From Escherichia phage EcNP1: DNA of 64,000 bases. Below the pieces are notes generated by a model. That model was given only the letters and a program-made list of their open reading frames with translations. It had not been told where the DNA came from and did no database searches. The stretch is taken from the sequence record NC_054910.1. The stretch is one strand, 5' to 3'. A program made the position numbers and the translations under genes. Shown here piece after piece: positions 1 to 64,000 of this stretch; positions within the stretch are counted from its first letter, which is position 1; the number at the start of each line of letters is the position of its first letter.

Positions 1-1070
1 AATTCATCGACTTCAGCTTCAACAATTTCATTACTATCAATAGCACCTAACTGATAAGCACGTTTAATAGCATCTCGGAATGGTTGATGCTTAAATAAAG
101 GACCCCAGAATGTAGTGCAATTGGTATCTTTTGCACGCCAAGATTTTTCTTCGCGAATCATCTCACCGGTTTCTTCGTCAAGAAATTCACGAGCATACCA
201 ACCATTTTTAGGTTTTACTACAAATCCTAATTCAAGAGCCATATCTAACAATCCAGAATAAGGATCGATACCACCGTCAAATTTAACATCAATAAAGAAT
301 TTACTTTTTTCTTTAACAGTACGAGATTTTTCTACATTTAGAACAAATTGATACCCCTGAAGATCAGAACCATCTTTAATCTGGCGCTTACCGATAATGA
401 ATACAGTATCAGCCGAATACATTACGCCTGTACCACCTGTCATCACGGTTTTACTAAACATTTCAATTGTTTCAATTGTATGGTTAACCGCAACACATGG
501 AATGTTTTTAATACTAAAATAAGGAGTAACAATACGGAATAATGACTTCAGTGATTTAGCACGAGTCATATCTGCCACAGATTTTTCATTCAAGGCATCT
601 TCCGTTTCTTTCTTAGAAGCCATATTACCGATTGAGTCGATGAATACAATAACTTTTTCACCGCGCTCAATAGCTTCAAGCTGATTCACCATATCAATTT
701 TCAGTTGTTCAACTGACTGGATTGGTGTATGAATTACTCGTTCCGGGTCAACTCCCATAGATCGCAAATAAGCTGGAGTGATACCAAATTCGCTATCATA
801 AAATAGACAAACTGCATCAGGATATTTGTTCAAATACGCCGCAACCATAGTCAAAGACATATTTGATTTAAAGTGTTTAGAAGGACCTGCAAAAATGGTT
901 AAACCAGACTGCATACCGCCATCAATCGCACCGGAAATAGCAATATTAAGCATTGGGATTTTTGTACGGATTACATCCTTTTCATTAAAGAATTTAGATG
1001 TAGTCAGTTCAGCAGTCATTTTAGAAGTGGAAGCTTTAATCAAACGGGATTTTAAATCTGCAATAGACAT
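1..1070 (-). CDS. uvsX: UvsX RecA-like recombinase, C-terminus beyond window start
   Basis: Manual reverse-complement translation from ATG at 1068-1070 gives MSIADLKSRLIKASTSKMTAELT..., matching T4 UvsX from memory; absent from ORF track because truncated. Confidence 0.88.
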   Translation of the reverse strand, partial: MSIADLKSRLIKASTSKMTAELTTSKFFNEKDVIRTKIPMLNIAISGAIDGGMQSGLTIFAGPSKHFKSNMSLTMVAAYLNKYPDAVCLFYDSEFGITPAYLRSMGVDPERVIHTPIQSVEQLKIDMVNQLEAIERGEKVIVFIDSIGNMASKKETEDALNEKSVADMTRAKSLKSLFRIVTPYFSIKNIPCVAVNHTIETIEMFSKTVMTGGTGVMYSADTVFIIGKRQIKDGSDLQGYQFVLNVEKSRTVKEKSKFFIDVKFDGGIDPYSGLLDMALELGFVVKPKNGWYAREFLDEETGEMIREEKSWRAKDTNCTTFWGPLFKHQPFRDAIKRAYQLGAIDSNEIVEAEVDE

Positions 1071-1146
1071 TCATTTTTCCATAGGCATCATTATATTTTC
1101 CTCACTGGTTAAAGATAGGGTAATTATAACACAATAAATTTAGGCA

Positions 1147-1989
1147 TTAATCAACTGCTATTGGATGAATAGCATTAAACTTATGAAACGCTTCTGATTT
1201 TTCTTTGCGCGAAACACACATGCGAAGAACCTTTAATGGCTCGTCTTCTTCACCTAATGATTTTCGTTTTTCAATATTAGAAGTTTTCCAACGAGCTTGC
1301 TCTGGAAACTCTCTATTGATTTGCTCAAGCGCTCTATTATGTTTAGAATTACTACGAATTGAGCTACATCCGCCTGGAGCTTGTGCTTTTCCAGATACAA
1401 CCAGATATTTGAACAAGGCCAAATGCGGATAACCTTGATTAATTAAATTGAGAAATGCATACATATCTTCGCATAAATCAATTTTTCCATACCCAATTTG
1501 TTCTGTTGTAAGTTTTCCGAGGTCATACCAGGTATTCGTGAATCCATATGAATTTTCACGATAATTACCCCAAGATGAAGTAATTTTAAAAATTGGTAGA
1601 CGAGCATGGCCATGATAATACCCGCAATCCATAGCATCTTCCACGTATTGAATCAATTCATAGAACTGTTCACGAGTTAATTGATTAATTTTATCTACGC
1701 AGCGACGATCATCTTTCTTTCGCATTGAACTCATACGAATAGTAGTATCATCATCAATCATCCAGATTCGTTGGCCTGCATACATATCAGTAATTGCTTT
1801 ACGAGTACCAGCAATTCCATTAACATCATCAGGAATAGTTATAATTTTAGCTCTAGACCCATAAGCATCATAATAAGCTTTTTCTTCGTGTTTACGTACT
1901 ACAATATGAGGTTCATAATCAGATGGAAACATATCAAGGGCAGAAACTGCCCCTACGCGTTGATAACTTGGAATTACGAATTGAATCAT
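1147..1989 (-). CDS. Glycosyltransferase with DxD-type motif (IDDDTT) at the T4 beta-gt position; not T4 beta-gt-like, possibly T2/T6-type HMC glucosyltransferase
   Basis: ORF track 282 aa from GTG at 1995; ATG at 1987-1989 overlaps gene 42 stop (ATGA); product assignment is inference. Confidence 0.8.
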   Translation of the reverse strand: MIQFVIPSYQRVGAVSALDMFPSDYEPHIVVRKHEEKAYYDAYGSRAKIITIPDDVNGIAGTRKAITDMYAGQRIWMIDDDTTIRMSSMRKKDDRRCVDKINQLTREQFYELIQYVEDAMDCGYYHGHARLPIFKITSSWGNYRENSYGFTNTWYDLGKLTTEQIGYGKIDLCEDMYAFLNLINQGYPHLALFKYLVVSGKAQAPGGCSSIRSNSKHNRALEQINREFPEQARWKTSNIEKRKSLGEEDEPLKVLRMCVSRKEKSEAFHKFNAIHPIAVD

Positions 1990-2726
1990 TTCCACTCACC
2001 GTTATAATCTTTTTTCGCAATATGAGTTTCGCCAGTTTTCCACCAATGGTCAACCAAATAAAAATGACGGGAATACACATGAAGGCTTCCGACATTCCAT
2101 ATAATGGAACCTGCTTTATACTGACGAGTTGAATCACCTGCATTCAAATCAGATACTAATTTATCTAGTACGTATTTTTGCCATGCATAATCATTACGGA
2201 ATCCGAAGACCACGTCATTTGAACGCATGCTTACTACTGCATTGACTTTCTTATCACGAATCAGATACTGTACTGTATTCGTACACATGAAATCTGACAT
2301 GCCATCTTTATTGTAGTCAAACTGCATGGATGGACGAGTATAAATCATGATACCACGTCGAGAATCAGGATTTTGACCAAGTTCAGCTAAACACATATCA
2401 TATTGGGCATAGTTATCTTCTGACCAGATGGCCCAACCATAATTCGAGTTAATTTCGCCTTTAGAAGATGCTACCTGCTGCCAAATCTTTGGTGTTTCAC
2501 CTGGAATATCTTTAACAAACAAACTTTGAGACTTATACCATTCAAGTTCACGCTGAATGTATTCATCATTAAGAGCGCCAAAAATAAAAGGTTCATCTGC
2601 TACAAATGATGCACCAATAATTTCAATAGTTTTAACACCGGTTTTATCAATTACGAAATCTTTTTCCTTTAATGCAAGACCCAAATCAAGACGGATTTCT
2701 TCAACTGTCATATAATCGTTAATCAT
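1986..2726 (-). CDS. 42: dCMP hydroxymethylase
   Basis: 246 aa, near-identical to T4 gp42 as recalled; ATG confirmed at 2724-2726. Confidence 0.95.
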   Translation of the reverse strand: MINDYMTVEEIRLDLGLALKEKDFVIDKTGVKTIEIIGASFVADEPFIFGALNDEYIQRELEWYKSQSLFVKDIPGETPKIWQQVASSKGEINSNYGWAIWSEDNYAQYDMCLAELGQNPDSRRGIMIYTRPSMQFDYNKDGMSDFMCTNTVQYLIRDKKVNAVVSMRSNDVVFGFRNDYAWQKYVLDKLVSDLNAGDSTRQYKAGSIIWNVGSLHVYSRHFYLVDHWWKTGETHIAKKDYNGEWK

Positions 2727-2879
2727 TTAAACCTCAATTGATGCATTCATATTTAACTTGTAACAGTAATAAACTCCACCCTATAATAAGCGTTGGAATC
2801 ATACAAGGAACTGTTACGCTATAGTATATACTTATTATAATCATCAAGATTAAAAGCAATACTGCTAAAATTTTGCTTT

Positions 2880-3131
2880 TCATTCCTTCTCTCTGATGAT
2901 AATTACTTGATTTTGCTGTACAGATTTTTTAGTTTCACCCGCAATTGACCAAATAAAGGTAATAAACCAACCAATAATTGACCAGTTAAACAGTAAAGAC
3001 GTGAAAAAGATTCCTACTGTCGATTTTGACCCACGCATCAAGGCGATGAACCACGGAAGCATGTATATAATAATAGCCAACACGCCTGAAACTAAAACCA
3101 TAAAAATTGAACCTGCTACTAAAGTTTCCAT
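2880..3131 (-). CDS. imm: Imm superinfection immunity membrane protein
   Basis: 83 aa hydrophobic protein, same size and position as T4 Imm; RBS GAGGAA upstream of ATG. Confidence 0.85.
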   Translation of the reverse strand: METLVAGSIFMVLVSGVLAIIIYMLPWFIALMRGSKSTVGIFFTSLLFNWSIIGWFITFIWSIAGETKKSVQQNQVIIIREKE

Positions 3132-3138
3132 GTTTTCC

Positions 3139-3519
3139 TCACTTAGTCAAATTTTTTACACATGAATTATAAGAATTTACTACATACTCCATCGGAGCAT
3201 TTTTACCAGTACGCCATTGGTAATTATTAGCCCAATTTGCCCAAAGTTCAGCACAGTAGTTTTCAATTTTTTCTTCACGCGTAATCACATCTGAATTACG
3301 ATATGCTTGAGCAGATTCATCTGGACGAATAGCTTCGTCAAAATTCGCCTGCATTTGTTCTACTGTCTGTTTTGGAGCCTCTTTATAACACTTGACGTTA
3401 GGATTATAAAATTTGCTTGAACAGTTTACAATTTTTCCTACATCAGACTGATTTACTACTGGTCCTTGAGCTACACAACCAGTAAGACCCAATGCAATAA
3501 CCAAAATAGCGATTTTCAT
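3139..3519 (-). CDS. Predicted lipoprotein (lipobox LTGC)
   Basis: Internal start MKIAILVIALGLTGC with RBS GGAGAA; ORF-track start at 3708 would overlap gene 43 and the promoter. Confidence 0.7.
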   Translation of the reverse strand: MKIAILVIALGLTGCVAQGPVVNQSDVGKIVNCSSKFYNPNVKCYKEAPKQTVEQMQANFDEAIRPDESAQAYRNSDVITREEKIENYCAELWANWANNYQWRTGKNAPMEYVVNSYNSCVKNLTK

Positions 3520-3547
3520 TTCATTCTCCAAATCCGCATCAGTTGAT

Positions 3548-3585
3548 AGTTGTATAGTACCACAAAGGAACTGGGATGTAAACAG
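3548..3585 (-). promoter_or_regulatory. T4-type early promoter (-35 GTTTACA, -10 TACTAT)
   Basis: Plus-strand tgtaaac at 3577-3583 and tatagtacca block; member of the repeated early-promoter block. Confidence 0.7.
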
Positions 3586-3666
3586 TTTTGTGAAAAATTT
3601 TTTAATGAATTCCAGAGGTCCAGAATCATCTATTTTTCCTAAGTATAGATTTATATTACTTGTATG

Positions 3667-3687
3667 AAAAAGGGACCCGGAGGTCCC
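3667..3687 (-). terminator. Rho-independent terminator after gene 43
   Basis: Minus RNA GGGACCUCCGGGUCCC followed by UUUUU, 14 nt after gene 43 stop. Confidence 0.7.
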
Positions 3688-3700
3688 TAGATTTATTCTA

Positions 3701-6397
3701 TCAGCCAAACAGGAAGTCTAACGAAGCTTTTTCCTCATAGTCCATACCTGCCGATTCACACATGCCCGCAAGCGGTTTAACAAACGATTTTTGGAACAAA
3801 GTTGAGTAGTCAATCCAAGACAGTACATCAGAACGAATTTCTTTTGGAAGTTCTGTGCCCGACGGCCAAGCAATACACTTGTCACCAAATGGATTTCCCT
3901 CACGTAATGGAAGAACCATTACCTTATTTCCATCCAAAATTGGAGCTACACCTAAACCACTAACAGCTCGACGATAAGTTAGTACACCACGAATATGGAA
4001 CGGGCATTTAAACCCTGGCCAACCTTTATCATCATATTTCGCTATATCGTTCGCGGTTTTTACTTCAGCAATAACTTTATAATCAAGTTGACGATATTCT
4101 TTCTCAAAGTTCTTGTAGTATTCTTGGACAGACTCTTCGCCTTCCTGAAGAATACGACGAATACTTTCTTCGAGAGCTTCTTGTACTGCTTTTGGTGTTG
4201 AACTCTGCTGAGTTTCCATACCCATGATTTTTAGATGCGGTTCGGCAAATCGCTTATCTTCCATATCATAAACGTTCAGAGCATAACGTTTTTTCGCTTT
4301 CCAAAATCCACCAACACCCTTTGAACCAAGCGGAGGACAAGAAATAGCTTCACGGTCCATATGCATCAGATGCTCGCGGTTATTCATATAATCGCATAAC
4401 TCACGATATGCAACATCAATCATAGGTTCCATCTTTTTCTTACCGAACTGATTCATGAATTCAACTAAATCATTTTGTTCTTTAAAGCGATCAAGACCTA
4501 CTTTTTCAATAACTTTATCTACACAAACATATACCGAATCAGTATCACCTGCTGCGATGAAATCTTCACCATCAGTTCCACATACTTTATTCAGGTATTC
4601 ATTAATTTTACGAGCAATCCACTGAATACCAACTTGACCAAAAATTGTGATAGCAGTAGCATTTCGCAAATCATAGTAACGGAAATGAATATTACCAAGA
4701 GCACCATAAAGACTGTTGATAAGAATTTTACGGTTCAGCTGATTTGTGTTAGCAAGTGTAGCTGCTTTTTCACATTCTTCGATCAGACTATTAAGAACAG
4801 ATTCGGTGTAATTTGATAGTTCATTTAAGAAATCATCACTGAACTTAACATATCGTTCAACTTCTGGTTTAGTTGAACAAGACCCTGCGCCTTTCATAAT
4901 AATCTTTTTAATAGCTTCGGCATTCATTTCTTCAGCGAACATTTTCTTTTTCCAATCTTTACGCTGGAAAAATACTTTAGCGATTTCCTTTGGAATGATA
5001 CCTTCTTGGTGCTTATCATACATCCATCCATTCGGAGAGCAAGAATATTCATCACTTGGCTTAGGAGCTGTTCCTGCGATATATTCATGAATTGGATGAA
5101 CTTTAAACTGCCCACGAATAGTCTCAGGACTAATGTTAACCTGACGAATAATGCTAGGATACAGAGACGTCAAGTCAAAACTCATAATGTATCGACGAGC
5201 AATCGGTTTAGGTTCAAACACAAATGCACCTGGAAAACTCTGTTTAACGTGCGAACCTTGTTGAGGAATAACCTTATGTTCACCTTTCAGTGAGTTAAAA
5301 ATAATAGCATCCCAAGTTTTAATAGGACTCATTACACCAGAAAAAGGCATTTTAGCGTAATAAGACATACTTAAAACTAGATCGATAAACCCACGAATTT
5401 TATCAATTGCTTGAACTGATTCTACGTCAATAATGTTATAACTAATGTATCGTTGATGATTAGTCTCACGAAGTTTATTAATAGGACCATCGTACGGTAA
5501 TTTACCTTTTTTGGTTTCATGTTGAGCAACTGATTCCAAAGAGAACGATGGCAAATTAGTAAATGCGAATTTCTTGTACAAATCTAAATAATCAAGAATA
5601 GATACGCCATCAATAGAATAAATTTCTTTGCTACCGTACATATTTTGAATTAATTTAGATTTTACTCGACCGATTGGAGAGAAACGTTTCATACTGCGTT
5701 CACCGAGAACCATTTTAACACGATTCATGATATACGGAACGTCAAATCCCTCAATATTCCAACCGGTAAAAATAGCAGGTCGTTTCTGTTCCCAGAGATT
5801 AATATATTCCATGAGCATATCACGCTCATTATCAAATGGCATATAAATTACTCGGTCAAGAATTTCTTGAGGAACTTCATCACCACCTTCACAGTCAAGC
5901 TTAGCAGCTAACTTTGCATCCCATTTTGATACTGAACCGTACATTGAATTCAACAAATCAAAGACGTAAAAACGGTCGTCAATTGAATCATAATGAGTGA
6001 TAGCATCAATTTCATATTCTGCTTTCATTGGGTCAGGAAATTTATCACCAGTAACCTCAATGTCACAGTTAGCTACACGAACAAATTTTCGGTCATAAAC
6101 AATTTCTGAACCATATGTATCACTGATATAAGCGAGTTTAAAATCGTTCATACCAAGAGCTTCGAGACCGATGTCTTCCATTCGTTTCATCCAATCTCGT
6201 GCATCTTTCATTGATGGAAATTTTTGAGGAGCGCAATTTTTACCATAAATGTCTTTGTATTTTGACTCTTCCTTACAATGCCTAAACATAGTCGGAAGAT
6301 ATTCTACTTCACGAGTACGTTCCTTTCCATTTTCATCAATATAACGTTCAACAATATTATTTCCGACTGTTTCGATAGAGATATAAAATTCTTTCAT
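3701..6397 (-). CDS. 43: DNA polymerase
   Basis: 898 aa, same length as T4 gp43; family B polymerase motifs (e.g. YGDTDS); ATG at 6395-6397. Confidence 0.97.
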   Translation of the reverse strand: MKEFYISIETVGNNIVERYIDENGKERTREVEYLPTMFRHCKEESKYKDIYGKNCAPQKFPSMKDARDWMKRMEDIGLEALGMNDFKLAYISDTYGSEIVYDRKFVRVANCDIEVTGDKFPDPMKAEYEIDAITHYDSIDDRFYVFDLLNSMYGSVSKWDAKLAAKLDCEGGDEVPQEILDRVIYMPFDNERDMLMEYINLWEQKRPAIFTGWNIEGFDVPYIMNRVKMVLGERSMKRFSPIGRVKSKLIQNMYGSKEIYSIDGVSILDYLDLYKKFAFTNLPSFSLESVAQHETKKGKLPYDGPINKLRETNHQRYISYNIIDVESVQAIDKIRGFIDLVLSMSYYAKMPFSGVMSPIKTWDAIIFNSLKGEHKVIPQQGSHVKQSFPGAFVFEPKPIARRYIMSFDLTSLYPSIIRQVNISPETIRGQFKVHPIHEYIAGTAPKPSDEYSCSPNGWMYDKHQEGIIPKEIAKVFFQRKDWKKKMFAEEMNAEAIKKIIMKGAGSCSTKPEVERYVKFSDDFLNELSNYTESVLNSLIEECEKAATLANTNQLNRKILINSLYGALGNIHFRYYDLRNATAITIFGQVGIQWIARKINEYLNKVCGTDGEDFIAAGDTDSVYVCVDKVIEKVGLDRFKEQNDLVEFMNQFGKKKMEPMIDVAYRELCDYMNNREHLMHMDREAISCPPLGSKGVGGFWKAKKRYALNVYDMEDKRFAEPHLKIMGMETQQSSTPKAVQEALEESIRRILQEGEESVQEYYKNFEKEYRQLDYKVIAEVKTANDIAKYDDKGWPGFKCPFHIRGVLTYRRAVSGLGVAPILDGNKVMVLPLREGNPFGDKCIAWPSGTELPKEIRSDVLSWIDYSTLFQKSFVKPLAGMCESAGMDYEEKASLDFLFG

Positions 6398-6436
6398 AGA
6401 TATTCCTTAGTTTATAGCCCGAGTTATTAGGCTCTT
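6398..6436 (-). promoter_or_regulatory. Gene 43 translational operator
   Basis: Minus RNA AGAGCCUAAUAACUCGGGCUAUAAACUAAGGAAUAUCUAUG: 5-bp stem, 8-nt loop hairpin next to RBS, matching the T4 gp43 autoregulatory operator as recalled. Confidence 0.7.
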
Positions 6437-6457
6437 GATATATTATACTCCAAATAA

Positions 6458-6471
6458 GGGGCCGAAGCCCC
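6458..6471 (-). other. C(UUCG)G tetraloop hairpin
   Basis: Plus ggggccgaagcccc; minus RNA GGGGCUUCGGCCCC. Confidence 0.7.
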
Positions 6472-6475
6472 TTGC

Positions 6476-6697
6476 TTAAATTAATACCAGCTGTCGGTGA
6501 AAAATTGTTAATCCATCTGCATTAATTGACTTAACTACTGCAGTAAAATGTTTTTGTTCTGGGTGAACTAATTTTTGAAATTCTACCTGAAATTTTAGTT
6601 GGAGGTTTTCTGGTAAATCAAAAAGTGTTTCTGTTGCAGAAAGATTATATTTTTCTTTAAGAGACGCCATGTATTCTTGTGGGGTTATAGCAGTCAT
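6476..6697 (-). CDS. Hypothetical protein between regA and 43
   Basis: ATG directly follows regA TAA stop (translational coupling); 73 aa; start chosen to avoid overlap. Confidence 0.45.
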   Translation of the reverse strand: MTAITPQEYMASLKEKYNLSATETLFDLPENLQLKFQVEFQKLVHPEQKHFTAVVKSINADGLTIFHRQLVLI

Positions 6698-6698
6698 A

Positions 6699-7067
6699 TT
6701 AATTACCAATCGTATATTTAGGAACGAGTTTCCATTCATGTTTTTGCTTAAAAGAAATAACTCGGAAGTTATTAGTTAAGTCTTTCATAAAAGTTCTTTG
6801 ACCGGGAGCGATTTCAATCAGTCCCCAATCTTCTAATAGCCATGCGATTGAATCACGACGAACTTCATCTTCTTCTGTCATTTCAACTTGACGACCATCC
6901 ATACGAAGCATTTCTTTAAAATGGACGATATAGTATAGTCCTTTTTTCTGGAGAATATGACAGGATTGATACAGAACTTTATCTTTATTATTAGCAATTC
7001 CCATGCGAGTCAAGGTTTCTTTAACTTTCAGAAAATCTTCAGGTTTTTTAAGAGTAATTTCAATCAT
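6699..7067 (-). CDS. regA: RegA translational repressor
   Basis: 122 aa, matches T4 RegA as recalled. Confidence 0.95.
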   Translation of the reverse strand: MIEITLKKPEDFLKVKETLTRMGIANNKDKVLYQSCHILQKKGLYYIVHFKEMLRMDGRQVEMTEEDEVRRDSIAWLLEDWGLIEIAPGQRTFMKDLTNNFRVISFKQKHEWKLVPKYTIGN

Positions 7068-7068
7068 T

Positions 7069-7632
7069 TTACCATTCCAATGCTAGTTTTTTGAGTTGTT
7101 TCTGTTCTTTTACGTTCTTAGTCACTTCTTTCAAAAAATCATCCGTGACTAAACCTTTTAGTTCTTTTAATACTAAAGGAAGTTTTCCATTTTTAGTAAG
7201 AATTGATTTATAGTTAATTGCATCATTTGTATTAACTTGATACCGCTTAGCAAGTAACTTAATAATCAATACTTCGGTAGAATCTTCAACCAGTTTTGCC
7301 CATTTACCGTATCTTTTACCCCGAGGAACAGCAGCCATCAGATAATTAAAATGGGCTTCATCGCTTAAACCTGATCCAATTAAATTCATAGCATATACAG
7401 CTGGCATGCACTCAGGAAATTGTGATAATGCATTCTCAACCATGTATTTTGAATAATCTTTTTGAGTAATAGAGCATTTAGTTTTATTATTGATAGCTCC
7501 AATTATTTCAAAAAACTCATTTTCAGCTTTTTCTTTAAAAGAATCAGCAGCAGATTGGACAGCTGTCCAATCTTTTGAATACCAAGCAACTTGATGCTCG
7601 TTTAATTGAATATCATCTTCAAATAAGCTCAT
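7069..7632 (-). CDS. 62: Clamp loader small subunit
   Basis: 187 aa, T4 gp62 size and position. Confidence 0.93.
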
Positions 7633-7633
7633 A

Positions 7634-8593
7634 TCACTTCCACTGCATTTCGCATGCCAATTGAATGAAAAGATATGCTAAATGTAATTCCGTATTAGCC
7701 GCAATTCCATGATACTGGTTATTTTCACCAACAATTTCATACATACGAATAATACTTTGCGGAGTTACGCGTGTATAGATTTCTTCAGCAAGTTTACCAA
7801 CGAACCACGAATAATCAGCTGCATATTTTGGTGCTAAAGCTCTGAGCTGTTTAACATCTTTATTTTTGAGAGACTCAAGAACATCATCAATAGCACCACG
7901 ATCGTTAGTAACCAGTGATAAAATACCAGCATCCAAAACACCTTTAGACGAATAACTATCGAGCTCACCAATAGTTTTACGAAAATCAGGAAAATTCTTT
8001 TTAACCAAAGCTGCTACAACTTTCATATCAGCTATAGCAATTCCTTCATGCTTACAGATTTCAGTCAATCGACGAATCATCTGCTTCATCATTTCAATTT
8101 TATCTTCATCGGTCGGTTGACCGAACGTAATAACTCGGCAGCGTGACTGAAGCGGTTTAATAATACCATCAATATTGTTAGCAGTAATAATAATACTACA
8201 GTTTGAACTATAAGCTTCCATAAAGGAACGAAGATGTCGCTGAGACTCTGCTAACCCTGAACGGTCAAATTCATCAATAACGATTACTTTTTGACGACCA
8301 TCAAATGAAGCTGCACTAGCAAAATTAGTCAAAGGACCGCGAACGAAATCAATTTTACAATCTGACCCATTCACAAACATCATATCAGCATTTACATCAT
8401 GACACAATGCTTTTGCTACGGTTGTTTTACCTGTTCCTGGAGAAGGAGAATGAAGAATAATATGTGGAATCTTACCTTTACTTGTAATAGATTTAAAGGT
8501 TTCTTTATCAAAGGCGGGAAGAATACATTCATCGATAGTAGATGGACGATATTTCTGTTCAAGAATGTGTTCTTTTTCATTTACAGTAATCAT
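7634..8593 (-). CDS. 44: Clamp loader large subunit (AAA+, Walker A GTGKTT)
   Basis: Start set to MITVNEKEH (ATG 8591-8593, RBS GAGGAAA), giving 319 aa as in T4. Confidence 0.94.
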
Positions 8594-8626
8594 AATTTCC
8601 TCATTCAAGTTTTAGTGTAAATTATA

Positions 8627-8643
8627 AAGGGCCGAAGCCCTTT
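8627..8643 (-). other. C(UUCG)G hairpin in 45-44 intercistronic region
   Basis: Plus aagggccgaagcccttt. Confidence 0.65.
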
Positions 8644-8644
8644 A

Positions 8645-9331
8645 TTAAAAGTCGTGGGTAGAATCAGCTTCAAGAGCTACTACATAATTCGCGTGTTCAC
8701 CTTCAAATTTAGCAGCACCTTGTTTACCTTTTGCCCAGAGCAGAAGTTTATAATTTCCTGGTTGCATTTTCATATTTGCCATATTGATAATGAAATTAAA
8801 TGTATTTTCACCATCATAATCACCAAGAGTCAAAGAATATTTAACACGGGTCAAAGCAGAATCTTCTACTTTATTAAAACCGTTAATTACGATTTTACCT
8901 TCTTTTACTGTGATAGCAATTGTATCAATCTGCAGACCGCGAGATACACGCAATAGCTGTTGAAGGTCTTCAGCTTTAATTTCAGTAACAACAGATGCTA
9001 CCGGGAATGGAATTGGTTTATTAGGAGCAACTACTGTACTTGGATCGGCTGCTGGCCAAAAAATTGTTGAACGAGCATCAGCAATTTTAATATTACCATC
9101 TTCTGACTGGGAAATTTCTGCATCATCATTAACTAGAGACAGAATACCGAGAAAACCGTTCAAATCGTAAATTGCTACATCAAAATCAATAGTGTCAGAA
9201 ATATTTGCTTCTGCATAAGTTGTACCATTAACTGCGCGAGTCATAATAAATTGACCAGATTTAAGCATAATACCAGAGTTAATAGTAGCGAAATTTTTGA
9301 GCAGAGCAGTAGTATCTTTAGACAGTTTCAT
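8645..9331 (-). CDS. 45: Sliding clamp
   Basis: 228 aa, T4 gp45 size and position. Confidence 0.95.
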   Translation of the reverse strand: MKLSKDTTALLKNFATINSGIMLKSGQFIMTRAVNGTTYAEANISDTIDFDVAIYDLNGFLGILSLVNDDAEISQSEDGNIKIADARSTIFWPAADPSTVVAPNKPIPFPVASVVTEIKAEDLQQLLRVSRGLQIDTIAITVKEGKIVINGFNKVEDSALTRVKYSLTLGDYDGENTFNFIINMANMKMQPGNYKLLLWAKGKQGAAKFEGEHANYVVALEADSTHDF

Positions 9332-9386
9332 GTAATTTCCTTCAATTCAAATGAGATTTAATTTTATAACTAATTTAATAAAGCAA

Positions 9387-9776
9387 TTAACGATTAAAAT
9401 CGGCAGCAATTGTTTCCGCAACAAGTTGAGCAGCAACAATTAGACGTTCATCTGCATTACCGCAATAATCATCTTCAAGGCGTTCACCACATGAAGTCAT
9501 AATAAATTTAGCACCAGCATTTAGAGATTCTGACGTATGTTTGCGCATTAGTTCAATCCATTTATCACTCACTTCACGATCGATAGCTTCATAATACGCA
9601 TGACGAGCAGGTGCAGATTTAATTTTGCTCTGAATAACTTCCATCACGTTATCAGAAAGAGACAAAACCCATGCTCGACGAATTTTATTTTGGTTTTGTG
9701 GATTTGATTCAGAACGCACGTGTTTTGGCTGAATATCTTTTACATCAACACTATAATTCACAGTAATTTTAGTCAT
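9387..9776 (-). CDS. rpbA: RNA polymerase binding protein RpbA
   Basis: 129 aa, T4 RpbA size and position. Confidence 0.85.
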
Positions 9777-9785
9777 AATACACCT

Positions 9786-9974
9786 TTAGTCATAATAATC
9801 AGTAACAGTCCAAGCTTCATTTCTGTTGGACATTATTTTCGTATATTCTGATTTAAATGCATTCTTAAGCATAGATTCAGTAACTATATGCTCTTCATTA
9901 GAAAAATTATTTCTCAGAATATATCGTTTTATTTCGGGAATAGTTAATAGATGCTGTCCAGTTGAATATTCCAT
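9786..9974 (-). CDS. Hypothetical protein (T4 45.2 position)
   Basis: ORF track 62 aa. Confidence 0.65.
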   Translation of the reverse strand: MEYSTGQHLLTIPEIKRYILRNNFSNEEHIVTESMLKNAFKSEYTKIMSNRNEAWTVTDYYD

Positions 9975-10029
9975 GTTTTTCCTCCATAGAGATTATACTC
10001 TAATAAATTAAAGCATAATCTCTTATAAA

Positions 10030-11712
10030 TTAAACCATTACAGTAAATCGACCAACTTTCTTCATTTGAAGATGCTGACCATATGCTTGCGGGTCGTGGT
10101 CTCTATGTGAAATAACAAAAACATTAGTATTTTTTAAACTATCTAAAATAGTTGAAATAGCTTTTACACCTTCAACATCGGTTGCTGAATCAAAAACTTC
10201 ATCAAGAATTAGTGTGTTTATTTTAACACCTGAAACTTTTTCAGCAATATCACGCCAAGTAAATAAAAGAGCAATATCAATTCGTGCTTTTTCACCTTGA
10301 CTAAATGAAGCATAACTAAAATCTTCACGACCACGGGATTTAATTGTCTCATTAAATTCTTCATCTAATGTAAACACATAATCCGCTTCCATTATTTTAA
10401 GATAATGGTTAATCTGCTTATTAAATAATGGAATGTACTTTTTAATAATAGCACCTTTAATACCAGAATCTTTGAGCATGTCAGTCAAAATTCCTCTGTG
10501 GTATTTTTCCATTACTAAATTAGTTTTTGTCTTAACAATTTTATCAAGTTCTTCTTGAAGCAGTGCTATTTCATCAGCATGGTCAATAAACTCAGATGAT
10601 GCTTTTTCTATAGCCGCTTTAACCTTTTTAGCTTTATCTACCGTCGTGATTAAGGATTGCTTTTTATTGCGAATATCATTTGCCAACGTCTGCTGGGTTT
10701 TAATATTATCTCGGTATTCATCAACAAGAACTTTTAAATTATCACGATGTGTTGAAAGCTGTTCAAATGAATGCGTACATTCAGAAACTTTATCTTTAAT
10801 TTTAGAAACAACTTTATCACCGGAACTTAATTGTGACAAACAGGTTGGACATAATCCACCTTCGTGATACATATTAATGACTTTATTATACGAGTCAATT
10901 TTTGATTTAATTAAAAATGCTTCTTGACCGATTTTATTAAATGCATCAGTCGGGTCTTCATCCAAAACAATATTAACTAATCTTTCATTAGCTTCTTCTA
11001 TTTCCGATTTTAACGTTCTGGCTTCTTTTGCCAAATCATCATACATATTCTGTAGACGAGTAAGGTTATCACCAGTTAATTTTTTCTGGCGTTCAACGTT
11101 ATCATTATATATTTTAATTTGTTGGATAATACTATCTTTTTTAACATCAAGCACTTGGTTTTGTGAATTTAATTCACGTATTAGTGCTTTATTAAGCTTA
11201 TCCATTTCAGCTAATGTTCCTACCTCAAGCAGGTCTTCGACGAGTTTTCTTCTTGCAGGAGTGGATAGGCCCATGAAAGGGGTATATCCAGCCGTGCCGA
11301 GTACGACGATCTGTTTGAAACTGGCGTATGACATTCCGATAAGCTGTTCAAATTCTGCTTGGAAATCTTTACTGCTGGCAGATTCATTAAGACGTGTACC
11401 GTTAACGGTGATTTCGAAAACATTCGGTTTTTGTCCTCTTTTGATATAGTACTTTTTCTCATCATATTCCATCCACAGTTCAACTAAAAGCTCTTTCTTA
11501 TTTGTGCTGTTTATTAATTGGCCTTTCTTTACATCACGGAATGGCTTGCCAAAAAGCCCAAATGTGATGGCTTCTAACATAGTAGACTTACCACCGCCAT
11601 TTCGTCCAGTAATAAGAGTTTTTTGAACCTTATCTAGTTGAATGTCAATAGGATTTCCACCTACTGACATTATATTTTGATACCTAACTCGGTTTAGTTT
11701 AAAATTCTTCAC
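10030..11712 (-). CDS. 46: Recombination endonuclease subunit (SbcC/Rad50-like ATPase, Walker A GRNGGGKST)
   Basis: 560 aa as T4 gp46; GTG start overlapping upstream stop. Confidence 0.94.
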   Translation of the reverse strand: MKNFKLNRVRYQNIMSVGGNPIDIQLDKVQKTLITGRNGGGKSTMLEAITFGLFGKPFRDVKKGQLINSTNKKELLVELWMEYDEKKYYIKRGQKPNVFEITVNGTRLNESASSKDFQAEFEQLIGMSYASFKQIVVLGTAGYTPFMGLSTPARRKLVEDLLEVGTLAEMDKLNKALIRELNSQNQVLDVKKDSIIQQIKIYNDNVERQKKLTGDNLTRLQNMYDDLAKEARTLKSEIEEANERLVNIVLDEDPTDAFNKIGQEAFLIKSKIDSYNKVINMYHEGGLCPTCLSQLSSGDKVVSKIKDKVSECTHSFEQLSTHRDNLKVLVDEYRDNIKTQQTLANDIRNKKQSLITTVDKAKKVKAAIEKASSEFIDHADEIALLQEELDKIVKTKTNLVMEKYHRGILTDMLKDSGIKGAIIKKYIPLFNKQINHYLKIMEADYVFTLDEEFNETIKSRGREDFSYASFSQGEKARIDIALLFTWRDIAEKVSGVKINTLILDEVFDSATDVEGVKAISTILDSLKNTNVFVISHRDHDPQAYGQHLQMKKVGRFTVMV

Positions 11713-11924
11713 AAAAGATTCCTTTTAATGTATCTTTTAGACCATTCTATCATATCATCATAATCTAAAAAGTATTCATCAAATTCAGCCATGCAAACAA
11801 CACCTTGTGCTGCTTTTGATGTGATATAAATTATTCCAACATATCTAGAATCTTCTTCGGTGTATTCAATATTTGCTATGAATTCATCGTTAATGTCAAA
11901 TGTCGAAAACTTCACAGTATGCAT
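11709..11924 (-). CDS. Hypothetical protein (T4 46.1 position)
   Basis: ORF track 11709..11972; internal ATG at 11922-11924 chosen; start uncertain. Confidence 0.45.
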   Translation of the reverse strand: MHTVKFSTFDINDEFIANIEYTEEDSRYVGIIYITSKAAQGVVCMAEFDEYFLDYDDMIEWSKRYIKRNLL

Positions 11925-12159
11925 CCTTAATACAAGATACAGCCATATCTTGTAATGATTTAGGTGTGTCATTATCTAAAATGTTGAAGTTAAAAGATAC
12001 AGCCCAGTCAGTGCAGACCGTAACCTTTTTAATACAATTATCTTCAACCTCTAGCGGTTCAAACCAATATTCAATAATTTCTTTATGACCAATATCATCT
12101 TTTACTTCGCATTCAAAATGCTGACTCATCATATCATTTTTAAATTCATCAAAAGTCAT
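11896..12159 (-). CDS. Hypothetical protein (T4 46.2 position)
   Basis: ORF track 87 aa. Confidence 0.6.
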   Translation of the reverse strand: MTFDEFKNDMMSQHFECEVKDDIGHKEIIEYWFEPLEVEDNCIKKVTVCTDWAVSFNFNILDNDTPKSLQDMAVSCIKDAYCEVFDI

Positions 12160-13175
12160 TGTGTTGCCTCTACATATAACTGATTTGCATATTGAATAAG
12201 TGCTTCGCGATCAGAATCAGTGATGTCTGGAATTGCATTAATGTATTCTTCCATCAATGTCTGAAGAGATTGAACTTCAACTTCTTCACTATCATCTGAC
12301 TCAACAGAGTTATCAATCTTTGACACAACTCGTAATGAATGCACAACTTTTTCTAGTTCAGATTCGAACTTCGTCAGATTTTTGTCTACCTCAGTTACTA
12401 TAACACGTACTGATAGATTTGTAAAATCTTTATAGTCAATTTTTCCCTTAAATGGATATTGAATTCGACGATGCCAGGTAGTGTTGTTTGGAATAAATTC
12501 CATTCGTTCTGTTTCTGTATCAAACATCCAGAACCCACGAGGGTCATTCTCGTCACCTGCAGTTAGTGTCCATGGTGTCCCAATATATCTGACGTTAGCA
12601 GCCTCAGAGATAGTATGGAAGTGACCAGACCACACTTCTTTATAAGTCTTAAGGAAATCAGGTTCAAGACCGTGAGATTTCATTCCTTTATAAAAATAAA
12701 ATCCATTCAACTCCCAGTGACCGACACAAAAAGAAGCAGATGAAGTTTTGATGTGTTCAAGAATTTCACCAGTATTTTCTTCACACATCCAAGGAATTAA
12801 ATCAATCAAACATCCGTCAAAATCTACTGTAGTAGGCTTATCATATACTTTAACATTAGGATATTTAGCCAAAAGCTCAGTAGAAGCATTTGGAGTTAAA
12901 GTATTTTTAAAGTGCATATCATGGTTTCCTACAACAGTATGTAGGGTAATACCAGCATCATCAAGCATTTGAACTATTTCACGTGCGAACTCCATAGTTT
13001 TATGCGTGATTGCTTTTCGCACATCAAAAATATCACCGTATTGAATCCATGTAGTAATTCCATTTTTCTTAGAATATTCTATCGCCTGCTTAATTCCATC
13101 CAACTGGATTGATTGAACCCACTCATCATCGGCTTTAACACCTAAATGCCAATCACCTAAATTTAAAATTTTCAT
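12156..13175 (-). CDS. 47: Recombination endonuclease subunit (Mre11/SbcD-like phosphoesterase)
   Basis: 339 aa as T4 gp47; metallophosphoesterase motifs (GDWH, GNHD). Confidence 0.94.
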   Translation of the reverse strand: MKILNLGDWHLGVKADDEWVQSIQLDGIKQAIEYSKKNGITTWIQYGDIFDVRKAITHKTMEFAREIVQMLDDAGITLHTVVGNHDMHFKNTLTPNASTELLAKYPNVKVYDKPTTVDFDGCLIDLIPWMCEENTGEILEHIKTSSASFCVGHWELNGFYFYKGMKSHGLEPDFLKTYKEVWSGHFHTISEAANVRYIGTPWTLTAGDENDPRGFWMFDTETERMEFIPNNTTWHRRIQYPFKGKIDYKDFTNLSVRVIVTEVDKNLTKFESELEKVVHSLRVVSKIDNSVESDDSEEVEVQSLQTLMEEYINAIPDITDSDREALIQYANQLYVEATQ

Positions 13176-13312
13176 ATATCAAGAACCGTCATTGAAATGC
13201 AAAATAAAATTATTGAAATAAATCCATCTGGAGTACTAAAGAACCCAATCCAACATGCTCTAGTGAATAGATAAAATGCGAGAAAAAGTATCACATATCC
13301 AAGAAATATCAT
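13172..13312 (-). CDS. Small hydrophobic peptide, 46 aa
   Basis: Manual translation MIFLGYVILFLAFYLF...; stop TGA overlaps gene 47 ATG (ATATGA); below ORF-track cutoff. Confidence 0.35.
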   Translation of the reverse strand: MIFLGYVILFLAFYLFTRACWIGFFSTPDGFISIILFCISMTVLDI

Positions 13313-13336
13313 TATATCAAACTCCGTATAAAGCTA

Positions 13337-13353
13337 AAGGGCCGAAGCCCTTT
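13337..13353 (-). other. C(UUCG)G hairpin after alpha-gt
   Basis: Plus aagggccgaagcccttt at the alpha-gt stop. Confidence 0.6.
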
Positions 13354-14554
13354 ATTTTGTAATAATGTCAAACTGTTCTTTAAAGCAGAAGCTTGAATCT
13401 TGATGCTGATACAAAAATTCATAAGCTTTTTCACGTTCGCGGTCATAAAGAGCTCGGTCAGATGACAGTTCTTTAATACGTTCAAATGTTAATTCCATGT
13501 CATTTTCATCAAACCAAACGATACCGCTATCATGAGAAATTAATGGAGTATTATCAACACGGAATTTTAAATTTTCGCCCGTAGATTTCCAAAATACTGG
13601 AATTGTTCCACATGCACCAAGCTCGAGATGAGTATATTCTAAAGAACGTTGTAGATATTTTTTATCTAATTTACTCAGCTGATAACCAAATCCGGATTTA
13701 CTCATGCGTTCAAGCATTTCGCTATTTACATAACGATCAAGAATTTGCGTTGGCAAATTAGGAGCAATTTTAATTTGGTCTACTTGATGAAGACGATAAT
13801 ACTCGTATGGAATTCCTTTTTCTTTAATAGGAATGAACGCTGGAGAACGTTCCAGACCTTCCATAATAGTACTTAGTCCTGCAGGTTTAAGATGTTTTTC
13901 GTGAAAATCAAACATCTGATAAAAGCCTTTCCATGTAGTAGTACGACCAATCCAACGATTGATATTCATGTTAATTTCAGAAACATCTTTCCAGTAGGTT
14001 GATCGAACCTTCGCAATATCCATAGGAGGCTGAAAGTTATATACGGTCGGTGCTTCTTCAATATCATCAAACAGTGAAACAGTTTCTGGATACCATTCTT
14101 TCATTAAAACTTTATTAAAATCACCATTATCAGAATGGCTAAAAATAACATCAGCTCGACGAACAGTTTCTTCTAATCCCAAATTTCGGCGTAAAGAAAG
14201 AGAAGAATGGTCATGCTGATAAACTACAACACGAACCGAAGGTTTAATGTTATCAATAATTTTTTTATAGTTATTAATGATGTCTTCTTCTACTGAAGTA
14301 GCAGGAACTGAATTGATAATTAGAATATCACAATCATTTACCAGCTTAAGTGTTTTATCGTATTCTTTTGCCAATAAAACCGGAATTGAAAATGACTTAT
14401 AATCATGTGCGCAATTACGAGTAAATGATTTATCTTTAGCATAAACCAAAGTTACTTCATGACCATTTTTAATAAACCAATCACGTTGCTCAAGAGAAAA
14501 TTTAGTTACACCACAACCTTCAAGACCTCGAGCCATAAAAATACATACTTTCAT
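13352..14554 (-). CDS. a-gt: DNA alpha-glucosyltransferase
   Basis: 400 aa, near-identical to T4 alpha-gt as recalled (MRICIFMARGLEGCGVTKF...). Confidence 0.95.
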   Translation of the reverse strand: MKVCIFMARGLEGCGVTKFSLEQRDWFIKNGHEVTLVYAKDKSFTRNCAHDYKSFSIPVLLAKEYDKTLKLVNDCDILIINSVPATSVEEDIINNYKKIIDNIKPSVRVVVYQHDHSSLSLRRNLGLEETVRRADVIFSHSDNGDFNKVLMKEWYPETVSLFDDIEEAPTVYNFQPPMDIAKVRSTYWKDVSEINMNINRWIGRTTTWKGFYQMFDFHEKHLKPAGLSTIMEGLERSPAFIPIKEKGIPYEYYRLHQVDQIKIAPNLPTQILDRYVNSEMLERMSKSGFGYQLSKLDKKYLQRSLEYTHLELGACGTIPVFWKSTGENLKFRVDNTPLISHDSGIVWFDENDMELTFERIKELSSDRALYDREREKAYEFLYQHQDSSFCFKEQFDIITK

Positions 14555-14605
14555 TTAATATCCTCATTGTTTTGGTTTATTTTACCAAAAATTTATAAAG
14601 CAATA

Positions 14606-14623
14606 TAGGAGCCGAAGCTCCTA
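14606..14623 (-). other. UUCG hairpin
   Basis: Plus aggagccgaagctcct. Confidence 0.55.
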
Positions 14624-14794
14624 TCCGCATAATACGCCATACAGAGGCTCATTAGAGCTTCTAAATTTTATACGCTTATATGTTATAGTTCCTTCTGCTT
14701 TAGCTTTATCATGAGACTCTTTAAAACGTCTCATCATTTCTACTTTAGAGGAACGAATTTTATTATAATCTATTTCAGAAGTCTGGGTGTTCAT
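14621..14794 (-). CDS. Small hypothetical protein, 57 aa
   Basis: Manual translation MNTQTSEIDYNKIRSS...; ATG 3 nt after upstream stop; below ORF-track cutoff. Confidence 0.35.
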   Translation of the reverse strand: MNTQTSEIDYNKIRSSKVEMMRRFKESHDKAKAEGTITYKRIKFRSSNEPLYGVLCG

Positions 14795-14797
14795 CTT

Positions 14798-15004
14798 TCA
14801 CAGTTGCCACCATTTTTTGACTTGATAAGAATCAACCCACACTTTCATATTAGGGTCTGCTCTTACAATAGGAGGATTAACTTCTTTGATTGAACTATCA
14901 TGGTATTCTTTTTCAGAAATTTTCACGCAAAGATGACCATTCAAAGATTCAGTAAATCCTGCATTAATTTTAAGACGCTTGAATTTTACGTGTGTAAGCA
15001 TCAA
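14798..15004 (-). CDS. Hypothetical protein
   Basis: ORF track 68 aa. Confidence 0.4.
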   Translation of the reverse strand: MMLTHVKFKRLKINAGFTESLNGHLCVKISEKEYHDSSIKEVNPPIVRADPNMKVWVDSYQVKKWWQL

Positions 15005-15287
15005 TCATATCCTCAATCTGCGATCTAGTAGTCTTCCAAAGAATACTAATGAGTTCATCGTTATATGGCTGTTTTAGAATATCCCGACTTTTCTTGATAG
15101 CATATTCGTATTGAGCGAAATTATTGTTTTCAGCTGCAATCTGAGCGTGTTTATAAAGACGGTTCAGTTCGCGTTTATTTTTAGACAATAACTTATTTGC
15201 TTTTCTTTCTGCTTCAAGACGGTTCTTTTCTTCAATAGAAGAAATAAGCTTTTCCACTTCATCATTAATTTCGGGTTTATCAGTCAT
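14970..15287 (-). CDS. Hypothetical protein
   Basis: ORF track 105 aa. Confidence 0.6.
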   Translation of the reverse strand: MTDKPEINDEVEKLISSIEEKNRLEAERKANKLLSKNKRELNRLYKHAQIAAENNNFAQYEYAIKKSRDILKQPYNDELISILWKTTRSQIEDMIDAYTRKIQAS

Positions 15288-15288
15288 A

Positions 15289-15507
15289 TTATTTCTCTAA
15301 TATAAAATAAAAATCATCATCTGTTAAATGATACCGATAGTTTAATTCTACACCATTAGATTTAAAAGCGGTATCATACGGATTTTCTGGATCAATATCA
15401 ATGTCAAGAGCTAAAACTTCCCTGAGATACATTTTAAGTAAATAGGGAATAGCTTCAACTTCAGGTATTTCTTCCAAGAATCCGGAGAGGTTAATCGTTA
15501 GCCTCAT
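15289..15507 (-). CDS. Hypothetical protein
   Basis: ORF track 72 aa. Confidence 0.55.
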
Positions 15508-16048
15508 ATAAAAAATCCAAACTAGGAGAATCGTCTACAACACTTTTCTTTTCAGCCCCCGGTGTTCTATAGGTTGATTCTTCGTAATGCGTCATTTTAT
15601 CGTAGATGTCTTGAATAAAAGTTTCATCTACTAACGCAACCATATCGTCGTCACGACTGTCATAGACATTGTGAACGAAGTAACTATATTTCTTTGCAAC
15701 TTCCTTACGTTCTTTTTTAATACGTTGGACGAATGCATTAAAACAAGCTTGAGTTATATATGCATGTGGGTTTTTATATTTCGTTTCATCAAAATTATGA
15801 AGTCCCTTAATAGAAGCTTCTATACCATCTGCAATCATTTCTTGTTTCCAAGATTGGGTGTATCCTGAAAAGTTGAAACGTTTAGATAAGCCTTCTGCAA
15901 TAAGCATAATGGCTAATCCGATAGTATCATTCTGACGAACTACTTTATTTGGGTCTTTATTATTTGCTAATTCTGTTTTCCAATCAATAATAGCTTGTAA
16001 AAGCTCTTTATTGTTTACGTAATTATATTTAGGCTTAGTTTCTGACAT
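15491..16048 (-). CDS. 55: Late transcription sigma factor gp55
   Basis: Start set to MSETKPKY (ATG 16046-16048, RBS AAGAGGTGAAA), 185 aa as T4 gp55. Confidence 0.93.
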
Positions 16049-16126
16049 TTTCACCTCTTAGCTCAATTCATAGATCTATTATATCATAATATTTGAAGAT
16101 CTATCTTAAAGCATAGAGGATATCAG

Positions 16127-16396
16127 TTATCTAAGTAAACAGTATGCTTGGAACACTTTCTCCATCATCTTTTTAAATTCATGAATATCTATGTAATGAC
16201 TAGTTAAATCAGCATGATATAAAAAGTCTAAAAACTTTTCATGTGTGCTAACATATTCGCTTTCATTTAATTCAGAAACATGGCTTTCCCAATATCCAAC
16301 ACCAGTCTTATTTGGGAAAAATGAAATTTTCATGTATTGGTCAACATAGAAAATTCCATAATTTTCAATAGTAATAGAAATATTAATAAATTTCAT
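16127..16396 (-). CDS. Hypothetical protein
   Basis: ORF track 89 aa. Confidence 0.6.
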   Translation of the reverse strand: MKFINISITIENYGIFYVDQYMKISFFPNKTGVGYWESHVSELNESEYVSTHEKFLDFLYHADLTSHYIDIHEFKKMMEKVFQAYCLLR

Positions 16397-16608
16397 GCAT
16401 TCATCAACTTAGCCGCTTCAAGAGCTGCATCTAGTGAATCAAATTGGTCAACGTATTCAATCAATTCGCCATAATTGGCGTATAACCACCATTGGCTAAA
16501 TTCATACTCAAGGATGAATCCATTTCCTTCAATTTGAGTTAAACCAATGCCATTTGTATTTACTTCATATCCGGCAAGACGCAAATCGTTAATAAGAGCT
16601 TCGTTCAT
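16393..16608 (-). CDS. Hypothetical protein
   Basis: ORF track 71 aa. Confidence 0.6.
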   Translation of the reverse strand: MNEALINDLRLAGYEVNTNGIGLTQIEGNGFILEYEFSQWWLYANYGELIEYVDQFDSLDAALEAAKLMNA

Positions 16609-16610
16609 AA

Positions 16611-16937
16611 TTATGCCTTAGTAATTTTCAGGTCAGCAAATTTTTTCTTGCGTTGATTTTTCATACGACGAATAGTTTTATCGGAAATTTCATGTTTTTG
16701 ATAAGCTTTAGATTCTACACCAAAAGCTTTAACATCAAATTCTGACAAAATATATTGAACCAACAATTCACGGACAGTATTGCGTCCAATTTTCTGATCA
16801 TTCTGTTTCATCGTCTGATGAAGTTCTTTTTCCCATTTATCCAAAATTTGAGGAGTTACAATATCGCCTTTTTCTAGCAAAGAAACTACTTTATCATATG
16901 CATAAGAATTGATGGCGTTTTTAATTTGAATAGTCAT
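16611..16937 (-). CDS. Hypothetical protein
   Basis: ORF track 108 aa. Confidence 0.6.
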   Translation of the reverse strand: MTIQIKNAINSYAYDKVVSLLEKGDIVTPQILDKWEKELHQTMKQNDQKIGRNTVRELLVQYILSEFDVKAFGVESKAYQKHEISDKTIRRMKNQRKKKFADLKITKA

Positions 16938-16971
16938 ACATTATCCTCAATTACATTAAAATTTTATTATC

Positions 16972-16993
16972 CAAAAAAGGGCCGAAGCCCTTA
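16972..16993 (-). terminator. UUCG hairpin terminator
   Basis: Minus RNA AAGGGCUUCGGCCCUU followed by UUUUUU. Confidence 0.65.
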
Positions 16994-17191
16994 GCTAAAC
17001 TGTTTGGCACCCTTCCAGCCTTCGTACATCATTGCGGCTGATATTAATATTGCTCCTGCGCATTTTGAATATTTGTGATTCCAAAACCAGTTCAGAAAAA
17101 CTTCGTCATCAATACCCTGGGCTATCATATTTTCAAAGAACTGGCGACGAGCTTCAGCAATTCGTTGTGATAATTTAGATTCAGGATTCAT
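16991..17191 (-). CDS. Hypothetical protein
   Basis: ORF track 66 aa. Confidence 0.55.
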   Translation of the reverse strand: MNPESKLSQRIAEARRQFFENMIAQGIDDEVFLNWFWNHKYSKCAGAILISAAMMYEGWKGAKQFS

Positions 17192-17323
17192 TTAAATTTT
17201 CCAGTTACCGTTTTCATCAATAAATTTAATCCAGTCATTTACTGACCACTTGGTCGTATCGCCTTTTGGAGCAACATTTAAAGTGTATAATCCTTGTTTA
17301 AAAAGCATGCGTTTGATATTCAT
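17192..17323 (-). CDS. Hypothetical small protein
   Basis: Internal start MNIKRMLFKQ with RBS GAGGAAAAT, chosen to avoid 77-nt overlap. Confidence 0.5.
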   Translation of the reverse strand: MNIKRMLFKQGLYTLNVAPKGDTTKWSVNDWIKFIDENGNWKI

Positions 17324-17330
17324 ATTTTCC

Positions 17331-17624
17331 TCAGCTGTAACGATAGCACTCGTTTGATTTACGCTTAGCAACTCGTTGAGAAGTATTGTAATCAAAATCA
17401 TCGTCAATGTAAACTGATTTTTTCAACTTTCTTACTTCACCACGTAATTGACGATTTAACTCATCTTTAACTTCTGAATCAATGCCTTTCATTCTACGCC
17501 ATTTATCAGAGCGAAAAATGTTTTCAACCATATCTTTATGACTTACACCATCAGGAGCTTTACGCTTTCCGAAATAGTCATAATCACGTACTTTTAAATC
17601 TTTACGACGATATGTTTTACCCAT
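17331..17624 (-). CDS. Hypothetical basic protein
   Basis: Internal start MGKTYRRKDL with RBS AAGGAA. Confidence 0.55.
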   Translation of the reverse strand: MGKTYRRKDLKVRDYDYFGKRKAPDGVSHKDMVENIFRSDKWRRMKGIDSEVKDELNRQLRGEVRKLKKSVYIDDDFDYNTSQRVAKRKSNECYRYS

Positions 17625-17799
17625 GGAGTTTAATTTCCTTAGCAACTGAACTAAATACAGCACGATCACAAATCATCTGTTTATGTAACTTGAGTATAAG
17701 ATAATAAACTTCAAAACCGTTTACATAAGTAACACGAACAACATTACCATTAATAAAATAATATCGTCCCTTTTTAATTTCTTTATCAACCACAACCAT
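17617..17799 (-). CDS. Hypothetical protein
   Basis: ORF track 60 aa; early promoter immediately upstream. Confidence 0.55.
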   Translation of the reverse strand: MVVVDKEIKKGRYYFINGNVVRVTYVNGFEVYYLILKLHKQMICDRAVFSSVAKEIKLHG

Positions 17800-17825
17800 A
17801 TCAAATCCTCAAAGGCAATTCATAT

Positions 17826-17861
17826 GTTAATAATACCATAGTTTGAACTTCTTGTAAACAA
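17826..17861 (-). promoter_or_regulatory. T4-type early promoter
   Basis: Plus tgtaaacaactttgtgaaa at 17853 and taataccata -10 block. Confidence 0.65.
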
Positions 17862-17940
17862 CTTTGTGAAAATTATTTTAGGGAATGATAAGAAGGGAAT
17901 GATAGCTTAGAATGGTAATATACCGAATGTGAGAAAGAAA

Positions 17941-17954
17941 GGCCCAGAGGGCCC
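17941..17954 (-). other. GC hairpin after nrdH-like gene, possible terminator
   Basis: Plus ggcccagagggccc; U-rich run follows on minus strand. Confidence 0.5.
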
Positions 17955-17957
17955 GTC

Positions 17958-18281
17958 TTAGTCTTCTATGATATCTCTATCATATCCAAGTGAAATGAGA
18001 GTTTCTTTGAAGTGTTTAATGTTCTTTTGTCTAGAATCATTAATGAAAATGACTGGATAACGAATGTTAAGAGATGTGAATCCAGCGCGTTTAGCAAGAG
18101 ATACAATCAGTGGGCGATCATACTCAATCTTACCATTATTTGTAAGAACTTTATAGAAAGTAAAATGAGCATTGAGCTCCTTTAGAAGTTTTGTAACTGA
18201 TTGACATCCAGGACAACGACCTACTTCTTCGGGGATGCCATAGATTTCAATCTTATTCTTTAAGTTCGAGTTTTGTTCCAC
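17958..18281 (-). CDS. nrdH: Glutaredoxin/thioredoxin-fold protein (CPGC), NrdH-like
   Basis: ORF track 17958..18410; CPGC redox motif; start uncertain (GTG at 18279-18281 with AAGGAA RBS proposed). Confidence 0.6.
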   Translation of the reverse strand: MEQNSNLKNKIEIYGIPEEVGRCPGCQSVTKLLKELNAHFTFYKVLTNNGKIEYDRPLIVSLAKRAGFTSLNIRYPVIFINDSRQKNIKHFKETLISLGYDRDIIED

Positions 18282-18564
18282 GAGAAATAATTCCTTGATA
18301 AGCCCAGTATGGCGGGTTAACAGAATCATCGCCAGAATTTTCTTCAGGAAAATAAACCTGGATAACAAATCCAGATGCATCAAAGGTAAAATAAACCGTA
18401 GGTAATTCACCTAACAATTCAGCACGGTTATTAATTTCTTCGAGTTCTCGTTCTCGTCCAGCCCAAAAACTAGGATTTAGACTACATTCATAAAAATAAT
18501 AGTCATTACCGAACATATCAAAACCCTTCCAACTCTCTACCACGTACCGCTCAAAACTAATCAT
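18253..18564 (-). CDS. Hypothetical protein
   Basis: ORF track 103 aa. Confidence 0.6.
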   Translation of the reverse strand: MISFERYVVESWKGFDMFGNDYYFYECSLNPSFWAGRERELEEINNRAELLGELPTVYFTFDASGFVIQVYFPEENSGDDSVNPPYWAYQGIISRGTKLELKE

Positions 18565-18566
18565 AA

Positions 18567-18806
18567 TTAAGCCTTTTTATCAAGAACAGCATTCAGTTTG
18601 TTAGTAATTTTATCCAGACGCTCATTGAATTCGCTAGAAGATAAGCCTTTTTCTGGAGAAATCAAACTAATCACGAAAAATATAGCAATAAAAGGAATAA
18701 GAAAAATAGCACCAACTGCCATAAACAGAAAGAATGTTACAGTTGTAAGAAAATCAGCTAAACCTTTACGAAATTTATACATATTTACCCTTAATTGATT
18801 AACCAA
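18567..18806 (-). CDS. Small membrane protein
   Basis: ORF track 79 aa with hydrophobic core. Confidence 0.6.
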   Translation of the reverse strand: MVNQLRVNMYKFRKGLADFLTTVTFFLFMAVGAIFLIPFIAIFFVISLISPEKGLSSSEFNERLDKITNKLNAVLDKKA

Positions 18807-18896
18807 GCATTGATAAGCACTAAACTATATTGCGAATAAAATTCTGGACCAAAATGAAAAATCATATCATTTATAGTGTCCATAATATAATTCAAT

Positions 18897-19367
18897 TTAA
18901 TCATGTTTCCACACCCCATCGGTATTTGACCAAAGTCGCTGATTATCTGATCCTCGCCACAGCTTTTTGGTCGGAAGATTTTTCTCATACTTCCCATCAA
19001 TAATAACATCAACATATTTAAGCATTTCTAGTTGTTTAATATCTTCAAACTTATATCCTGTCCACAACCAAATGCTTTTATTGGGATAAAGATTTTTTAC
19101 TGTTTGAACAATGCAATGAACAACATCTCTATTATCAGGATAAAGAGGGTCTCCTCCAGTTATAGTTAATCCTTCTATATAATCATTATTCAAACATTTA
19201 ATTAATTGTTCCAGTGTTTCACCAGTGAATGGAACGCCATTTCTAGCATTCCACGTTGATTTATTATAACACCCTTCGCATTTATGCAAACAACCTGTAA
19301 CGAAAAGAACGACCCTGCATCCAGGGCCATTCACAAAATCGCAGGGATAAAATCTATCGTAATTCAT
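18897..19367 (-). CDS. nrdG: Anaerobic ribonucleotide reductase activase (radical SAM, CLHKCEGC)
   Basis: 156 aa; CxxxCxxC motif; T4 NrdG position. Confidence 0.92.
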   Translation of the reverse strand: MNYDRFYPCDFVNGPGCRVVLFVTGCLHKCEGCYNKSTWNARNGVPFTGETLEQLIKCLNNDYIEGLTITGGDPLYPDNRDVVHCIVQTVKNLYPNKSIWLWTGYKFEDIKQLEMLKYVDVIIDGKYEKNLPTKKLWRGSDNQRLWSNTDGVWKHD

Positions 19368-21181
19368 TGGTGTTTAACCCTATGCATGATTTCTTTATTT
19401 TTGCCGAGATTAAATCCGCGTTCATTCGGATTTCCCAAATAACCACAAGTTCTTCTTATTGTGTTCATCTTTTTAGGATCAGTTTCTCCACAAATAGAAC
19501 AAACAAACCCGTTTTCAGTAGGAGTCATTTCATGGGTACTTCCACACGTAAAACATTTATCTACTGGCATGTTAACACCAAAATAATCTAAATGTTGTGC
19601 AGCATAATCCCATACAGCCTCAAGACCTTTTAGGTTATTTTTCATATCAGGAAGTTCAACATAAGAAATGTGACCACCTGTCGCAATGAAATGATATGGG
19701 GCTTCGCGAGAAATCTTTTCAAATGGAGTAATATTTTCTTCTACCGAAACGTGGAAACTGTTAGTGTACCAGCCTTTATCGGTAACATCTTTTACACTTC
19801 CATATTTTTCGGTATCAAGTTTACAGAAGCGATAGCACAGGTTTTCAGCAGGTGTAGAATACAAACTAAAAGCAAAACCGGTTCTTTCAGTCCACTGCTT
19901 AAGATGAGCATTCATTTTAGTTAAAATTTCTTGTCCAATATCACGACCGACAAGAATATTCAATTCGTGAATACCAATGTATCCTAAGGACACTGAACTT
20001 CTACCGTTTTTAAATAACTCAATTATATCGTCATCAGGTTTAAGACGAACCCCGAATGCACCTTCTTGGTAAAGAATAGGAGCAACAGTAGCTTTAACTC
20101 CTTTTAAGGAACTAATTCTACACATCAATGCTTCAAAACATAAATCCATTCGCTCATTGAACAATTCGGCAAATTTCTGTTCATTGAACTGTGTTCCAAT
20201 ATAAGAATCTAGCGCAATGCGAGGAAGATTCAGTGTTACAACACCAAGATTATTACGTCCATCAAGAATTTCATTACCAGTCGAATCTTTCCATACACTC
20301 AAGAAACTACGACAACCCATTGGAGAAACAGGAATAGATGAACCGGTGATAGCTTTATTGTTCTTAGCCGAAATGATGTCAGGATACATTCTTTTACTTG
20401 CACACTCTAGAGCAAGCTGCTTAATATCATAGTTCGGATCGTCTTTATAAAGATTAACACCTTCTTCAACGAACATAACAAGTTTAGGGAAAATAGGAGT
20501 TATCCCGTCACGACCAAGACCTTTAATACGATTTTTCAGAATTGCTTTCTGAATCATTCGTTCAGTCCAGTCAGTTCCCGTACCAAATGTAATTGTTACA
20601 AAAGGCGTTTGTCCGTTTGAACTAAAGAGAGTATTTACTTCATATTCATAAGCTTGGAATGCATCGTATACGTCTTTTTCTGTTTTAGATTGGGCATAAT
20701 TCAATGCATCAGCGATTTGCCATTTTTCTGCATCCTCAATGTGTTTTGCGTAGGTGCGTTTAACATAAGGAGAAAGGACTTTATCTACATTCGCAAAAGT
20801 CGTTCCGCCATATTGATGAGAAGCAACCTGTGCAGTAATTTGTGCCATAATTGCAGTAGCAACGCCGATTGATTTAGGAGTTTCAATCTGTGCATTACCG
20901 AGCTTAAATCCGTTCTCAAGCATTCCTTTTAAATCTACTAAACAACAATTAGTAAATGGAAGAGCAGGGGAATAATCAATATCGTGGAAATGGATAATTC
21001 CGCTTTCATGCGCTTTCATAATAAAAGACGGGACCATATTTTTGGCAATGTGTTTAGACACAATACCAGCCATAAGGTCCCGTTGAGTTGGAAAAACACG
21101 AGAATCTTTATTAGCATTCTCGTTTAAAAGGTCTTTATTAGTTTTATGAATCAATCCTTCAATTTCTTTTTCAATTGTCAT
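19364..21181 (-). CDS. nrdD: Anaerobic ribonucleoside-triphosphate reductase, uninterrupted
   Basis: Contiguous 605 aa ORF; C-terminal glycyl-radical and Zn-ribbon region (CGYLG, CxxC); no intron. Confidence 0.95.
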   Translation of the reverse strand: MTIEKEIEGLIHKTNKDLLNENANKDSRVFPTQRDLMAGIVSKHIAKNMVPSFIMKAHESGIIHFHDIDYSPALPFTNCCLVDLKGMLENGFKLGNAQIETPKSIGVATAIMAQITAQVASHQYGGTTFANVDKVLSPYVKRTYAKHIEDAEKWQIADALNYAQSKTEKDVYDAFQAYEYEVNTLFSSNGQTPFVTITFGTGTDWTERMIQKAILKNRIKGLGRDGITPIFPKLVMFVEEGVNLYKDDPNYDIKQLALECASKRMYPDIISAKNNKAITGSSIPVSPMGCRSFLSVWKDSTGNEILDGRNNLGVVTLNLPRIALDSYIGTQFNEQKFAELFNERMDLCFEALMCRISSLKGVKATVAPILYQEGAFGVRLKPDDDIIELFKNGRSSVSLGYIGIHELNILVGRDIGQEILTKMNAHLKQWTERTGFAFSLYSTPAENLCYRFCKLDTEKYGSVKDVTDKGWYTNSFHVSVEENITPFEKISREAPYHFIATGGHISYVELPDMKNNLKGLEAVWDYAAQHLDYFGVNMPVDKCFTCGSTHEMTPTENGFVCSICGETDPKKMNTIRRTCGYLGNPNERGFNLGKNKEIMHRVKHQ

Positions 21182-21651
21182 TTTAAACTCTTTCTAAGCT
21201 GCTTCTTAAATGAAGCTATTAATTGTGTTTTAGTGTCAGATTCATTATATTCAAATCCTCTTTGAAGCATCTCAGCCATCATTTCCTCTTTTCCTAAACG
21301 AGAAAATTCCTTTGATTTATCTCCAACAAAGTTAGGGTGAATATTATTTTGGGTGTAATCGGATTTTAAATAAGTAAGTAAATTTTCTAACCATTCAAGA
21401 TAATCAACACCTTGTCCCTTTAAACCAGAACGATTAAATTTATGTTTCATTTGACCTTCTGCAGCATTGCAGAGATTACAAAGCAATCCACGTACCTTTC
21501 CTGCTTTCGGTCCATTTAATTCATGATCATGGTCAAGGTGATTAGCTTGAACATCAGGATTTAATTCTCGTTGGCAAATTAAGCATTTACCGTTTTGTGC
21601 ATCATAAAATTTCTGTTTTTCTTCTTTATATAATTTGCCAGTCAATAACAT
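21178..21651 (-). CDS. 49: Endonuclease VII (Holliday junction resolvase)
   Basis: 157 aa, matches T4 endo VII as recalled; ATGA overlap with nrdD. Confidence 0.93.
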   Translation of the reverse strand: MLLTGKLYKEEKQKFYDAQNGKCLICQRELNPDVQANHLDHDHELNGPKAGKVRGLLCNLCNAAEGQMKHKFNRSGLKGQGVDYLEWLENLLTYLKSDYTQNNIHPNFVGDKSKEFSRLGKEEMMAEMLQRGFEYNESDTKTQLIASFKKQLRKSLK

Positions 21652-21692
21652 AATAAACCCTTACCTTAAATAGATAAGGGTATTTATTATTT

Positions 21693-21869
21693 TCAAGTAT
21701 TGTAAAACATTCGATGCAATCGCTTATATTGCCGAATCATCTTTTTAGTAGGACGAGAATAAGTTCCTACACAAGTGGTCATATTAGAGTCGGTAGGACT
21801 TCCTTTAATAAAAAGTTTCCAAACCTTACCACCATTTAACTTTTCAGTATAAACCAATTCAGTTTTCAT
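21693..21869 (-). CDS. Small hypothetical protein, 58 aa
   Basis: Manual translation MKTELVYTEKLNGG...; TAATG overlap with upstream stop; below ORF-track cutoff. Confidence 0.3.
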   Translation of the reverse strand: MKTELVYTEKLNGGKVWKLFIKGSPTDSNMTTCVGTYSRPTKKMIRQYKRLHRMFYNT

Positions 21870-22315
21870 TAAAATGCTCGGTCAGAAAAAGAAATTTGAG
21901 TTTCAAGCCATTCAATATATTCTGCCGCAGCTTGCATCAAATTTCCTTCATAGCCATCGTTGTTTTCTTGCGCAGCTAATTTAGCTAATGCATATGAAAT
22001 GCGTTCACCTTGAAAAGCGGCTTTAGGTTTATGAATAGCTTGATCAACTCGTTCTACAACTTCTTCAATCTCGCCATTTTCTACTGATTCAGTATTCCAC
22101 AAGCACCAATACGTAATTGGCTTATCATAGATGTTAATAATCTTTCCATCAGAAAGTTCAATTTCAATAATTCCAGTATCAGGTTCTATATCATCTTCGC
22201 ATTCTTTTGCGAGTTCACGAACTTTAAAGACAGTACCTGCACTAAGTTCTGGCCAATAATTACATAGCCCTTTATCAGCACGATTAATTCTAAACCACTT
22301 ATCTACTGTAATCAT
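21869..22315 (-). CDS. Hypothetical protein
   Basis: ORF track starts at TTG 22333; ATG at 22313-22315 with RBS GGAG preferred. Confidence 0.65.
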   Translation of the reverse strand: MITVDKWFRINRADKGLCNYWPELSAGTVFKVRELAKECEDDIEPDTGIIEIELSDGKIINIYDKPITYWCLWNTESVENGEIEEVVERVDQAIHKPKAAFQGERISYALAKLAAQENNDGYEGNLMQAAAEYIEWLETQISFSDRAF

Positions 22316-22349
22316 GTCCCATCTCCATATCAATTAAGTCATTTATCGT

Positions 22350-22387
22350 AGGTTCATTATATACTGTTTCTTCATCAGTGTAAACCG
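22350..22387 (-). promoter_or_regulatory. T4-type early promoter
   Basis: Plus gtgtaaac at 22378-22385 and cattatatact -10 block. Confidence 0.5.
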
Positions 22388-22438
22388 GTTCTTCCGGCTC
22401 TGGCTCTACTGTTTCCCATCTAGCCGCCCACCAAGGTT

Positions 22439-22759
22439 TTATAGCGTAATCCATTCTCGTATTGTCTGAGTTACTACACGTTCACGGGGCTCGACTAATT
22501 CAACAGTCGGAACTGCATAATACCAGTCAGAATGGTAAGAACCTGAACGGCATTCATTTACGGAAACATGTACATTATGTTTTGGGCTAAAATAAACACA
22601 CTGCCGATATTGACATTTGCCATCTTGTACCCAGTCTTCTATTTCGACAGGTTTAAGATAGTCTGAAAAATCAAAATCATAATTTTCTGAAAATGCATCA
22701 TGGTCTTCAATGATTTCACTCAGAACTGCATCAACATCTAATTTATTTTCAATAGTCAT
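22439..22759 (-). CDS. Hypothetical protein
   Basis: ORF track 106 aa. Confidence 0.6.
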   Translation of the reverse strand: MTIENKLDVDAVLSEIIEDHDAFSENYDFDFSDYLKPVEIEDWVQDGKCQYRQCVYFSPKHNVHVSVNECRSGSYHSDWYYAVPTVELVEPRERVVTQTIREWITL

Positions 22760-23064
22760 TTATCACACCACCAACTCGACACTTCAAAATCAGGTTCACC
22801 GTTTTCCCAATACCAAGGACCCACTGGATGCCAATCACCATGCTCATCTTCTTCAAATTCTTCAGATTCAAGCCCAACGTATTGCCATTGGACTTCATAA
22901 GCAGTACCACCGATTACAACCGTGTTCTCGCCATACGGGTTAGCCACAACAAAGTCTATACCTTCTGCTTTAGCTAACCAAACCATATATTCATATAGTT
23001 TATATTCCAGTTCGTCTTCTGTGCCATCGCCTAGAAAAATAGTCTGTTCATTTAATTCTATCAT
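22756..23064 (-). CDS. Hypothetical acidic protein
   Basis: ORF track 102 aa. Confidence 0.6.
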   Translation of the reverse strand: MIELNEQTIFLGDGTEDELEYKLYEYMVWLAKAEGIDFVVANPYGENTVVIGGTAYEVQWQYVGLESEEFEEDEHGDWHPVGPWYWENGEPDFEVSSWWCDK

Positions 23065-23324
23065 TTAAAGTATTCCCGCAATTGGTCAAATCCACCAATA
23101 TGACTTCCATCAGGAGCAAATACTTGTGGCATCGTCAATCCGATTTGAGTATCACGACTTAGTTTCGTCAGAAGCTCAGCAATTTTCTCGTCATCAAAAA
23201 CACCTTTTTCCGGCATAATGTTGATAAATTCAAACGGCTGTTTCTTCACAGTCAAAAGACGTTTTGCATTATCGCAATACACACATTTGTGGATGTTGCT
23301 ATCATAGCCATATACTTTAAACAT
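23061..23324 (-). CDS. nrdC: Glutaredoxin-like thioredoxin (CVYC)
   Basis: 87 aa, matches T4 NrdC as recalled. Confidence 0.9.
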   Translation of the reverse strand: MFKVYGYDSNIHKCVYCDNAKRLLTVKKQPFEFINIMPEKGVFDDEKIAELLTKLSRDTQIGLTMPQVFAPDGSHIGGFDQLREYFK

Positions 23325-23325
23325 A

Positions 23326-23568
23326 TTATTCCTTAATTCCTAGTACTTGTTTAAAAGTCTCGTCGTAATCAAGACTTTGACCTGTTTGTTCTTTATGTTT
23401 GTATATAATATCACTTACTTCTGATAGCATATTTTTATATGAACGAGTTAAAGCAGATTTAAGCACGCTGTATCTATCAGGAAATTTACCGTGTTCATTA
23501 TAATACGCTATTGCTAATTCACGGACTGCCTTTTCAGCAGTCTCCATATATTCTTTACGCTTTGTCAT
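23326..23568 (-). CDS. Hypothetical protein
   Basis: ORF track 80 aa. Confidence 0.6.
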
Positions 23569-23872
23569 TTTCTTCTCGGTTAAATCGGTGTTTGCAATGA
23601 CGGCATTTATAACGAAGATTACTAGTCTGCCAATGGACTAATTGAACCTGTTCAGTACCGCATTCAGGACAATTAGGAACGTTTTTAGAAGCCCTTTCGC
23701 GACGTTCAACCATAACCATAATGGCATCCCAAGCTGGAGGTTTAAAGTCTAGATCGTCACAACCATGAATCTTTCCACGCATTTCTAGATCGTCTTCTTC
23801 ACCAGCCATAATAATTTTAATTAGACTGGAATTACTTGAAGCTGCAATATCTTCTAATAAACGCTTTTTCAT
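23555..23872 (-). CDS. Zn-ribbon protein (CPECG...CRHCKH)
   Basis: ORF track 105 aa; two CxxC pairs. Confidence 0.6.
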
Positions 23873-24795
23873 TTCAGTACCTCAATAGCATCACGTAAAC
23901 CATTTGCTTTGGCGGTTAAAGCCTTAATAACTTTAGTATGCTCTTCAATCTGTTTTTCAACTTCAATCAAACGGGCACTGAGATATTCGCGTTCTTCTTT
24001 CATAGTATCATTCCCATGATTGGGCTTTGGTGTAGGTTTAAATTTACTAGGGTCCTTTAACTTAATAACAACTTTAGTTTCAAACAGTGAAAGACCATAA
24101 TTCGTATTATCATCAAAGGATTCAACTACGTCCATTTTAGACAATAACGTACGAAGATTATAAGTCAAAGAACGAATCGTTTTATTATGTTTATTAGCTT
24201 CACGCGGTTTCATATATGGAAGATTTTTATATATTTCATGCGGAGCACAAACAATAATTGACAATTCAAATGGTCCATTCTGTGATGATGGAATAAATTT
24301 AGCCGTAACCCAATCTTTTACATTTACATTAATAGTACGGTCATCGCCATGACAAAACAGTCTACGAGAATGCTTAAAAAGCATATTCACATTATTATTA
24401 AATTCATGTGAAAACTCACTAGCAAATTTTTCTTTACTATTTTTAGAAAACCATTCTTCTAAATAAGTTCTTTTCACGTCATTAATAATATTAAATGTAA
24501 CAACATTAGCATTTGATACATTAGTCTCAATGTAGCTTGGATACATAAATTTTTTAACATTATTAACAGCTATCACAGAAGATAGTAATCGGGAACGTTT
24601 GAACCACTCTAGCAAAGAACCAAGAGAATGTGAATACGCATTTTGTGTATCTTTACAAATATGGTTTTCCCATCCAATATAGTCTAAAAAATCACGAAGA
24701 ATATTATTGATTACTGCTCTATGTCCTATCTGATAATTACGATGTTTAGTAATAAGACTGTCAAAATAATCAATATAATGTTTACGAGTTTTCAT
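23869..24795 (-). CDS. Hypothetical protein with C-terminal coiled coil
   Basis: ORF track 308 aa. Confidence 0.75.
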   Translation of the reverse strand: MKTRKHYIDYFDSLITKHRNYQIGHRAVINNILRDFLDYIGWENHICKDTQNAYSHSLGSLLEWFKRSRLLSSVIAVNNVKKFMYPSYIETNVSNANVVTFNIINDVKRTYLEEWFSKNSKEKFASEFSHEFNNNVNMLFKHSRRLFCHGDDRTINVNVKDWVTAKFIPSSQNGPFELSIIVCAPHEIYKNLPYMKPREANKHNKTIRSLTYNLRTLLSKMDVVESFDDNTNYGLSLFETKVVIKLKDPSKFKPTPKPNHGNDTMKEEREYLSARLIEVEKQIEEHTKVIKALTAKANGLRDAIEVLK

Positions 24796-24847
24796 GTTCT
24801 TCTCACTTGGTTAATGATTTATACTCCGAGCCATCCTTGGCTTTAAA

Positions 24848-25849
24848 TTACTTAATTAACTGTAAAGCTTGTTCCAAACGATCAAGGCGATTAACAGATT
24901 CTTCCCAAATCCTTTTAGCCTTCTCATAATCTTTCTGCGCTTTATTAGAAATTTCTAGAACTTCTTTATAAGCTTTTTCTAGTGCAATAACTTCTGGACG
25001 AATTTCTATCGGTTCAGGCGAATCGTCAAGACATTCCATTAGTTCTTCAAGGGTAGTTTCTTCTTTAGGAGTATTCACAATTTCATCACATTTTTGTTGG
25101 TAAATTTCTTTATCAGTCGGTGAGTACGTACGTTTCACTTCACGGAGGCTAATTATAATTTTATATCCTTCCCAACCGCACATATTTTTAAAAGGATAAG
25201 TATGAATACTTTTTACGGTTTCCATACAGCCCAAAGCCGCCTCTAATTGATAAGTTATAGTGCTAGCAATTGAGAAAAATTTATTAATATTCTTTTGGTT
25301 AGCGTCTGGTGTAAAAAATCCATAATTCACAAAAATAGCTACTTTATTTTTATCAAGTTCATATTCTTTTACGATAATCATATCAGAAGCCAAAGGATGA
25401 ATTTGACGATAATCGCCATAACATAATTTAGAAGCTGATTTTAGAATTTGTCCTTTGAAAAGTCTGAAATTACTAATCCAACGACGAGTAAAAATATTCT
25501 CAGGGTCTTCTTTATTATTAAGATGATAAGAATTAACATCACCGAACCAATTATATCCTACTACATCTTTAGTTCGTTTAATTTCTTTCCCAAATTTACC
25601 AAGAATATCTCTGTTGACTAAGTATGAAAGAAGACGAGACCCTTTAAAGGTTTTCTTAATGTCATCTTTATCTGTACGACTAGAAATTTCACGAACTTCG
25701 TGAATAAATCTGCTGGAAGAAACAATGCTTACATCAATATTATTGAGCCATTGATTGATAATAGAAAGAACACTATTCTGACTAGACATAGGTTTAACTT
25801 TATCATCAATAACGCTATTGAATGATTTGATATATTCGTTACGAGTCAT
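24848..25849 (-). CDS. Hypothetical protein with C-terminal coiled coil
   Basis: Internal start MTRNEYIKS with RBS GAGGAGA; ORF-track start would overlap promoter. Confidence 0.72.
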   Translation of the reverse strand: MTRNEYIKSFNSVIDDKVKPMSSQNSVLSIINQWLNNIDVSIVSSSRFIHEVREISSRTDKDDIKKTFKGSRLLSYLVNRDILGKFGKEIKRTKDVVGYNWFGDVNSYHLNNKEDPENIFTRRWISNFRLFKGQILKSASKLCYGDYRQIHPLASDMIIVKEYELDKNKVAIFVNYGFFTPDANQKNINKFFSIASTITYQLEAALGCMETVKSIHTYPFKNMCGWEGYKIIISLREVKRTYSPTDKEIYQQKCDEIVNTPKEETTLEELMECLDDSPEPIEIRPEVIALEKAYKEVLEISNKAQKDYEKAKRIWEESVNRLDRLEQALQLIK

Positions 25850-25873
25850 ATTAATCTCCTCAGTAGAAAGTAA

Positions 25874-25909
25874 GAACATTATACCACATCCTTGTGGCAA
25901 AGTAAACTA
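25874..25909 (-). promoter_or_regulatory. T4-type early promoter
   Basis: Plus agtaaac at 25901-25907 and cattatacca -10 block. Confidence 0.55.
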
Positions 25910-26935
25910 GTTTAGTGCATTTAGTGCATTGTTCAGTTTAGAACGTTGCTTCGTAAGATTTTTGACTTTTTCTTGAGCTTTTTCTAGCATCTTTTCAGCT
26001 TCTAGCACTTCATTAGTTGCTTTAACGAGTTCATCATCTACTGCCTTGATAGACTTCTCAATCGCATCTGCATGCCATTTTTCAACAGGTTTAAGACTCG
26101 GATTTTCAACAGGAAGAAAATTCACTTTATTGAATTTCCATGCATCCTTATTACCTGAACTATACATCCAAAATTTAGGATCGTTTGATGAGTAATTAGA
26201 TAAATTTAAATTTAAGTTATCTTGCACTTCTTGCTTTTTCTCTTGCGTGACTTCGTCCTTTCTCAAAAAATCGTATTTAAATGAAACGATCATATCAAGT
26301 TCATACGTTGTTGTATGTTCCCAATTTCGCTCAAAATGAGGTAAAATCTTAGACTGAACAGCGGCAACAACATCCATATACTTAAATGCTTCTGTCAACT
26401 GCGATTTAAGGCATTCGCAAATTGAAAGAGAATTTTTTGTATTAGGTTTAAAGCTAATTCGTGCAGTTCTATTATTTTCTTTTAATGGTCTTACTTCCAT
26501 CTGAAGAGTATAACCATCAAATTTCAGGTTCTTTAAGTTAATATCAGAACCTTTTAATCGACTCGCAGTTGATAAAATTTGCTTTAATTGTCTACGGAAC
26601 AGAGCAATAAATCTCCATTCAATACGATAATGATTTGGATTGAAAAATCCAGATGATAAATCGACCTTACTTTGACCAACGCCTTGAACAAATAAAGGAT
26701 TTTTATAATCAATAGTTTTACAGAAATCGGTGAGTTGCTCACGAGCAGTCATTTGTGTAATATATCCCGCTTTACTAAAATTACGCACCCATTCACTGCT
26801 ATTCGTATACTTAAAGTGATGAATAACACGATTAACTTTATCAGGGTCTAAATTATTTTCACACAAAAATGTCATAACATCACGAGTATAACTGGCATTA
26901 CGAACCATATCTTCAATTTGAGAACGAGTTTTCAT
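25907..26935 (-). CDS. Hypothetical protein with C-terminal coiled coil
   Basis: ORF track 342 aa. Confidence 0.75.
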   Translation of the reverse strand: MKTRSQIEDMVRNASYTRDVMTFLCENNLDPDKVNRVIHHFKYTNSSEWVRNFSKAGYITQMTAREQLTDFCKTIDYKNPLFVQGVGQSKVDLSSGFFNPNHYRIEWRFIALFRRQLKQILSTASRLKGSDINLKNLKFDGYTLQMEVRPLKENNRTARISFKPNTKNSLSICECLKSQLTEAFKYMDVVAAVQSKILPHFERNWEHTTTYELDMIVSFKYDFLRKDEVTQEKKQEVQDNLNLNLSNYSSNDPKFWMYSSGNKDAWKFNKVNFLPVENPSLKPVEKWHADAIEKSIKAVDDELVKATNEVLEAEKMLEKAQEKVKNLTKQRSKLNNALNALN

Positions 26936-26943
26936 GGTGTTCC

Positions 26944-27834
26944 TTAAGATTTAAGTAAATCAACAATTTTAATTAACTTTTCACGCTCAGATTTAGCTTT
27001 ACTACTCAATCCAGATAGTCTGAAAATTTCATCATCATATTGTTGAATAGAAATATTCAGCTCTTCAATCTGCTTATTAAAATAATCAATTTGTTCAGAA
27101 TGTTTTTCGTTACTACGAACCGGTACAGGTTTTGTAGGCAATTTAGTTGAACTGGATTCATCCGGGCGATAAATTAAAATACAACTTGAACCAATAGGGC
27201 ATTTAGCACCAGACGTATATTCTAATGTTCCAGCTTCTTTTAAAACTTCAAAAGCTAAACAGAGATGATGCCCCATATTAGCATAATCTGTAGAGTGAGC
27301 TCTGATGTAATAATCATCTCCACGAATACTAAATTTAAAGCATTTAAGGTCTTCTGTATTATTGGTCTTAAAAATCATTTGTTTATCTAAACCTTTAGCT
27401 AATCGAGCGCCTAATGCTAATAATCGTCTTTGATTTTCCCACAAATCCGCTATCATTTGATCGAATGATAATTTTGGCATCAGTCGACCATAAAGGTCAT
27501 ATCCTTTATTATAATTACGAAGGATTTCACTCGCGTTAATACGAGACAATGCTCCAATTTTATTAAGGGCTTTCATAATGCGATTAGATAAACTCATTCC
27601 AGATCCGCTTGTTCGCTGCAAATGTTTTTCTAATCCAAATCCAATATCAACTTTAAACTTATCTAAAATTTCGGCATGAACATCTTTATCAATAACATTC
27701 AAATCCAAAGTTGGGTTAAATCTATGAAAAAATTTATCTGGCTCTCCACGACGAAGTACAGTCCATTCATTCATCATTTTTTTATTAACTAATGATTTAA
27801 TTACTGCATTGACATTATTAATTACTACTGACAT
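26944..27834 (-). CDS. Hypothetical protein with C-terminal coiled coil
   Basis: Internal start MSVVINN with RBS GAGGAAAAT, removing overlap. Confidence 0.72.
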   Translation of the reverse strand: MSVVINNVNAVIKSLVNKKMMNEWTVLRRGEPDKFFHRFNPTLDLNVIDKDVHAEILDKFKVDIGFGLEKHLQRTSGSGMSLSNRIMKALNKIGALSRINASEILRNYNKGYDLYGRLMPKLSFDQMIADLWENQRRLLALGARLAKGLDKQMIFKTNNTEDLKCFKFSIRGDDYYIRAHSTDYANMGHHLCLAFEVLKEAGTLEYTSGAKCPIGSSCILIYRPDESSSTKLPTKPVPVRSNEKHSEQIDYFNKQIEELNISIQQYDDEIFRLSGLSSKAKSEREKLIKIVDLLKS

Positions 27835-27841
27835 ATTTTCC

Positions 27842-28249
27842 TCACTCAATTTCAATTTTACTAAATACACAGAATATGATTGAACAGACTACATAAGCAC
27901 CGCACACAGATTGAACTAATACCATCCCAAAGAACCAAACAATATTATCAAACAATGTCTGTTTTACGTCGAAAGGACGTAAACTTACAGTAATATTATC
28001 ACCTTTTTCTATTGAAGAATACATCTCTGGGGAAATATATTCACTAAATCTATAACCGTCTTTGAGTTCATATACGGCAATAAACGATAAACTAGACCCT
28101 TTTCCTTGTGTTCCTGTAATGGTATTAACTACAGTAACATCATAATCTTTATAATGCATATAATCATTAATTGCGTAATAACCGTATGCAACTACTACAC
28201 ATAAACAACATATCAATAAATTCAATCTTTTAATTATCAACTGTTTCAT
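27842..28249 (-). CDS. Membrane protein
   Basis: ORF track 135 aa, N- and C-terminal hydrophobic segments. Confidence 0.65.
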   Translation of the reverse strand: MKQLIIKRLNLLICCLCVVVAYGYYAINDYMHYKDYDVTVVNTITGTQGKGSSLSFIAVYELKDGYRFSEYISPEMYSSIEKGDNITVSLRPFDVKQTLFDNIVWFFGMVLVQSVCGAYVVCSIIFCVFSKIEIE

Positions 28250-28304
28250 AATAATCTCAATTAAAAGGGCTTAGAACCATTATACCATCCTTGGTATAAA
28301 GCGG

Positions 28305-28832
28305 TTATGCGAGTACCGTCTTTAACCGTTCTTCAAACTTCCGAAGAGTATTTTGGCGTTCAGCTCTTTGCTTTTTGTAAGTTTCAATACGCTCTGAAAT
28401 GAGAGTGTATCGTTCATTTACTGATTCTTTCATAAAATCAGGAATTTCACGAGAAGCTTTAATCTCATCAAATTTATCAATAACAGCTTGCTCTTCAGCA
28501 ATTAAGTTATCATACATTAAAATATCTTTCTTGATGAACTCAATATCTTCTTGAGTTACACGAGATAATTTAGATGCTTTATCCTTTTTGTACTGTTCGT
28601 TAGTATCACGAGACCAATGTAATGTACGATTTTTATTCGTATTCTTGTAAATTTCTACAATACCAATCTCATCGATAATAACGATCCAATTCCAACGGGA
28701 TTTATAAATTTGTCCTCCATCAACTGTGATTTCACCTCCGATTGAGATGTCATTAAAGAACTTGCTTTGTGCTTCAGATTTAAATTTACCATCGTTGTAA
28801 TTTACCAAGTTGAAAATATCTTTAGCATTCAT
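28305..28832 (-). CDS. Hypothetical protein
   Basis: ORF track 175 aa; early promoter upstream. Confidence 0.7.
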   Translation of the reverse strand: MNAKDIFNLVNYNDGKFKSEAQSKFFNDISIGGEITVDGGQIYKSRWNWIVIIDEIGIVEIYKNTNKNRTLHWSRDTNEQYKKDKASKLSRVTQEDIEFIKKDILMYDNLIAEEQAVIDKFDEIKASREIPDFMKESVNERYTLISERIETYKKQRAERQNTLRKFEERLKTVLA

Positions 28833-28854
28833 TTTGTGTTCCTCCGTAGTTGAT

Positions 28855-28892
28855 AGTTGTATAGTACCACAGAGGAACAGTCTTGTAAACCA
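28855..28892 (-). promoter_or_regulatory. T4-type early promoter
   Basis: Plus gttgatagttgtatagtaccac...tgtaaac (28884-28890). Confidence 0.7.
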
Positions 28893-29207
28893 CTAAAAGA
28901 AACTTCTTTCACAATTTTTTCCACTGAACCATGCGCTTACCGCTTTCTTAGTCTCAGGAGCAGTGTTATCCATAAACCATTCAAAGGCAGCCTTTTTATG
29001 ATTCTGGAGGGCTTCTCGGGCTTTAATCTGCTCACGGTCTATTAACACTAACATATGAGCCTTTCTTGTCACCATGGGCTTCTTATGATTTTTTGAATAC
29101 TCCCAGTCATTTGTCCATCGCATTGTCGTTGCGAATTGAAATACCGCTTCTTTAATCTTAGTTTCGTAAATTTCACGAGCCTTTGAATATAACATCACTA
29201 CCTCCAT
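28893..29207 (-). CDS. Hypothetical protein
   Basis: ORF track 104 aa. Confidence 0.6.
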   Translation of the reverse strand: MEVVMLYSKAREIYETKIKEAVFQFATTMRWTNDWEYSKNHKKPMVTRKAHMLVLIDREQIKAREALQNHKKAAFEWFMDNTAPETKKAVSAWFSGKNCERSFF

Positions 29208-29296
29208 TCACCAGTTTAATTCTAGTCATCTTTTTGATGGCAGTCCATATAATCTATTTCTGAACTGCCTTTTTGTCATAGAAGTCCTCTTATGAA

Positions 29297-30265
29297 TTAT
29301 TTCAGAAGAGTAACCTCAGCAATTTCTTCCCAACCGTTTTTGTCGGTCATAATAAAGTCAGCAAGATAAAGAGCAGTACGCAGTGAAACATTGCGTAAAC
29401 GATTAACATTAACTTTCATCCATGATAACGCTTTATAAGTTTCTTCATCCGAAAGACCGCGCTTTTGCATCATGTCAGTTGAAAGAATAACATCTTCAAC
29501 CCTGACCATAATTTCTTCATTAGTGTGAACACCCAAATCCAAATAAACTGAGCGGGACACCAATGCTTGTAAGTGTGGAGCAAGTTTAGTACCACGGTCT
29601 AATTCGCGGTCAATGTCAACGTTTGTGATAAAAACAATCGTTCCTTTAAATTCAAACTCACGGTCAATGCCTTTTTCTTCTAAGTAAGAAGATGCAGTGC
29701 TCCAGCAGACTTTACGGGTCTCTCCAGTGTCCAGAGCAGCTTTTAGAAGATTAAGAATGTCCATATCAGAGAAAACATCCACATCATCAATCAAAAGGAC
29801 AGAATTCTCTTCACGATTATTCCAAAGCTGCTCATAAAGACCAATACCAGAGATTTTACCATTAATGCTTTTATATTCAATGTATCCATTATCATTTGCT
29901 TTATTTAAAGCTTTATCTAAAGAATACGTTTTACCAATACCTGCTGCGCCAGAGATAATCAATGAACGAATATTTCCATTAATAATACCATTCGTCATCA
30001 TTCCCATAACATTAAATCTTTTATTAATGCGGGTTTTCATATCTTCATATGATTCTTTAACTTCTTCAACTTTTACACCATCATATGAAATATCTGATTT
30101 GTAAACCCAAACACCGCGACGTTTACCGTCAATTTCAACAAAAACTTTACCATCTCCTTGTGCATCTACCGGAGCATTATCTGGGAACCATTCGCCTAAG
30201 AGCTCAAAAGTTCCAGAGATTTCTTTACCGAAGTAGATACCCTTATTGATAGTTACAGTTTTCAT
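29297..30265 (-). CDS. P-loop NTPase (Walker A GAAGIGKT, Walker B LLIDDVD)
   Basis: Start set to MKTVTINK (ATG 30263-30265, RBS GGAGAA); motifs read from translation. Confidence 0.8.
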   Translation of the reverse strand: MKTVTINKGIYFGKEISGTFELLGEWFPDNAPVDAQGDGKVFVEIDGKRRGVWVYKSDISYDGVKVEEVKESYEDMKTRINKRFNVMGMMTNGIINGNIRSLIISGAAGIGKTYSLDKALNKANDNGYIEYKSINGKISGIGLYEQLWNNREENSVLLIDDVDVFSDMDILNLLKAALDTGETRKVCWSTASSYLEEKGIDREFEFKGTIVFITNVDIDRELDRGTKLAPHLQALVSRSVYLDLGVHTNEEIMVRVEDVILSTDMMQKRGLSDEETYKALSWMKVNVNRLRNVSLRTALYLADFIMTDKNGWEEIAEVTLLK

Positions 30266-30295
30266 TTTATTCTCCAATTTCACATTTGTTTTGAT

Positions 30296-30333
30296 AGGGT
30301 AATAGTATCACACTACTACCCTACTGTAAACAA
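30296..30333 (-). promoter_or_regulatory. T4-type early promoter
   Basis: Plus gggtaatagtatca...tgtaaac (30325-30331). Confidence 0.65.
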
Positions 30334-30334
30334 T

Positions 30335-30598
30335 TTATTTTAATGTTCGCCAAATTTTTACTGCTTCGCGACGAGATACTTCTACAGCTCCAAGTTCTAC
30401 GGCTTTTTGGCGGCGGCGCGCGTGTAAGTCATAATGTTTAATGCGTTTATCTTGAAACCAAGAGCGTTTCATTCCTATTGCTTCTGCCATTTCATGAAGC
30501 TCTTCAATATCTCCATCAGTGAACATATGACAATTTTTAGTTGGATGACCGCGAAGTTTCCATCCATGATTCATTAAAACATCTACGTAAACTGTCAT
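30335..30598 (-). CDS. Hypothetical protein
   Basis: ORF track 87 aa. Confidence 0.6.
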   Translation of the reverse strand: MTVYVDVLMNHGWKLRGHPTKNCHMFTDGDIEELHEMAEAIGMKRSWFQDKRIKHYDLHARRRQKAVELGAVEVSRREAVKIWRTLK

Positions 30599-30744
30599 TG
30601 ATTCTGCTCCAAATATGTTTCTATAATTTTCTGAGCGAGATAAACTGCGTTATCTTCAGTTGCATCTTCTAAGAAATTTTCAAAACAAGCTGAAATCTCT
30701 TCTGTGTCAATCAACTTTTTTACTTCAATTAACGTAGTTTTCAT
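30595..30744 (-). CDS. Small hypothetical protein
   Basis: Internal start MKTTLIEVKK with RBS GGGGGAA. Confidence 0.5.
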   Translation of the reverse strand: MKTTLIEVKKLIDTEEISACFENFLEDATEDNAVYLAQKIIETYLEQNQ

Positions 30745-30773
30745 TTTATTCCCCCAAATCCACATCAGTTGAT

Positions 30774-30811
30774 AGTTGTATAGTACCATAAAGCTTTATG
30801 CTTGTAAACAA
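30774..30811 (-). promoter_or_regulatory. T4-type early promoter
   Basis: Plus gttgatagttgtatagtacca...tgtaaacaactttgtga (30803-30809). Confidence 0.7.
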
Positions 30812-30832
30812 CTTTGTGACGTCATTTTAAAC

Positions 30833-30856
30833 AAAAAAGGGAGCCCGAAGGCTCCC
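30833..30856 (-). terminator. Rho-independent terminator (UUCG hairpin)
   Basis: Minus RNA GGGAGCCUUCGGGCUCCC followed by UUUUUU, just after 30859 stop. Confidence 0.75.
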
Positions 30857-30858
30857 TA

Positions 30859-31872
30859 TCATTTATAATAACTTCGGTGGTTTTCAAGATATACCTCTTC
30901 AACGAACTTGTCCCAGAACTTCATGTCTACCTTATCAGGCATACCGTTCTTAGCTGCCTGGATGGCTAGGACTTCAACCAAATCAACAGTATCTTCAAGA
31001 AGTTCTTGAACTTCTTTAAATGGTAATTCACCGGCTTTAATCAGCTTAATGATAGAGGCTTCGCGCAATGGGAACGCCAAATCACCTGTTTGGTAGATTT
31101 CCATCAATTGATACCCTGCGCGATAAGCATGACTCAGAGCTTTCCAGTCAATACCTTCATTAGCTTCAGCCTTACGAGCACGTTCACCATATTCCGCATC
31201 GAGCTTATTCAGAGATTGCTTGAGCTCGATTAAAGACAAGGTGGTTTGGTACTTACGTCCAAGAACAGTATAGAACGTTTGAGGACCTGTTTTCTCGTGG
31301 TTATGGAATACCCATTCACAGAACTCGTTTTCAGGAAGCCGATGTTTAATATCTACAATTTTAGTACGACGTTGTCCTTGTGTTCCATCTTCTCGGTAAT
31401 CAACCCACTGATCGGGGATTTGATTAACTACTTTCAATACATTACGCAATGCAGCCAAACGAGAACCCTTAACACCATATTTAGAAGCTTGCTTACGCAC
31501 ATATCCTAAATAGGCTTTCATGTTAGTTGTATAAAACCGTGAACGATTGTCTTGGATAAATTTCCATACATCAGGCAAATCAGATTTAACTACTAGTTCA
31601 GGCGGAGTGTGAAGCATATCCAATGCTACAGTTTCACCGTCTGCTGCTAATTTAAAGAAATACTTAAGACTGTATAGTTCATGGTCAATATCATCTTTAG
31701 TGTTTTTAGATGATGTGTTGTTAGTGTTTTTACTCATATGCTCTTTAACATTTCCGATAAGAATATCGCGAGCAGGAGGAACAAAGATTTCTTTAAAATC
31801 TACATCAGATTCTGGAGTAGAAGTTCCATAAAGATGACTACCAAAATAGCTTTTCATTACTGTTTTCATCAT
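30859..31872 (-). CDS. Nucleotidyltransferase-fold protein (GS-x10-DVD motif)
   Basis: 337 aa; N-terminal YFGSHLYGTSTPESDVDF resembles Pol-beta-type NTase signature. Confidence 0.78.
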   Translation of the reverse strand: MMKTVMKSYFGSHLYGTSTPESDVDFKEIFVPPARDILIGNVKEHMSKNTNNTSSKNTKDDIDHELYSLKYFFKLAADGETVALDMLHTPPELVVKSDLPDVWKFIQDNRSRFYTTNMKAYLGYVRKQASKYGVKGSRLAALRNVLKVVNQIPDQWVDYREDGTQGQRRTKIVDIKHRLPENEFCEWVFHNHEKTGPQTFYTVLGRKYQTTLSLIELKQSLNKLDAEYGERARKAEANEGIDWKALSHAYRAGYQLMEIYQTGDLAFPLREASIIKLIKAGELPFKEVQELLEDTVDLVEVLAIQAAKNGMPDKVDMKFWDKFVEEVYLENHRSYYK

Positions 31873-32342
31873 TCAGCCTTATATTCAATAACAGGACATA
31901 CTTTAGCTTTACGAGCTTTTAAAAATTCGACGATAATAGATTTCTTGGGTTGAATAGGAGGTAAACCTTTATACGCCCTATCAATATTTTCTACATGTAA
32001 AGCATAATCCTTTTTCCATTTATAATCTTTATATTTTTCATGCAATTGTGCAGGAATAACAAATGAACCGATAATAAGTAAAACAAGCAAAATGGCAAGT
32101 ATAAATGCTGCTGGAATAAGAGTCCATAAACTACCAAAAATAAGCCATTTCTGTATGATTTCTGCACAGATGATAGTTAGACCTGCGAGTATAGTACATC
32201 CGAAAAAAGAAACGAAAAATGTAGGAATAACAATAGACCAAAAATACGCGCATAGTGTCTTAGGCCGTTTCCATTCATCATTAAACATTTTGAATAATTT
32301 ATAGTGCCAAGAGCTTTCATTAATAATCATAATTATAATCAT
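31869..32342 (-). CDS. Membrane protein (multiple TM helices)
   Basis: ORF track 157 aa, strongly hydrophobic. Confidence 0.65.
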   Translation of the reverse strand: MIIIMIINESSWHYKLFKMFNDEWKRPKTLCAYFWSIVIPTFFVSFFGCTILAGLTIICAEIIQKWLIFGSLWTLIPAAFILAILLVLLIIGSFVIPAQLHEKYKDYKWKKDYALHVENIDRAYKGLPPIQPKKSIIVEFLKARKAKVCPVIEYKAE

Positions 32343-32860
32343 CCTTTCATTGAAGGTGTAACAGTTGTTAAATACTTAATCATAGCTTCAGCTTCTGATT
32401 TTGATAATGAAATTTCTCCATTGTTTTGACGAATAGAAATAAAATCTGGATGACGGTCACCACCAGCTTTCAAAACACACATATAAGTATCAGTTTCATC
32501 TTCAATATTTGAAATGATTGAAGCAGTTCCACATGAATGCGGTTTTTGATAAATCAATACGGCTTTTCTTCCACCGTTTGACTGTTCATAAACTTTTAAC
32601 ACATCAAACAAATCACTTCTTTTATCAATAGCTAAGATGTTGTTTTCATCTTCAATGTTAAATCCTTCGGATACTTCATAAAGTGTCACCCATAAATCAC
32701 CTATATCGATAGTAGCATTTTCCTTTCCATGACTTTCAAGAGTATGACAAATTTTCTTGATTTCGTCATAACTCATTTTAATAATATCATCTCCTTGAAT
32801 AAGGAAGATGTCATTTTTAAATTCAACACGAATTAAACCACTTTCACTTGAAATAAACAT
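32339..32860 (-). CDS. Hypothetical protein (paralog of 32867..33424)
   Basis: ORF track 173 aa; C-terminal similarity to neighbor. Confidence 0.68.
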   Translation of the reverse strand: MFISSESGLIRVEFKNDIFLIQGDDIIKMSYDEIKKICHTLESHGKENATIDIGDLWVTLYEVSEGFNIEDENNILAIDKRSDLFDVLKVYEQSNGGRKAVLIYQKPHSCGTASIISNIEDETDTYMCVLKAGGDRHPDFISIRQNNGEISLSKSEAEAMIKYLTTVTPSMKG

Positions 32861-32866
32861 ATTTCC

Positions 32867-33424
32867 TCACTTTGAAATCATAGTTGGAATGACAGAATCA
32901 AGATAAGTCTTTAGCGCAATAGCTTCGTCTTTGGTAAATGTGACAATATGTGATCGAAAATCGTCAATTTGACGAATAGTTAAGACATCTCCCTCTTCAT
33001 AACATTTTGATACATTTAAAACAGTTTCATAATTTTGATTACAAGCGTTAGTAATAATAGCATTGCAATTTTTAAACCATTTTAAACCATGTTTTCTTTC
33101 ATTAGAATAATAGAAATATTTAATCTTAGCTATAAAATTATCCCAATTATTAATTGATAAGCATATTGACTCGCTTTCAATATTAAATCCTGGGCATAAA
33201 GAATAAAAATGAATTTTATGCTCATCATTAATGCTTACAATTTTATCAGTGTAAGGTTTTTCAATTTGGGTTAAATGAATAATTTCGCTAGGCGTAAAAT
33301 ATAGCATATCGTCTTCTTGCGTCAAACGATACATATTATTTACTTTTTCTATAGCCAATTCACCAAAAAGTGAACTAACTTCTAGTACTAATCGTTTCAT
33401 ATTGATTCTCTTCGACTCACTCAC
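32867..33424 (-). CDS. Hypothetical protein (paralog of 32339..32860)
   Basis: ORF track 185 aa. Confidence 0.68.
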   Translation of the reverse strand: MSESKRINMKRLVLEVSSLFGELAIEKVNNMYRLTQEDDMLYFTPSEIIHLTQIEKPYTDKIVSINDEHKIHFYSLCPGFNIESESICLSINNWDNFIAKIKYFYYSNERKHGLKWFKNCNAIITNACNQNYETVLNVSKCYEEGDVLTIRQIDDFRSHIVTFTKDEAIALKTYLDSVIPTMISK

Positions 33425-33555
33425 AATTACATACTCCTTTGAATAATATCAATAATGTTGTTCACCAGATTATAAGTAAACATTGGGTAATTATATTGAA
33501 TCATCACATACACAACAAACAAAACTTTCATTCTCTTCTCCTTGGCAGTTGGCAA

Positions 33556-33591
33556 GATTACTATACCATAACCTTGCCAACTTGTAAACCG
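33556..33591 (-). promoter_or_regulatory. T4-type early promoter
   Basis: Plus ttactatacca...tgtaaac (33583-33589). Confidence 0.6.
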
Positions 33592-33754
33592 TTAAATGAC
33601 GTTTTCAATAAAATTCTGAAGCTTTGTGTGAGCATCAACCATGATTTTCATTTCTTCCTTTGCGAAAGCTGTGCCTCTTTCACGAGAAGAATACTCATAG
33701 TCAGAAACTGCATTAGCATATTCTTCAATTAGCTTCATTAAAAACATCTGCTTT

Positions 33755-33949
33755 TCAGTTTTCATTATTCCACCTAATCATTTCAAGATATTGAACTAAC
33801 TTAGCTTTGGATTTATCCAAATCCTTTTTAGCTGCTGCTATACCTTCGTATGAATATCCTTCGCAATGCTCAACTGCTAATTGATATGAATCTATTTCAA
33901 CATCACGTGCTAATTTAATGATTTTTTCAAACTGTTCGTGTGTCAGCAT
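33755..33949 (-). CDS. Hypothetical protein
   Basis: ORF track 64 aa. Confidence 0.55.
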   Translation of the reverse strand: MLTHEQFEKIIKLARDVEIDSYQLAVEHCEGYSYEGIAAAKKDLDKSKAKLVQYLEMIRWNNEN

Positions 33950-33951
33950 AC

Positions 33952-34155
33952 TTAAACTCTCGTATTGTGATCGATAATTTCATCAAGAAACATATCTAAA
34001 GCTTCTACAGCATTATCAACTTTAGCTTCAAGTTCTTCAGCGCCTTTATTTGCAATGCCTGCCGAAAACCAAGCAAAGTCACTAAGTTCCTCGTCTGCTT
34101 TGCGAATTAAAGCTACCAATTCTTTAATTTTATCTGCTTGTTCGATACTAATCAT
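33952..34155 (-). CDS. Hypothetical acidic protein
   Basis: Internal start MISIEQADK with RBS GGTGGA; TAATG overlap with upstream stop. Confidence 0.55.
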   Translation of the reverse strand: MISIEQADKIKELVALIRKADEELSDFAWFSAGIANKGAEELEAKVDNAVEALDMFLDEIIDHNTRV

Positions 34156-34343
34156 TATTCCACCACATATGAAAGAGAGAATATTGCACACGCCATATGA
34201 GTTGCAGCTTCATCACACATATCATAGCGTTTCTTAAGAAGTTCTACAAGTTCTTCACTAGTAACTTCATCCATGTCGACGAAAAAATCACCATTAATGA
34301 TAACGTAGATATTTCCTTCTTGATTAAGTGCTTCAATTTTCAT
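34155..34343 (-). CDS. Hypothetical protein
   Basis: Internal start MKIEALNQ with RBS GGAGAA. Confidence 0.55.
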
Positions 34344-34365
34344 GATGTTCTCCTCTTTATCCGAT

Positions 34366-34403
34366 GGTTGTATAATATCACAGCTCAAATAGAAAGTAAA
34401 CCG
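34366..34403 (-). promoter_or_regulatory. T4-type early promoter
   Basis: Plus ttgtataatatca...agtaaac (34395-34401). Confidence 0.6.
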
Positions 34404-34439
34404 GTAAAATGAAAAAAGGACTCCCGAAGGAGACTAATG

Positions 34440-34826
34440 TTATTCGAGGGAAAGAAGATATTTGCTCTGGTAAAACATTCCAGTAATATCATCTATCGTG
34501 CTTTGAATGGCTGGAGGCATTTCTTTATAAATGCTGTTAGATTGGTCTAGTATGCGATCAATCATTTTAATTGTGTCGGTAGGAAGTTTACTAGCATCTG
34601 GAATTGAAGGTGTGTATTTTCTACCAGAATACCCCAAATATTGCTCGCCAAATTTATCAATCAAATCTGGCAACTCAGAGAAAATAAAATCGTATGCCTT
34701 GTGTCTAACATAACTTTTAGTTTCAAAATGCGCAGAATGAAAATAAGCTTGTGCAGCCATTAATAAACCTAAGTATTCATCTGCCTTTGAAGGTTTTCCA
34801 CTTTGTGAAAAGTCGCTGAATTTCAT
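34440..34826 (-). CDS. Hypothetical protein (T4 rI.1 position)
   Basis: ORF track 128 aa. Confidence 0.75.
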   Translation of the reverse strand: MKFSDFSQSGKPSKADEYLGLLMAAQAYFHSAHFETKSYVRHKAYDFIFSELPDLIDKFGEQYLGYSGRKYTPSIPDASKLPTDTIKMIDRILDQSNSIYKEMPPAIQSTIDDITGMFYQSKYLLSLE

Positions 34827-35116
34827 TCAGTCTCCAATTTAATGTTCATAATTCTAGCGTATGATTGTGCCATCTCCGCGCCTCGTTCTATACATTCAAA
34901 ATCGGAAGAGCACGGGTCATTTTTATAGGTCGTTCGCATAAAACTATAGAACTGTTCAGATGATTCTACGCTTTTATTTTCAAAAAGCATATAAACATGT
35001 CTAATACCAGATTCCATAAATTTATCAAAATGAGGATCGACATTCGCTTCAATCGGTGGAGATAAAGCAAATGCTAATCCTAGCATGGCAAATAATGCCG
35101 TTGCTTTTAAGGCCAT
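34823..35116 (-). CDS. rI: Lysis inhibition regulator rI (signal peptide)
   Basis: 97 aa, matches T4 RI as recalled. Confidence 0.9.
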   Translation of the reverse strand: MALKATALFAMLGLAFALSPPIEANVDPHFDKFMESGIRHVYMLFENKSVESSEQFYSFMRTTYKNDPCSSDFECIERGAEMAQSYARIMNIKLETE

Positions 35117-35128
35117 AAAGGCCTCCTA

Positions 35129-35341
35129 TCATTTTTGTCCTGTATTTACTTTATGCCGATGCACGGCCTTAACTTTATCAAGGTATTTTTCAAAATTTCG
35201 CAATCTAGTATAGTCTGCCGGAGATTGGTTGAGTGATACTTCTCGACGCAAAGCTGAAATGATATTTCCAACTTCCCTACGAATTTCATCTAATTGAAGA
35301 ACAGTAAGATTGCGAAGTTGCTTTTCAGTTAATTGTAGCAT
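35129..35341 (-). CDS. Hypothetical protein (T4 rI.-1 position)
   Basis: ORF track 70 aa. Confidence 0.65.
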
Positions 35342-35365
35342 ATATACCCCTTTAGTTAGATAAAC

Positions 35366-35373
35366 CTATTTAT
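35366..35373 (-). promoter_or_regulatory. Late promoter TATAAATA
   Basis: Plus tatttata, reverse complement of TATAAATA, upstream of rI-region genes. Confidence 0.5.
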
Positions 35374-35383
35374 AACTTTTGCA

Positions 35384-35965
35384 CTAACCGAGCTTTTTAG
35401 TTAATTCATTCCAATGTTTTCTGCACAAAGAAACATAAATTTCATCACCAATACAGATTTGATTACCTTCTTTAACTGGTGTTCCATCTTCCATTAATCG
35501 AGCCGTCATAATCGCTTTTTTACCGCAATGACAAACTGCCTTTAGTTCAATAAGTTTATCTGCAATCGCCAAAAGTTCTTTAGAACCTTCAAATAATTTT
35601 CCGGCGAAATCAGTCCTTAGACCATAAGCCATAACAGGAACATTATATGTATCAACAATTCGACTTAATTGATGCACCTGTTCAGTTTTTAAAAACTGGG
35701 CTTCATCTACAAATACACAATGAATATCTTTTTGTGCTTCAGCCCATTTATAGAACTCAAAAATATCCATATCATCCGTAATAATATTCGCTTCCTGCTT
35801 AATTCCAATACGAGAAACGACTTCACAGACAGAATCGCGAGTATCAATAGCAGGCTTAAGAACTAATACACCCATTCCGCGTTCTTTATAATTATGCGCA
35901 GCAGTCAAAAGAGAAGCAGATTTTCCAGCATTCATTGCTGCATAAGTAAAAATTAAACTCGCCAT
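35384..35965 (-). CDS. tk: Thymidine kinase
   Basis: 193 aa; P-loop NAGKSAS; matches T4 Tk as recalled. Confidence 0.95.
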   Translation of the reverse strand: MASLIFTYAAMNAGKSASLLTAAHNYKERGMGVLVLKPAIDTRDSVCEVVSRIGIKQEANIITDDMDIFEFYKWAEAQKDIHCVFVDEAQFLKTEQVHQLSRIVDTYNVPVMAYGLRTDFAGKLFEGSKELLAIADKLIELKAVCHCGKKAIMTARLMEDGTPVKEGNQICIGDEIYVSLCRKHWNELTKKLG

Positions 35966-35974
35966 ATCACCTTC

Positions 35975-36160
35975 TTAAAGCGTATTCACATAAGCTATTA
36001 ATTCGTTTTCTTTCTTATCAAACCGATCAGCAAATTCTTCCTGCTGTTCGGGAGATAGCGGGCCGTATTCATCATAAAAGGTGTTTGCTTCTGCATGTTC
36101 ATCTAGAAGTTCATGGATAAGCTCAAACAATTTATCTTTTTGTTCTTTACTCAGACTCAT
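35975..36160 (-). CDS. Hypothetical acidic protein
   Basis: ORF track 61 aa. Confidence 0.6.
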   Translation of the reverse strand: MSLSKEQKDKLFELIHELLDEHAEANTFYDEYGPLSPEQQEEFADRFDKKENELIAYVNTL

Positions 36161-36330
36161 ATATTAATTTCCAGGAGTTTTAAAATAATTCGCTTTTGCT
36201 TAAATATTTCCGTAGTTAAATGGTCAGTATCTTTTTGACCGATTCCAACGGCAAAACCTTTATTAACAGCGAGTTCAATTAAATTATCAAGCTCACGTAA
36301 CACTTCATATTGTAACTCAAAATTATTCAT
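36157..36330 (-). CDS. Small hypothetical protein, 57 aa
   Basis: Manual translation MNNFELQYEVLREL...; ATGA overlaps at both ends; below ORF-track cutoff. Confidence 0.4.
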   Translation of the reverse strand: MNNFELQYEVLRELDNLIELAVNKGFAVGIGQKDTDHLTTEIFKQKRIILKLLEINI

Positions 36331-36533
36331 TTTGGTTTACCTTCTTTAACGAAATCAGGATAAGGATAAAATCCTGAATAAAATCCTTCACCTTTATGAT
36401 TGATGCATCCTTTATTAGAACAATAGCACCAATAGTCAAAATCACAGGCCATTTCATCATTACATAAAGCAAAAACAACAGGCCATTTACACTTTTCACA
36501 ATGGGCATTTTTAAGAATACTAGTTTGGCTCAT
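36327..36533 (-). CDS. Cys-rich small protein
   Basis: ATG at 36531-36533 overlaps upstream stop (ATGA); ORF track starts at TTG 36554. Confidence 0.55.
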   Translation of the reverse strand: MSQTSILKNAHCEKCKWPVVFALCNDEMACDFDYWCYCSNKGCINHKGEGFYSGFYPYPDFVKEGKPK

Positions 36534-36742
36534 AACCATGTAACCTTTAAGCAATATTCTTCTACATGTTGTTTACGACCTTTCCTATCAATAAAGGTAT
36601 ATTCAACGAATGTTCCAATATAGTCTTTATCTACATCATGAGGACTATTAATTGGGCATTTAGTACGGCAAATGCGTTCCCATTGACGAATAATTTCTGC
36701 TTTGTTTTTAGGATCAAACGGATGCGGGTAATGTACTTTCAT
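36530..36742 (-). CDS. Hypothetical protein
   Basis: ORF track 70 aa; ATG confirmed. Confidence 0.6.
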   Translation of the reverse strand: MKVHYPHPFDPKNKAEIIRQWERICRTKCPINSPHDVDKDYIGTFVEYTFIDRKGRKQHVEEYCLKVTWL

Positions 36743-37193
36743 AATCCACCACTATCAAATCAATATCAGGAGTAAACATGTCGATTAATTTAGAAACCTT
36801 ATCCCAATCACCGCCAGCAATACCACAACCTATGCGTGGAATGTAAATTACTGGTTTAAACAAAAGGGTTTCTGCCTGTAGATTTAATTCTATCATGCAG
36901 TTTACTAAAGCACCATAATCAAGATTAGGACCCGGTTCGTATTGCGTATACAGATTATAGCATATACCAAATCCTGTAGGATTATGTTTAAAAACAATAG
37001 ACATATCGCCTAATTTATCACGAGAACCATATTCAGTAGTGGTTTTATCTATTTCTAAAATTTTAGGATAAGCCCTTGCTAATTGACCCGCTACACCTGA
37101 ACCCATAGTATGAAAACAGTTGCACCCGTGCGCAATAATATTACCTTGAAGAAATAGGGCGACAATATCGCCCTTGATATATTTTACAATCAT
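36714..37193 (-). CDS. Macro-domain-like protein (predicted ADP-ribose binding/processing)
   Basis: 159 aa; motifs HGCNCFHTMGSGVAGQLA and IPRIGCGIAGGDW resemble macro-domain loops; ATGA overlap with upstream gene. Confidence 0.7.
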   Translation of the reverse strand: MIVKYIKGDIVALFLQGNIIAHGCNCFHTMGSGVAGQLARAYPKILEIDKTTTEYGSRDKLGDMSIVFKHNPTGFGICYNLYTQYEPGPNLDYGALVNCMIELNLQAETLLFKPVIYIPRIGCGIAGGDWDKVSKLIDMFTPDIDLIVVDYESTLPASV

Positions 37194-37531
37194 CTAGTAC
37201 TCAATCCTCGATTATAAGAATCTACCAAACGGTCAACCATTGAATGACAAGCGGCTTTATCTTTCTCCTCCGCAACTGAACATTCTAAGGTATTCCACTT
37301 TTTAGCATATCGTTTTAATAAAGTATCGTTCTTGTATCTGCTTGATTTATCTCTTTCTCCGTCTTTATATGCATATATTAATTTCTGCGCAAATTCAGCT
37401 TGGCATGCTTTATTTTTCCCACAATAATCCGCGGCAGTACGGTTTACATACTCTCTAATTTCAGTGTATGATGTATTTGCTAACGCAGAAAATGAAATTA
37501 ATCCTACACATAAAACCAAAATTTTAGTCAT
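37190..37531 (-). CDS. Small secreted protein (signal peptide)
   Basis: 113 aa; N-terminal MTKILVLCVGLISFSALA. Confidence 0.7.
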   Translation of the reverse strand: MTKILVLCVGLISFSALANTSYTEIREYVNRTAADYCGKNKACQAEFAQKLIYAYKDGERDKSSRYKNDTLLKRYAKKWNTLECSVAEEKDKAACHSMVDRLVDSYNRGLSTR

Positions 37532-38069
37532 TTACTATTTCCAACAGTTTATTATTTTTAAGGTAGTTAGCCTTTTCTAGGACTTCAGAAGCATATTTAG
37601 AACCTGCTTTAACATTCCATCCCGAATTATAAGAGGATATTGCCTTTCTTATATCGCCCTTATGTATATTTAACCAATAAGAAAGTTCAATGTACGCCCA
37701 GGAAGCTGAATTGGACCGTTTATTCAACATTCTTTTTATTTCAGCATCGGTCATATTATAACCAAGTTCCTTAACTCTTGCTCGCATGGTCGGCAAATAA
37801 TTTTGGAACATTCCATAGGCATGATGCTTTGGTTTAGATTTTAAATTAACTCCGGCAGAGCTTTCTTGCCATAAAATAGCAGCCATTATATGACCTAATC
37901 CGCTCTTGTGGATATTTTTATGTGTTTTATATTTTCCATCCTTGGAAAATTGTTCCCCGAATTGATACGCGTAACGCATGTTATCGAGTTGGACATTACT
38001 GAAAGTATGCTCGGAGCTATGTGCCATCATAGAAATGGCCAATAGACCAGCGAGTAGTGCTTTTCTCAT
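37524..38069 (-). CDS. Periplasmic lytic transglycosylase-like protein (SLT motifs)
   Basis: 181 aa; signal peptide; motifs WQESSAG, YGMFQ, SYNSG. Confidence 0.75.
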   Translation of the reverse strand: MRKALLAGLLAISMMAHSSEHTFSNVQLDNMRYAYQFGEQFSKDGKYKTHKNIHKSGLGHIMAAILWQESSAGVNLKSKPKHHAYGMFQNYLPTMRARVKELGYNMTDAEIKRMLNKRSNSASWAYIELSYWLNIHKGDIRKAISSYNSGWNVKAGSKYASEVLEKANYLKNNKLLEIVND

Positions 38070-38076
38070 GCTTACC

Positions 38077-38538
38077 TCATTGAGTTTTAATTACTGCTTT
38101 AGAAGCCTTTCCCGGTAAACGACGACTATTGATAATTGCCATCCTGCACTGAAGTGACGGGTCTTTGAACTTCGCATTAGGTTTACAAACTGTAAATCCA
38201 AGCCAAAGATTTCCATCTGTGATTTCTAAACGCCCAGGACGATATTCAACCCCATCAATAAAATCCTCATCAATGTCAGGCCGCGGAGGCATACTCAGGA
38301 ATTCATTAACTTCTAAAACATGGTCTTTTATTTTGTGGAATAATTCAAAAACATATGTCTCATCAATCTCCCGCTGAATTGCACGATCAAGAAGATGCTG
38401 AGAATATTTTAGATGAAACGATGAGACTCCTGCTGCTTTTGATGCCTCACGAATCTCATTGTTAATTTGACGAAACTCCGACTCAAAATGACGACGGAGT
38501 TTATTTCGACGGATAAAAACTTCTGTGTTGATAGTCAT
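38077..38538 (-). CDS. regB: RegB endoribonuclease
   Basis: 153 aa as T4 RegB; early promoter immediately upstream. Confidence 0.88.
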   Translation of the reverse strand: MTINTEVFIRRNKLRRHFESEFRQINNEIREASKAAGVSSFHLKYSQHLLDRAIQREIDETYVFELFHKIKDHVLEVNEFLSMPPRPDIDEDFIDGVEYRPGRLEITDGNLWLGFTVCKPNAKFKDPSLQCRMAIINSRRLPGKASKAVIKTQ

Positions 38539-38561
38539 GTTATTCTCCTCTTAACTGATAG

Positions 38562-38597
38562 AAAAATTATACCACAGTCAAGAGGAAAAGTAAACAG
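38562..38597 (-). promoter_or_regulatory. T4-type early promoter
   Basis: Plus aaattatacca...agtaaac (38589-38595). Confidence 0.6.
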
Positions 38598-38918
38598 TTA
38601 TTCTTTAAATCTAATCAATTTATTCATAGACTTTGAAACTTCTGCACGAACCTCATGTAAATTTTTGAGTTGCTCAAGACGCTGCGCATAGTAAGCAATT
38701 TCATCTTCTTCGAGACAGTCCTGTGAATCTTCTTTAAGATAACGCGCATAGTCCTGGAAAGCGTTACGGACTACTTCCTGGAAGTCATCAAGACTTTGAA
38801 TTTTCTTAGGAGCAACAGATACACGACGAGGGGCAGTATAATACTCATAACCAAACCCTGCGCTTAATTGAGCCATTAATATTTTTCCTCTGGTTGGAAC
38901 ACTGCACGACAAGCCCAC
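38598..38918 (-). CDS. Hypothetical protein
   Basis: ORF track 106 aa. Confidence 0.6.
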
Positions 38919-39142
38919 ATACTGGCTTCTTTGAGTTTCGTTTTAGCAATAGTTAACTGATCGAGACTTTCAGCATAATTCTTCGCGAATTCACAGTCTT
39001 CACAATTATCTAGCGCTTCCCAGAATTCATCATATAAAGCATCAAAGATAAGTCCTAAACGAACTTCAGCATCTTTGATAGCATTCACTTTACTGATTTT
39101 ATCGTCAGTATGTGGCTTATAACCTTTAATGTCTTCAATCAT
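38876..39142 (-). CDS. Hypothetical protein
   Basis: ORF track 88 aa. Confidence 0.55.
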
Positions 39143-39356
39143 ATTTTACTTCCTCACCTGTTCCCAAATCATATTCAACTAAACGAATAGGTTCATGAAT
39201 GCCATATCCTTGAACAGAAATTTCTGTCGTAGGATAAATTCCATTAATATCACCCATGTTCCACGCTTCATTAAATTGCTGTTCGCCTGAATTACTAAAC
39301 CACTCGGCGAAAGCATTTAGCACATCTTCAGAACCTTCAATAATTATCTTTGCCAT
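39135..39356 (-). CDS. Hypothetical protein
   Basis: ORF track 73 aa. Confidence 0.55.
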   Translation of the reverse strand: MAKIIIEGSEDVLNAFAEWFSNSGEQQFNEAWNMGDINGIYPTTEISVQGYGIHEPIRLVEYDLGTGEEVKYD

Positions 39357-39718
39357 TACAAACTCTCAGTAAAGGTACGAGCAATAACGTCGCGTTGCTG
39401 CTCCGGAGTCAGAGAGTTAAAGCGAACTGCGTATCCGGATACACGGATGGTCAGCTGCGGATATTTTTCCGGATGCTTAACTGCATCTTCCAGAGTTTCG
39501 CGACGCAGAACGTTTACGTTCAGGTGTTGACCACCCTCGATTTTAACTGTAGGTCGTGTTTCAATTTCAATTTCACGGGCATGCAAACCATAGAAAATTT
39601 CTGGGTCTACAAAAGAATCCTCTTTAAAGGTTTTAGAAACAATAATTCGTGCTTGAATACCATCTTCAAAATAAATAGTACCTTTATGTGTGCCTTCAAG
39701 AATTTGGTATGCTTTCAT
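39356..39718 (-). CDS. Autonomous glycyl radical cofactor (GrcA/YfiD-like)
   Basis: C-terminal 61 aa ([10 protein letters not shown]...[29 protein letters not shown]) match E. coli GrcA as recalled; start at MKAYQ with RBS GAGAGG. Confidence 0.85.
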
Positions 39719-39726
39719 ATAACCTC

Positions 39727-40056
39727 TCAATTAGAAAATAAATTTATCCAAGATTGTTCTTTAATTAAAAATGGCTCAGAATCATATGCCATTAAACTTT
39801 GGGTGATTAGTCCTTTAAAAGGTCCATCAATAAATTCCATGGTAAAATATGGAATTTTATTCATTAATCTTGCATTAGGAGCAGTGCACAAAACTCTGCA
39901 TCCTTTGAATACACCTTTTTGTAATTTGTATTGCTTAGGATAAAATTCGCTCAAGACGTTGTTATTTGCCAAAATTTCAAAATGATTCACCAATTTATTT
40001 TTAACAGTTTTTGGCGAAAAATAAAGATATTCGAAAAGTTGCGTATCTGTCATCAT
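39727..40056 (-). CDS. Hypothetical protein
   Basis: Internal start MMTDTQ with ATGA overlap; ORF-track start 40107 also ATG. Confidence 0.55.
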
Positions 40057-40595
40057 TGCATTCCAATTACGAAAAACTGTGGACGAGTAATACCACCAAT
40101 GCAGCATTTACTATTGCAGCAGTGTTGCACAGTTTCAATATGAATATCGTAAATTTTATCCATATCAGGAGCTTTAACAGGCTCATCAATTATATACAAA
40201 ATTCGAGAAAGTGATAAGCCTCTGAATTTGCTACCTCTATTACCAATAAAACTACGGACAGAATCAATAAATAAGCGGAATCGAATATCATCGCTAGAAT
40301 AACGAGAAAATTCTTTTTTAATGTGTCCCGCAGAAATTTTAGCATAAGCTGAAGTATTAGAAAGAACAATAACTGTTCCACCGTCATACAACCAATTAGC
40401 GGCAAAATTAGTTACTGCAGCTGATTTACCGGATTGTCTGCCACCATCTAAACGAAGTGTACAATATTCTTTAAATAAATGCGACGAATCAAGTACATAA
40501 AATCCACTATTACAAATTTCTTCTACTCTAGCATCAGAATGGTGTGTAAAAGCATTCATCAGGGATAGATAAGGACCAGTTAAAAATGTTCTCAT
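40053..40595 (-). CDS. Small P-loop NTPase (Walker A GGRQSGKS, Walker B IYIIDEP)
   Basis: ORF track 40053..40643; start uncertain, RBS-supported ATG at 40593-40595. Confidence 0.6.
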   Translation of the reverse strand: MRTFLTGPYLSLMNAFTHHSDARVEEICNSGFYVLDSSHLFKEYCTLRLDGGRQSGKSAAVTNFAANWLYDGGTVIVLSNTSAYAKISAGHIKKEFSRYSSDDIRFRLFIDSVRSFIGNRGSKFRGLSLSRILYIIDEPVKAPDMDKIYDIHIETVQHCCNSKCCIGGITRPQFFVIGMQ

Positions 40596-40772
40596 TTTAT
40601 TCTCTCTAAATTTGGGCCATTCCATGGCGCATGAATTGTCCATTTCTGTATTTACCCATTACCGCACTTGGGCTCGACCTTATTACAGGTTGGCGGGAAT
40701 CCCTCATAGAATCATGAGGTCCAGCTTGTTCCCATGTTATTTGAATGTAAATAGGCCTAAGTATCGGCCTTA

Positions 40773-41348
40773 TTAATTACCACGGGCTGCATTAGCAACG
40801 GCGTAAGCATACTGAACATTAGCGTCTTTAAACGTACCTTTAGAGGTATCTAGTTCTGCCTTAAAGCCGCCTTTAGTCATAACCTCGGCGAATTCTTTAC
40901 GGAAAGCCATTGCATCAAGACCTTTCCATGCCGATTTGTGCTTGGCAAATTCAAGACCGGCGAAGTTGACAGCCTTAGCTAATTTATTATCAATAACCCA
41001 TTTACCAGCTTTAGGCGCAAACACTGGGCCTTTCTGTTTAGAGAATAATTTTAAATTCCAGCGACGAAGGTCACCGTCAGCTTTAACAAAAGCTGCGTCC
41101 AAGTTACTAGCAACAACATCTTGAATATGGCCAAATTTAAGCCCATCAACTTCAATATTTAGATCAGTACGCCAGCGAAGTCCTTCCCAAGCGAAAGCTT
41201 TAAAGTCGGAAGCTTTTGTAGCTAAGTATCGTTCAATAGGGGCTGTTTTAGGGTCAAAACCATTTCCTCGGTAAGTCCACTCATCTTTATTAATGCCTTT
41301 GGCCTTTTCCACAGAAGCTTCAGCGATAAATTCTTTATACGTTTTCAT
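40773..41348 (-). CDS. ipIII: Internal protein III (capsid targeting sequence MKTYKEFIAEA)
   Basis: 191 aa; CTS N-terminus; T4 IpIII-like. Confidence 0.88.
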   Translation of the reverse strand: MKTYKEFIAEASVEKAKGINKDEWTYRGNGFDPKTAPIERYLATKASDFKAFAWEGLRWRTDLNIEVDGLKFGHIQDVVASNLDAAFVKADGDLRRWNLKLFSKQKGPVFAPKAGKWVIDNKLAKAVNFAGLEFAKHKSAWKGLDAMAFRKEFAEVMTKGGFKAELDTSKGTFKDANVQYAYAVANAARGN

Positions 41349-41369
41349 GTGTTTCCTTGTTTGTTTTGA

Positions 41370-41408
41370 TAGAGTAATTATACCATATTAATACTTAAGC
41401 GTAAACTG
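41370..41408 (-). promoter_or_regulatory. T4-type early promoter
   Basis: Plus agtaattatacca...gtaaac (41401-41406). Confidence 0.6.
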
Positions 41409-41409
41409 T

Positions 41410-41664
41410 TTAAGCTTTACCGCCAGAAATAATTCCGAAGTTGTTAAAATCGTATCCAATATCGTCAACATCTACTTTAGGGCTTACTACAACATAAGCA
41501 ATTTCACTACGTTTTGCATAGGTGTTTATTTCTTTACCATTGCCGCCTGAGAAAGAATACCCATTACGTTTTAATGAGCCAAAATCTTCGGCATCACCAA
41601 TGAAAGCTTTAACTTTAAATTTGGGGCCTTTGGCATCTGCTTCAGCGATAAATTCTTGATACAT
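41410..41664 (-). CDS. ipII: Internal protein II-like (CTS variant MYQEFIAEA)
   Basis: 84 aa; RBS AAGGAAAAA; CTS-like N-terminus. Confidence 0.75.
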   Translation of the reverse strand: MYQEFIAEADAKGPKFKVKAFIGDAEDFGSLKRNGYSFSGGNGKEINTYAKRSEIAYVVVSPKVDVDDIGYDFNNFGIISGGKA

Positions 41665-41676
41665 TTTAATTTTTCC

Positions 41677-42090
41677 TTAGTAAATTGATTTACCATAGTA
41701 TTTGTACCAAGTAGGACGTTGAGCAATTTTTTCATCTAAGCATGCTTGACTTATCGCAATGGACGCTTCGTCCGGGACATAATTATTACGAAATTCGGCA
41801 GGGATGTCGGAAATATCCTGGACAGTCGTGTCCTTGATTTTGAAACCACGTTTCAAGCATTCAGCGATTAGCTCGATTTGACGTAAACGTAAAAATTCGA
41901 GTTTGTCGTAAAAGAATGTTACGTGACCTGTGCCTAATATAAATGTTGGAGAGATTTTAAAATCCTTTACACATTTACCGTTTTGAACATGTTTACGGAC
42001 TGCACCAAATACGCGTGGTAATTCACGATACTCAGCCATAAGATGTTGGTCGGCCAATTCAGAAACAAGTGTTAAATTGATACGGGTCAT
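41677..42090 (-). CDS. denV: Endonuclease V (pyrimidine dimer glycosylase)
   Basis: Start [11 protein letters not shown] (ATG 42088-42090, RBS GGAGGAAA), 137 aa; matches T4 DenV as recalled. Confidence 0.92.
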
Positions 42091-42110
42091 AATTTCCTCC
42101 AAGTAGTTGA

Positions 42111-42148
42111 TGAATGTATAGTATCAAAACCCTTGGAGGAAGTAAACA

Positions 42149-42149
<1 letters not shown>
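42111..42149 (-). promoter_or_regulatory. T4-type early promoter
   Basis: Plus aatgtatagtatca...agtaaac (42141-42147). Confidence 0.65.
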
Positions 42150-42951
<802 letters not shown>

Positions 42952-43407
42952 TTAAAAGAGGTTGTTCATTATTCGGTAAAGTGAAGGACCCATCACATAT
43001 TGCCACTGAGTGCGAGGAATAAGAGCAAAAGCATCCATCTCTGGAATCATAACACCATCTTTATTTTCAAAATAAGACTCGCAATGGCAATTTCTAAACA
43101 TCTCATGCTCTACTGGAATCGTATAATAAAATAACTGAAGGTCTTTATTACTAGAATATTTAAATACACCTAGGTCTTCTAGAAGGTCTGGATTATAATT
43201 GCTAAAACCAGTCTCTTCTAAACATTCTCTTCGTGCTGCATCTAGTGCGTTTAAATCAGAATTTTCTACACGGCCTTTTGGAATATCCCAGCGATGTGCC
43301 ATCATTCCAGGCTTACGAGAACCAGTAACCCGTCCCATGAATAAATCTTTATCTTCTGTCATAAAGATAATACCAGCTGATAGTGTTTTCATTTTAATTT
43401 CCTGCAT
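42952..43407 (-). CDS. nudE: Nudix hydrolase
   Basis: 151 aa; Nudix box GRVENSDLNALDAARRECLEETGF; RBS-supported alternative start at 43392. Confidence 0.9.
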   Translation of the reverse strand: MQEIKMKTLSAGIIFMTEDKDLFMGRVTGSRKPGMMAHRWDIPKGRVENSDLNALDAARRECLEETGFSNYNPDLLEDLGVFKYSSNKDLQLFYYTIPVEHEMFRNCHCESYFENKDGVMIPEMDAFALIPRTQWQYVMGPSLYRIMNNLF

Positions 43408-43877
43408 TCAGTGATAAAGTTATTTAAATTTTGAGTATATTTCTTTTCATCAAAAATCTTTTGTTGTCTGCGTAGCCGCCATGGCATTTCTATGAACGTG
43501 TACCATATCCCAGATAATATTGCTGCTGTAAAAATATTAACAAGTATGGTTAAAAGAATCCAATCTCCTATTCTGTCCATTGGATTTTTTATAAAAAAGT
43601 AAAATATGAATGATGTCACAGGAAGACTAATAATATACCACAGAATCATAATTTTATCTGTGAACCAATCAGCGTTCGTTAACTTAGCGCGACCATTATA
43701 AATACACACGAATTTATCATCTGTTGCAGTAGATGGCTTAACTGGTTGATATCCCATTCTAAACTCCCTAATTAACAAATTTTTCATATCTTCGGAACAG
43801 CCATTCCAGTCAACTCTATCAACTGGAATGCCATCATCCCCATCATCTAAATCATACCAGCGAGTTTTTAAAATCAT
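43389..43877 (-). CDS. Small membrane protein (paralog family, C-terminal CRKLK tail)
   Basis: ORF track 162 aa. Confidence 0.65.
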   Translation of the reverse strand: MILKTRWYDLDDGDDGIPVDRVDWNGCSEDMKNLLIREFRMGYQPVKPSTATDDKFVCIYNGRAKLTNADWFTDKIMILWYIISLPVTSFIFYFFIKNPMDRIGDWILLTILVNIFTAAILSGIWYTFIEMPWRLRRQQKIFDEKKYTQNLNNFITECRKLK

Positions 43878-44236
43878 TTAATTTTCCTACAATCACTCAC
43901 AAACTCTTCCATTGATTCTTTTTCAATATAAGACATGTAGTTATTATATTCCTTTAATTGTATTTTGTAATCCTTTTTTCTTTGCCAATTTATTTTAAAA
44001 TTATCATAATGAAAATATAGCATGGTGCCAAAGAATGAAAATAATGAAATCGCTATAGTATAACGAAGTTCACTCCAAACCTCTGTTATAATTACTGTGC
44101 CGTCGATGTTTAAAATAAAACAGTCAATTAGCAATCCAATAAGACTACCCGCAAGAGCTGCAAATACTGACACAGCAAGAATTAATAGTGCCTCGGGAAA
44201 CGAATATTTGACTTTATTTAGTTTTGGCTTTTGCAT
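43874..44236 (-). CDS. Small membrane protein (paralog family, C-terminal CRKIK tail)
   Basis: ORF track 120 aa. Confidence 0.65.
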   Translation of the reverse strand: MQKPKLNKVKYSFPEALLILAVSVFAALAGSLIGLLIDCFILNIDGTVIITEVWSELRYTIAISLFSFFGTMLYFHYDNFKINWQRKKDYKIQLKEYNNYMSYIEKESMEEFVSDCRKIK

Positions 44237-44631
44237 CGTGATTCCTTAACAAATTTCATAATTTCATTAAATTCATACATATCTAGTTTAAGCTGGTGTT
44301 CCTTTTTAATCTTTTTACACTGAGCTTTCCATTCACGTACACGTTTACGATAATGCCTTCCTTGATACCAATATCCTACCCAATTTACAGGTACTAATAA
44401 AAATGGAACTACTAATGGAAGAATTAATACTGACAGAAATATTACACCAGATTCAATATCAGTCATAACGTCTATAACCATTCCAATAATCAATAGAATT
44501 ACAAATGATATAGCTGTCACAGGACCTATTAATACATCGGTAGAAATTATCTGGTGCTTTGGTTCATACTTCAAAGGTTTACTTGGAAGGTATAGTGATG
44601 GCTTTGACATATTCTCTACATTCCTTAACAA
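44218..44631 (-). CDS. Small membrane protein (paralog family)
   Basis: ORF track 137 aa. Confidence 0.65.
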   Translation of the reverse strand: MLRNVENMSKPSLYLPSKPLKYEPKHQIISTDVLIGPVTAISFVILLIIGMVIDVMTDIESGVIFLSVLILPLVVPFLLVPVNWVGYWYQGRHYRKRVREWKAQCKKIKKEHQLKLDMYEFNEIMKFVKESRCKSQN

Positions 44632-45193
44632 ATTTTTCTAGTAATAAATCGCTTTCAAAATTGGGATTTTCCACGAATTTATCAAAAAGATCATCAATAA
44701 TAGTCAAGATATTCCTTTTATTAAGAATACGCTTATTTTCATATTTTGTTTCAGAGTCAACTATAAGAGTAAAGAAATATTTCTTTCCCTGAAATTTTAC
44801 CGTAGTATCAATATAGAACAAATTTGACTTTTGTAAATTACGTTTAAACCATGCGTCACTTAAACTATAAACGCCAAGATAATCATAATCGTCATTTAAA
44901 TAACAAACTGTCCATTCAGGAGAAATGAAATCAGTAAATTCAACATCAAAATCACACGTCAATGAATGAATTGATTCAATACTGTTAATGAGTATTCCAG
45001 GACGTATTAAAGACTTTTTACCTCTAGAAAATCTTCCAGAAAGACTTTCATCAGTTTCATATGAAGACCCCCAATAGTAATTACGTCCTTCTGCCATACG
45101 TTTAAGAGCATTTAGTAATTGGTCTGGAACATCAACCTGTCTTTGGAACTCTTCAAACATTGAATTGAAATCACTTTGCATTTTCATTTTCAT
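44579..45193 (-). CDS. Hypothetical protein
   Basis: ORF track 204 aa. Confidence 0.68.
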   Translation of the reverse strand: MKMKMQSDFNSMFEEFQRQVDVPDQLLNALKRMAEGRNYYWGSSYETDESLSGRFSRGKKSLIRPGILINSIESIHSLTCDFDVEFTDFISPEWTVCYLNDDYDYLGVYSLSDAWFKRNLQKSNLFYIDTTVKFQGKKYFFTLIVDSETKYENKRILNKRNILTIIDDLFDKFVENPNFESDLLLEKFVKECREYVKAITIPSK

Positions 45194-45212
45194 TCCTATT
45201 TACTCCAAGTAT

Positions 45213-45231
45213 AAGGGGCCGAAGCCCCTTA
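45213..45231 (-). other. C(UUCG)G hairpin
   Basis: Plus aaggggccgaagcccctta. Confidence 0.65.
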
Positions 45232-45234
45232 TCA

Positions 45235-45828
45235 TTATTTCAGAGAATTAATGTATTCCTGAACATCGGCAGAGGTAGTTTCAACCCCGGAAATATTACC
45301 GTTAAAGGTTTCAACTCGAGCAAGAGTATCTTCAATATCAACCTTAGTTAGCGCTGCGATTTCAACTACATCATCAGCAGTACTAATTCCAAGGGCATTT
45401 GCCGCACGAGTTTCACGGATATATTCCAATTTAACTGCAAGTTCTTGACGAGCATCATCTAACTCAACTACTTTCTTGGCGATTTCAATTCGCATTTCAG
45501 CATAACCATCAGCTTTAGTAGTCAACTGCTCAGCTGTTCGACGATATAGTAAACCGAGCTTAGCATGCATTGTTACATCTTGACCTTCGGAAAGAAGTTT
45601 GCGAATTTCACGCTCTTTTGATTCGGCTTGTCGATTCTTTTCGATAACAAGTTCACGAATACGTTTTTCTTCATTAATAGATTTAACAGAAGCAGTTTTT
45701 AGGTCTTTAATTTTGTCAAGAAGTTTTGCTGCTGCAGCAGTATACTGTTCTTCAACAGATAGATTTTTAGCCATAGCAGAACCAAGTTTAGTGCGAATAA
45801 ACTCAACAATTTTCTTCAGTGTGTTCAT
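45235..45828 (-). CDS. Coiled-coil protein
   Basis: ORF track 197 aa; early promoter upstream. Confidence 0.72.
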
Positions 45829-45865
45829 AGTATTTCCTTAGGTTGATTAAAAATTAAAATCTGTG

Positions 45866-45902
45866 GAAGAATTATATCATGCTATTTAAGAGATGTAAAC
45901 TA
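45866..45902 (-). promoter_or_regulatory. T4-type early promoter
   Basis: Plus gaattatatcat...tgtaaac (45894-45900). Confidence 0.6.
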
Positions 45903-46402
45903 TTTTTAATTTTACAAATTCGTTCAGCTTCTTCAACAGCGGCGGCGATAATGCTTTTAGCTATAGGAGTACTAATACTAGTAGCTTTTACACTTAACAC
46001 GATTTCTTTATCTTTACCAGGCCAACCCCACGATTTTTCACCGTGAGTGCCTTTAATTACAGCAGACACCTCAAGTGAGCATCCATTATCATATGTTTTT
46101 ACATTGACAACCCAAGGTTCACTTTTCTCAATCGGTTTCTCAATCGGTTTATCCCAGTAAATATTAAGAATACGTGGGACATCAAATTTGGCAGGACAAA
46201 TCTTAACTGTAAGACCTTCGCTTTCTAGCCAATTAATAAGAGGGCGTTCATACAGGCGACGATGTGGGCTTGGGATTCGACAAGCCTTATGTCCGTTGCT
46301 TGCGGCTTCACTAAGCTGTTCTAATACCTGCTTTTGCATTATTGATAAGATACCATCAAAAGATTTTTCGGAAGTTTCATTCAGTTCGGTATAAAGAGAC
46401 AT
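45872..46402 (-). CDS. Hypothetical protein
   Basis: ORF track 176 aa. Confidence 0.68.
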   Translation of the reverse strand: MSLYTELNETSEKSFDGILSIMQKQVLEQLSEAASNGHKACRIPSPHRRLYERPLINWLESEGLTVKICPAKFDVPRILNIYWDKPIEKPIEKSEPWVVNVKTYDNGCSLEVSAVIKGTHGEKSWGWPGKDKEIVLSVKATSISTPIAKSIIAAAVEEAERICKIKNSLHLLNSMI

Positions 46403-46423
46403 AACAGTTTCCTCAAATTATAG

Positions 46424-46460
46424 GCTCATAATATCTCAATCATGAGCCTATGTAAACTTA
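46424..46460 (-). promoter_or_regulatory. T4-type early promoter inside a 10-bp inverted repeat
   Basis: Plus ataggctcat aatatctcaatc atgagcctat then tgtaaac (46452-46458). Confidence 0.55.
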
Positions 46461-46721
46461 TTTCATATTATTAAAATATTCTTCTGCGATTTCGTCGTTA
46501 TCATGGTAAACTTTAGAAGACAGTTTAACATAACCTTCAGCAGTGAACATGTTAATCACAACATTTACAGTATACCACTGACCATCTTCATTACCCATTA
46601 CTGCGTAAGTTTCAAACATCGGATGATCAGGACCGATAACTTTAATATCATTCACTGTACGACCGAAATCTTCTGAAACGCATTTCATAAAGAAGTTGAA
46701 CAGTTCGCCGTAATTATCCAT
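46458..46721 (-). CDS. Hypothetical protein
   Basis: Internal start MDNYGELFNF with RBS GGAGAA. Confidence 0.55.
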   Translation of the reverse strand: MDNYGELFNFFMKCVSEDFGRTVNDIKVIGPDHPMFETYAVMGNEDGQWYTVNVVINMFTAEGYVKLSSKVYHDNDEIAEEYFNNMK

Positions 46722-46758
46722 TTCATTCTCCAAGTTGTTTTTCTGTATCAGTAGTTGA

Positions 46759-46797
46759 TAGTTGTATAGTACCATGGAAGAACAGGGATGTAAACAG
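46759..46797 (-). promoter_or_regulatory. T4-type early promoter
   Basis: Plus gttgatagttgtatagtacca...tgtaaacagttttgtgaaaaa (46789-46795). Confidence 0.7.
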
Positions 46798-46928
46798 TTT
46801 TGTGAAAAATTTTTTAAAAAGTTTTAGGGAATTCTAGGGAAGGGAGGGGCAATTAAAGGATAGGATAATATATTATAAAGGGTAGAAACTAAATGATGCT
46901 TAGAGAGGTCCAGAAAGGCCTAGATACC

Positions 46929-46953
46929 AAAAAGCCCTATCATTTAGATAGGG
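46929..46953 (-). terminator. Rho-independent terminator
   Basis: Minus RNA CCCUAUCUAAAUGAUAGGG followed by CUUUUU, after 46962 stop. Confidence 0.65.
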
Positions 46954-46961
46954 ATTTAAAA

Positions 46962-47525
46962 TTATTTATCTAGTTTAGTTATTATAGCTTCTGCGGCAGC
47001 TTTTAGCTTAGATGCAGTGTTAATACGATTTTTAATTTCAGTATACGCATCGCCAAGAACATCAAGGCTATCAGAATAAACACTTACACTATTGCGTTCG
47101 CTATTTGAAATAAAACCTTTAGTTTTACGATCAAAATCGGTGTACACGTCTTGAAGATCACGGGCAGCCTTCTTTGCATCATCCAATGCATCAAGAGCTT
47201 TATTCAAAGCATTAACATATTTTTTAGTGTCAAACATATTCTTAGAAATTTTAACAGGTGCACGTTCAGGAGTAGCTAAGGCAGATTTAGGAACATGAGC
47301 GCCAGATGCCAATTTCTTAGAAATTTTGAAAAACGCTTTATTGAATTTATTTTCTTGACTCATCGTAAAAGAACTATTATCGATGTTATACATTTCAATA
47401 GCTTTAGCTTTCCACTTAAGAAAATCGCCACGGTCTTTTGGGTCTAATTGAAAGAATACTTTAGTAAGATCTGCTTCAGACGGTAATTTTGCTGCTTCGG
47501 TCAAAAATTCGGCATAGGTTTTCAT
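46962..47525 (-). CDS. Internal-protein-like protein with CTS (MKTYAEFLTEA)
   Basis: 187 aa; RBS AAGGA; CTS-like N-terminus. Confidence 0.75.
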   Translation of the reverse strand: MKTYAEFLTEAAKLPSEADLTKVFFQLDPKDRGDFLKWKAKAIEMYNIDNSSFTMSQENKFNKAFFKISKKLASGAHVPKSALATPERAPVKISKNMFDTKKYVNALNKALDALDDAKKAARDLQDVYTDFDRKTKGFISNSERNSVSVYSDSLDVLGDAYTEIKNRINTASKLKAAAEAIITKLDK

Positions 47526-47615
47526 TTAAAATCCTTGAAATAATTTATCGGTTGGTTATTAATTATTTATTACTTTGTTATTATCCGCAACAGCATTCTC
47601 TATGTGATTCAAACT

Positions 47616-47642
47616 AAAAAGCCCCAACCTTTCGGTCGGGGC
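47616..47642 (-). terminator. Rho-independent terminator, GNRA tetraloop (repeat copy 1)
   Basis: Minus RNA GCCCCGACCGAAAGGUUGGGGC followed by UUUUU. Confidence 0.75.
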
Positions 47643-47650
47643 TAAGAATG

Positions 47651-48123
47651 TTATTTGATTTGTTTAGCAGACCAAATGCGGTCTTTAATAATTTTTTGGA
47701 TGTCTTCAACATACTCTAGGTCATGAGCATGTGGGTTGTCTTTGAAACTATAAGCACGGGCTAACTTTTGGCCTTCGGTTTTGATTACTAAAAGCTCTTT
47801 AAGGATAGCTTCATATTTAGCGATAATTCCTTTAACAATATTTTTTTCTTGTGCAGCTTTAGGATCTGCTTTAGGAGCAGGTTTACCGGAAGGTTTTTCG
47901 AAAGCCGCACCAGTAGCAACCAGGCTTTTCCAGGCGGTGGTAACATAGTTACCCACAAAGCCTTCAGCTCTCATATCGTCGTAGAACTTGTACCTGGATT
48001 CGTCAGAAGCATCTTTATAAGAATATTTACCAGCTTTAATAGCAGCAGTTGCTACAGCGCGAACATCTGAAGCGGATGCTTCATTTAACACCACTTCATT
48101 TAAAATTGAGCATATGATTTCAT
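47651..48123 (-). pseudogene. Internal-protein-like gene disrupted by frameshift
   Basis: ATG 48121-48123 with RBS AGGAAA encodes MKSYAQF then TAA; 147-codon ORF continues in another frame; ~14-nt tandem duplication at junction. Confidence 0.45.
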
Positions 48124-48162
48124 CTTATTTCCTGTTTTAATTCGTGATTTAATACACTACTA

Positions 48163-48170
48163 TATTTATA
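48163..48170 (-). promoter_or_regulatory. Late promoter TATAAATA
   Basis: Plus tatttata between terminator copy 2 and the disrupted Ip-like gene. Confidence 0.55.
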
Positions 48171-48172
48171 CT

Positions 48173-48199
48173 AAAAAGCCCCAACCTTTCGGTCGGGGC
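48173..48199 (-). terminator. Rho-independent terminator, GNRA tetraloop (repeat copy 2)
   Basis: Identical to the hairpin at 47616-47642; ends the tRNA/stable RNA transcription unit. Confidence 0.75.
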
Positions 48200-48251
48200 T
48201 AAGCCTTGCGGCAACCTTGTCGGGGTTCCACCTGCTAAGGCAAGTGTTTGT

Positions 48252-48343
48252 ACGAAACGCCGGGATTTGAACCCGGTTATTAAGCAGTTGACGCTACTCA
48301 ATATTTTTAAAAGGCCATATCTCGACCATATCCGAACGTTCCG
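48252..48343 (-). ncRNA. tRNA-like stable RNA candidate
   Basis: Perfect T-arm CCGGG-UUCAAAU-CCCGG and a 7-bp acceptor-like stem with one G-U pair; no clean anticodon arm; no ORF >=60 aa in 48203-48511. Confidence 0.3.
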
Positions 48344-48511
48344 TCAAAAACGCTACTCGGCTTACGGCAAAGATATTTCCTCGAATCGATAATTCGGTGC
48401 GCCGTTTCTGCTGTGATGTAAGAGGGCATCAACAAATCATAAAGATTTATTAACGCAATTCCTTACCCAGGGAACATCAGTCCGACGACTTACCGGTAGC
48501 GACCCGGTTTC

Positions 48512-48862
48512 TTAATATTCTTTTAAAGCATCAATTTGTTCACGGCGTTTACGCCATAAATCAATTGCTTCATACGCAGATTCAGCATTTCGAATTGGAC
48601 GGCATTTATATAAAGACTTGTGATTTTGATATTGTGTAGATAACGGAATTTTATCTAAAAGGTCTTTACGTTCAAAATATTCGTAACCATCTAAACCAAA
48701 TGAACGATTTTTGAGAAATTGCCAATGACCATATTCGTTTTCGACATAAACATAATCTGCATGCTGATAAAGTAAATTAATTACACGTTCAGAAATAACA
48801 GTGTCATTATGATTAAAATAGAATGTTAAATCATGAACTACTAAATAAACATTACCTTTCAT
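48512..48862 (-). CDS. Hypothetical protein
   Basis: ORF track 116 aa; RBS GAGGAAAAT. Confidence 0.65.
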   Translation of the reverse strand: MKGNVYLVVHDLTFYFNHNDTVISERVINLLYQHADYVYVENEYGHWQFLKNRSFGLDGYEYFERKDLLDKIPLSTQYQNHKSLYKCRPIRNAESAYEAIDLWRKRREQIDALKEY

Positions 48863-48878
48863 ATTTTCCTCACTTAAT

Positions 48879-48954
48879 TGGTCGAGGCAGTAGGGATCGA
48901 ACCTACGACCTAGGACTTAGAAGGTCCTTGCTCTTCCTTCTGAGCTATGCCTCG
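48879..48954 (-). tRNA. tRNA-Arg (anticodon UCU)
   Basis: Manual fold: acceptor CGAGGCA/UGCCUCG, T-arm GGTTCGATCC, anticodon loop CUUCUAA, encoded CCA. Confidence 0.85.
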
Positions 48955-48958
48955 GATT

Positions 48959-49033
48959 TGGCGGACGTGATAGGATTCGAACCTATAACCAATCGCTTAA
49001 CAGGCGATCGCTCTGCCATTGAGCTACACATCC
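48959..49033 (-). tRNA. tRNA-Asn (anticodon GUU)
   Basis: Manual fold: acceptor GGAUGUG/CACGUCC with G-U, anticodon stem AUCGC/GCGAU, loop CUGUUAA. Confidence 0.8.
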
Positions 49034-49037
49034 AAAT

Positions 49038-49124
49038 TGGTGGGGAGTGATGGAGTCGAACCACCCGAGTCGCAATGACAATGGATTTACAGTCCACACC
49101 GCTACCTCTACGGAATAACTCCCC
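49038..49124 (-). tRNA. tRNA-Tyr (anticodon GUA), long variable arm
   Basis: Manual fold: 87 nt, acceptor GGGGAGU/ACUCCCC, anticodon loop CUGUAAA. Confidence 0.8.
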
Positions 49125-49133
49125 AAATTAATT

Positions 49134-49208
49134 TGGTGGCCCTGGGTGGAATTGAACCACCATCTGGCGATTATGAGTCGCTTGCTTGAACCTTCCAGCT
49201 ACAGGGCC
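49134..49208 (-). tRNA. tRNA with anticodon CAU (Ile2-type or Met)
   Basis: Manual fold: acceptor GGCCCUG/CAGGGCC, perfect T-arm, anticodon loop CUCAUAA; occupies the T4 tRNA-Ile position. Confidence 0.75.
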
Positions 49209-49209
49209 T

Positions 49210-49285
49210 TGGTGCTGATTGACGGAATCGAACCGCCGACCTTCTCATTACAAGTGAGTTGCTCTACCTACTGAGCTAAATCAGC
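49210..49285 (-). tRNA. tRNA-Thr (anticodon UGU)
   Basis: Manual fold: acceptor GCUGAUU/AAUCAGC, anticodon loop CUUGUAA. Confidence 0.85.
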
Positions 49286-49290
49286 AAAAC

Positions 49291-49380
49291 TGGCGGAGGC
49301 GATAGGATTCGAACCTATGAGTCGCCGGAGCGACTGCCGGTTTTCAAGACCGGTGCATTAAACCACTCTGCCACGCCTCC
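49291..49380 (-). tRNA. tRNA-Ser (anticodon UGA), long variable arm
   Basis: Manual fold: 90 nt, acceptor GGAGGCG/CGCCUCC, anticodon stem CCGGU/ACCGG, loop CUUGAAA. Confidence 0.85.
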
Positions 49381-49382
49381 AG

Positions 49383-49456
49383 TCTCCATACAAGGATTTG
49401 AACCTTGGACCTCCTGATCCCAAATCAGGCGCTCTACCAAACTGAGCTACACGGAG
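49383..49456 (-). tRNA. tRNA-Pro (anticodon UGG)
   Basis: Manual fold: acceptor with two G-U pairs, anticodon loop UUUGGGA, CCA not encoded. Confidence 0.8.
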
Positions 49457-49466
49457 TAAATTAAAT

Positions 49467-49540
<74 letters not shown>

Positions 49541-49545
49541 AAATT

Positions 49546-49632
49546 TGGTGCGAGAAGTGGGACTCGAACCCACAAGGAAATCATTCCGCAGCATTTTAAG
49601 TGCTGTGCCTTTACCAATTTGACCATTCTCGC
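49546..49632 (-). tRNA. tRNA-Leu (anticodon UAA), long variable arm
   Basis: Manual fold: 87 nt, acceptor GCGAGAA/UUCUCGC, anticodon loop CUUAAAA. Confidence 0.85.
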
Positions 49633-49633
49633 G

Positions 49634-49706
49634 CTGGGAATAAAGGACTCGAACCTTTGCATCCTGGAATCAAAATCCAGTGCCTTACCAACTTGGCTAA
49701 TTCCCA
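49634..49706 (-). tRNA. tRNA-Gln (anticodon UUG)
   Basis: Manual fold: acceptor UGGGAAU/AUUCCCA, anticodon loop UUUUGAU. Confidence 0.85.
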
Positions 49707-49803
49707 ATTATTAACAAAGGCTCTCAAACAAGAACCCTTGATGATAGAGGGTATTAATCAGTGCGGTATGAGTTAATAATAACAAATAATTCTTAAAGCA
49801 TAT

Positions 49804-50091
49804 TTACCATTTATGATAATACATATTTACGATGCAGTCAAGACCTAAAGGATTCTTGAAAATATCATATTCAAGAGGACCTTTTTCCGTTTCAATAAAG
49901 AAATCAAAGTTAACTGTGTTAAATTTACGGTCTTCCTTCACTAATTTAACTTGAGAAGATGAACGGTCAATGTAAACCTTTTCAACTTCAAAATATGTTA
50001 AAATGCCGTAATCATCAATCAAGGCTTTAGCTGCTTCTTGATCATATTTATATCCATTTTCAATGGATGATACTTTCGCATAAAGAATCAC
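49804..50091 (-). CDS. Hypothetical protein
   Basis: ORF track 95 aa. Confidence 0.62.
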   Translation of the reverse strand: MILYAKVSSIENGYKYDQEAAKALIDDYGILTYFEVEKVYIDRSSSQVKLVKEDRKFNTVNFDFFIETEKGPLEYDIFKNPLGLDCIVNMYYHKW

Positions 50092-50093
50092 TA

Positions 50094-50504
50094 TTAACCT
50101 CTATCAACAATAGCATGAGTATGAGCATTTACGATTTGCCACCAGTCGAAACGATTGGAACCATACTCTGGTTTATTTTCATTTTCTTTAATGATATCAC
50201 GCAGTTTATCTTCTGTTTCAGCATACGCAATCAAATCATCATATCCACCACAAGGATAGTAATTATCGCCTGCGAACAAAAGAAAATTTACTTTAGATGG
50301 GTCTACATAATAATGCTCTTTAGGATATTTAGTTCCTTTCCAATCAGTTACTTCAACATAACGGTAAGAAAATCCATTTTTACTTTCAACCCAACTCCAC
50401 GCTTCAAAAGGAGTATTAAAAACTCTATCAGGTATTAAATTACCTTCAAAATGAGAAGGATTTGCATAATCCCCAGCATAAACATAATATTCGTTAATAT
50501 TCAT
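50094..50504 (-). CDS. Hypothetical protein
   Basis: ORF track 136 aa. Confidence 0.68.
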   Translation of the reverse strand: MNINEYYVYAGDYANPSHFEGNLIPDRVFNTPFEAWSWVESKNGFSYRYVEVTDWKGTKYPKEHYYVDPSKVNFLLFAGDNYYPCGGYDDLIAYAETEDKLRDIIKENENKPEYGSNRFDWWQIVNAHTHAIVDRG

Positions 50505-50690
50505 TTATTCACCTTTAGAAATTTTATCCATAACGATAGCAATTAAACCAATTAAAAATGCTACTACAAGTGAAAACACATTTTCTGCTGTAGTTAATAA
50601 TCCGCATATAAATCCAACAAACATTGAAAAACTAAAAGCGGAAGCAGAAATTGCAATAGCAACATTTCGAATTAATTCACAGCGTTTCAT
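50505..50690 (-). CDS. Small membrane protein
   Basis: ORF track 61 aa, hydrophobic. Confidence 0.55.
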   Translation of the reverse strand: MKRCELIRNVAIAISASAFSFSMFVGFICGLLTTAENVFSLVVAFLIGLIAIVMDKISKGE

Positions 50691-50711
50691 TTTATTCTCC
50701 TCAGTAGTTGA

Positions 50712-50750
50712 TAGGGTAATAGTATCACAACTAAAACCCTATGTAAACAA
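50712..50750 (-). promoter_or_regulatory. T4-type early promoter
   Basis: Plus gggtaatagtatca...tgtaaacaactttgtgaaa (50742-50748). Confidence 0.7.
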
Positions 50751-50766
50751 CTTTGTGAAATATTTA

Positions 50767-51054
50767 TTACAAAAGATTTTTAGCAATAATCTTGAGATGT
50801 GCCGCAGAAATGTGTTTAGCTTTAAACAACGCAGTTTCTTCAGCAGGAGAGATAATGATTGTAGCACCATCCTTTTTAGCAGACCACCCATCACCTAGGT
50901 AAACAGTACCTTTGATTTCTTCGCCATCAACCAAACTAATCATTGGTTTACCTTCTCGTCCTTTATTTGCTTTAATAACTTCAGAAGTAAGAGTAGCTTC
51001 AGTAATAGTAGAAACCGGGGTAGTTGTAGAAGTAAATTCTTTGAAAGTTTTCAT
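50767..51054 (-). CDS. ipI: Internal protein I-like (CTS-like N-terminus MKTFKEF)
   Basis: 95 aa, same length and position as T4 ipI next to 57B. Confidence 0.78.
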   Translation of the reverse strand: MKTFKEFTSTTTPVSTITEATLTSEVIKANKGREGKPMISLVDGEEIKGTVYLGDGWSAKKDGATIIISPAEETALFKAKHISAAHLKIIAKNLL

Positions 51055-51077
51055 TTTATTTTCCTAATTAATTTTGA

Positions 51078-51116
51078 TGAGATAATAGTATCACTACCTC
51101 ATCAGCGTGTAAACAA
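51078..51116 (-). promoter_or_regulatory. T4-type early promoter
   Basis: Plus gataatagtatca...tgtaaacaactttgtgaaa (51108-51114). Confidence 0.7.
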
Positions 51117-51126
51117 CTTTGTGAAA

Positions 51127-51811
<685 letters not shown>

Positions 51812-51812
<1 letters not shown>

Positions 51813-52537
51813 TATAGTACCTTTAGTGTATTTTTAATTTTAGAAAAAAGTTCTTCAAGAGAACCATCGTTTGTAATTACTAAATCGCCATTACGAATTG
51901 GCAATCCAGCTTCTGTAATATGTGTATCATTGGATTTTTGACCAGGACGAACTACATGAATTACTGTAGCACCCATCGCCCTAGCCGCATCCATTTCATG
52001 GTCTTGACGAGTATCAGGAACGATATAATAATCATAACCTGAGTTAAATTTATCAAGATAATCTAAAGCAAATAATTTTACCCAATACATGCGGTCGAAG
52101 TTATTAACAATCAAATCCGTACCTAGGGCTTGCATCAGACGACGGACTGACCATTGATCTTCAATATTATTTATAACGTCAGCAATCTTATTAAATGCTA
52201 CGAAAGTAACTGATTCTTTTCCTTCGTCATCAAAAACAAACACACCTTTAATTGGGCTTTTACTATTAAGATAGCAAAATGCTTGTTCCATAATCGTAAT
52301 TACTTCTAATTTAGTCAGATTTAAATTAGTCTCACGATCATAGTCAATTCCTTCAAACTCTTTACGAGTTAAACAAGGATAGTCAGTGTTTGCTGCAAAT
52401 ACACCCCATGCATAAGCCAATGCATCTTTAATAGGACCAGCAAGTTGATATTTAACTGCAGAATAATTATTCATGATAAAATCTGCAGTAGTATCTTTTC
52501 CACTACGCTTTACACCACTTAAAAAGATTAGTTTCAT
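51812..52537 (-). CDS. 1: dNMP kinase
   Basis: 241 aa; P-loop GVKRSGKDT; T4 gp1 position. Confidence 0.93.
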
Positions 52538-52586
52538 ATGTTTCTCCTCAAATTTAGTTAAGATTATAACACATGAAACTGAAGCA

Positions 52587-53117
52587 TTAAACTTCTGCTA
52601 TAATTTTGCCATCTTTTTCTACTTGAAAATACGTATAAGGAATCGTTGCTGTACATACTAAAGCTGGGTCTGAATCTTCAGTGTAGCTAAATTCTACTTC
52701 AGACAGGTCAGAAACCCAAGGCTTATAAAAATTTATTGACATCACGATTTCAGTTTTACTATTATCTAAAATGTAAAGCGTAATGTATTCAGGACCTGTT
52801 TTTTGGGCAGTATTTTCACCTGTAAGATAGTTACTAGTTCCTAGCATCCATTCATACATTCCTATCCACGACTTAAGCTCTTCATCAACTATAAATCTCA
52901 CGATGAGTGGGTCATACTCAAATGTAACTCCTGGACGCTGTGCTCGGCCTAGTCCAAACGGCCCAGTCACGGTATCAGTAACAGGTATTCTAATTCCTGG
53001 AATAGGAACTGACTGAGCATTTAAAGTAAAAGCAGATGTAGTATTACTATGCGGTATTGATACTACAAAGTTAGTTGTATTTGCTTGGTTAAAAATTTGT
53101 TGTAGTGCTTGCGACAT
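52587..53117 (-). CDS. 3: Tail completion / sheath stabilizer gp3
   Basis: Start MSQALQQIFNQ (ATG 53115-53117, RBS GAGGAA), 176 aa as T4 gp3. Confidence 0.85.
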   Translation of the reverse strand: MSQALQQIFNQANTTNFVVSIPHSNTTSAFTLNAQSVPIPGIRIPVTDTVTGPFGLGRAQRPGVTFEYDPLIVRFIVDEELKSWIGMYEWMLGTSNYLTGENTAQKTGPEYITLYILDNSKTEIVMSINFYKPWVSDLSEVEFSYTEDSDPALVCTATIPYTYFQVEKDGKIIAEV

Positions 53118-53223
53118 ATATTCCTCATAATGCTTTATAAGTGTTGGTGGTATAATGGGTCTAAGTCCCTTCCATTCAATTCCAATTAGAACAAACAATA
53201 GAAAAGAATGGAAGATAATAGAA

Positions 53224-54048
53224 TTAGATATTTGACCAGACTTTGTTTGCAGAGAAACGTTTTCCTTTTGAAACGAACTGCTGAAGTGGCATTAATACAA
53301 CGTTCGCCCAGTCTTTCGGGGCGATTTCAACTAGGCTACCCATAATATTACCAGGTATATATGCCTTAATCATTTGGTCTGCACCCCTAAATCCTTTCAC
53401 TTGACTCCAATCAATTTTTAATTTCGTTTTATTAGTAATAGTAGGTGTATTTGCATATTGCTTTAAAAGCTCTTCTAGAAATTGCTGACGAGCTTTAGGT
53501 GGAATATAGTGCAAGTTCAATCCATACATTAAATTATGTTTACCTAAACCGAGGTAAATTATCAAAGGAAATTTATCCCAATAAGGAAGAGTTTCTTTGT
53601 GTTTAGCATCATAAGCAAAAGCATATATTCGTCCCGGCTGCGGTCGAACAACTTTATGTCCTTTTACTTGCTTAATAGTTTCAGCAAACCACTTTCTGGT
53701 TTTATTATTAATTGCTGCACCTTCATTACGAATTTTATCACGCAACGTTTGCCTGAATGAATTTATCATAAGCAGTTGTCTTTCTTGCTTATTGAGTTTA
53801 TTCATTGGTTTTGATTCAAGCTTTTGAATCTTTTCAGCCGTTTTAATTCCTGAAGCATATTTTGACATTGCCGAAGTAAACGTAGAGTATTTGATTCCTC
53901 TTTCTTCAGCAAATTGCTTTCCTGTCATTCCTTTTGCTTTGGCCTTTTTGTATTCAAGACCTATCTGAATCCATTTCTTTTCGTTTAATGATTGCTTAAC
54001 CTTTGGAACTTGGGGAGTGCTTTCATTAATTATTTGAAAAATAGCCAT
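53224..54048 (-). CDS. 2: DNA end protector protein gp2
   Basis: 274 aa, T4 gp2 size and position. Confidence 0.92.
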
Positions 54049-54500
54049 TATGCCCCCTTAAAGCCAAGAGCTCGTAATCCATCTTCTGTTAAAATTCTAA
54101 ATTTTATTCCACGCTTTTCAGCTAAAGATTGCGCTGCTTTCCATTTGTCAGTATTAACTGAATATGTATAAATTTCATTCATAAATCTTTTCTTCGCTGC
54201 AGTTGTTAGATGTGCTGGTTTAACTGGTGGTTGTGTTTCTTTTTTAGGTTTTATTTCAATAAAAAATTCTTGTCCAGAAGAATCTTTCATCCAAATATCC
54301 ATGAAGTATCTACGTTTTTTCCCTTCTGCATTACAAAAATAAGGAATTACTGCCGTTTCACTACCCCATGCAATAATTTCTGGATTTTTATCTAACCATT
54401 CAAAAAAGAATTTTTCCCAATTTGATCTATACGTAATTTTTTTAGGGTCACCTCTATATTTTGATATATTTTTAGGAACCCATTTTCCAGAATATGCCAT
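54048..54500 (-). CDS. 4: Head completion protein gp4
   Basis: 150 aa, T4 gp4 size and position; late promoter upstream. Confidence 0.92.
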
Positions 54501-54511
54501 TGGATTCTCCT

Positions 54512-54519
54512 TATAAATA
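54512..54519 (+). promoter_or_regulatory. Late promoter TATAAATA for gene 53
   Basis: tataaata about 29 nt upstream of gene 53 ATG; RBS caggaggg. Confidence 0.75.
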
Positions 54520-54526
54520 GATAATA

Positions 54527-54534
54527 TATTTATA
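54527..54534 (-). promoter_or_regulatory. Late promoter TATAAATA for gene 4, divergent from P53
   Basis: Plus tatttata, 27 nt upstream of gene 4 ATG on minus strand. Confidence 0.7.
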
Positions 54535-54547
54535 AACAGGAGGGCCC

Positions 54548-55138
54548 ATGCTCTTTACATTTTTTGATCCGATTGAATATGCGGCCAAAACGGTGAATAA
54601 AAACGCGCCGACTATTCCTATGACAGATATTTTTAGAAACTATAAAGACTATTTCAAACGTGCTCTTGCGGGATACCGTTTACGTACTTATTATATTAAA
54701 GGTTCACCACGCCCGGAAGAATTAGCAAACGCTATATATGGAAATCCACAGTTGTATTGGGTTTTATTGATGTGTAATGATAATTATGATCCGTATTATG
54801 GATGGATTACTTCGCAAGAAGCTGCTTATCAAGCATCTATCCAAAAATACAAAAATGTAGGTGGAGACCAAATAGTATATCATGTGAATGAGAATGGTGA
54901 AAAATTTTATAATTTAATATCATACGATGATAATCCATATGTTTGGTATGACAAAGGCGATAAAGCTAGAAAATACCCTCAATATGAAGGAGCACTTGCT
55001 GCAGTCGATACGTATGAAGCTGCTGTTCTTGAAAATGAAAAACTTCGTCAAATAAAAATAATAGCAAAATCAGACATCAATTCATTTATGAACGACCTTA
55101 TACGTATAATGGAGAAATCTTATGGAAATGATAAGTAA
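54548..55138 (+). CDS. 53: Baseplate wedge protein gp53
   Basis: 196 aa, T4 gp53 size and position. Confidence 0.93.
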   Translation: MLFTFFDPIEYAAKTVNKNAPTIPMTDIFRNYKDYFKRALAGYRLRTYYIKGSPRPEELANAIYGNPQLYWVLLMCNDNYDPYYGWITSQEAAYQASIQKYKNVGGDQIVYHVNENGEKFYNLISYDDNPYVWYDKGDKARKYPQYEGALAAVDTYEAAVLENEKLRQIKIIAKSDINSFMNDLIRIMEKSYGNDK

Positions 55139-56849
55139 TAACCTTAATTGGTTTGTTGGTGTTGTTGAAGATAGAATGGACCCATTAAAATTAGGTCGTG
55201 TTCGTGTTCGTGTGGTTGGTCTGCATCCACCTCAAAGAGCGCAAGGCGACGTAATGGGTATTCCAACCGATAAATTACCATGGATGTCAGTTATTCAACC
55301 TATAACTTCTGCAGCAATGTCTGGAATTGGAGGCTCCGTTACTGGTCCAGTAGAAGGAACTAGAGTTTATGGTCATTTTTTAGACAAATGGAAAACTAAC
55401 GGAATTGTCCTTGGCACATATGGCGGAATAGTTCGTGAAAAACCTAATAGACTTGAAGGCTTTTCTGACCCAACTGGACAGTATCCTAGACGTCTAGGAA
55501 ATGATACTAACGTATTAAACCAAGGCGGAGAAGTAGGATATGATTCGTCTTCTAATATTATCCAAGATAGCAATCTAGATACTGCGATAAATCCTGATGA
55601 TAGACCGCTATCAGAAATTCCAACTGATGATAATCCAAATATGTCAATGGCTGAAATGCTTCGCCGCGATGAAGGATTAAGACTAAAAGTTTATTGGGAT
55701 ACTGAAGGATATCCGACAATTGGTATTGGTCATCTTATCATGAAGCAGCCAGTTCGTGATATGACTCAAATTAATAAAGTTTTATCAAAACAAGTTGGTC
55801 GTGAAATTACCGGAAATCCAGGTTCTATTACAATGGAAGAAGCGGTAACTTTATTTGAACGCGATTTGGCTGATATGCAACGTGACATTAAATCACATTC
55901 TAAAGTTGGCCCAGTTTGGCAAGCAGTTAATCGTTCCCGTCAAATGGCATTAGAAAATATGGCATTTCAGATGGGTGTTGGCGGTGTAGCTAAATTTAAC
56001 ACAATGTTAACAGCTATGTTAGCCGGAGATTGGGAAAAAGCATATAAAGCTGGTCGTGATTCATTGTGGTATCAACAAACAAAAGGCCGTGCATCCCGTG
56101 TTACCATGATTATTCTTACAGGGAATTTGGAATCATATGGTATTGAAGTGAAAACACCAGCTAGGTCTTTGTCAGCAATGGCTGCTACTGTAGCAAAGTC
56201 TTCTGATCCAGCTGACCCTCCTATTCCGAATGATTCGAGAATTTTATTTAAAGAACCTGTTTCTTCATATAAAGGTGAATATCCATATGTTCACACAATG
56301 GAAACTGAAAGCGGTCATATTCAGGAATTTGATGATACGCCTGGACAAGAACGATACAGATTAGTTCATCCGACTGGAACATATGAGGAAGTATCACCGT
56401 CAGGAAGAAGAACAAGAAAAACTGTTGATAATTTGTATGATATAACAAATGCTGACGGTAATTTTTTGGTAGCCGGCGATAAAAAGACTAACGTCGGTGG
56501 ATCAGAAATTTACTACAACATGGATAATCGTCTTCACCAAATAGATGGAAGCAACACAATATTTGTCCGTGGCGATGAAACTAAGACAGTTGAAGGTAAT
56601 GGAACTATCCTAGTTAAAGGTAATGTTACTATTGTAGTCGAAGGTAATGCTGACATTACAGTTAAAGGAGATGCTACCACTTTAGTTGAAGGAAATCAGA
56701 CTAATACAGTAAATGGAAATCTTTCTTGGAAAGTTGCTGGAACAGTTGATTGGGACGTTGGTGGTGATTGGACAGAAAAAATGGCATCTATGAGTTCTAT
56801 TTCATCTGGTCAATACACAATTGATGGATCGAGGATCGACATTGGCTAA
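55122..56849 (+). CDS. 5: Baseplate hub / tail lysozyme gp5
   Basis: 575 aa; lysozyme domain MAEMLRRDEGLRLKVYWDTEGYPTIGIGH; beta-helix VxG repeats. Confidence 0.96.
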   Translation: MEMISNNLNWFVGVVEDRMDPLKLGRVRVRVVGLHPPQRAQGDVMGIPTDKLPWMSVIQPITSAAMSGIGGSVTGPVEGTRVYGHFLDKWKTNGIVLGTYGGIVREKPNRLEGFSDPTGQYPRRLGNDTNVLNQGGEVGYDSSSNIIQDSNLDTAINPDDRPLSEIPTDDNPNMSMAEMLRRDEGLRLKVYWDTEGYPTIGIGHLIMKQPVRDMTQINKVLSKQVGREITGNPGSITMEEAVTLFERDLADMQRDIKSHSKVGPVWQAVNRSRQMALENMAFQMGVGGVAKFNTMLTAMLAGDWEKAYKAGRDSLWYQQTKGRASRVTMIILTGNLESYGIEVKTPARSLSAMAATVAKSSDPADPPIPNDSRILFKEPVSSYKGEYPYVHTMETESGHIQEFDDTPGQERYRLVHPTGTYEEVSPSGRRTRKTVDNLYDITNADGNFLVAGDKKTNVGGSEIYYNMDNRLHQIDGSNTIFVRGDETKTVEGNGTILVKGNVTIVVEGNADITVKGDATTLVEGNQTNTVNGNLSWKVAGTVDWDVGGDWTEKMASMSSISSGQYTIDGSRIDIG

Positions 56850-57378
56850 TATACTTCCAATGAGCGCTGATTTAGGAGAATCCATGGAAGGTTCTTCTAT
56901 TGACGTCACCTTTACCGCTCAATTAGAAACAGGTGAAACGTTAGTATCTATAAATATAACTAGTTACGAAGAAACTCCTGGGGTTTTAGTAGAAGAAAAT
57001 CGTTTATATGGAACGTATGAATCTGTGTTTGGATTTGGAAATGACGCACTAAAATATCGTTTAGATAATGAATTTAAAACTGCTGCTTCATGGGAAGACC
57101 TTCCAACTGATTCTAATACTCAGTTATATCTATGGAAAGCTCCTCAAAACCTCCAGAAGACATTCACTTACGAAGTAACATTAATATATGACTATCAAGA
57201 ACAAAGTGAATCTGGAGGTTCTGGTAGTAATTCTAGGTCATCTTCTGATACTACTGAACCAACGGATCCTCCTGCTCCAATAAGAAAAACTCTTGTTAAA
57301 AATTACACAAAAACTATAGTTGGAAATTGGAGTCGTTGGGCTAATAAATTAAGAAGCTACGTATATGAGAGGCAATAA
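56821..57378 (+). CDS. Hypothetical protein (T4 5.1 position)
   Basis: ORF track 185 aa. Confidence 0.7.
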
Positions 57379-57671
57379 TGTCAGGATTAAGTTATGATAA
57401 GTGTGTTACTGCTGGTCATGAAGCGTGGCCTCCAACAGTTGTGAATGCTACACAAAGTAAAGTATTCACTGGAGGAATTGCTGTTCTCGTGGCAGGTGAT
57501 CCAATTACAGAACATACAGAAATTAAAAAGCCATATGAAACACATGGCGGAGTGGCACAACCTAGAACTTCTAAGGTATATGTCACTGGAAAGAAAGCTG
57601 TTCAAATGGCTGATCCAATATCATGCGGTGATACTGTGGCTCAGGCATCATCTAAAGTATTCATTAAATAG
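57378..57671 (+). CDS. 5.4: Spike tip protein gp5.4-like
   Basis: 97 aa, T4 gp5.4 size and position. Confidence 0.82.
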
Positions 57672-57679
57672 GATTTAAA

Positions 57680-59662
57680 ATGGCAAAGACCCCTGTAAAT
57701 TATCAATTAACAAGAACAGCAAATGCTATTCCCGAGATATTCGTCGGGGGTACATTTGCTGAAATAAAACAAAACCTCATTGAATGGCTTAATGGCCAAA
57801 ATGAATTTTTGGATTATGATTTTGAAGGCTCAAGATTAAACGTTCTGTGTGACCTTTTGGCTTATAATACATTGTACATTCAGCAGTTTGGTAATGCTGC
57901 CTTGTATGAAAGCTTTATGCGTACTGCTAATTTGCGTAGTTCAGTAGTTCAAGCTGCGCAAGATAATGGATATTTACCTACTTCAAAATCAGCTGCTCAA
58001 ACTGAAATTATGCTAACTTGCACAGACGCATTGAATAGAAATTACATTACTATTCCTCGCGGTACTCGCTTTTTAGCATATGCAAAAGATACTTCCGTTA
58101 ATCCTTATAACTTTGTATCTACTGAAGATGTTATTGCTATTCGCGATAAAAATAACCAATATTTTCCGCGTTTAAAATTAGCCCAAGGACGTATAGTAAG
58201 AACTGAAATCATTTATGATAAATTAACACCTATTATCATTTATGACAAAAATATAGATAGAAACCAAGTTAAACTATACGTTGATGGAGCAGAATGGATT
58301 AACTGGACAAGAAAGTCAATGGTTCATGCTGGTTCTACATCAACAATTTACTACATGCGTGAAACTATTGATGGAAATACTGAATTTTATTTTGGTGAAG
58401 GTGAGATTTCCGTTAATGCAGCAGAAGGAGCATTGACCGCTAATTATATTGGAGGTCTTAAACCTACCCAGAACTCTACGATTGTTATTGAGTACATCAG
58501 TACTAACGGTGCAGATGCGAATGGCGCAGTCGGATTTTCATATGCAGATACATTAACAAATATAACTGTCATCAATATTAATGAAAATCCAAACGACGAC
58601 CCAGATTTCGTTGGAGCAGACGGCGGTGGTGACCCAGAAGATATTGAGCGTATTCGCGAATTGGGTACTATTAAACGCGAAACCCAGCAACGCTGCGTAA
58701 CTGCGACTGACTATGATACATTCGTTTCAGAGAGATTTGGTTCTATTATTCAAGCAGTTCAGACGTTCACTGATTCTACTAAACCTGGTTATGCATTTAT
58801 TGCTGCTAAACCTAAATCAGGGCTATATTTAACTACTGTACAACGTGAAGATATTAAAAATTATCTCAAAGATTATAATTTAGCTCCTATTACGCCATCA
58901 ATTATTTCTCCTAATTACCTTTTTATTAAGACTAATTTAAAAGTCACATATGCTTTAAATAAGCTGCAAGAATCCGAACAGTGGCTTGAAGGTCAAATAA
59001 TTGATAAAATTGATCGTTATTATACCGAAGATGTAGAAATTTTTAACTCATCTTTCGCTAAATCTAAGATGTTGACATATGTAGATGATGCAGATCATTC
59101 TATCATTGGCTCATCAGCGACAATTCAAATTGTTCGTGAAGTACAAAACTTCTATAAAACGCCTGAAGCAGGTATTAAATACAATAATCAAATAAAAGAC
59201 CGTTCTATGGAATCTAATACGTTTTCATTTAATTCTGGACGAAAGGTTGTAAATCCTGATACTGGTTTAGAAGAAGATGTATTATATGACGTTCGCATAG
59301 TATCAACAGACCGAAATTCTAAAGGAATTGGTAAAGTTATTATTGGTCCATTTGCTTCTGGCGATGTTACGGAAAATAAAAACATTCGTCCATATACAGG
59401 CAACGATTTTAATAAATTAGCAAATTCTAGTGGACGCGACAAATACTATGTTATCGGTGAAATAAATTATCCAGCTGATATGATTTATTGGAATATCGCT
59501 AAAATTAATTTAACATCCGATAAATTTGAGGTTCAGACTATTGAACTATATTCTGATCCAATAGACGATGTTATTTTCACACGTGATGGTTCACTGATTG
59601 TATTTGAAAATGATTTACGCCCGCAATACTTAACTATCGATTTGGAGCCTATATCACAATGA
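57680..59662 (+). CDS. 6: Baseplate wedge protein gp6
   Basis: 660 aa as T4 gp6. Confidence 0.95.
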   Translation: MAKTPVNYQLTRTANAIPEIFVGGTFAEIKQNLIEWLNGQNEFLDYDFEGSRLNVLCDLLAYNTLYIQQFGNAALYESFMRTANLRSSVVQAAQDNGYLPTSKSAAQTEIMLTCTDALNRNYITIPRGTRFLAYAKDTSVNPYNFVSTEDVIAIRDKNNQYFPRLKLAQGRIVRTEIIYDKLTPIIIYDKNIDRNQVKLYVDGAEWINWTRKSMVHAGSTSTIYYMRETIDGNTEFYFGEGEISVNAAEGALTANYIGGLKPTQNSTIVIEYISTNGADANGAVGFSYADTLTNITVININENPNDDPDFVGADGGGDPEDIERIRELGTIKRETQQRCVTATDYDTFVSERFGSIIQAVQTFTDSTKPGYAFIAAKPKSGLYLTTVQREDIKNYLKDYNLAPITPSIISPNYLFIKTNLKVTYALNKLQESEQWLEGQIIDKIDRYYTEDVEIFNSSFAKSKMLTYVDDADHSIIGSSATIQIVREVQNFYKTPEAGIKYNNQIKDRSMESNTFSFNSGRKVVNPDTGLEEDVLYDVRIVSTDRNSKGIGKVIIGPFASGDVTENKNIRPYTGNDFNKLANSSGRDKYYVIGEINYPADMIYWNIAKINLTSDKFEVQTIELYSDPIDDVIFTRDGSLIVFENDLRPQYLTIDLEPISQ

Positions 59663-62600
59663 CAGTAAAAGCACCTTCAGTCACTAGTCTCAGAATTTCC
59701 AAGTTATCCGCAAATCAGGTGCAAGTACGCTGGGATGACGTTGGTGCTAATTTCTACTATTTTGTAGAAATCGCTGAGACAAAAACAAACTCGGGGGAAA
59801 ATCTCCCGAGTAATCAATACAGATGGATTAACTTAGGATATACTGCAAATAACAGCTTCTTTTTTGATAATGCTAATCCATTGACATCGTACATTATTAG
59901 AGTAGCTACAGCTGCGCAGGATTTTGAGCAGTCTGATTGGATTTATACCGAAGAGTTTGAAACTTTTGCTACAAACGCTTATACATTTCAAAACATGATT
60001 GAAATGCAATTAGCTAATAAATTCATTCAGGAAAAATTTACTCTTAATAATTCTGACTATGTTAATTTTAATAATGATACTATAATGGCTGCATTGATGA
60101 ATGAATCATTCCAATTCAGCCCATCATATGCTGATGTTTCATCAATAAGTAATTTTATTATTGGTGAAAATGAGTATCATGAAATACAAGGTTCTATTCA
60201 GCAAGTATGTAAGGATATTAATCGAGTTTATTTGATGGAATCAGAAGGGATTCTATATCTTTTTGAGCGTTATCAACCTGTAGTTAAAGTATCCAATGAT
60301 AAAGGTCAAACCTGGAAAGCTGTAAAGCTCTTCAATGACCGTGTAGGATATCCTTTATCTAAGACTGTATATTACCAATCTGCGAGCACAACATACGTTC
60401 TAGGATACGACAAGATTTTCTATGGCCGCAAATCTACTGATGTTAGATGGTCAGCTGATGATGTCAGATTTAGTTCGCAGGATATAACATTCGCTAAACT
60501 TGGTGATCAACTTCATTTGGGATTTGATGTTGAAATCTTTGGTACTTATGCTACATTACCTGCAAATGTGTATCGTATAGCTGAAGCTATTACTTGCACC
60601 GATGATTACATTTACGTTGTCGCCAGAGACAAAGTTAGATACATAAAAACGAGTAATGCACCTATAGATTCTGATCCATTATCTCCAACATATTCGGAAA
60701 GACTTTTTGAACCTGATACAATGACTATAACCGGAAATCCTAAAGCAGTATGCTATAAAATGGATTCTATCGGTGATAAAGTTTTTGCTCTTATTATTGG
60801 TGAAGTTGAAACATTAAATGCTAATCCTAGAACATCAAAAATAATTGATTCTGATGATAAAGGAATATACGTTTTAAATCATGATACAAAAACGTGGAAA
60901 AGAGTTTTTGGCAACACTGAAGAAGAAAGAAGACGTATTCAACCTGGATATGCGAATATGTCAACTGATGGTAAATTAGTTTCTCTGTCTTCGAGTAATT
61001 TTAAATTTTTAAGTGATAACGTTGTTAATGACCCTGAAACTGCAGCGAAATATCAGTTAATCGGTGCTGTTAAATATGAATTTCCTCGTGAATGGCTAGC
61101 CGATAAGCATTATCATATGATGGCATTTATAGCAGATGAAAAATCTGATTGGGAAACTTTTACGCCTCAACCGATGAAATATTATGCAGAACCATTCTTT
61201 AACTGGTCTAAAAAATCTAACACACGTTGTTGGATAAACAACTCTGACAGAGCTGTAGTAGTTTATGCTGATTTAAAATACACCAAAGTTATAGAAAATA
61301 TTCCGGAAACATCGCCAGATAGATTAGTTCATGAATACTGGGATGATGGTGATTGTACGATAGTAATGCCAAATGTTAAATTCACGGGATTTAAAAAATA
61401 TGCGTCTGGGATGCTTTTTTATAAATCTTCTGGTGAAATAATTTCTTACTATGATTTTAACTATCGAGTGAGAGACACGGTTGAAATAATTTGGAAGCCA
61501 ACTGGAATATTTTTAAAAGCATTTTTACAAAATCAAGAGCGTGAAACTCCTTGGTCACCAGAAGAAGAGCATGGATTAGCTGACCCTGATTTAAGACCAT
61601 TGATTGGCACAATGATGCCTGATTCTTATTTATTACAAGATTCAAATTTTGAGGCATTTTGCGAAGCATATATTCAATATCTTTCTGATGGATATGGAAC
61701 TCAGTATAACAATTTACGAAATTTAATTCGTAACAAATATCCACGAGAAGAGCATGCGTGGGAATATTTGTGGTCAGAGATATATAAAAGAAACATTTAT
61801 TTAAATGCTGACAAACGTGATGCTGTTGCAAGATTTTTTGAATCACGTAGCTATGATTTTTATTCTACTAAAGGAATTGAAGCATCATACAAATTTCTTT
61901 TTAAAGTTCTTTATAATGAAGAAGTTGAAATTGAAATTGAATCTGGGGCTGGTACTGAATATGATATAATCATTCAATCTGATTCTTTGACTGAAGACTT
62001 AGTAGGACAAACGATTTATACAGCTACAGGAAGATGTAATGTTACTTATATAGAAAGAAGCTATTCTAATGGTAAATTGCAATGGACCGTAACTATTCAT
62101 AATCTTTTGGGAAGATTAATTGCTGGTCAAGAAGTTAAAGCAGAAAGACTCCCTAGTTTTGAAGGCGAAATTATTCGCGGGGTTAAAGGAAAGGATTTGC
62201 TTCAAAATAATATAGACTATATTAATAGAAGTCGATCATATTATGTAATGAAAATTAAATCCAATTTGCCTTCTTCCCGCTGGAAATCTGACGTTATTCG
62301 TTTTGTTCATCCAGTAGGATTTGGATTTATAGCAATTACTCTTTTAACAATGTTTATTAATGTCGGTTTAACTCTTAAACATACAGAGACTATAATTAAT
62401 AAATACAAAAACTACAAGTGGGATTCTGGATTGCCTACTGAATATGCTGATAGAGTAGCTAAATTAACTCCAACTGGTGAAATTGAACATGATTCAGTAA
62501 CAGGAGAAGCAATTTATGAACCTGGCCCAATGGCTGGTGTAAAATATCCTCTTCCTAATGACTATAATGCTGAAAATAATAATTCAATATTTCAAGGTCA

Positions 62601-62757
62601 ATTGCCTTCTGAACGACGCAAGTTAATGAGTCCTCTATTTGACGCATCTGGAACAACATTTGCACAGTTTAGGGATTTAGTTAATAAACGTCTAAAAGAT
62701 AATATAGGAAATCCAAGAGACCCTGAAAATCCAACACAGGTTAAAATAGATGAATGA
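59659..62757 (+). CDS. 7: Baseplate wedge protein gp7
   Basis: 1032 aa as T4 gp7. Confidence 0.95.
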   Translation: MTVKAPSVTSLRISKLSANQVQVRWDDVGANFYYFVEIAETKTNSGENLPSNQYRWINLGYTANNSFFFDNANPLTSYIIRVATAAQDFEQSDWIYTEEFETFATNAYTFQNMIEMQLANKFIQEKFTLNNSDYVNFNNDTIMAALMNESFQFSPSYADVSSISNFIIGENEYHEIQGSIQQVCKDINRVYLMESEGILYLFERYQPVVKVSNDKGQTWKAVKLFNDRVGYPLSKTVYYQSASTTYVLGYDKIFYGRKSTDVRWSADDVRFSSQDITFAKLGDQLHLGFDVEIFGTYATLPANVYRIAEAITCTDDYIYVVARDKVRYIKTSNAPIDSDPLSPTYSERLFEPDTMTITGNPKAVCYKMDSIGDKVFALIIGEVETLNANPRTSKIIDSDDKGIYVLNHDTKTWKRVFGNTEEERRRIQPGYANMSTDGKLVSLSSSNFKFLSDNVVNDPETAAKYQLIGAVKYEFPREWLADKHYHMMAFIADEKSDWETFTPQPMKYYAEPFFNWSKKSNTRCWINNSDRAVVVYADLKYTKVIENIPETSPDRLVHEYWDDGDCTIVMPNVKFTGFKKYASGMLFYKSSGEIISYYDFNYRVRDTVEIIWKPTGIFLKAFLQNQERETPWSPEEEHGLADPDLRPLIGTMMPDSYLLQDSNFEAFCEAYIQYLSDGYGTQYNNLRNLIRNKYPREEHAWEYLWSEIYKRNIYLNADKRDAVARFFESRSYDFYSTKGIEASYKFLFKVLYNEEVEIEIESGAGTEYDIIIQSDSLTEDLVGQTIYTATGRCNVTYIERSYSNGKLQWTVTIHNLLGRLIAGQEVKAERLPSFEGEIIRGVKGKDLLQNNIDYINRSRSYYVMKIKSNLPSSRWKSDVIRFVHPVGFGFIAITLLTMFINVGLTLKHTETIINKYKNYKWDSGLPTEYADRVAKLTPTGEIEHDSVTGEAIYEPGPMAGVKYPLPNDYNAENNNSIFQGQLPSERRKLMSPLFDASGTTFAQFRDLVNKRLKDNIGNPRDPENPTQVKIDE

Positions 62758-63754
62758 TTCAAGTGTTATCTATCGTGCGATAGTTACTTCAAAATTTAGA
62801 ACAGAAAAAATGTTGAATTTTTATAATTCAATTGGAAGTGGTCCGGATAAAAACACTATCTTTATTACATTTGGAAGATCAGAACCGTGGTCATCAAACG
62901 AAAATGAGGTGGGATTTGCCCCACCTTATCCCACCGATTCTGTATTAGGTGTAACTGACATGTGGACTCATATGATGGGAACCGTGAAGGTTCTTCCATC
63001 TATGCTTGATGCAGTTATTCCTCGTCGAGATTGGGGAGATACTAGATATCCGGATCCATACACATTTAGAATTAACGATATTGTAGTGTGTAACTCAGCT
63101 CCTTACAACGCTACCGAATCAGGCGCAGGCTGGTTAGTATATCGTTGTTTAGATGTTCCTGATACCGGAATGTGCTCAATTGAGTCTTTAACTAATAAGG
63201 ATGAATGCCTTAAGCTAGGTGGAAAATGGACTCCTTCTGTTAGGTCAATGACTCCTCCTGAAGGTCGAGGAGACGCGGAAGGAACAATCGAACCTGGAGA
63301 CGGGTATGTATGGGAATATCTTTTTGAGATTCCGCCTGATGTATCTATAAACAGATGCACGAATGAATATATCGTGGTTCCTTGGCCTGAGGAATTAAAA
63401 GAAGATCCGACTAGATGGGGGTATGAAGATAACCTCACTTGGCAGCAAGATGATTTTGGATTAATTTACCGGGTTAAGGCAAATACTATTCGTTTTAAAG
63501 CATACTTAGATTCAGTTTATTTTCCTGAAGCTGCATTGCCAGGAAATAAAGGATTTAGACAAATATCGATAATCACGAATCCTCTTGAAGCTAAAGTTCA
63601 TCCAAATGACCCAAACGTTAAAGCTGAAAAGGATTACTATGATCCGGAAGATTTAATGAGGCATTCGGGCGAAATGATTTATATGGAAAATAGGCCACCT
63701 ATTATTATGGCAATGGATCAAACAGAAGAAATCAATATTCTGTTTACATTTTAA
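62750..63754 (+). CDS. 8: Baseplate wedge protein gp8
   Basis: 334 aa as T4 gp8. Confidence 0.95.
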   Translation: MNDSSVIYRAIVTSKFRTEKMLNFYNSIGSGPDKNTIFITFGRSEPWSSNENEVGFAPPYPTDSVLGVTDMWTHMMGTVKVLPSMLDAVIPRRDWGDTRYPDPYTFRINDIVVCNSAPYNATESGAGWLVYRCLDVPDTGMCSIESLTNKDECLKLGGKWTPSVRSMTPPEGRGDAEGTIEPGDGYVWEYLFEIPPDVSINRCTNEYIVVPWPEELKEDPTRWGYEDNLTWQQDDFGLIYRVKANTIRFKAYLDSVYFPEAALPGNKGFRQISIITNPLEAKVHPNDPNVKAEKDYYDPEDLMRHSGEMIYMENRPPIIMAMDQTEEINILFTF

Positions 63755-63759
63755 ATTAA

Positions 63760-63782
63760 GGGAGCCCATGGGCTCCCTTTTT
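63760..63782 (+). terminator. Rho-independent terminator after gene 8
   Basis: Palindrome gggagcccatgggctccc followed by ttttt. Confidence 0.75.
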
Positions 63783-63785
63783 CTT

Positions 63786-63793
63786 TATAAATA
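63786..63793 (+). promoter_or_regulatory. Late promoter TATAAATA for gene 9
   Basis: tataaata 25 nt upstream of gene 9 ATG. Confidence 0.75.
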
Positions 63794-63817
63794 CTATAAA
63801 CTCATAAGGAAACCGCT

Positions 63818-64000
63818 ATGTTCATTCAAGAACCAAAGAAATTGATTGATACCGGCGAAATTGGTAACGCTTCTACTGGTGATATCTTATTCGACGGTGG
63901 TAATAAAATTAATAGTGATTTTAACGCAATTTATAACGCGTTTGGCGATCAGCGTAAAATGGCAGTAGCAAATGGCACTGGTGCTAACGGCCAAATTATC
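63818..64000 (+). CDS. 9: Baseplate wedge / tail fiber socket gp9, N-terminal part
   Basis: Manual translation MFIQEPKKLIDTGEIGNASTGDILFDGG... matches T4 gp9 N-terminus as recalled; RBS aaggaaa. Confidence 0.85.
   Translation, partial: MFIQEPKKLIDTGEIGNASTGDILFDGGNKINSDFNAIYNAFGDQRKMAVANGTGANGQII

Follow-up and report, generated by a model that had tools for sequence, protein, structure and literature searches.

Probable orthologues of the T4 species 1 and species 2 RNAs downstream of the tRNA genes of Escherichia phage EcNP1

The EcNP1 locus and its T4 counterparts

Positions 48515..48251 on the minus strand of Escherichia phage EcNP1 very probably hold the orthologues of phage T4 rnaD (species 2 RNA) and rnaC (species 1 RNA), as judged by comparison with the T4 sequences. 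Species 1 and species 2 are small stable RNAs of phage T4 that have been known since the 1970s; the element is real and already known, not new. The window analyzed here, 64,000 nucleotides of sequence record NC_054910.1, is a Tequatrovirus (T4-like) genome sequence.

The initial annotation described positions 48203–48511 as noncoding and, indeed, ORFs of 60 amino acids or more are absent from both strands, the longest having 50, 42 and 41 amino acids. Its account of the surroundings also held: the stretch is bounded on one side by the ORF at 48512–48862 and the tRNA cluster, and on the other by a terminator hairpin at 48200..48177. Ten tRNA genes (Gln, Leu, Gly, Pro, Ser, Thr, Met, Tyr, Asn and Arg; 48879..49706, minus strand) lie upstream of rnaD and rnaC on the same strand. 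Between tRNA-Arg and rnaD there is a 116-amino-acid ORF (phrog_3355; 48512..48862, minus strand), the counterpart of the "trna.2" ORF of T2L; primer #24 of PMC2330249 closely fits the start of this ORF, with one mismatch. Searches of Pfam and PHROGs with both flanking ORFs yielded matches only to families of unknown function. The stretch at 48203–48511 is conserved in 800 phage records.

T4 rnaD (NC_000866 71053–71171; X03016 4615–4734) and rnaC (NC_000866 70908–71046; X03016 4741–4877) align to 48515..48251 nearly base for base, with a handful of differences. Over their full lengths, the T4 species 1 RNA is ≈98% identical to EcNP1 rnaC and the species 2 RNA ≈94% identical to EcNP1 rnaD. In both phages, rnaC has the same strand and predicted fold and is the final RNA gene ahead of a shared terminator, and the 6-nt gap between rnaD and rnaC is common to the two. 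The 5′ and 3′ blocks of rnaD and its two-hairpin fold are likewise the same. Among the differences, the rnaC T loop reads UUCAAAU in EcNP1 and UUCGAAU in T4, one pair of the anticodon-like stem is U-G in EcNP1 against U-A in T4, and the 3′ end of rnaD is encoded as ...CACCG in EcNP1 and ...CACCA in T4. Several phage records label the matched stretch rnaC, rnaD or species 2 RNA. The initial annotation had remarked that the stretch lies where T4 has its stable RNA species 1 and 2; the alignments go further and point to direct orthology with both genes.

One difference concerns the layout. In T4, rnaD starts two bases past tRNA-Arg, whereas in EcNP1 the 116-amino-acid trna.2-type ORF comes first. 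The same order, with the ORF before rnaD, is found in Elenatom, EPIMRB01, MLF4 and Shf125875, and it matches the T2L map. It is a layout variant inside the rnaD family and does not exclude EcNP1 from it.

An Rfam search, which had been suggested together with the first description of the locus, made no call in the stretch: at gathering thresholds, only the 10 tRNAs passed in the whole window, and at permissive E-values positions 48100–48600 gave only sub-threshold noise. ARAGORN, run over the window, called the 10 upstream tRNAs and nothing in the stretch. A covariance model of the rnaC family gave one match in the window, of 160 bits, covering 48390..48248 of the minus strand. Neither rnaC nor rnaD has an Rfam family.

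A predicted tRNA-shaped fold for rnaC

By the ends given in X03016, rnaC comprises 137 nt at 48252..48388 on the minus strand, and by those in NC_000866, 139 nt at 48251–48389. This part of the stretch folds with z = −4.17, and none of 200 shuffled sequences folded as well. An alignment of 27 distinct homologues from at least nine genera was used to derive its structure, which is modeled as a four-arm, tRNA-shaped cloverleaf with an acceptor-like helix, a long arm, an anticodon-like arm and a T arm. In this alignment, 93% of the cells were paired and 24 of the 45 pairs showed compensatory changes, a result matched by none of 500 shuffles. The cloverleaf obtained with RNAalifold had compensatory changes in 20 of 38 pairs and 97.5% of cells paired, compared to ≈42% when the partners were slid; again, none of 500 shuffles reached this value. 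Structural conservation among related phages, the absence of which was one part of what the initial annotation had named as refuting it, is present in the form of these 27 homologues and their compensatory changes.

The acceptor-like helix is formed by a 5′ strand, CGAUUCG (48382..48388, minus strand), which pairs with a 3′ strand, CGUUUCG (48253..48259, minus strand), and contains two conserved U·U layers in the middle. A discriminator-like U (48252) comes next, ahead of ACA. In the third layer, a change from A-U to G-C divides the Tequatrovirus/Mosigvirus-type sequences from the others, and in phage PM2 both U·U layers have become U-A while the first layer has changed from C-G to A-U. The annotated ends of rnaC in X03016 coincide with this helix, starting at the C of its first pair and finishing at the discriminator U. 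At the position of the tRNA D arm there is a long arm of 70 nt (48312..48381, minus strand), ending in an apical hairpin with the loop UUGACG (48342–48347). The anticodon-like arm (48278..48303, minus strand) consists of a 10-bp stem and a 6-nt loop, CGUCAA (48288–48293), and the T arm, CCGGG-UUCAAAU-CCCGG (48260..48276, minus strand), has a middle stem pair that alternates between U-A and G-C. The loops of rnaC and the two U·U layers are nearly invariant across at least nine genera. A GG dinucleotide beside the junction could interact with the T loop in the manner of G18/G19 in tRNA.

The initial annotation recognized a tRNA-like module here, and rnaC is indeed tRNA-like, with the perfect T arm it had reported located at 48276..48260 on the minus strand. 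The acceptor-like helix and the anticodon arm were misread. The statement that there was no clean anticodon arm was wrong, as a 10-bp arm with compensatory changes in 8 of its 10 pairs is present, its loop having 6 nt and not the canonical 7. The proposed fold, a tRNA-like module of ≈92 nt with CGGAACG (48343..48337) and CGUUUCG (48259..48253) as the acceptor, a T arm and no anticodon arm, is extremely improbable. Its seven pairs, one of them G-U, can be drawn in the EcNP1 window and in T4, spanning 91 nt, and the Rfam tRNA model (RF00005) aligns weakly in this area, at 14.0 bits where the threshold is 29 (E = 6.3). The pairing is not conserved, however: among 21 homologues the stem had no compensatory changes, and pair 50–139 was broken in 14 of the 21. 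The G-to-A change found outside Tequatrovirus breaks this stem and improves the competing hairpin, turning a U·G into a U-A, and the annotated mature 5′ end of rnaC lies 45 nt upstream of it. CGGAACG belongs to the covarying apical hairpin of the long arm, the one with the loop UUGACG, and makes up its 3′ strand.

Compared to a canonical tRNA (RF00005), rnaC has the same 5-bp T stem with a 7-nt loop of the UUCRAAU type, a predicted four-arm junction, and a mature 5′ end at the first pair of its terminal helix. That helix has seven layers and one unpaired U after it, in partial likeness to a tRNA acceptor stem. In several genera rnaC is also placed within tRNA gene arrays. It differs from tRNA in the two conserved U·U layers of its acceptor-like helix, in the 70-nt multi-helix arm that replaces a D arm with its 3–4-bp stem and 8–11-nt loop, in having a 10-bp stem and 6-nt loop instead of a 5-bp anticodon stem and 7-nt loop, and in the spacing between the arms. 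The 3′ sequence is UACA in EcNP1; Marfavirus-type phages and PM2 are the only ones to encode CCA, as UCCA. Because there is no usable anticodon loop, decoding by rnaC is unlikely. In Winklervirus-type homologues, the T loop no longer has the tRNA-like sequence, so that mimicry of that loop is not a universal requirement.

As modeled, rnaC resembles the tRNA-like domain of tmRNA, the bacterial Y-RNA-like YrlA and the tRNA-like 3′ ends of plant viruses in placing an acceptor/T-arm mimic within a larger, non-decoding RNA. Such mimics are typically processed by tRNA enzymes. There is no sequence or Rfam relationship between rnaC and any of these RNAs; tmRNA itself was not found in the window by ARAGORN or Rfam, and a tag reading frame is absent.

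The apical loops of the long arm (UUGACG) and the anticodon-like arm (CGUCAA) are perfectly complementary. The six loop–loop pairs hold in 100% of the cells in one version of the alignment (A2) and 99.4% in another (A4), and random loops matched in length and composition would show such complementarity with a chance of ≈1.2 × 10⁻³. The loop–loop duplex energies were −5.5 and −7.6 kcal/mol. In Marfavirus-type rnaC, the two loops change together, from A-U to G-C (UUGGCG/CGCCAA), which suggests a kissing contact, while in PM2 the pairing is reduced to four pairs. Judging from the sequences, UUGACG most likely pairs with CGUCAA, either within one molecule or between two. Such pairing would lock rnaC into a compact, nuclease-resistant shape. 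Complementary hairpin loops likewise occur in the kissing complexes of HIV TAR/TAR*, ColE1 RNA I/RNA II and the phi29 pRNA; unlike in those systems, both rnaC loops, of 6 nt each, are inside one 137-nt RNA, and the contact is a predicted one. The lineage-level compensatory change on which the kissing contact rests is a single one.

Taken jointly, a closed, tRNA-shaped rnaC with two U·U layers in its acceptor helix, UUGACG and CGUCAA paired, and a possible contact between the GG and the T loop is a structural model that we consider possible but rather unlikely to be right in all of its parts together. If this architecture is true and previously undescribed, it would provide a concrete, testable model for a 50-year-old RNA without an assigned function, namely a non-decoding tRNA mimic that is handled by tRNA enzymes and possibly titrates one of them. 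The comparative fold, with its corrected helix, U·U layers, complementary loops and placement in a tRNA slot, points to precise mutations, and to end mapping, for testing the role of the RNA.

rnaD, transcription and processing

The rnaD homologue is ≈121 nt long (48395..48515, minus strand), as aligned to T4 rnaD and the X03016 ends. Because an ORF, and not tRNA-Arg, lies upstream, homology does not fix the 5′ end of EcNP1 rnaD; the first bases of the RNA overlap with the stop codon of the ORF at 48512–48862. The middle of rnaD is variable and is flanked by two conserved blocks, GAAACCGGGUCGCUACCGGUAAGUCGUCGGACUGAUGUUCCCUG on the 5′ side and UCACAGCAGAAACGGCGCACC(G) on the 3′ side. This part of the stretch folds with z = −2.83, and 2 of 200 shuffled sequences folded as well. 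RNAalifold gave 23 pairs, five of them with compensatory changes. Minimum-free-energy folds of 10 homologues agreed on a 5′ hairpin, ACCGG-GUCGCUA-CCGGU (48492..48508, minus strand), the closing A-U pair of which is replaced by G-C in RB3 and Shf125875 and by G-U in MLF4. We model rnaD as a separate module, made up of this 5′ hairpin and a long irregular hairpin with a replaceable tip. The 5′ hairpin also registers as a terminator-like site on the opposite strand.

Downstream of rnaC, an intrinsic terminator, AGCCCCGACC-GAAA-GGUUGGGGCU followed by UUUUU (48172..48200, minus strand), closes the unit of tRNAs, rnaD and rnaC. Its hairpin (48200..48177, minus strand) has 10 bp, seven of them GC, and precedes a T run; the same element is found 3′ of T4 rnaC. 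The trailer between rnaC and the terminator (48201..48250, minus strand) contains three small predicted hairpins and is also present in Dhakavirus, which has no rnaC. No match to the T4 late-promoter motif (TATAAATA) was found between the tRNA cluster and rnaD, the nearest one upstream on the same strand being at 50052..50045. Within the ORF at 48512–48862 there is one sigma-70-like match (48675..48648), no better than chance.

The T4 tRNA region was previously described as producing one primary transcript, which terminates after the species I RNA gene (PMC2330249). According to earlier work on T4, both RNAs accumulate as stable RNAs. T4 RNAC has been reported by Northern blot and RNAD was classed as late by RNA-seq, the Northern probes being ssrA and RNAC (PMC9697503). 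In EcNP1, rnaD and rnaC would form the 3′ portion of the tRNA-operon transcript, which would stop at the terminator (48200..48172). Because rnaC is predicted to form a tRNA-shaped cloverleaf, it would be cut out by the host tRNA-processing enzymes. From the geometry of the fold and the annotated end, RNase P is expected to cut directly 5′ of C48388. The 6-nt spacer between rnaD and rnaC, AAUUAU (48389..48394, minus strand), would then provide U48389 as position −1 of the cleavage site, and the 3′ end of rnaC would be trimmed back to about U48252.

Distribution, alternative readings and possible function

Phage records matching rnaC number 745, of which 682 are 95–100% identical to it, making it tighter than the adjacent rnaD, for which 733 records match with 76–100% identity among the matches listed. 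In Karamvirus, Moonvirus, Gelderlandvirus and Winklervirus phages and in Erwinia phage COW86c, a tRNA gene flanks rnaC on each side at a distance of 4–6 nt. It is cleanly missing from Dhakavirus and phage AV115.

The stretch might consist of decayed tRNA pseudogenes or leftover spacer, kept only by lying between selected genes, a reading that could draw on the tRNA-type T arm of rnaC and its location in tRNA arrays, on the lack of rnaC in Dhakavirus and AV115 without obvious harm, and on the description of the region as non-essential for phage development (PMC2330249). This is very improbable given the identity of rnaC across 682 of the 745 records, the compensatory changes that maintain 24 of its 45 pairs, the near invariance of its loops and U·U layers over at least nine genera, and the stable transcripts documented in T4 (PMC9697503). 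We give next to no credence to small protein-coding genes, even though the stretch contains the ORFs of 50, 42 and 41 amino acids and is overlapped by "hypothetical protein" CDS features in many GenBank records. The 42-amino-acid frame is interrupted by a stop codon in T4 itself as well as in homologues of the Gelderlandvirus, Marfavirus and Kanagawavirus types. Elsewhere, the 50-amino-acid frame has lost its start or is cut short by a stop or a tRNA gene. With the frames broken in T4 and the distant homologues, coding potential was rejected for both ORFs; the substitutions track the RNA pairing instead. In many T4-like GenBank records, the species 1 and species 2 genes are left unannotated or lie under such spurious "hypothetical protein" ORFs.

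We are left with two conserved RNAs, found in hundreds of phages and, in the case of rnaC, in at least nine genera, yet without an assigned function. We found no described function for species 1 or species 2 RNA in the open literature, and papers from 2010, 2022 and 2025 call their function unknown. We tentatively suggest that rnaC might be a tRNA mimic that occupies a tRNA-recognizing host or phage protein. Alternatively, the RNAs could act in cis, as a structured 3′ end that shields or punctuates the transcript of the tRNA operon, or be trans-acting regulators whose conserved single-stranded blocks base-pair with mRNAs of the phage or its host. In favor of such roles, rnaD keeps its long 5′ and 3′ blocks invariant to a degree that its helices do not call for, in T4-type phages the two RNAs form the 3′ end of the operon, and a T4-like phage evolved on one host acquired a convergent SNP in rnaD (PMC12685909). 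The RNAs have also been named small regulatory RNAs, although without evidence (PMC9697503). Nevertheless, rnaC lies between two tRNAs in at least five genera, where protection or punctuation of a 3′ end is unneeded, and its conserved loops are complementary to each other and not left free. The 2010 review stated that no trans-acting small RNA had been characterized in T4, and a target is known for neither RNA. A cis-acting or base-pairing role is in our estimation possible but unlikely.

The reach of the rnaC family was explored with pattern searches and BLAST walks. One rnaC pattern gave 55 chance matches in bacterial and archaeal genomes, none of which was confirmed by the covariance model. 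BLAST walks starting from Melville, F48 and PM2 reached members of Gelderlandvirus, Kanagawavirus, Marfavirus, Winklervirus and Mosugukvirus, with no rnaC relatives beyond the members of those five genera. In metagenome contigs, one rnaC pattern yielded three true loci among 22, and two degenerate rnaC patterns used on IMG/VR found ≈14 true loci, all of known types.

Identity and setting of the 48203-48511 stretch

The window comes from the genome of a T4-like phage (Tequatrovirus). In a search with 371 bases spanning the stretch at 48203-48511, 800 phage records matched, 678 of them with at least 80% query coverage, the best match being Escherichia phage vB_EcoM_Nami at 99.5% identity. ARAGORN and Rfam identified ten tRNA genes on the minus strand (Gln, Leu, Gly, Pro, Ser, Thr, Met, Tyr, Asn and Arg; 48879-49706). 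Between tRNA-Arg and the stretch lies a 116-aa ORF on the same strand (48512-48862; phrog_3355, unknown function), which gave no Pfam match, and on the other side is a terminator, a 10-bp hairpin with 7 G-C pairs followed by a T run (48200..48172, minus). The stretch itself contains no ORF reaching 60 aa and no RNA gene detectable by ARAGORN or Rfam; a permissive Rfam scan of 48100-48600, a search proposed in the initial annotation, gave sub-threshold noise only, the tRNA model scoring 14.0 bits where the gathering cutoff is 29. Since the tRNA cluster, ORF and terminator were found as stated, that annotation had described the setting correctly.

The T4 RefSeq record annotates rnaC ("species 1 RNA") at 70908-71046 and rnaD ("species 2 RNA") at 71053-71171, directly downstream of tRNA-Arg. 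The minus strand of the window from ~48515 to 48172 aligns with this part of T4, terminator included, apart from a few substitutions and, in rnaD, two short indels. By this homology, rnaD occupies ~48515..48395 and is followed by the spacer AAUUAU (48394..48389) and by rnaC, which is 137 nt long with the ends of the original T4 record X03016 (48388..48252) or 139 nt with those of NC_000866 (48389..48251). A 50-nt trailer (48201-48250, minus) separates rnaC from the terminator. The stretch is thus a real feature that is already known, the T4 species 1 and species 2 RNA genes, as the initial annotation had proposed from its position. Matched stretches carry rnaC, rnaD or species 2 RNA labels in RB33, Kha5h, ATK47, GiZh, T4T, RB3 and X03016. 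Queried alone, rnaC matched 745 records, 682 at 95% identity or more; rnaD matched 733 and was far more variable (76-100% among the matches listed).

In many GenBank phage records, 48203-48515 and homologous stretches are unannotated or lie under a "hypothetical protein" CDS, and one record labels its copy "Early E3 16 kDa glycoprotein". A 42-aa frame across rnaC was rejected as a gene because a stop codon interrupts it in T4 as well as in distant homologues, and a 50-aa frame because in other lineages it either lacks its start or reads into a stop or into tRNA sequence. "Hypothetical protein" features are nevertheless present here in many database records, and these and similar labels over rnaC and rnaD are likely misannotations.

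Conserved fold of rnaC

For this long-known RNA, the present analysis offers a corrected fold and testable structural predictions. Homologues of rnaC were collected from annotated genomes of Tequatrovirus, Mosigvirus, Karamvirus, Moonvirus, Gelderlandvirus, Kanagawavirus, Marfavirus, Winklervirus and Mosugukvirus, from unclassified Erwinia and Citrobacter phages, and from IMG/VR and metagenome contigs. RNAalifold folded 21 distinct sequences into a four-arm cloverleaf with compensatory changes in 20 of 38 pairs. In this alignment, 97.5% of cells were paired, versus ~42% when partners were slid by one column, and the covariation was matched by none of 500 shuffles. A covariance model built from it had exactly one match in the window (48390..48248, minus; 160 bits) and recovered the most divergent member, from Pectobacterium phage PM2, at 85 bits. 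Extending the alignment to 27 sequences gave compensatory changes in 24 of 45 pairs. Folded singly, the window rnaC gave this cloverleaf as well (-50.1 kcal/mol, z = -4.17).

The acceptor-like helix pairs CGAUUCG (48388..48382, minus, as for all arms) with CGUUUCG (48259..48253). It encloses a long arm with apical loop UUGACG (48381..48312), a linker, UUUAAAAA, an anticodon-like arm with a 10-bp stem and the loop CGUCAA (48303..48278), one unpaired A, and the T arm (48276..48260). Two U.U mismatches among the seven layers of the acceptor-like helix are kept in 26 of 27 sequences; PM2 has U-A at both, and A-U in place of C-G at the first layer. The third layer is A-U in four T4-type sequences (the window, T4, MLF4 and Mosigvirus phage Shf125875) and G-C in 22 others of the 27. 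The 7-bp acceptor-like stem of the initial annotation (48343..48337 with 48259..48253) can be drawn, but was rejected, as it shows no compensatory change and has one pair broken in 14 of 21 sequences. The strand assigned to its 5' side forms the 3' side of the long arm's apical hairpin; of the five pairs beneath that loop, four covary and one varies on a single side.

The loops UUGACG (48347..48342) and CGUCAA (48293..48288) are exact reverse complements, a degree of complementarity that random loops matched in length and composition reach about 1.2 times in 1000. Neither loop varies in any rnaC sequence other than the Marfavirus type, where a two-sided change to UUGGCG and CGCCAA keeps the pairing, and PM2, which retains four of the six pairs. 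For the duplexes, energies of -5.5 and -7.6 kcal/mol are predicted. This single lineage-level compensatory event suggests a kissing interaction, either intra- or intermolecular. A weaker hint comes from the sole lineage without a tRNA-type T loop (L018, from Serratia phage LC53, and IMG/VR contigs L033 and L079), which has UGCAUCC or UGCAUGC instead of UUCGAAU with the stem kept. Here the conserved GG before the 3' strand of the junction-proximal helix has become CG (UGGCC to UCGCC), a co-change that may mark a tertiary contact and would be compatible with a T-loop contact of the G18/G19 kind.

Proposed processing and possible role of rnaC

The rnaC/rnaD stretch is orthologous to and syntenic with that of T4, has a conserved fold and ends at a terminator. 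In T4, co-transcription with the tRNAs and stable RNA accumulation have been established (PMC2330249, PMC9697503): a single ~1.75 kb primary transcript spans the tRNA cluster and ends after the species I gene (PMC2330249), and a 2022 transcriptome study, with Northern blot validation using ssrA and RNAC probes, classed both RNAs as late and of unknown function (PMC9697503). The tRNA region has been called non-essential (PMC2330249). In a 2025 experimental evolution study, a T4-like phage acquired a convergent SNP in its rnaD homologue, the function again being noted as unknown (PMC12685909).

The mature rnaC ends in X03016, starting at the first C of the acceptor-like helix and stopping at the single U after it, fit the helix in the pattern expected of a tRNA-type RNase P substrate, and from these ends and established RNase P specificity we infer that rnaC is one. 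The tRNA-processing machinery would excise rnaC because its acceptor-like helix and T arm mimic tRNA and the annotated ends fit; the product would be stable because it is compact, and would be unable to decode, its anticodon-like loop having 6 nt and probably being paired. As to function, the most likely single idea, which we put forward tentatively, is that rnaC is a tRNA mimic occupying a tRNA-recognising protein; roles in cis or through base pairing rank next and are only slightly less likely.

U-CCA is encoded after the acceptor-like helix in L016, L022, L026, L029, L092, L107 (Marfavirus type) and L114 (PM2), and U-ACA in T4-type phages.

rnaD, genomic modules and terminator repeats

Ten rnaD homologues share one fold, consisting of a 5' hairpin, ACCGG-GUCGCUA-CCGGU (48508..48492, minus), whose closing pair varies between A-U, G-C and G-U, and a second hairpin, long and irregular, that GUCGUCG and CGGCGCAC close. 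At its tip, the apical third comes in three unrelated sequence versions, each forming a hairpin. With compensatory changes in 5 of the 23 consensus pairs, the structural evidence is moderate; the window rnaD has z = -2.83. Its 3' end is ...CACCG, versus ...CACCA encoded in T4 and RB3. The stop codon of the 116-aa ORF overlaps the first conserved bases of rnaD, which may therefore double as the structured 3' end of the ORF mRNA in this phage. The start of this ORF closely matches primer #24 of the SegB paper, with one mismatch, making it the counterpart of trna.2 in the T2L-type layout, which that paper maps as carrying additional tRNAs plus the ORFs trna.1 and trna.2 (PMC2330249).

The two RNAs also occur apart and are thus separable, independent modules. 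Karamvirus, Moonvirus, Gelderlandvirus and Winklervirus phages, as well as Erwinia phage COW86c, lack rnaD and have rnaC flanked on both sides by tRNA genes, from which a few bases separate it. In Dhakavirus (L009, IME540, and L011, SHP1; ~590-640 within the loci), rnaD is kept and rnaC is missing exactly from spacer to 3' tail, leaving the junction ...GGCGCACCGAA/CACTTGCC... and the trailer and terminator region. rnaC thus behaves as a cassette of tRNA size. Bacteria and archaea yielded no homologue: among one representative genome each of 185,579 species, none of 55 pattern matches was confirmed by the covariance model.

In Escherichia phage AV115 (Mosigvirus; L115, 353-424), the 5' three-quarters of tRNA-Asn are fused to the last ~20 bases of rnaC at the shared T-loop sequence GGTTCGAATCC, with everything between tRNA-Asn and the rnaC end deleted. 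This looks like a deletion via recombination between T loops; the T-loop region is where SegB cuts (PMC2330249). ARAGORN and the record both call the chimera "tRNA-Asn", and no pairing is possible between its acceptor strands, GGTGCAT and CGTTTCG.

Two copies of the terminator with its flanks (AAAAAGCCCCAACCTTTCGGTCGGGGCTAAG, plus strand) are present at a distance of 557 bases (47613-47646 and 48170-48203), one following rnaC and the other the next gene, ORF 47651-48094; the wider repeat covers 71 nt at 76% identity. Directly after the rnaC terminator, and upstream of this ORF, comes a T4 late-promoter consensus, TATAAATA (48163-48170, minus). Its position is suggestive only, since across the whole window the motif occurs about as often as chance predicts (11 observed, 10.2 expected). 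The trailer (48201-48250, minus) contains ACCCCGACAAGGUUG, which resembles a degraded copy of the 5' arm and loop of the terminator, GCCCCGACCGAAAGGUUG.
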